Source: a virus
Taxonomy: Duplodnaviria; Heunggongvirae; Uroviricota; Caudoviricetes
Direction: 5' to 3' (one strand)
IMG/VR virus record: IMGVR_UViG_2734482571_000001
DNA length: 7,936 nt
Part shown: piece by piece, positions 1 to 7,936 of the stretch
Numbering within the stretch: the stretch's first letter is position 1
How the letters are laid out: the number at the start of each line of letters is the position of its first letter
Notes under the pieces: generated by a model
The model's database searches: none
Told to the model about the DNA's origin: nothing
The model's input: only the letters and a program-made list of their open reading frames with translations
Translations under genes and position numbers: made by a program

Positions 1-35
1 GAACAGGAGGGACAGCTGATAGAAACAGAAGCCAC
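1..35 (-). CDS. insA: IS1 InsA, 5' partial (first 11 codons; continues beyond the window)
   Basis: GTG start at 35..33 on the minus strand; translation (M)ASVSISCPSC matches the InsA N-terminus from memory. Too short to appear in the ORF track. Confidence 0.75.
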   Translation of the reverse strand, partial: MASVSISCPSC

Positions 36-90
36 TGGAGCACCTCAAAAACACCATCATACACTAAATCAGTAAGTTGGCAGCATCACC
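1..90 (-). mobile_element. IS1 end, partial element running off the left edge (terminal inverted repeat about 68..90)
   Basis: Reverse complement of 1..90 reads GGTGATGCTGCCAACTTACTGATTTAGTGTATGATGG...GTGGCTTCTGTTTCTATCAGCTGTCCCTCCTGTTC, which matches the IS1 terminus and insA start as I recall them. The element boundary is at base 90, 15 bp beyond the stop (106..108) of the adjacent head gene. Confidence 0.85.
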
Positions 91-105
91 TCATTCGTCT
101 GTTCC

Positions 106-612
106 TTAAATCTTCCAGGAAATTTCTGCATTGCCGTCAGCATCACCGGCACCTGTGAATTCAGCGTTGGTCAGCACCACGTTTTTGCCACTGACTGACG
201 TGGACATGAATCCACCCAGCGGCACTTTGATGGATTCATCAGTGGAGACGACAACGTATACCGGATCGCCTTTTTTGATAGTGCTGGCATCAAAATCAGA
301 ACCGAGATTAACGGTCACGTAGCCACGCTTCATGGCGTCGCCCGGGAAGTTCTTGCCTGTTCCCACCTGGCGAACCATGTCCGGCTGCGACGTGGTCGGA
401 TAAGGGCGCACGTAGATCCCCTTCACCTTGTCTGCGGTATCACCATCTGCCAGCGGCACGAAAAAACCGTCATCATCGTATTTACCAGCCAGGCCATAGG
501 CAGCGAAGGCGTTATCGGATTTAAGGACCACCGGTTCGACGGTTAAGTCCTGCGGGCGAGAGACAGCCCCGGCAATGCCAACAGGCATCCGGTACAGAAA
601 TACATTATTCAT
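106..612 (-). CDS. Small phage head protein (168 aa), possibly decoration or capsid-associated; family not assigned
   Basis: Intact ORF with ATG at 612..610, tightly coupled to the upstream gene (minus strand reads TAA AAA ATG); TAA stop at 108..106. Sits where a head module places its decoration or capsid-adjacent gene. Function is inferred from position only. Confidence 0.7.
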   Translation of the reverse strand: MNNVFLYRMPVGIAGAVSRPQDLTVEPVVLKSDNAFAAYGLAGKYDDDGFFVPLADGDTADKVKGIYVRPYPTTSQPDMVRQVGTGKNFPGDAMKRGYVTVNLGSDFDASTIKKGDPVYVVVSTDESIKVPLGGFMSTSVSGKNVVLTNAEFTGAGDADGNAEISWKI

Positions 613-615
613 TTT

Positions 616-1836
616 TTACCCTTTACGGTTTGCCCAGAATTCAGCGTTTTGTTTGTTCAGGGAAGCGATACTGGTCATGCCCATGTTTAGGCGCTGTGCA
701 TCGCCGGTGGTGGCGCGGGTGTTTCGCCCTTTGGCAACCTCAGACACGGCATTAAACGCCATGTCGACCGATTGTTTCGGTAATTTGCGGATATCCGCAT
801 CACCGACTATCTGGCGAACCAGCGTTTTGTCAGCAGAAGCCAGAACCTCGCGTTTGAACGCGGTCGGTTTCATCTTACGGCTCAGATCGATACCCGGAAC
901 GATAACTTCGGCACGCCAGGCTGAGTCACCAGTAATCGTGGTTTCCTCTTCATCGTCCTCGCCGTCACCGGTCGGATTATCGTCAGGCTTATTATCGTTA
1001 TCGCCCGTGGCATTTCTTTCCAGCTTAGCCAGCAGGGCTTTCAGTAATGTTTTGAGGTCATCATCACTGTCGCCGGTTGGATCTCCGCCCATCTCTGGTG
1101 CTTTGTCCGGTAGTGGTTGCTGCGGGGACAGGTTGATGTTGAGATTAACGCCCTGCGGCAAATCCCCCTCATCTCCTGTAACCGATGCGGGAGCCGACTC
1201 CACCAGTTCGTTCATGGTGTCGGCATCTCCTGTCTTGATGGCCGCACGCATGCGGTTCCACCAGTTTTTCTTTTGATTTGCCATTGTGTCTCTGTCTCCA
1301 ATTGCACAACGATTTCCGGCTCTGCCTTTAGGGACAAGAGCCACATGGTTTCCGGTAATATCGACCTGCTCGGCTTTACCTGGCTCGGTCTGCTCGTACT
1401 CCGCGTCATAGCCGCACGACACTTCGCGCAGGCCATCTTCGATAAGCTGAATGGCGCTTTCGTCTTTGACGATAAGGTCAGCCAGCATCAAATCAGACTG
1501 CTCACCCGTCCCGCGCCGGACATTCTGGAGGTGCCCGACAGCAAGCTCTTTCCAGTTCTCGGGATTTACCAGCCGCACATTCCCGTTTTCATCTTCAGGA
1601 TGCAGGATCGTGATGCTCATCCCTTCGAATGAGGCAAGCGTGGCCGGATGGAATACCTGCTCAGGAGAACGCGTGACGACTATTTCACCGAACTTATCGG
1701 GTTTCAGTTTTGGCAGGTCATCAGCACCATAGAGCTGCTTACCTGTTCGTCCTATCGGCACGTCTTTGCACAGCAACGAGCCGTCAGCCAGGCGGTATCG
1801 GGTTTCCCCGAGCCTGGTCTCAAAAAAGTATTTCAT
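616..1836 (-). CDS. Head scaffolding / capsid-assembly protein candidate (406 aa), possibly DUF2213-like
   Basis: Intact ORF with ATG at 1836..1834, 3 nt after the MuF-like stop (TAA CCC ATG). Contains a long acidic low-complexity segment (DNDNKPDDNPTGDGEDDEEETT) as often seen in scaffold proteins. Position between the MuF-like gene and the small head protein gene supports a head-assembly role. The DUF2213 label is from memory and unverified. Confidence 0.75.
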   Translation of the reverse strand: MKYFFETRLGETRYRLADGSLLCKDVPIGRTGKQLYGADDLPKLKPDKFGEIVVTRSPEQVFHPATLASFEGMSITILHPEDENGNVRLVNPENWKELAVGHLQNVRRGTGEQSDLMLADLIVKDESAIQLIEDGLREVSCGYDAEYEQTEPGKAEQVDITGNHVALVPKGRAGNRCAIGDRDTMANQKKNWWNRMRAAIKTGDADTMNELVESAPASVTGDEGDLPQGVNLNINLSPQQPLPDKAPEMGGDPTGDSDDDLKTLLKALLAKLERNATGDNDNKPDDNPTGDGEDDEEETTITGDSAWRAEVIVPGIDLSRKMKPTAFKREVLASADKTLVRQIVGDADIRKLPKQSVDMAFNAVSEVAKGRNTRATTGDAQRLNMGMTSIASLNKQNAEFWANRKG

Positions 1837-1839
1837 GGG

Positions 1840-2622
1840 TTATGCTGCCCTTTTCATTGCGAATGGAACGCGAACAAACACGATCTCTTTATAGCAGCGG
1901 CAGTTTGGCAGCTCGCCCGCGTGGCCGGTCATGCCGTCCAAAGTTGGAGGTGAATCCCAGCGGACGAATTTACCTTTCATGTGATCGTGGGAATCTCGGA
2001 CATCGCCATCATCGGCTGTACGCCAAATATAACCATCCGAGCCAATAGCTATCGCTCGGGCCATATCCAGCGCGCCCGTTGCTCTTCCCAGTTCCGTTCG
2101 GGCAATCAGATCGGCCCTAGACTTAGCAACATCGCCGGTAGATGCAATCTCTTTAGCAAACTGCTCCGCCCGACCACCGGTGACAACAGCCTCTATCGCT
2201 TTGTTCTGGATGTCGTACACCCTGTCTGCGGCCTCGAGAGGCAGAGATTTGATGTACTTGACCTGTTCGGCGATGATGGATTGCATCACCTGGCCCACAG
2301 GAGCGCTTTCCACAAGATTGCGGAGCTCGCGACTGATGTTCTTGCTGTGTTGCCGCCAAACTTTCTCGTTCTGCCGGGTTAGGTCCGCAGTAAAGTTTTC
2401 CGCGACCTTTGTCGCCCAGGGGGTGATGATTTCACTGTAACGCTCCAGCGCCGCAATAATTTCCGTGATACTGTCATTTGAACCATCGTAGCGACCATTT
2501 ACGATGTCTCCGACCGCCCTCGCTATCCTGCGTAGGCTGGTTCGATACCGGATTTCCGCCTGACGGCTCCTGCGGTTCGTCATCAGGTTCGCCGATGCCG
2601 GGCGGCGCTTCATCTTCGGCAT
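1840..2622 (-). CDS. Head morphogenesis protein, Mu F-like / SPP1 gp7 family (260 aa)
   Basis: C-terminal region RTADDGDVRDSHDHMKGKF...GELPNCRC has the hallmark R-x-SH...NCRC signature of MuF-type minor head proteins, and the gene lies directly after the portal as in SPP1-like modules. ATG at 2622 has a GAGGA Shine-Dalgarno-like sequence about 11 nt upstream. Overlaps the portal 3' end by 149 nt in another frame, so the true start is uncertain. Confidence 0.85.
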   Translation of the reverse strand: MPKMKRRPASANLMTNRRSRQAEIRYRTSLRRIARAVGDIVNGRYDGSNDSITEIIAALERYSEIITPWATKVAENFTADLTRQNEKVWRQHSKNISRELRNLVESAPVGQVMQSIIAEQVKYIKSLPLEAADRVYDIQNKAIEAVVTGGRAEQFAKEIASTGDVAKSRADLIARTELGRATGALDMARAIAIGSDGYIWRTADDGDVRDSHDHMKGKFVRWDSPPTLDGMTGHAGELPNCRCYKEIVFVRVPFAMKRAA

Positions 2623-3556
2623 TCTCGATGTCCTCGTCGGTAATGGATGCCCCGATGCCGGTTACGTCAGAATTTTCTCGCAAATCAGTCATAGCGGCTT
2701 TCAGTGTCATCAGACCATCACCCAGCGCCGTACTGATTGCGTTGGTGGTGTTTAACGCCACCGTTGAGCGATCGACATCAGACATTTGCCAGAGCGGGTT
2801 AAACTCAAACGTGAAATCGTCCGGCAGCGGCTTGCCAAGTTCCGAACGATGCATGATGTCCAGTATCCGCCGCACCGGAAGACGTAAACGCCTCTCCTGC
2901 AACGAACTGATGCGATCGTAATAGTTGGCAAGGTCTGCATCACCGGTAGAAAATCCTTTCGGGGACTGTCCGAACAACCGCACCAGTGGGATACCAACAG
3001 CGCCACTAATCTGTTCTACAAACTGCGAAAGGATGTCATCCAGACCACTGAAGCTGTACTGATGGGTTTCAAACTTATCCCGCGAGTCCATGAGCGTCAT
3101 GCCTTCATTACTCTGGAACTGTCGAATCAGGTCGATATTCTTCAGCAACGCTTCATACGCAGGACCACCAAGTGCGATAAGCTCGCGTAGCTTCTCCACG
3201 CTGTAGGTACGCAAATGCGCCTTGTAGACCAGCTGCGCCGCGCCGACAGTAGCGCTGTCGAACGCGGTAAGACGATCCCAGATACGCTCTACAACCGACA
3301 TTCCCCATTCGTTCTCGGTCATCTTCTGCTGAAATGGCAACGTGACGCCATCAAAGCGAATCAGGCGACTGTGATGAATGCGCCAGGCAGGAATTCCCGT
3401 TGCTGTGGTCACCACATCGTAAAACTCAGGTTTACCCAGGTCCGGCCCCATATCTTTAATGCGGCGGGTCAGTGCCGGGTCGACCATCCAGCGGTCGAGC
3501 GGGAGAATCCCCTTAAACTTGCCCTTACCGATGGTTTCGGGTCGCAGCGGGGTCAT
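2474..3556 (-). CDS. Portal protein, SPP1 gp6-like; longest uninterrupted ORF (C-terminal 360 codons of a 489-codon frame)
   Basis: Lies between large terminase and the MuF-like gene, with an acidic disordered C-terminal tail (EDEAPPGIGEPDDEPQEP) typical of portals. The ATG at 3556 has a GAGGGG Shine-Dalgarno-like sequence 9 nt upstream. The same frame continues upstream to 3940 but contains two TAG codons (see next feature). Confidence 0.75.
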   Translation of the reverse strand: MTPLRPETIGKGKFKGILPLDRWMVDPALTRRIKDMGPDLGKPEFYDVVTTATGIPAWRIHHSRLIRFDGVTLPFQQKMTENEWGMSVVERIWDRLTAFDSATVGAAQLVYKAHLRTYSVEKLRELIALGGPAYEALLKNIDLIRQFQSNEGMTLMDSRDKFETHQYSFSGLDDILSQFVEQISGAVGIPLVRLFGQSPKGFSTGDADLANYYDRISSLQERRLRLPVRRILDIMHRSELGKPLPDDFTFEFNPLWQMSDVDRSTVALNTTNAISTALGDGLMTLKAAMTDLRENSDVTGIGASITDEDIENAEDEAPPGIGEPDDEPQEPSGGNPVSNQPTQDSEGGRRHRKWSLRWFK

Positions 3557-3940
3557 TGGTGCCTACCCCTCAATCATGATGAAACCCACCGCGCCGCCGT
3601 AGAGGCGCGACCATTTCAGCACGTCATTCAGCGCATCCCAGATTTGCAACTCATCCAGTTGTGATTCGAGAATGCCACGATCTTTTGCATCAATTTCCGA
3701 AGTGATGCGAATGCCTTTGCGGGTCATATCATCCGGGATAGCATCGACTGCTTCGCCGATGATCTAGGATGAACGATAGGACCATTCCACCAGCATGCGG
3801 TTACGACTGGTGAAATTAGCCCGGTAGGTGGATGCTGAGTGCTGGTTAGGTGTCTGCATCCCTACGCGGGCAATAAAATTCTCATAACCATCAGCTGTGG
3901 CCTGCACAGTTCGCCGCAGGGCTTGTTTGTTTCGTGCCAT
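3557..3940 (-). pseudogene. Portal gene 5' region interrupted by two in-frame TAG (amber) codons
   Basis: The minus-strand frame starts at ATG 3940..3938, overlapping the large-terminase stop (TGATG). It translates as MARNKQALRRTVQATADGYENFIARVGMQTPNQHSASTYRANFTSRNRMLVEWSYRSS-TAG-IIGEAVDAIPDDMTRKGIRITSEIDAKDRGILESQLDELQIWDALNDVLKWSRLYGGAVGFIMIEG-TAG-AP-MTPL... The TAG codons are at 3766..3764 and 3565..3563, both in frame with the downstream 360-codon ORF. Confidence 0.7.
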
Positions 3941-5343
3941 CAGGCCTGTCTCCCCAGCTGTTCCCAGATATCCAGCGATGTATCGATTGGCGCGAAGGCC
4001 ATAATGAATGCATCAGCAACGTTTGGTGACGGTATCTCGCGTTTTGCGAGGTCTTTTTTACTTTCGACCATCACACGTCCGTTACGGTCGAAATCACGAT
4101 GAGGTGTTGTCAGTTCCAGTTTCAGCTTTTCAAGCAACGGACAACGAGAATCTATGCTGATCAGCTCATCCACAGGATACTGTTCTCCGTTGTTAATGGC
4201 GTTAAACGTATTTCTGAAACGGTCAGCCACCAGCCACCATGCCTGAGCCTTAAGATTTGCGAAAAAGTCTTTGTTGGGGATGCCGTTGTACTCGTCATCT
4301 GGCTCATGCACACCAGCACCGGCGTTAAACCTCTGGTAATTCACACGTCGCGCGTATGCGTTCTCGCTCTTCCGGTCAGCGTTAATTTCAGAGAATTTAG
4401 CACCGGCAGACGCACCAACACCGATAGAGTCGTAAACAATATCTGCTTCACGCTCCAGCGCCGCCTGATAAGTACGCTGGCAGCTCTTCAGTAATTCATC
4501 TTCTTTGGCCTTCCATTCGTCGGCCCAGAAAACAACGGATCCGTGACGGTAAACGTTAGCGCACTTATCTGTACCACTGTCAGCCACGTCAAAGCCAATA
4601 CGCTTTCTTCCACTGGGTTCGAAATTTAACGTTTTGTGCGCATCCACTGCGGCTTCTATCCAAGACAGTTTGATGATTGCCGCATCATCATCAGACTCCG
4701 GAACGCCCTCATACACATGTTTAAAACCATCCGGATCACGGCGTCGCGCCGCGTCGATAACCTTAAGCATGGTGTCAGACAGAAACGGATTTTCGTCATA
4801 GTTAATTTTGCGGATGAGAGTGCCTTCGGGCGGATCAACAACGAAGTTGCGCCAGACGAAATCAGTAACAAGTCCGGGGTTGAATATGAACCAGCATTCC
4901 GAACCCTCTTTACGGATCGTTGGCTCCAGAATTTTCCACTGGTATTCCGTCAGTGCGTGGGCTTCTTCCAGCCACAACACATCGATCCCCTCCAGTGACT
5001 TAATTTCTTCGATGTTGCGCCATAATCCATAAAAAACAAATTCCGAGCCAGTAACCCGGTTAATGATTTTGTTGTTCAGAATACGGAAACGGTGCCGCAG
5101 ACCAAACCTGTCTATCTGAATTTTGAGCAGGGTATACACCGACTCTTCGATTTTATTCTGGATCTGACGGGCACAACAAAAACGCAGGGTGTATTTATTC
5201 GACAGAAATATGGCAATGCCAGCGGCATCCCATGATTTTGACGATGACCGACCACCATAAAGCACTTTGTTACGTGCCCGCATAGTCCAGAAACTACGTA
5301 AAGCCGGATTCAGCGTCGGTTTGGATGTCAGAGTAGAAGTCAT
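3940..5343 (-). CDS. Terminase large subunit, PBSX / Terminase_3-type
   Basis: Walker A-like motif KVLYGGRSSSKSWD near the N-terminus and conserved ATPase/nuclease-type body; TGA stop at 3942..3940. The ORF is open up to 5451, but the first 36 codons look non-protein-like; I chose the ATG at 5343 (MTSTLTSKPTLNPAL..., GGAG upstream). In-frame starts at 5361, 5382 or 5451 cannot be excluded. Confidence 0.85.
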   Translation of the reverse strand: MTSTLTSKPTLNPALRSFWTMRARNKVLYGGRSSSKSWDAAGIAIFLSNKYTLRFCCARQIQNKIEESVYTLLKIQIDRFGLRHRFRILNNKIINRVTGSEFVFYGLWRNIEEIKSLEGIDVLWLEEAHALTEYQWKILEPTIRKEGSECWFIFNPGLVTDFVWRNFVVDPPEGTLIRKINYDENPFLSDTMLKVIDAARRRDPDGFKHVYEGVPESDDDAAIIKLSWIEAAVDAHKTLNFEPSGRKRIGFDVADSGTDKCANVYRHGSVVFWADEWKAKEDELLKSCQRTYQAALEREADIVYDSIGVGASAGAKFSEINADRKSENAYARRVNYQRFNAGAGVHEPDDEYNGIPNKDFFANLKAQAWWLVADRFRNTFNAINNGEQYPVDELISIDSRCPLLEKLKLELTTPHRDFDRNGRVMVESKKDLAKREIPSPNVADAFIMAFAPIDTSLDIWEQLGRQA

Positions 5344-6058
5344 TGAGGTCACGCTCTCCATTGCCATCATCAATACCTGCATCACGGCGAAGACGATCAG
5401 CCTCCAGAGACACCTTATCAGTGGCGGCCTTGCGGTAGGCTGTATCAGCAAATATTTTTCCTACCGTCGCAAGCGTGCCAACGATGGACTCAATACGAAC
5501 TGTATTGCGCATCATTGCTTTCTCGGCGGCGCTGATATTTTCAATCAGCATCTTCCTTTCCTGGTCCCCATTAGCATCTTCCAGCGACACCAACCACCGA
5601 CCAATATTCTCTGCAGCGACAAGGTTGTTAGCACGAAGGCGAAATAATTCGTCCTCGAGCGTCAACGCTTTAGCGTCCTCTATCACCTCATCTTTGAGCA
5701 GAAGGCGACGGGCATAACCACCGTGTTTTAATGCCTGCTGGTTACCGGGTTGGAATGGGTTAGTCGGGGGATCGGTACGCATTCCGCGTATCGGTTTCGT
5801 ATCCGGTGTAGATTCTGTTTTTAGTTGCGTACTTTTTTGTGTAAGGCCAGTAATGGCAGGCTTTCTGCTGGTACGCACTTTCCTTTTTTGCGTACCATTT
5901 TTGCAAACCTGCGTACCGCCACTGCGTGCCCAACCAAGCTTTTTGGCCCTCTTCCTGATAGCCCCTTCTGTAACGCCGTATTTCTCGCCTATATCACGGA
6001 GGCTAAGGACTCCGGCCCGGTATGCCGATTCGATGGCCTCCCAGTCCGGTTTTGCCAT
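5294..6058 (-). CDS. Terminase small subunit with N-terminal helix-turn-helix (254 aa)
   Basis: N-terminal HTH-like segment (YRAGVLSLRDIGEKYGVTEGAIRKRAKKLGW) and the PGNQQALKHGGYARR motif typical of phage small terminases. ATG at 6058 with AGGAAG 9 nt upstream; TAG stop at 5296..5294. Lies immediately upstream of the large terminase on the same strand. Confidence 0.8.
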   Translation of the reverse strand: MAKPDWEAIESAYRAGVLSLRDIGEKYGVTEGAIRKRAKKLGWARSGGTQVCKNGTQKRKVRTSRKPAITGLTQKSTQLKTESTPDTKPIRGMRTDPPTNPFQPGNQQALKHGGYARRLLLKDEVIEDAKALTLEDELFRLRANNLVAAENIGRWLVSLEDANGDQERKMLIENISAAEKAMMRNTVRIESIVGTLATVGKIFADTAYRKAATDKVSLEADRLRRDAGIDDGNGERDLNDFYSDIQTDAESGFT

Positions 6059-6255
6059 GATTATGCTTCCTGTGATTTACTGTTATCGCTGCCTGTCACA
6101 ATAGGTTGCTTTAATTCTTCCTCATCACTCACTCCTGCGACGCTCCGTGGCAGGGCCCCCCACAGGAGTACCTTGTAAATGTAAGGTGTTTAAGCCTAAA
6201 TTAAGTCGTATCACGGTTAAATAGCAAAGAAAAATTCACAGAAGGAAAGACATTG

Positions 6256-6765
6256 ATGGAGTGGATAAATGCTTTGATGAACTATTTTGTACTTCATCCA
6301 TATCGCCTATGGGGGCTTCTTTTTATAATAGCGTTCACAAAATCCACTTTACTCATTTCGGCGATATTGCCACCAGCATCAATTATGATGGCCACTGTAA
6401 TTACAGTCAGCAAGACGACTCTTTCACCATGGGAAGCTGGAATCACGGTCATGAGTGGCGCATGGTGCGGTACTATCGTTAATTACCATCTTGGTATAAT
6501 AATTGGGCATATCCCTCAACTTGCATGTATAATATCAAGCCGTTCCAATACAATAGAACGGGTTCGCCTTCAGTTGCAAAATAACTCTGTGTCAATACTT
6601 TTCACTTCGCGCTTTATCGCCGTGCTGCGTTATATTGCTCCTTTGGTGGCAGGAATGTTGCAACTTCATCCAGTGAAAGTGTATACAGTGAGTCTGATTT
6701 CAGCTGCTAGCTGGTCAGCACTTTATGTTGGTAGTTTTAGCTTCGTGTTGCCTTTTTTTAGCTAA
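6256..6765 (+). CDS. DedA/YqaA-like (VTT / SNARE-associated domain) inner-membrane protein, moron gene (169 aa)
   Basis: Only convincing plus-strand gene in the window. ATG at 6256 is preceded by GAAGGAAAG (AGGA 9 nt upstream); the ORF track starts it at a TTG at 6253. Multiple hydrophobic segments. The motif SRFIAVLRYIAPLVAGM matches the DedA-family signature RF-I-P-x-LR-x-x-x-P-x-x-AG, and GAWCGTIVNYHLGIIIG resembles the glycine-rich DedA motif. Visibly AT-rich compared with the flanking phage genes. Confidence 0.75.
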   Translation: MEWINALMNYFVLHPYRLWGLLFIIAFTKSTLLISAILPPASIMMATVITVSKTTLSPWEAGITVMSGAWCGTIVNYHLGIIIGHIPQLACIISSRSNTIERVRLQLQNNSVSILFTSRFIAVLRYIAPLVAGMLQLHPVKVYTVSLISAASWSALYVGSFSFVLPFFS

Positions 6766-6853
6766 ACTGCCCATAAAAAGCTCTTGCGAATCCAGCTTCC
6801 CCCATTCCTCTGACAACAGAATCTGATTTGAAGGATAATGAGTAAAATTACCG

Positions 6854-7324
6854 CTACCCCCCAAGGCATTGGATCCTGATGTACTCCTGAAGCATTCTCA
6901 ATGCTGTCTGGTCGCTGATGATTCCGTCCCGGATACCGAGAACGTTTCGTCCAGCAACTGGAGAGAGTTCGACGGTGGCATCATTGCCCATGCCGGAGGC
7001 GCTGGAGGTTTCGGCTGAGGATGGCACAGGGCATTTTCCTTTGACGAGCACCCGACCACCATTATCAAGCTTGCGCCGAAGAGCATCATTTTCAGCTTTC
7101 GCATCAGCTAACTCCTTCGTGTATTTAGCATCGAGTGCATCAGCATCACGCTGGCGCTGCTGCATGTCAGTAATGGTTGCGTTCGCCAGCTTCAGTTCTC
7201 TTGCGTTTTTGTCGCGCTGCTCTTTGTAGGTAATGGCGTTATCACGGTAATGATTAACAGCCCATGACAGGCAGACGATGATGCAGATAACCAGAGCGGA
7301 GATAATCGCGGTGACTCTGCTCAT
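6854..7324 (-). CDS. Rz: Rz i-spanin (inner-membrane spanin subunit)
   Basis: Translation from ATG 7324..7322 ([34 protein letters not shown]...[13 protein letters not shown]) is near-identical over about 85 residues to lambda Rz as I recall it, with a C-terminal Cys. TAG stop at 6856..6854. The start overlaps the endolysin stop (ATGA). The ORF track extends to a GTG at 7336. Confidence 0.9.
6898..7104 (-). CDS. Rz1: Rz1 o-spanin (outer-membrane lipoprotein), embedded in Rz in the +1 frame
   Basis: 68-codon ORF entirely inside Rz in another frame; lipobox-like MVVGC followed by the proline-rich [11 protein letters not shown], the hallmark of Rz1. ATG at 7104..7102. Confidence 0.8.
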
Positions 7325-7431
7325 TGCTGCCCCCACAAACAGACTTCACGCTCAATCTCACGACGGGTCATCAGCCCTTTCCATTGCTTACCGCCAGCAT
7401 ATGTCCAGCGACGTAGCTGATCACATGCGCC
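7321..7431 (-). pseudogene. Endolysin (phage 21 R / RrrD-like SAR lysozyme) 3' fragment
   Basis: The minus-strand frame ending at TGA 7323..7321 translates as ...[36 protein letters not shown], matching the C-terminus of lambdoid GH24 SAR endolysins as I recall them. The frame has stops just upstream (7461..7459, 7476..7474), and homology ends at about 7431 where IS21-like sequence begins. Confidence 0.7.
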
Positions 7432-7615
7432 TGGCAGAGAATGTCTGGAATAGCGAGGTTATCTTCGCGGAGATTAAGGCAATGGGTTATACGGGCGGAC
7501 GTTCCATGCTGCGTTACTACATCCAGCCCAAACGTAAAATGCGTCCGTCAAAAAGAACAGTTCGCTTCGAAACTCAGCCTGGATACCAGCTCCAGCATGA
7601 CTGGGGCGAAGTTGA
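7425..7615 (+). mobile_element. istA: IS21-family transposase istA internal fragment (5'-truncated; 3' side runs into the N gap)
   Basis: Plus-strand translation [63 protein letters not shown] carries the IstA motifs GY-x-GG and RFET-x-PG-x-Q-x-Q-x-DWG (compare IS100 IstA). The N-terminal HTH part of IstA and any IS terminal repeat are absent, so the copy is truncated at its left side. Confidence 0.7.
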
Positions 7616-7762
7616 NNNNNNNNNNNNNNNNNNNNNNNNNNNNNNNNNNNNNNNNNNNNNNNNNNNNNNNNNNNNNNNNNNNNNNNNNNNNNNNNNNNNN
7701 NNNNNNNNNNNNNNNNNNNNNNNNNNNNNNNNNNNNNNNNNNNNNNNNNNNNNNNNNNNNNN
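7616..7762. other. Assembly gap or masked region (147 N)
   Basis: Uninterrupted run of n characters; the true length and content are unknown. It probably hides the rest of the IS21-family element and/or the middle of the endolysin gene. Confidence 0.95.
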
Positions 7763-7828
7763 AGATGCTATAGCAACAGCCCCGCCACCAATAGCAACTG
7801 CAACAGCCTTGCGTAATGATGGCGACAT
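7763..7828 (-). pseudogene. Endolysin 5' fragment (N-terminal SAR signal-anchor-release domain)
   Basis: ATG at 7828..7826 with GAGAGGTG 5 nt upstream; translation [22 protein letters not shown] is the Gly/Ala-rich SAR domain typical of phage 21 R-type endolysins (from memory [22 protein letters not shown]). Runs into the N gap and is out of frame with the 3' fragment at 7431..7321. Confidence 0.7.
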
Positions 7829-7882
7829 TATTCACCTCTCGCAGCCTTACTAGACTGGCCCCCTGAATCTCCAGACAACCAG

Positions 7883-7902
7883 TATCACTTAAATAAGTGA
7901 TA
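7883..7902. promoter_or_regulatory. Operator-like palindrome TATCACTTA-AA-TAAGTGATA upstream of the endolysin start
   Basis: Perfect 9-bp inverted repeat with a 2-bp centre, 55 to 74 nt upstream of the endolysin ATG (7828). The TATCAC half-site resembles lambdoid repressor operator half-sites. No binding protein can be assigned from sequence alone. Confidence 0.3.
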
Positions 7903-7936
7903 GTCTTAATACTAGTTTTTAGACTAGTCATTGGAG

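What the first reader, a model, noticed from the sequence alone, without database searches (positions are those of the whole stretch)
3563..3766. Portal gene carries two in-frame TAG codons in an otherwise intact 489-codon frame
The portal frame from 3940 to 2474 is open except for TAG codons at 3766..3764 (after ...WSYRSS) and 3565..3563 (after ...FIMIEG). Both could be single transitions from CAG or TGG. The second is followed 2 codons later by an ATG (3556) with a GAGGGG Shine-Dalgarno-like sequence 9 nt upstream, so an N-terminally truncated 360-aa product could still be made. TAG is also the real stop of the small terminase (5296..5294), so this is not a recoded genome. Alternatives: genuine nonsense mutations in a decaying prophage (favoured, given the IS insertions nearby), a phage propagated in an amber-suppressor host, or sequencing errors.
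Basis: seen in the sequence. Interest (0 to 1): 0.6.

Follow-up and report, generated by a model that had tools for sequence, protein, structure and literature searches.

The report
Dead prophage portal gene in Shigella
The two in-frame TAG codons are real point mutations that killed the portal (head-entry) gene of a broken-down, insertion-sequence-riddled prophage carried by Shigella sonnei, which is ordinary gene decay.

Summary
The minus-strand frame 3940..2474 is a 488-codon phage portal gene (Pfam PF06381, E=3e-106). Its only internal stops are TAG at codon 59 (3766..3764) and TAG at codon 126 (3565..3563). The nearest intact copies are E. coli prophages at 99.8% identity. They differ in this gene at three bases: TGG(W59)->TAG, CAG(Q126)->TAG and A308V. 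More distant E. coli prophages and the phages SEN34 and Omnitron also have W and Q, with a full-length N-terminus.

The exact fragment ORFs (58, 54 and 360 aa) are each on at least 1000 public contigs named Shigella sonnei, including ten long NCBI assembly contigs (4.8-5.0 Mb). This rules out sequencing error. The prophage is a remnant. IS1 replaces the major capsid gene from about codon 2, IS2 sits in the holin gene, and host genes follow the IS1. Contigs with only Q126* exist, which gives the likely order A308V, then Q126*, then W59*.

TAG is the true stop of two neighbouring genes, and no suppressor tRNA lies within 21 kb. Two ambers among seven lineage-specific SNPs is only mildly unusual (P about 0.03, post hoc). 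Verdict: an ordinary Shigella pseudogene, low interest.

The parts
2474..3940 (-). Portal pseudogene: 488 codons plus a TGA stop, of the PF06381 Phage_portal_3 / TIGR01555 HI1409 family
   Evidence: The translation is. It is 99.8% identical to intact genes in E. coli.
3764..3766 (-). Amber codon 59, derived from TGG (Trp)
   Evidence: The window has T at 3765 on the + strand; L001-L004, L020-L023 and all other relatives have C. Trp is conserved in SEN34, Omnitron and the Pam3 portal 8hds.
3563..3565 (-). Amber codon 126, derived from CAG (Gln)
   Evidence: The window has A at 3565 on the + strand; L001-L004, L023 and S. dysenteriae Sd197 have G. Gln is conserved in SEN34, Omnitron and Pam3. 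This mutation occurs alone in contigs L020-L022.
3018..3018 (-). Missense A308V (GCA->GTA), the third and only other lineage-specific change in the portal gene
   Evidence: It is also present in contig L023, whose portal is otherwise intact.
3554..3571 (-). GAGGGG (3571..3566) plus ATG (3556..3554, Met129), the start of the 360-aa ORF that gene callers annotate
   Evidence: The same bases are coding sequence in intact relatives. The 360-aa ORF is deposited as Q3Z426_SHISS, among others.
1..90 (.). End of IS1, which abuts the start codon of the major capsid gene and replaces the rest of that gene
   Evidence: It matches IS1 copies at 100%. Homology to the prophage starts at window 91, equivalent to L003 3001, where the capsid gene begins at 3004. 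In S. sonnei genomes, host genes follow this IS1.
3940..5343 (-). Large terminase gene, intact, sharing its stop/start overlap with the portal gene
   Evidence: Pfam Terminase_3 E=3.9e-38. It has no internal stops.
5294..6058 (-). Small terminase gene, intact, ending in a genuine TAG
   Evidence: phrog_370 'terminase small subunit' E=7.5e-95. The TAG stop is shown.
7851..7936 (.). End of an IS2 inserted in the 3' end of the holin gene
   Evidence: It matches the IS2 end in L001. S. sonnei loci show the IS2 transposase genes between the holin and lysozyme genes.

Best explanation
The window is the head-packaging end of a defective SEN34-like (Brunovirus-type) prophage remnant in Shigella sonnei. 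Its portal gene was inactivated by two independent G:C->A:T transitions that created amber codons, CAG->TAG at Gln126 and TGG->TAG at Trp59. A missense change, A308V, also arose in this lineage. Contigs carrying intermediate states suggest the order A308V, then Q126*, then W59*. The mutations are fixed in S. sonnei. Translation stops after 58 residues, so no functional dodecameric portal can be made. The element also lacks its major capsid gene and everything downstream of it at this locus, through an IS1-associated deletion, and it carries IS2 in the holin gene. The second amber was therefore effectively neutral. Both stops being TAG follows from the G:C->A:T mutation bias together with the commonness of CAG and TGG codons. 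What is shown: the derived state, the fixation, and the IS damage. What is inferred: neutrality, the order of events, and the absence of any product.
For: - **Derived state.** The portal differs from the closest intact copies (L001, L003, L004) at only 3 bases, and two of these create TAG from TGG and CAG. All six other relatives checked have W59 and Q126, including the isolated phages SEN34 and Omnitron. The solved Pam3 portal does too.
- **Fixation.** The exact 360-, 58- and 54-aa fragment ORFs are each on at least 1000 contigs named S. sonnei. The 360-aa ORF is listed in 2576 index blocks and lies on ten long NCBI assembly contigs of 4.8-5.0 Mb. Seven of these were compared base by base. 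They are identical to the window over 91..7272, apart from one extra SNP at 5318 in L013.
- **IS damage.** IS1 replaces the capsid gene, and host genes (lactonase, a LysR regulator, aconitase) follow it. No capsid or neck homology is found in the 21-kb loci. IS2 sits in the holin gene.
- **Intermediates.** L020-L022 carry Q126* only, and L020 still has an intact capsid gene. L023 has an intact portal with V308.
- **Independent decay of the same prophage family.** In S. dysenteriae Sd197, IS1 breaks the portal at codon 103. In FDAARGOS_943, IS2 interrupts TerL and the MuF-like gene has an internal stop. Three contigs carry a 7-bp deletion in TerL.
- **Mutation spectrum.** Six of 7 lineage-specific SNPs are G:C->A:T. 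About 5.0% of such changes in these genes give a stop, and 57% of those stops are TAG.
- **Background.** Shigella reference genomes carry at least 199 pseudogenes, at least 5% of CDS (PMC7373316).
Against: - Two nonsense changes among 7 lineage-specific SNPs, both in one gene while the other seven genes in the window stay intact, is more than the neutral expectation. P is about 0.03 for at least 2 of 6, and about 0.011 for at least 2 of 3 within the portal. This is a post-hoc statistic on a finding that was selected for being odd.
- Contig L020 shows that Q126* arose while the capsid gene was still present. The first amber may therefore have been a primary inactivating event rather than late neutral decay.
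- I did not show that the capsid and tail genes are absent from the rest of the S. sonnei genome.
- I did not scan the whole genome for suppressor tRNAs.
Confidence: 0.92

Rival explanations
1. The TAGs are sequencing or assembly errors in this particular record.
For: The window does hold an assembly oddity elsewhere: a run of 147 N and a stray IS21 fragment at 7413..7762.
Against: Exactly the same fragment ORFs are on at least 1000 public contigs. They include ten long NCBI assembly contigs (4.8-5.0 Mb) from different projects, and UniProt entries from Ss046. Seven genomes compared base by base are identical to the window across the portal gene.
Confidence: 0.005
2. The ambers are read through by a suppressor tRNA, as in a phage propagated in a supE/supF-type host, or by programmed read-through, so a full-length portal is still made.
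For: Both stops are the same codon, TAG. Relatives of this prophage carry a tRNA array upstream of the lysis genes.
Against: - No tRNA is in the window. The only tRNA left in the 21-kb S. sonnei loci has a CAT anticodon, and the relatives' arrays have none with CUA.
- TAG terminates 2 of the 8 genes in the window.
- Orthologs have sense codons, not conserved TAGs, so nothing is programmed.
- The element has lost its capsid gene at this locus, so a portal would have nothing to assemble with.
- Near-cognate read-through of two successive stops would be negligible. This last point is an inference from general knowledge.
Confidence: 0.01
3. The 360-aa N-terminally truncated portal (Met129-Lys488) is expressed from the internal GAGGGG-ATG and is kept for a host-beneficial role, for example poisoning the portal assembly of related superinfecting phages.
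For: An SD-like GAGGGG lies 9 nt upstream of the ATG. The ORF is intact and identical in seven S. sonnei genomes compared base by base, and it still matches Pfam positions 84-355 of 357.
Against: - The SD-ATG is ancestral coding sequence in all intact relatives, so it did not evolve as a start.
- S. sonnei is a young clone, so the identity says nothing about selection.
- The portal's lineage-specific changes are 3 non-synonymous and 0 synonymous.
- IS insertions lie between the late-gene regulatory region and these genes.
- In S. dysenteriae the same ORF exists only because IS1 cut the gene.
Confidence: 0.03
4. Loss of the portal was positively selected, for example because leaky portal expression was toxic or triggered a portal-sensing immune protein. 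This would explain why both nonsense mutations fell in this one gene.
For: There is a mild statistical excess (P about 0.01-0.03). Q126* arose while the capsid gene was still present. The portal and terminase genes of this prophage family are hit independently in several lineages.
Against: - A second stop upstream of an already dead gene cannot be selected for loss of function.
- The statistic is post hoc, taken from one gene of a genome with hundreds of pseudogenes.
- Independent hits elsewhere are by IS insertion and replication slippage in various genes, as expected for neutral decay.
- No sensor gene was identified.
Confidence: 0.03

Closest known systems
Pseudogenes of cryptic prophages in Shigella (genome degradation by IS elements, nonsense mutations and frameshifts)
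   Same: Derived nonsense mutations are fixed in a host-restricted clone, within a prophage that is also cut by IS1 and IS2. The fragments are already deposited as separate 'putative bacteriophage proteins' of S. sonnei Ss046 and 53G. The general phenomenon is described in PMC7373316.
   Different: Nothing substantive. The only peculiarity is two ambers in one gene while its seven neighbours in the window remain intact.
Portal protein of Salmonella phage SEN34 (Brunovirus) and E. coli prophages and phages such as vB_EcoM-606R2
   Same: The gene is the same length, 488 aa. It is 85% (SEN34) to 98% (vB_EcoM-606R2) identical at the DNA level, and SEN34 is 91% identical at the protein level to the closest intact E. 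coli copy. The gene order is the same: TerS-TerL-portal-MuF-like-DUF2213-cement-capsid.
   Different: Those copies are intact, with W59 and Q126. The window copy has TAG at both positions and has lost the capsid gene.
Solved PF06381-type portals: cyanophage Pam3 portal (8hds) and Pseudomonas phage E217 gp19 (8fvh)
   Same: There is significant sequence similarity over residues 15-413 (E=2.2e-37 to Pam3). Trp59 and Gln126 align to Trp and Gln in Pam3.
   Different: They are distant relatives. No structure was predicted or compared here.
Laboratory amber mutants of phage head genes grown on suppressor hosts
   Same: These are TAG codons made by G:C->A:T transitions at Gln and Trp codons in an essential head gene.
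   Different: This is a natural, clone-wide chromosomal remnant. It has no capsid gene at the locus and no suppressor tRNA nearby.

Membership tests
PF06381 Phage_portal_3 / TIGR01555 HI1409-family portal protein | Profile match above the curated cut-off | tested here: met
   The repaired protein scores Pfam 355.4 bits against a cut-off of 33.8, and TIGR01555 255.1 bits against 196.25. It matches phrog_146 'portal protein' at E=1.4e-174.
PF06381 Phage_portal_3 / TIGR01555 HI1409-family portal protein | Gene lies immediately downstream of the large terminase and upstream of the head-morphogenesis and capsid genes | tested here: met
   The TerL stop overlaps the portal start at 3940, and the MuF-like gene follows.
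PF06381 Phage_portal_3 / TIGR01555 HI1409-family portal protein | Intact reading frame able to give a full-length subunit | tested here: not met
   There are two internal TAG codons, at 59 and 126. It is a pseudogene of this family.
   PF06381 is the only Pfam family hit at E<=0.001. The PDB sequence hits at E<=0.01 are the Pam3 and E217 portals and other chains labelled only 'portal', and none is named SPP1. A shared portal fold is expected but was not tested.
Fixed nonsense pseudogene in a decaying prophage | The stop codons are derived relative to intact orthologs | tested here: met
   TGG and CAG are present in all relatives.
Fixed nonsense pseudogene in a decaying prophage | The same lesions appear in independent assemblies of the lineage | tested here: met
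   Each fragment ORF is on at least 1000 contigs, and the 360-aa ORF lies on ten long NCBI assembly contigs of 4.8-5.0 Mb.
Fixed nonsense pseudogene in a decaying prophage | Other, independent disabling lesions in the same element | tested here: met
   IS1 replaces the capsid gene and IS2 sits in the holin gene.
Stop-codon reassignment or programmed read-through | TAG is avoided as a terminator and conserved in-frame in orthologs | tested here: not met
   TAG ends 2 of 8 genes in the window. Orthologs have TGG and CAG at the two positions.
Suppressor-dependent amber mutant | A tRNA with a CUA anticodon in the host or element | tested here: inconclusive
   There is none in the window, in the 21-kb S. 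sonnei loci, or in the relatives' tRNA arrays. The whole genome could not be scanned with these tools.

The most novel reading that the evidence does not exclude
The most novel reading not excluded is that the first amber (Q126*) was not neutral. In this reading it was selected in the ancestor of S. sonnei while the prophage still had its capsid gene, either to silence a harmful portal or to produce the 360-aa C-terminal fragment. That fragment would then persist as a dominant-negative 'portal poison' against related superinfecting phages.
Probability: 0.03. Interest if true: 0.55.

Novelty: already known. Interest (0 to 1): 0.07.

Why it matters
It matters little beyond annotation. The three ORFs that databases list as separate 'bacteriophage proteins' of S. 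sonnei (58, 54 and 360 aa) are pieces of one dead portal gene. At least one PHROG family (phrog_28295) appears to coincide with such a piece. The locus is a tidy small example of stepwise prophage decay in a young pathogen clone, with intermediate stages still findable in public reads. It could serve as a lineage marker.

Tried and rejected
- **S. dysenteriae check.** I tested whether the 360-aa ORF of S. dysenteriae Sd197 shares the Q126 amber. It does not. Codon 126 there is CAG, and the ORF arises because IS1 cuts the portal at codon 103.
- **Suppressor tRNAs.** None was found in the window, in four S. sonnei loci, or in two E. coli relatives.
- **Species-representative genomes.** An exact 38-mer spanning the second TAG gave no hit, so the source genome was not identified that way.
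- **Capsid gene elsewhere in S. sonnei.** The cluster look-up named S. flexneri, E. coli and 'Shigella' but not S. sonnei explicitly, so this is inconclusive.
- **Contigs with only the first TAG.** An exact 417-aa ORF from Met72 is not in the collection.
- **Literature.** I found no paper on this specific pseudogene, only general Shigella gene-decay papers.
- **Recoding and sequencing error.** Both were considered and rejected; see the rival explanations.

Full report
**Observation.** I read the minus strand of 2400..4000 and translated 3940..2474. The frame has 488 sense-or-stop codons and a terminal TGA. There are exactly two internal stops, both TAG. One is at 3766..3764 (codon 59, after WSYRSS) and the other at 3565..3563 (codon 126, after FIMIEG). 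The ATG at 3556..3554 and the GAGGGG at 3571..3566 are as described, and they open the 360-aa ORF 2474..3556.

**What the gene is.** With the two stops repaired, the protein matches Pfam PF06381 Phage_portal_3 (E=3.3e-106), TIGR01555 'HI1409 family' (E=1.1e-75) and PHROG 146 'portal protein' (E=1.4e-174). Its nearest solved relatives are the portals of cyanophage Pam3 (8hds, E=2.2e-37) and Pseudomonas phage E217 (8fvh).

The neighbours are the expected ones (and the annotation):
- small terminase, 5294..6058 (phrog_370);
- large terminase, 3940..5343;
- a MuF-like head-morphogenesis gene, 1840..2583;
- a DUF2213 / head-maturation-protease-like gene, 616..1836;
- a cement protein gene, 106..612.

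**Where it comes from.** The exact 360-aa, 58-aa and 54-aa ORFs are each on at least 1000 public contigs, and the sources name them Shigella sonnei (for example Q3Z426_SHISS from Ss046, and HE616528 from 53G). The 360-aa ORF is indexed in 2576 blocks of the collection. Seven S. sonnei genomes compared base by base are identical to the window from 91 to 7272, apart from one extra SNP at 5318 in L013. The TAGs are therefore a fixed feature of the species, not a sequencing error.

**Polarity of the changes.** The closest intact copies are prophages in E. coli FDAARGOS_943, FDAARGOS_944 and VL40, at 99.8% identity. Within the portal gene the window differs from them at just three bases:
- + strand C->T at 3765, giving TGG(Trp59)->TAG;
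- + strand G->A at 3565, giving CAG(Gln126)->TAG;
- + strand G->A at 3018, giving Ala308Val.

More distant E. coli prophages (L002, L005) and the phages SEN34 and Omnitron also have Trp59, Gln126 and a near-identical N-terminal 130 residues. The same residues align in the Pam3 portal. The GAGGGG-ATG is simply the ancestral Ile-Glu-Gly...Met129 coding sequence.

**State of the prophage.**
- Window 1..90 is the end of an IS1. Homology to the prophage begins about four bases into the major capsid gene.
- In S. sonnei genomes that IS1 is followed by host genes (lactonase, a LysR regulator, aconitase family, pectinesterase). No capsid or neck homology is present in the 21-kb loci.
- An IS2 end lies at 7851..7936, in the 3' end of the holin gene.
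- Further IS elements lie upstream.

This is a remnant that cannot build heads from this locus. The other seven genes in the window are still open.

**Order of events.** Exact look-ups of hypothetical intermediates found three Logan contigs (L020-L022) that carry Q126* but still have Trp59. They also found one contig (L023) with an intact portal carrying Val308. L020 still has an intact capsid gene, and L021 has an uninterrupted holin-lysozyme pair. The likely order is A308V, then Q126*, then W59* together with the IS1 and IS2 events. The first amber thus predates the IS1 deletion. The second fell in an already dead gene.

A 7-bp frameshift deletion in TerL removes one unit of a perfect tandem TGGTGGC TGGTGGC (window 4233..4246). 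It is present in L020, L021 and L023 but not in L022 or S. sonnei. Its distribution conflicts with a single tree, which suggests recurrent slippage or recombination.

**Is two ambers remarkable?** Across 91..7432 the S. sonnei lineage has seven private SNPs: two nonsense, two missense and three synonymous. Six of the seven are G:C->A:T. In these genes 182 of 3662 possible G:C->A:T changes (5.0%) create a stop, and 57% of those stops are TAG, because CAG and TGG are common codons. The chance of at least two nonsense changes among six such SNPs is about 0.03. For at least two of the three portal SNPs it is about 0.011. That is mildly unusual. However, it is a post-hoc statistic for one gene in a genome of a kind that carries at least 199 pseudogenes (PMC7373316). 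Once Q126* existed, W59* was neutral.

The same prophage family has been disabled independently elsewhere. In S. dysenteriae Sd197, IS1 breaks the portal at codon 103. In FDAARGOS_943, IS2 interrupts TerL and the MuF-like gene has an internal stop.

**Rivals.**
- Suppression or recoding is very unlikely. TAG terminates two of the eight genes here. There is no tRNA in the window, and no CUA-anticodon tRNA in the S. sonnei loci or in the relatives' tRNA arrays. Orthologs carry sense codons.
- A functional 360-aa truncated product, or positive selection for portal loss, cannot be excluded. Neither has positive support (see the rival explanations).

**Verdict.** This is an ordinary, already-deposited pseudogene in a decaying Shigella sonnei prophage. 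Interest is low.

Noticed in passing
window 7413-7762: An internal fragment of the IS21 istA gene (7413-7615, 99.5% to plasmid IS21 copies) is followed by a run of 147 N (7616-7762). Together they replace about 340 bp of the middle of the phage lysozyme gene. That gene is called as an intact 165-aa ORF in all ten S. sonnei loci retrieved. This looks like an assembly, scaffolding or masking artefact, or a strain-specific event.
   Followed up: partly
window 4233-4246 (- strand), in the large terminase gene: There is a perfect tandem 7-mer, TGGTGGC TGGTGGC. One unit is deleted (a frameshift) in Logan contigs L020, L021 and L023, but not in L022 or S. sonnei. Taken together with Q126*, this distribution fails the four-gamete test, which implies recurrent slippage or recombination.
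   Followed up: partly
L016 (S. dysenteriae Sd197) 7908-8001; L001 (E. coli FDAARGOS_943) 3867-8706: The same prophage family has been inactivated independently. In Sd197, IS1 breaks the portal at codon 103, and the DUF2213 and cement genes are split. In FDAARGOS_943, IS2 interrupts TerL and the head-morphogenesis gene has an internal stop.
   Followed up: yes
window 6253-6765 (+): A DedA / VTT-domain membrane protein gene with a TTG start lies on the opposite strand between the lysis cassette and the terminase genes. It looks like a moron (an accessory gene inserted in a prophage). It is present in S. sonnei and its closest E. coli relatives but absent from the prophages in L002 and L005.
   Followed up: no
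window 3563-3727 (-), the 54-aa ORF between the two ambers: PHROG family phrog_28295 has 54 positions that match exactly residues 72-125 of the portal. It appears to be a family built from this pseudogene fragment. phrog_12751 likewise covers only residues 203-488.
   Followed up: no
protein clusters: NCBI names some fragments of this portal family 'anti-CBASS protein Acb1 family protein'. Pfam, PHROGs and the solved structures all identify the protein as a portal. This is probably an annotation carry-over.
   Followed up: no
window 2474-2583: As annotated in relatives (247 aa), the MuF-like head-morphogenesis gene overlaps the 3' end of the portal gene by 110 nt in another frame. Other gene callers start it later, giving 152 aa.
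   Followed up: no
L009/L011/L013 about 2320-2394; L003 11623-11933: Relatives carry a four-tRNA array upstream of the holin gene. In three S. sonnei loci (L009, L011, L013) only the first tRNA (anticodon CAT) survives, immediately next to an IS, and L006 has none.
   Followed up: partly

What the first reader, a model, noticed from the sequence alone, without database searches (positions are those of the whole stretch)
6180..6780. AT-rich opposite-strand moron encoding a DedA/YqaA-like membrane protein between the lysis cassette and the terminase genes
The only plus-strand gene (6256..6765) sits in a visibly AT-rich island between Rz and terS, the slot where lambdoid phages carry morons such as bor. 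It has its own Shine-Dalgarno sequence and is convergent with Rz. The product has the DedA-family RF-x-x-x-LR-x-x-x-P-x-x-AG motif but is short (169 aa) and appears to lack the conserved acidic residue of the first DedA motif. DedA proteins affect membrane homeostasis and envelope stress, and I do not know of a characterised prophage-borne member, so a role in host envelope fitness or superinfection exclusion is speculative.
Basis: partly seen in the sequence, partly recalled or inferred. Interest (0 to 1): 0.6.

Follow-up and report, generated by a model that had tools for sequence, protein, structure and literature searches.

The report
Prophage-carried atypical short DedA membrane protein
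A decaying Shigella/E. coli prophage carries an intact extra gene for a small inner-membrane protein of the DedA family, from a rare branch in which the family's key acidic residue is always a lysine; this probably alters the host's envelope, but the gene is already annotated and its function is untested.

Summary
A 749-bp AT-rich insert (6061-6809; 42.6% GC against 52.1%) lies between Rz/Rz1 and terS. It carries one opposite-strand ORF (6256-6765, 169 aa) with a Shine-Dalgarno sequence. Prophages with 98.8%-identical terS lack the insert, and only 6 of 5426 complete E. coli genomes have it.

The product is a real VTT/DedA-domain protein (Pfam 52.4 bits, cutoff 33.9). It is not YqaA-like; YabI is its closest K-12 paralogue (25% identity). 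It belongs to a small, sharply bounded Enterobacterales subfamily of about 148-180 aa. That subfamily lacks the C-terminal helix, keeps both signature arginines, and always has Lys where YqjA has the essential Glu39.

Most members are chromosomal. In Enterobacter and Arsenophonus they sit beside an M-box-riboswitch mgtE gene, and in Enterobacter an exact PhoP box lies upstream. A second, unrelated Citrobacter prophage carries the gene in the same slot and orientation. dN/dS is 0.15-0.25. The ORF is intact in all 18 near-identical loci, although the window's prophage is defective.

Best reading: a moron that provides an envelope or lipid-homeostasis function. The molecular activity is inferred only. 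RefSeq already annotates the gene as "DedA family protein".

The parts
6061..6809 (.). AT-rich insert (moron) between terS and the Rz/Rz1 spanin genes
   Evidence: terS homology to 112 E. coli prophages and to Klebsiella phages stops at about window 6060. Rz-side homology to thousands of lambdoid prophages stops at about 6810. GC is 42.6% against 52.1%. The insert is present in only 6 of 5426 complete E. coli genomes.
6186..6255 (+). Conserved upstream region carried with the gene: direct-repeat element TGTTTA-AGCCT-AAATTA (6187-6203), -10-like TTAAAT (6217-6222), Shine-Dalgarno AAGGA (6242-6246)
   Evidence: It aligns with the upstream regions of the C. youngae prophage copy and of chromosomal copies in Citrobacter, Enterobacter and Lelliottia. 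The consensus is gTTGAgg-N4-aTTTAAg-N11-13-TTAAAT. The sigma-70 consensus scan found nothing here, so promoter function is inferred.
6256..6765 (+). Short DedA/VTT-family gene, 169 aa (RefSeq start TTG 6253, WP_011069285.1 'DedA family protein')
   Evidence: Pfam PF09335 52.4 bits. RefSeq annotation. AlphaFold2 model with pLDDT 79 is all-helical, with two helix-turn-helix hairpins. K29, LPPAS 38-42, R119 and R125.
6854..7324 (-). Rz i-spanin gene, convergent with the DedA gene (right flank, not part of the insert)
   Evidence: PF03245 103.7 bits; phrog_13 E 1.5e-74.
6898..7104 (-). Rz1 o-spanin gene embedded in Rz
   Evidence: PF06085 75 bits; phrog_3198.
5294..6058 (-). Terminase small subunit gene (left flank, not part of the insert)
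   Evidence: phrog_370 E 7.5e-95. It is followed by terL at 3940-5451, PF04466 131 bits.

Best explanation
The feature is a moron: a 749-bp block of foreign, AT-rich DNA inserted between the lysis cassette and the terminase genes of a lambdoid prophage of Shigella flexneri and a few E. coli strains.

What it carries. It has one gene on the strand opposite the phage late operon, together with about 70 bp of the gene's own conserved upstream region. In a lysogen it should therefore be transcribed on its own, independently of phage late transcription (inferred).

The protein. It is an inner-membrane protein with the DedA/VTT fold. It belongs to a small Enterobacterales subfamily that has three distinguishing features:
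- It lacks the C-terminal transmembrane helix.
- It keeps the two signature arginines of the second re-entrant hairpin.
- It invariably has Lys where canonical DedA proteins have the membrane-embedded Glu (YqjA E39, UptA E32).

Likely native role. Most members are chromosomal. In Enterobacter and Arsenophonus they sit beside an M-box-controlled mgtE gene, and in Enterobacter an exact PhoP box lies in the shared regulatory region. The native role is therefore probably part of the low-Mg2+ / envelope-remodelling response.

Most likely mechanism (inferred, about 25-30%). The protein binds and equilibrates an anionic lipid across the inner membrane. Candidates are undecaprenyl phosphate or an anionic phospholipid. 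It would use its all-cationic site (K29, R119, R125) and would not use the proton coupling attributed to the Glu in YqjA-type proteins. As prophage cargo it would give the lysogen extra capacity for envelope homeostasis. Examples are carrier-lipid recycling during LPS modification, or tolerance of low Mg2+ or cationic peptides.

What is shown and what is inferred. The moron anatomy, the family and subfamily assignment, the purifying selection and the synteny are shown. Expression, substrate and phenotype are inferred.

How to read the confidence value. The figure of 0.55 is for the explanation as a whole. The anatomy and the family assignment alone I put at about 0.9. The specific lipid-translocation mechanism I put at about 0.25-0.3.
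For: Insert boundaries and presence/absence polymorphism.

Composition.

Family: Pfam VTT_dom 52.4 bits. The AlphaFold2 model has pLDDT 79 and helix-turn-helix hairpins at 15-52 and 111-134. The best BFVD fold matches are giant-virus VTT proteins, probability 0.9, TM 0.50-0.64.

Subfamily:
- Profile score falls from 149 to 83 bits at its edge.
- Only 12 of 1.84 billion cluster representatives reach E <= 1e-30, against 4794 DedA hits at E <= 1e-3.
- K at the E39 column in every member; E in 129 of the other close DedA representatives.
- R119 and R125 are kept.

Functional importance of these residues in YqjA, YghB and UptA: PMC10846249, PMC11474028, bioRxiv 10.64898/2026.09.20.752871.

Selection: dN/dS is 0.15-0.25 in all pairs, including prophage against prophage at 0.23. 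The ORF is intact in 18 of 18 near-identical loci, with mostly synonymous differences, while the portal gene of the same prophage has two nonsense mutations. The exact protein occurs on at least 1000 contigs.

Independent phage carriage: a C. youngae prophage with a different terminase and endolysin type has a 78%-identical copy in the same slot and orientation.

Native context:
- M-box riboswitch (107-115 bits) plus mgtE lies next to the gene in Enterobacter, Lelliottia and Arsenophonus.
- All 22 exact PhoP boxes in 891 kb of loci lie 99-122 nt upstream of the gene; 0.4 are expected by chance.
- The gene is retained in 0.85-0.93 Mb Arsenophonus endosymbiont genomes.

Published DedA links to Mg2+/Ca2+ homeostasis and to C55-P flipping and polymyxin resistance: PMC10846249, PMC10470534, PMC12893004.
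Against: - No expression or phenotype data exist.
- The consensus scan finds no sigma-70 promoter upstream and no terminator downstream.
- The window copy has no exact PhoP box. Its PhoP-like repeat has 3 mismatches in 12, which is not significant on its own.
- The Enterobacter PhoP box lies only about 56-72 nt from the 5' end of the M-box on the other strand, so it may serve mgtE rather than the DedA gene.
- mgtE synteny is absent from the Citrobacter/Kosakonia clade, which is closest to the phage copies.
- In UptA the equivalent Glu hydrogen-bonds the second Arg and contributes to C55-P binding (PMC11474028). A Lys there could abolish transport instead of uncoupling it.
- The host prophage is defective and flanked by IS elements, so persistence by hitch-hiking is not excluded.
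Confidence: 0.55

Rival explanations
1. It acts on divalent-cation (Mg2+) homeostasis directly, as a transporter or as an accessory of Mg2+ uptake, not as a lipid flippase. The prophage copy would help the lysogen in low-Mg2+ niches such as the host-cell interior.
For: Chromosomal orthologues lie next to M-box-mgtE in 29 Enterobacter, Lelliottia and Huaxiibacter loci and 6 Arsenophonus loci, in two different gene orders. An exact PhoP box is present in the shared region. DedA mutants of Klebsiella and Xanthomonas have Mg2+/Ca2+-related phenotypes (PMC10846249, PMC10470534).
Against: The clade closest to the phage copy shows no mgtE linkage. The published cation phenotypes may be secondary to envelope defects. 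The conserved cationic site (K29, R119, R125) is an unlikely cation-binding site. The window copy has no M-box and no exact PhoP box.
Confidence: 0.2
2. It is an inert passenger: a gene picked up by a phage that persists only because the defective prophage is fixed in Shigella flexneri, with no function in this host.
For: The prophage is decaying. The portal gene has two nonsense codons, IS1 and IS2 ends bound the window, and the endolysin region is disrupted. No consensus promoter or terminator was found. The canonical essential Glu is absent.
Against: The ORF is intact in 18 of 18 loci and differences are mostly synonymous. dN/dS is 0.15-0.25. All subfamily-invariant residues are retained. 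The Lys is invariant across the subfamily, so it is not a degenerative change. About 70 bp of upstream sequence is conserved with distant chromosomal copies. The gene was captured or kept in the same slot by two unrelated phages.
Confidence: 0.15
3. It serves the phage. As an inner-membrane protein encoded beside the lysis cassette, it would block superinfection or modulate holin/spanin-mediated lysis.
For: It lies directly next to the lysis genes in two unrelated prophages. Many exclusion proteins are small inner-membrane moron products (established knowledge).
Against: Most family members are chromosomal genes in non-phage contexts, including reduced endosymbiont genomes. PADLOC gives no hit. 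The gene is on the strand opposite the late operon, so it is not co-transcribed with the lysis genes. No tailed-phage structural homologue was found in BFVD.
Confidence: 0.1
4. It is an ordinary, redundant proton-motive-force-coupled DedA paralogue, equivalent to YqjA, YghB or DedA.
For: The Pfam VTT domain is present and the arginine pair is conserved.
Against: E39 is Lys and D51 is Ala. The C-terminal helix is missing. Identity to the K-12 paralogues is only 22-25%. NCBIfam equivalog scores are far below cutoff: DedA 31 against 236 bits, UptA 19.9 against 250 bits.
Confidence: 0.08

Closest known systems
E. coli DedA-family proteins YabI, DedA, YqjA and YghB (Pfam PF09335, VTT domain)
   Same: Same domain, 52.4 bits. 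The predicted core is the same: a transmembrane helix, a re-entrant hairpin with a Pro-rich turn, a long transmembrane helix, amphipathic helices, and a second hairpin carrying the RF...R...P..AG motif. The serine equivalent to YqjA S52 is kept as S42.
   Different: Identity is only 22-25%. The last transmembrane helix, about 45-85 residues, is absent. YqjA E39 is Lys and D51 is Ala. YabI, the closest paralogue, also lacks D51 (it has Thr) but keeps the Glu.
UptA / PA4029-type undecaprenyl-phosphate flippases (DedA family)
   Same: Same fold family. The arginines equivalent to UptA R112 and R118, which contribute to C55-P binding, are conserved, as is the Trp equivalent to W146 (W153).
   Different: NCBIfam UptA equivalog scores are 19.9 and 16.3 bits against cutoffs of 250 and 300. 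UptA E32, which pairs with R118, is Lys here. No functional data exist.
Lambda bor and other lambdoid morons in the Rz-to-terminase slot
   Same: A single accessory gene lies on the opposite strand just downstream of Rz. Its composition is atypical, and it is absent from otherwise near-identical phages. The position and orientation of bor are from established knowledge.
   Different: The product is unrelated: bor encodes an outer-membrane lipoprotein. No terminator was detected here.
E. coli YqaA (short DedA-superfamily protein, 142 aa)
   Same: Both are short members of the superfamily.
   Different: BLASTP finds no similarity.

Membership tests
DedA / VTT-domain family (PF09335) | Match to the Pfam VTT_dom profile above the gathering score | tested here: met
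   52.4 bits against a cutoff of 33.9; E 9.2e-14; residues 41-161 cover profile positions 3-121 of 123.
DedA / VTT-domain family (PF09335) | Two conserved arginines in the second re-entrant hairpin (YqjA R130/R136; UptA R112/R118) | tested here: met
   R119 and R125 align with them. R125 is invariant in all 55 sequences of A3 and R119 is conserved in at least 90%; both are invariant within A2.
DedA / VTT-domain family (PF09335) | Membrane-embedded Glu of the first hairpin (YqjA E39; UptA E32) | tested here: not met
   K29 is invariant in the subfamily. 129 of the other close representatives have Glu. The protein is therefore a divergent member and not a canonical one.
DedA / VTT-domain family (PF09335) | Second acidic residue (YqjA D51) | tested here: not met
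   A41 within LPPAS. This residue is not universal in the family: YabI-like relatives have Thr, and close relatives mostly have A, S, T or V.
DedA / VTT-domain family (PF09335) | Core fold with two opposed re-entrant helical hairpins between transmembrane helices | tested here: inconclusive
   The AlphaFold2 model (pLDDT 79, pTM 0.75) has helix-turn-helix units at 15-52 and 111-134. The top BFVD matches are VTT proteins at probability 0.9, but with E 0.3-1.2. No solved DedA structure exists in the PDB library. The afdb50 library was unavailable. Hairpin 1 has low confidence, with pLDDT of about 50.
Orthologue of E. coli DedA or of UptA (NCBIfam equivalogs) | Score above the equivalog cutoff | tested here: not met
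   PRK10847 31 bits against 236. UptA models 19.9 against 250 and 16.3 against 300.
YqaA-like short DedA | Detectable sequence similarity to YqaA | tested here: not met
   No BLASTP alignment at E <= 10. The best paralogue is YabI, E 8.5e-12.
Phage moron | Inserted between genes that are adjacent in related phages | tested here: met
   Prophages with 98.8%-identical terS, and Klebsiella phages with 88-89%-identical terS, have the lysis genes next to terS, separated at most by one small hypothetical ORF, and no DedA. The insert is found in 6 of 5426 genomes.
Phage moron | Base composition distinct from the surrounding phage genome | tested here: met
   42.6% against 52.1% GC; GC3 38% against 50-61%.
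Phage moron | Own promoter | tested here: inconclusive
   About 70 bp of upstream sequence is conserved with chromosomal orthologues. There is no sigma-70 consensus site. An activator-dependent promoter is inferred.
Phage moron | Own terminator | tested here: not met
   No intrinsic terminator follows the stop codon. The fold of 6750-6870 is no better than shuffled sequence, z 0.05.
Phage moron | Expressed from the repressed prophage | not testable with these tools
   This needs transcript data from lysogens.
Known anti-phage defence or exclusion proteins (PADLOC) | Match to any PADLOC model | tested here: not met
   0 families at E <= 1.

The most novel reading that the evidence does not exclude
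The Lys-for-Glu short DedA proteins are a functionally distinct class of DedA proteins. They would be a proton-independent scramblase for anionic lipids or undecaprenyl phosphate, or a partner that heterodimerises with host DedA proteins through the hairpin interface and modulates them. They would belong to the PhoPQ / low-Mg2+ regulon. Lambdoid phages would have captured one as a lysogenic-conversion gene that raises tolerance of cationic peptides or low Mg2+ in Shigella.
Probability: 0.15. Interest if true: 0.7.

Novelty: new variant of a known kind. Interest (0 to 1): 0.45.

Why it matters
DedA proteins are ubiquitous and collectively essential in E. coli. They are required for polymyxin resistance in several pathogens. 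Their mechanism is unresolved and no experimental structure was found.

This subfamily is conserved and under purifying selection. It replaces the Glu that is essential in YqjA/YghB with Lys, and it lacks the C-terminal helix implicated in oligomer contacts. That makes it a natural experiment on what the Glu does, whether proton coupling or stabilisation of the arginine site.

The subfamily is retained in genomes under 1 Mb, which argues that it is active. Its linkage to an M-box-mgtE gene and a PhoP box gives a concrete condition, low Mg2+, under which to look for a phenotype.

For phage biology, it would add an inner-membrane lipid-homeostasis gene to the known lysogenic-conversion cargo in the classic Rz-terminase moron slot. 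It is fixed in a major human pathogen.

If the gene proves silent or inert in Shigella, the finding reduces to an already annotated accessory gene in a dead prophage.

Tried and rejected
- DNA search of the insert against 50,697 phage records: no match. tblastn gave only hits of 30% identity or less, mostly in records that look like host DNA.
- First AlphaFold2 run with the 19-sequence alignment: pLDDT 58, unusable. It was replaced by a run with 55 sequences.
- Foldseek against the PDB: nothing below E 3. The afdb50 library was not available.
- Rfam on the window: no family.
- Promoter and terminator consensus scans: nothing upstream or downstream of the ORF on the plus strand. RNA folds of the 3' flank and of 6061-6200 (minus strand) were no better than shuffled sequence.
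- PADLOC: no hit.
- Literature searches for 'DedA family' with prophage, for DedA with MgtE and M-box, and for the RefSeq accession: nothing relevant.
- Exact PhoP box in the window: none. A PmrA-box reading of TTTAAG-N5-ATTAAG was considered from memory only. It was dropped because the other family members have TTGAG-type repeats with different spacing.
- IMG/VR locus L114 (73% identical): rejected as a third phage carrier. The gene lies just outside the end of a Mu-like prophage (MuA, MuB, repressor), so it is probably host flank.
- The PLSDB 'plasmid' hit in C. freundii: rejected as plasmid carriage. The record carries icd, purB, mnmA and rluE, so it is chromosomal DNA.

Full report

Yes. 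The window has one credible plus-strand gene. It runs from ATG 6256 to TAA 6765 and encodes 169 aa. AAGGA lies 9 nt upstream of the ATG. RefSeq uses the in-frame TTG at 6253 and names the product 'DedA family protein', WP_011069285.1.

The gene is convergent with Rz (6854-7324; PF03245, 103.7 bits), which has Rz1 embedded in it (6898-7104; PF06085, 75 bits). On its other side are terS (5294-6058; phrog_370, E 7.5e-95) and terL (PF04466).

GC falls to 0.40-0.43 across 6100-6800, against 0.50-0.55 in the flanks. The insert is 42.6% GC and the rest of the window 52.1%. ORF GC3 is 38%.

The Pfam VTT domain match is 52.4 bits against a cutoff of 33.9.

**2. It is an insertion.**

- terS homology to 112 E. 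coli prophages and to Klebsiella phages ends at about window 6060, at the terS start codon.
- Rz-side homology to thousands of lambdoid prophages ends at about 6810.
- Prophages with 98.8%-identical terS/terL have the lysis genes next to terS, with at most one small hypothetical ORF between them and no DedA.
- Only 6 of 5426 complete E. coli genomes carry the insert.
- The exact protein is found on at least 1000 contigs, mainly S. flexneri.
- No terminator follows the gene.

Apart from the missing terminator, the anatomy is that of a moron in the slot where lambda carries bor. The position of bor is from established knowledge.

**3. What the protein is.**

The best K-12 paralogues are YabI (24.6% identity, E 8.5e-12), DedA and YqjA. 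There is no similarity to YqaA.

Alignment with the paralogues shows four things:
- YqjA E39 aligns with K29.
- LPGD51S aligns with LPPAS.
- R130 and R136 align with R119 and R125.
- The last transmembrane helix is absent.

E39, D51, R130 and R136 are essential in YqjA/YghB (PMC10846249; bioRxiv 10.64898/2026.09.20.752871). In UptA the equivalent Glu (E32) hydrogen-bonds R118 and contributes to C55-P binding (PMC11474028).

The Lys is not a lesion of this copy. It is invariant in all 38 subfamily representatives, while the nearest outgroups all have Glu.

The subfamily is sharply bounded. Profile score drops from 149 to 83 bits at its edge. Only 12 of 1.84 billion cluster representatives score E <= 1e-30, against 4794 DedA hits at E <= 1e-3. 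Among the top 150 representatives, every Lys at this column belongs to the subfamily.

A 55-sequence AlphaFold2 model (pLDDT 79) is all-helical, with two helix-turn-helix hairpins. The PDB library has no DedA-fold match. The best BFVD matches are giant-virus VTT proteins, and there is no tailed-phage match.

**4. Where the family lives.**

The genome scan found 73 loci, all in Enterobacterales:
- Shigella and E. coli: 100% identical, in a prophage.
- C. youngae: 78%, in a prophage.
- Citrobacter and Kosakonia: 57-74%.
- About 30 Enterobacter species, plus Lelliottia and Huaxiibacter: 42-53%.
- Morganella and Proteus myxofaciens, and Hafnia: 34-39%.
- Arsenophonus: 37-43%, including complete endosymbiont genomes of 0.85-0.93 Mb.

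Kosakonia and C. amalonaticus copies sit in ordinary chromosomal contexts.

The C. youngae prophage is a different phage, with a GpA-type terminase and a GH19 endolysin. It still carries the gene in the same place and orientation, between the lysis genes and the terminase region on the opposite strand.

In C. freundii and C. meridianamericanus the gene follows a dinI-like gene. In C. freundii it lies beside icd, together with an Ail/Lom gene and an ars operon. This looks like a prophage or island remnant.

**5. Native neighbourhood and regulation.**

An M-box riboswitch (RF00380, 107-115 bits) and an mgtE gene lie next to the short DedA gene. The arrangement is divergent in Enterobacter and Lelliottia and co-directional in Arsenophonus. 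tblastn finds this linkage in 29 Enterobacter-group loci and 6 Arsenophonus loci.

All 22 exact matches to the PhoP box (KGTTTA-N5-KGTTTA; consensus from PMC5913352) in 891 kb of loci lie 99-122 nt upstream of the DedA start codon in these Enterobacter loci. About 0.4 are expected by chance. The box could equally serve mgtE on the other strand.

A second, proximal element is conserved in all copies, including the window at 6187-6222. Its consensus is gTTGAgg-N4-aTTTAAg-N11-13-TTAAAT. The window has no exact PhoP box. Its repeat, TGTTTA-N5-AAATTA, is only PhoP-like, so PhoP control of the prophage copy is a lead and not a result.

**6. Selection.**

dN/dS is 0.15-0.25 for all pairs, and 0.23 for the window against the C. 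youngae prophage copy.

In 18 near-identical Shigella and E. coli loci the ORF is always intact and most differences are synonymous.

The prophage itself is defective. The portal gene of the window has two nonsense codons, W59* and Q126*. IS1 and IS2 ends bound the window, and the endolysin region is disrupted.

**7. Mechanism.**

Shown:
- A moron-type insert.
- A DedA-fold inner-membrane protein from a Lys-variant subfamily.
- Purifying selection.
- Linkage to Mg2+-responsive elements in some lineages.

Inferred:
- Autonomous expression in lysogens.
- Action on an anionic lipid such as C55-P, or on envelope or cation homeostasis, without Glu-mediated proton coupling.

The published DedA functions fit this inference: C55-P flipping, PE distribution, polymyxin resistance, and Mg2+/Ca2+-suppressible phenotypes (PMC12893004, PMC10193950, PMC10846249, PMC10470534).

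Rivals considered were a direct cation role, an inert passenger, a phage-exclusion or lysis role (PADLOC negative), and a canonical redundant DedA (NCBIfam equivalog scores far below cutoff).

**8. Novelty and verdict.**

The gene and its family assignment are already in RefSeq. Three things appear undescribed in the searchable literature:
- the Lys-variant short subfamily;
- its M-box-mgtE and PhoP-box neighbourhood;
- its repeated carriage in the Rz-terminase moron slot.

I rate it a new variant of a known kind and of moderate interest. The functional suggestions remain speculative.

Noticed in passing
window 2474-3940 (-): The portal gene (DUF1073) has two in-frame nonsense codons, W59* and Q126*, relative to the 99.9%-identical E. 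coli prophage copy. The window's prophage is therefore defective.
   Followed up: yes
window 1-90 and 7851-7936: The window ends match an IS1 end and an IS2 end, as seen in the E. coli FDAARGOS_943 locus. The prophage fragment is bounded by insertion sequences.
   Followed up: partly
window 7433-7762: About 320 nt of the endolysin gene present in related loci (L101, L001) is replaced by a 184-nt fragment plus 146 N. The fragment resembles an IS21-family IstA transposase by eye; this was not tested with a profile. Whether this is a real IS scar, an assembly gap or masking is unclear.
   Followed up: partly
L011:7574-7743, L034:5673-5842, L041:5672-5841 (all minus strand); L013:8810-8979 (+): M-box (ykoK) Mg2+ riboswitches lie upstream of mgtE in Enterobacter, Lelliottia and Arsenophonus, next to the short DedA gene. 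In Enterobacter an exact PhoP box lies in the shared 160-bp divergent region.
   Followed up: partly
L115 (NZ_CP056259.1, annotated as an 82-kb C. freundii plasmid): The record carries icd, rluE, mnmA, hflD and purB, so it looks like chromosomal DNA. The DedA homologue sits beside icd with dinI, an ars operon and an Ail/Lom gene, which is probably a prophage or island remnant at the icd attachment site.
   Followed up: no
L028:8593-8689 (-) and L032:8026-8122 (-): Rfam hits to the Hfq-binding sRNAs IsrI (in the C. youngae prophage, about 2 kb from the DedA gene) and RseX (in C. amalonaticus, beside a porin gene).
   Followed up: no
L114:145-4101: A Mu-like transposable prophage end (MuB, MuA, Mu-type repressor) lies about 0.9 kb from a 73%-identical DedA homologue. 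The homologue is probably host flank included in the IMG/VR contig.
   Followed up: partly
L031:6656-7639 (+): In Kosakonia arachidis the gene immediately downstream of the short DedA gene encodes an L,D-transpeptidase (YkuD), which is an envelope-related neighbour. This is a single observation.
   Followed up: no

Follow-up and report, generated by a model that had tools for sequence, protein, structure and literature searches.

The window that we analysed, a 7,936-nt stretch of DNA, closes on a lysis cassette in which an endolysin gene is present as two separated ends, with a piece of the insertion sequence IS21 and a run of N between them. This arrangement raises the question of whether IS21 has disrupted the gene in the genome from which the DNA was read, or whether the join between gene and element arose in the assembly.

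Origin of the window and identity of its pieces

Comparison with closed Shigella sonnei chromosomes identified the window as the IS1-to-IS2 interval of a cryptic lambdoid prophage of the S. sonnei type. We compared ten such chromosomes, picked by means of the window's truncated portal protein and including that of 53G (HE616528). Eight of the ten align without gaps over window positions 1-7432, and the six that were aligned base by base over this interval show only three base differences. On the far side of the N run, positions 7763-7936, including the IS2 junction, are identical in nine of the ten, and the remaining chromosome (L016) shows one indel. A copy of IS2 that is 100% identical to window positions 7851..7936 stands at the same site in all ten.

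The truncated portal protein was also found in 2,576 index blocks of a public assembly collection, where a block may hold several contigs, and in approximately 2,300 of these the longest contig carrying it measures 5-10 kb. Judging from this contig size and from the 86-90 nt or so of IS at either end, the window looks like an entire short-read scaffold of an S. sonnei-type isolate, broken at IS copies. It shows what a gap in a short-read scaffold leaves behind, namely contig ends that reach about k-1 nt into repeats and an N run of estimated length. The features of the window are collected in Table 1.

Table 1. Features of the 7,936-nt window (L numbers are loci of relatives).
Feature	Position	Strand	Basis
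IS1 terminal 90 nt, left end of scaffold	1..90	.	100% identity to IS1 in L001 and all closed S. sonnei loci; length is ~k-1 for a short-read de Bruijn assembly
Rz i-spanin gene, 156 aa	6854..7324	-	Pfam PF03245, E = 1e-29
Rz1, embedded in Rz	6898..7104	-	Translation with lipobox VVGC
rrrD 3' part, last 36 codons and stop, to the junction	7321..7432	-	Translation of 7431..7321; collinearity with relatives
Private G-to-A difference	7420	.	3 nt from ACATGCGCCT; G in all same-prophage relatives
10-nt microhomology ACATGCGCCT, the junction	7423..7432	.	Present in rrrD and IS21 (nt 289-298), same strand
Internal IS21 istA sequence, IS21 nt 299-481, IstA residues ~65-127	7433..7615	+	DNA identity
Scaffold gap, 147 N	7616..7762	.	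Sole N run, exact length counted
rrrD 5' part, codons 1-22, SAR signal-anchor region	7763..7828	-	100% identity to closed S. sonnei genomes
Class II holin gene, last 22 nt	7829..7850	-	Matches holin 3' end in L001 and L004; diverges at 7851
IS2 terminal 86 nt, right end of scaffold	7851..7936	.	100% identity to IS2 end in L001

The endolysin gene, rrrD, is intact (498 nt, 165 codons) in all ten closed S. sonnei chromosomes and at every other relative locus that we read. Its product in S. sonnei matches Pfam PF00959 (E = 1e-43) and aligns over all 165 residues with PDB entries 4ZPU (RrrD) and 3HDE (the phage 21 lysozyme) at E of approximately 1e-104, and by these matches it is a predicted SAR endolysin of the phage 21 R / RrrD type. 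An earlier note on this DNA had placed the N-terminus of an endolysin at 7828..7763 and its C-terminus at 7431..7321, with a 147-nt N run between them. Both assignments hold on translation and on comparison with intact RrrD and, through it, with 4ZPU and 3HDE, and the N run has exactly that length. The 22 aa read from the minus strand at 7828..7763 are residues 1-22 of the intact 165-aa RrrD, including the Gly/Ala-rich SAR segment at the N-terminus, which aligns via the intact allele to residues 1-22 of 4ZPU; the other fragment corresponds to residues 130-165. Collinearity with intact rrrD extends up to 7432 in comparison with L001, L003-L016 and L022-L024.

Missing from the window are 320 nt of rrrD (positions 5805-6124 of L010, with flanks at 5804 and 6125), which encode residues 23-128. 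This is the stretch that holds the GH24 catalytic domain, for which the window has no counterpart, and we take it to include the catalytic residues Glu35, Asp44 and Thr50, whose roles are those given in the phage 21 lysozyme literature. In place of the 320 nt stand 183 nt of IS21 and the 147 N, or 330 positions, so that rrrD spans 508 nt in the window as against 498 nt when intact. The two fragments, 331 positions apart (7432-7762), are out of frame as printed. The earlier note had correctly observed this; because the number of N is an estimated one, the out-of-frame state carries no information, and an argument from it across the gap is meaningless. The gene sits in the usual holin-endolysin-Rz/Rz1 cassette, of which Rz and Rz1 are present, but the holin gene is cut by IS2 and no single ORF of about 165 codons lies beside them. 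With the region of the catalytic triad missing as printed, the fragments in the window would be unable to encode the enzyme.

The sequence that abuts the 3' part of rrrD is internal to the istA gene of IS21, an element that consists of the transposase gene istA and the helper gene istB and makes a 4-bp target duplication. The match in full covers window positions 7423..7615, or 193 nt corresponding to IS21 nt 289-481, and would start at 7420 if one gap were allowed. The plus strand of 7425..7615 encodes a 63-aa internal IstA segment, the visible IstA residues being approximately 62-127. Identity at the DNA level is 98.5-99.5% to IS21 istA in E. coli genomes and complete (193/193 nt) to an IS21 copy in an S. 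sonnei draft scaffold (L020); there are two differences from the copy in E. coli E200139. On account of this complete identity to the S. sonnei copy and the two differences from E200139, we conclude that the IS21 piece belongs to the same kind of genome as the rest of the window. A Pfam search with the 63-aa piece gave no match, because the piece corresponds to the linker that joins the HTH domain to the rve domain, and therefore its identity as IstA rests on the DNA match. That match, at 98.5-100% identity, bears out the internal IstA segment that had been proposed at 7425..7615.

Of the approximately 2.13 kb of IS21 only nt 289-481 are visible; the left terminal repeat (IRL), the start of istA, the rve domain and istB are absent from the piece. 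The remainder of the two genes may lie under the 147 N or be missing. IS21 terminal repeats are absent from the whole window, in which the IRL, TGTCAGCGCCAGTGATATAAG, was unmatched even with three mismatches allowed. The right terminal repeat (IRR) of IS21 terminates in ...GGCGTTGACA. The junction with the target lies at IS21 nt 289-298, which agrees with the earlier placement of the junction inside istA and away from an IS terminus, and in place of a target-site duplication with contiguous target, there is no duplication and 320 nt of the target are missing. A simple IS21 insertion is thus not what the window displays. By sequence, then, the pieces are recognisable as fragments of two well-known things, the phage 21 R / RrrD endolysin and IS21, neither of them predicted to function as printed.

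The junction and the bases beside it

The earlier note had remarked that a few bases, about ATGCGCC, fit both reading frames at the junction. The overlap exists and is longer than that: it is the 10-mer ACATGCGCCT at 7423-7432, which is the longest word, and the sole 10-mer, common to rrrD and IS21 in the orientation of the window. A common 10-mer as such is no surprise, since 76% of shuffles have one. That the join falls exactly on it is beyond chance and indicates a probably homology-guided event. Both parents, rrrD and IS21, carry the repeat on the same strand, and a single copy survives where these otherwise unrelated sequences meet. This is the pattern of short-direct-repeat deletion by replication slippage in enterobacteria, of which the lacI deletion hot spots are an example; deletion between direct 10-nt repeats a few hundred nt apart is a classical slippage product. 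The case here differs in that the event would be deduced from a single draft scaffold, and in that the precursor, with IS21 in this rrrD, would likewise be deduced.

The 33-mer GCTGATCACATGCGCCTGGCAGAGAATGTCTGG provides a sequence tag for the rrrD-IS21 event. Searches for the rrrD-IS21 junction gave no match in 5,426 complete E. coli genomes, in the PLSDB plasmids or the INPHARED phages, or, with exact and permissive junction patterns, in the GTDB species representatives, IMG/VR and the JGI metagenomes; the two ORFs that extend across the N run were likewise without a match when looked up. A plasmid or phage source of the junction was rejected on the lack of a match in PLSDB and INPHARED. In the closed S. 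sonnei genomes, which were inspected around chosen proteins, the negative result covers those loci. We also compared the 112-aa fused ORF (antisense rrrD plus IstA) with 5.8 billion proteins; its leader part was left uncovered, and the matches contained short proteins only, so that this counts as a weak negative.

The three base differences between the window and the closed S. sonnei chromosomes, at 7273, 7413 and 7420, all lie within 160 nt of the join. At these positions the six closed chromosomes aligned base by base, in which IS2 is present, have G, A and G, respectively. The S. sonnei draft L022, with the same IS2 junction, has A, A and G; L023 and L024, in which the holin gene is uninterrupted, have A, G and G; and the window, with IS2 present, has A, G and A. 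The A at 7420 is the sole difference between the window and L023/L024 across 7,339 nt, and it is found in the DLP12-type rrrD allele (L002). It could be a scar of error-prone repair, a pre-existing variant or a consensus error at low coverage. We asked whether the last 160 nt before the join might come from a second rrrD copy, and rejected this in part: 7273A and 7413G are natural alleles of the same prophage (L022, L023/L024). A DLP12-type rrrD as donor of 7273-7366 was rejected, as L002 differs at 7299, 7310, 7313, 7363 and 7366.

Insertion and deletion, or a composite scaffold

An overlap of 10 nt is too short for a k-mer or overlap assembler to make a join, so reads that cross 7432/7433 must exist. 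The best explanation in our view, held tentatively as a strong possibility just short of probable, is that a real allele made by IS21 insertion and microhomology deletion exists at this locus. At least part of the DNA of the isolate would then carry a private rrrD rearrangement. In the first step, an IS21 copy of the strain itself would have entered rrrD with istA antiparallel to rrrD. In the second, a RecA-independent deletion between the direct copies of ACATGCGCCT in rrrD and at IS21 nt 289-298 would have removed the left end of the element, its first 288 nt, together with the adjoining rrrD sequence. What remained would be a truncated and immobile IS21 that abuts the final 36 codons of rrrD. 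Being a repeat, the remainder of the element would have stopped the assembler, and the scaffolder would have left the gap of 147 N as an estimate. We infer this two-step history, as well as the content of the gap and any fixation of the rearranged allele in the culture, from the pieces described above.

The element is at home in this host: S. sonnei 53G has 12 IS types, IS21 among them, and strain-specific IS insertions occur in 75% of S. sonnei genomes (PMC7373316). The nearest parallel that we found is E. coli E200139 (NZ_CM128604.1), which has a full IS21 in the rrrD gene of DLP12 with a 4-bp duplication, GAGT, and is the sole record of IS21 by rrrD among the 5,426 genomes. It shares with the window the IS, the gene family and the orientation, and its insertion lies 79 nt from ACATGCGCCT; it differs in that the element is complete, with both ends and the GAGT duplication, that the target is kept, and that both the prophage and the host are others. 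By analogy, a slippage deletion from a precursor of the E200139 type would yield exactly the left junction of the window. No genome was found with IS21 in the rrrD of the prophage studied here.

Several observations stand against insertion followed by deletion. The junction is unique to the window among the collections searched, and rrrD is intact in all ten closed chromosomes. Approximately 1.8 kb of IS21 in the gap would bar ordinary linking by read pairs, yet the pieces have been linked. A single rearranged allele should also leave about k-1 nt of IS21 on the right piece, and there is none there. Finally, two sister S. sonnei draft scaffolds (L017 and L020), whose IS21 pieces likewise end in N, have non-collinear joins beside those pieces. 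In both, IS21 is inserted at its true end into a copy of IS1, and the piece stops at nt 478 or 520, followed by a single N. Beyond the N, IS1 resumes at a point 240-310 nt upstream of where IS21 entered it and continues across that site without a break.

These same observations give weight to a composite scaffold, which we regard as a considerable possibility, some way short of probable. The resident rrrD would be intact, and the rrrD-IS21 join would derive from a second copy of the gene, a minority subpopulation, a contaminant or duplicated chimeric library molecules. Greedy gap-filling would have extended the edge of the left contig along the IS21 branch, while the gap was set by read pairs from intact molecules. 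The lengths fit such an origin, as 183 + 147 = 330 nt, against 320 nt in the intact gene, is what a pair estimate over intact rrrD would give after a fill of 183 nt. The right piece fits as well: its 174 nt consist of 88 nt of rrrD and holin sequence and 86 nt of IS2, free of IS21, as one junction unitig at a k of about 87-89. The sole private base in 7.3 kb sits 3 nt from the join, the junction is absent from every collection searched, and in L017 and L020 an IS21 piece is followed by N and by sequence that restarts upstream, which makes collinearity impossible. The authors of a widely used pipeline (Velvet with k at 66-90% of read length, then SSPACE and GapFiller), which may not be the one behind the window, warn that such greedy tools can create false joins (PMC5320598).

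Against a composite scaffold, assemblers and gap fillers require overlaps far greater than 10 nt, so that several reads must truly contain the join, and coverage thresholds normally remove a single library chimera. No second copy of rrrD has been demonstrated, and typical S. sonnei drafts assemble through rrrD, judging from the approximately 2,300 index blocks described above. Drafts made with Velvet, SSPACE and GapFiller resemble the window in having contig ends about k-1 nt inside IS copies and N runs of estimated length, but the join in the window must itself have spanning reads, and the window's pipeline may be another. A gap length taken from a reference was rejected as an explanation; it would give exactly 137 or 320 N, and not 147.

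The closeness of 330 to 320 nt and the IS21-free right piece suggest that molecules with intact rrrD were also present in the sequenced DNA. One model that fits every observation is a mixture of molecules, some with intact rrrD and some with the rrrD-IS21 join, in a mixed culture or as two copies. The assembly would then be interrupted by one fork at 7432 and another at 7763, the gap length would come from read pairs of the intact allele, and the contig edge would be extended along the IS21 branch. The rearranged allele may be the main one, a minority one or spurious. The earlier note had offered IS insertion followed by deletion, or a chimeric contig, and these are exactly the two readings that survive the tests here. 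The inactivation of the lysis enzyme that it went on to propose cannot be asserted for the real genome; the gap length and the right piece point to intact molecules.

A further reading, which we consider highly improbable, takes the gap length as correct and has 320 nt of rrrD give way, during replication, to approximately 330 nt copied from inside IS21 by way of two microhomology-guided template switches, with the remainder of the patch hidden by the N run. The left junction on a 10-nt microhomology, the base change beside it and a printed total close to the length replaced would all accord with such a patch. The near-equal lengths, however, would have to be a coincidence, and a remainder of 147 nt should assemble easily. 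The right piece should run into the patch and does not, nor is a second junction visible. As a templated "filler" swap, in which an IS21 patch came in for the 320 nt of rrrD by two template switches and left a scar base beside the junction, the event seems to us extremely doubtful; if true, it would show templated "filler" replacement, with an IS as donor, in a bacterium.

That the N run is 147 real bases, masked in data preparation and concealing a second junction, is very unlikely: N-masked stretches do occur in one public collection, and 147 is a multiple of 3, but in the sister S. sonnei drafts N follows IS21 nt 478 and 520, which is the corresponding place, and the window starts and stops with about k-1 nt of an IS, as a raw short-read scaffold does.

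State of the prophage and weight of the rearrangement

The lysis cassette had been damaged at another point as well. The holin gene is cut by IS2 at 22 nt upstream of the rrrD ATG, and its remainder lies beyond IS2. With the holin gene cut by IS2 and two stop codons (W59* and Q127*) in the portal gene, the prophage was, as far as its genes predict, already dead before any event in rrrD. On the S. sonnei scaffold with its IS1 and IS2 ends, the holin cut by IS2 and the two portal stops, all three found here, the earlier note had been silent.

Given the cut holin gene and the portal stops, an event in rrrD would face no counter-selection. If the rearrangement is real, RrrD would have lost residues 23-128, with the catalytic Glu35, Asp44 and Thr50; such a loss would not matter in a prophage whose holin and portal genes had been destroyed beforehand. 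Under either reading the locus is a case of routine IS-driven decay or of draft-assembly artefact, and nothing novel. There is good documentation of prophage genes decaying through IS activity in Shigella (PMC7373316). The biological weight of a strain-private rearrangement, or of a composite, in an already non-functional prophage is very small.

The locus nevertheless illustrates a point about reading drafts: a join to the interior of an IS, beside an N run in a short-read scaffold, is no basis for annotating a disrupted gene unless reads support it. The gap length alone can reveal that the sample contained intact molecules.

Disruption of the holin gene by IS2

Adjoining rrrD in the window, just the final 22 nt of the class II holin gene are left, and the coordinates of this remnant and of the other features discussed here are collected in the table. 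The identical IS2 junction in the holin gene was found in all 10 of the closed S. sonnei chromosomes, each of which carries an intact rrrD. The cut by IS2 is thus common to the closed chromosomes and had disabled the lysis cassette beforehand.

A different arrangement is present in one S. sonnei-type draft locus (L022 8094-9500; CXKS01000056.1), where the IS2 end adjoining rrrD is cut down to 47 nt and directly abuts the int/xis end of a lambda/P22-like prophage. This arrangement reflects either integration or recombination of a prophage at the site of the IS2 copy, or another assembly join.

Positions of features in the window and in two S. sonnei draft scaffolds
Feature	Position	Strand	Remarks
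IS1, terminal 90 nt	window 1-90		left end of window
Portal gene	window 2474..3940	minus	in-frame stops at 3563-3565 and 3764-3766
DedA/VTT-family membrane protein gene, 170 aa	window 6253-6765	plus (opposite strand)	between Rz and packaging genes
Class II holin gene remnant and IS2 end	window 7829-7936		IS2 cut 22 nt upstream of rrrD start
IS21 inserted into an IS1 copy	L017 3333-4752; L020 3413-4938		at true left IS21 end

IS21 insertions in other genomes, and base 7420

A complete IS21 lies inside the DLP12 rrrD of E. coli E200139 (NZ_CM128604.1; L002 8133-10263), flanked by a 4-bp duplication, GAGT, and oriented with respect to rrrD just as the IS21 segment in the window is. This insertion is an independent event. 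At the window's own junction, base 7420 carries a private G-to-A change, 3 nt from the 10-nt word shared by rrrD and IS21, and this is the sole difference across 7,339 nt between the window and the two relatives that carry the same prophage with an uninterrupted holin gene. The change may be a scar left by repair, a variant that was already there, or an error in the consensus.

In the two S. sonnei draft scaffolds with IS21 in IS1 (L017 and L020), the site adjoins genes for ornithine carbamoyltransferase (OTCase), RraB (rraB) and an acetyltransferase. The IS21 piece ends at nt 478 or nt 520 and is followed by a single N, after which IS1 resumes 240-310 nt upstream and runs across the insertion site. 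The scaffold join at the N is non-collinear. Elsewhere in S. sonnei, a truncated IS21 remnant (nt 1-432; L019 5900-6331) adjoins an IS91-family transposase gene, and its fused IstA ORF belongs to a protein cluster with 64 member sequences.

Scaffold ends and decay of other prophage genes

Because the IS1 end on the left (90 nt) is matched on the right by an 86-nt IS2 end, the window would seem to be a single whole short-read scaffold, with an assembly k of about 87-91.

Relative to the intact 488-aa portal gene of E. coli FDAARGOS_943, that of the window has two in-frame stops, W59* and Q127*. In the assembly index, 2,576 blocks contain the 360-aa portal fragment (a block may hold more than one contig), and the truncated gene is therefore a fixed S. 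sonnei pseudogene. In FDAARGOS_943 itself (L001 4772-6000), the complete "E. coli" relative nearest to the window prophage, IS2 lies in the large terminase gene rather than in the holin gene, and the head morphogenesis gene has an internal stop; the same prophage thus decayed independently in another host lineage. The DedA/VTT-family gene is kept in all relatives; it probably represents a moron, an accessory gene that phage growth does not require.
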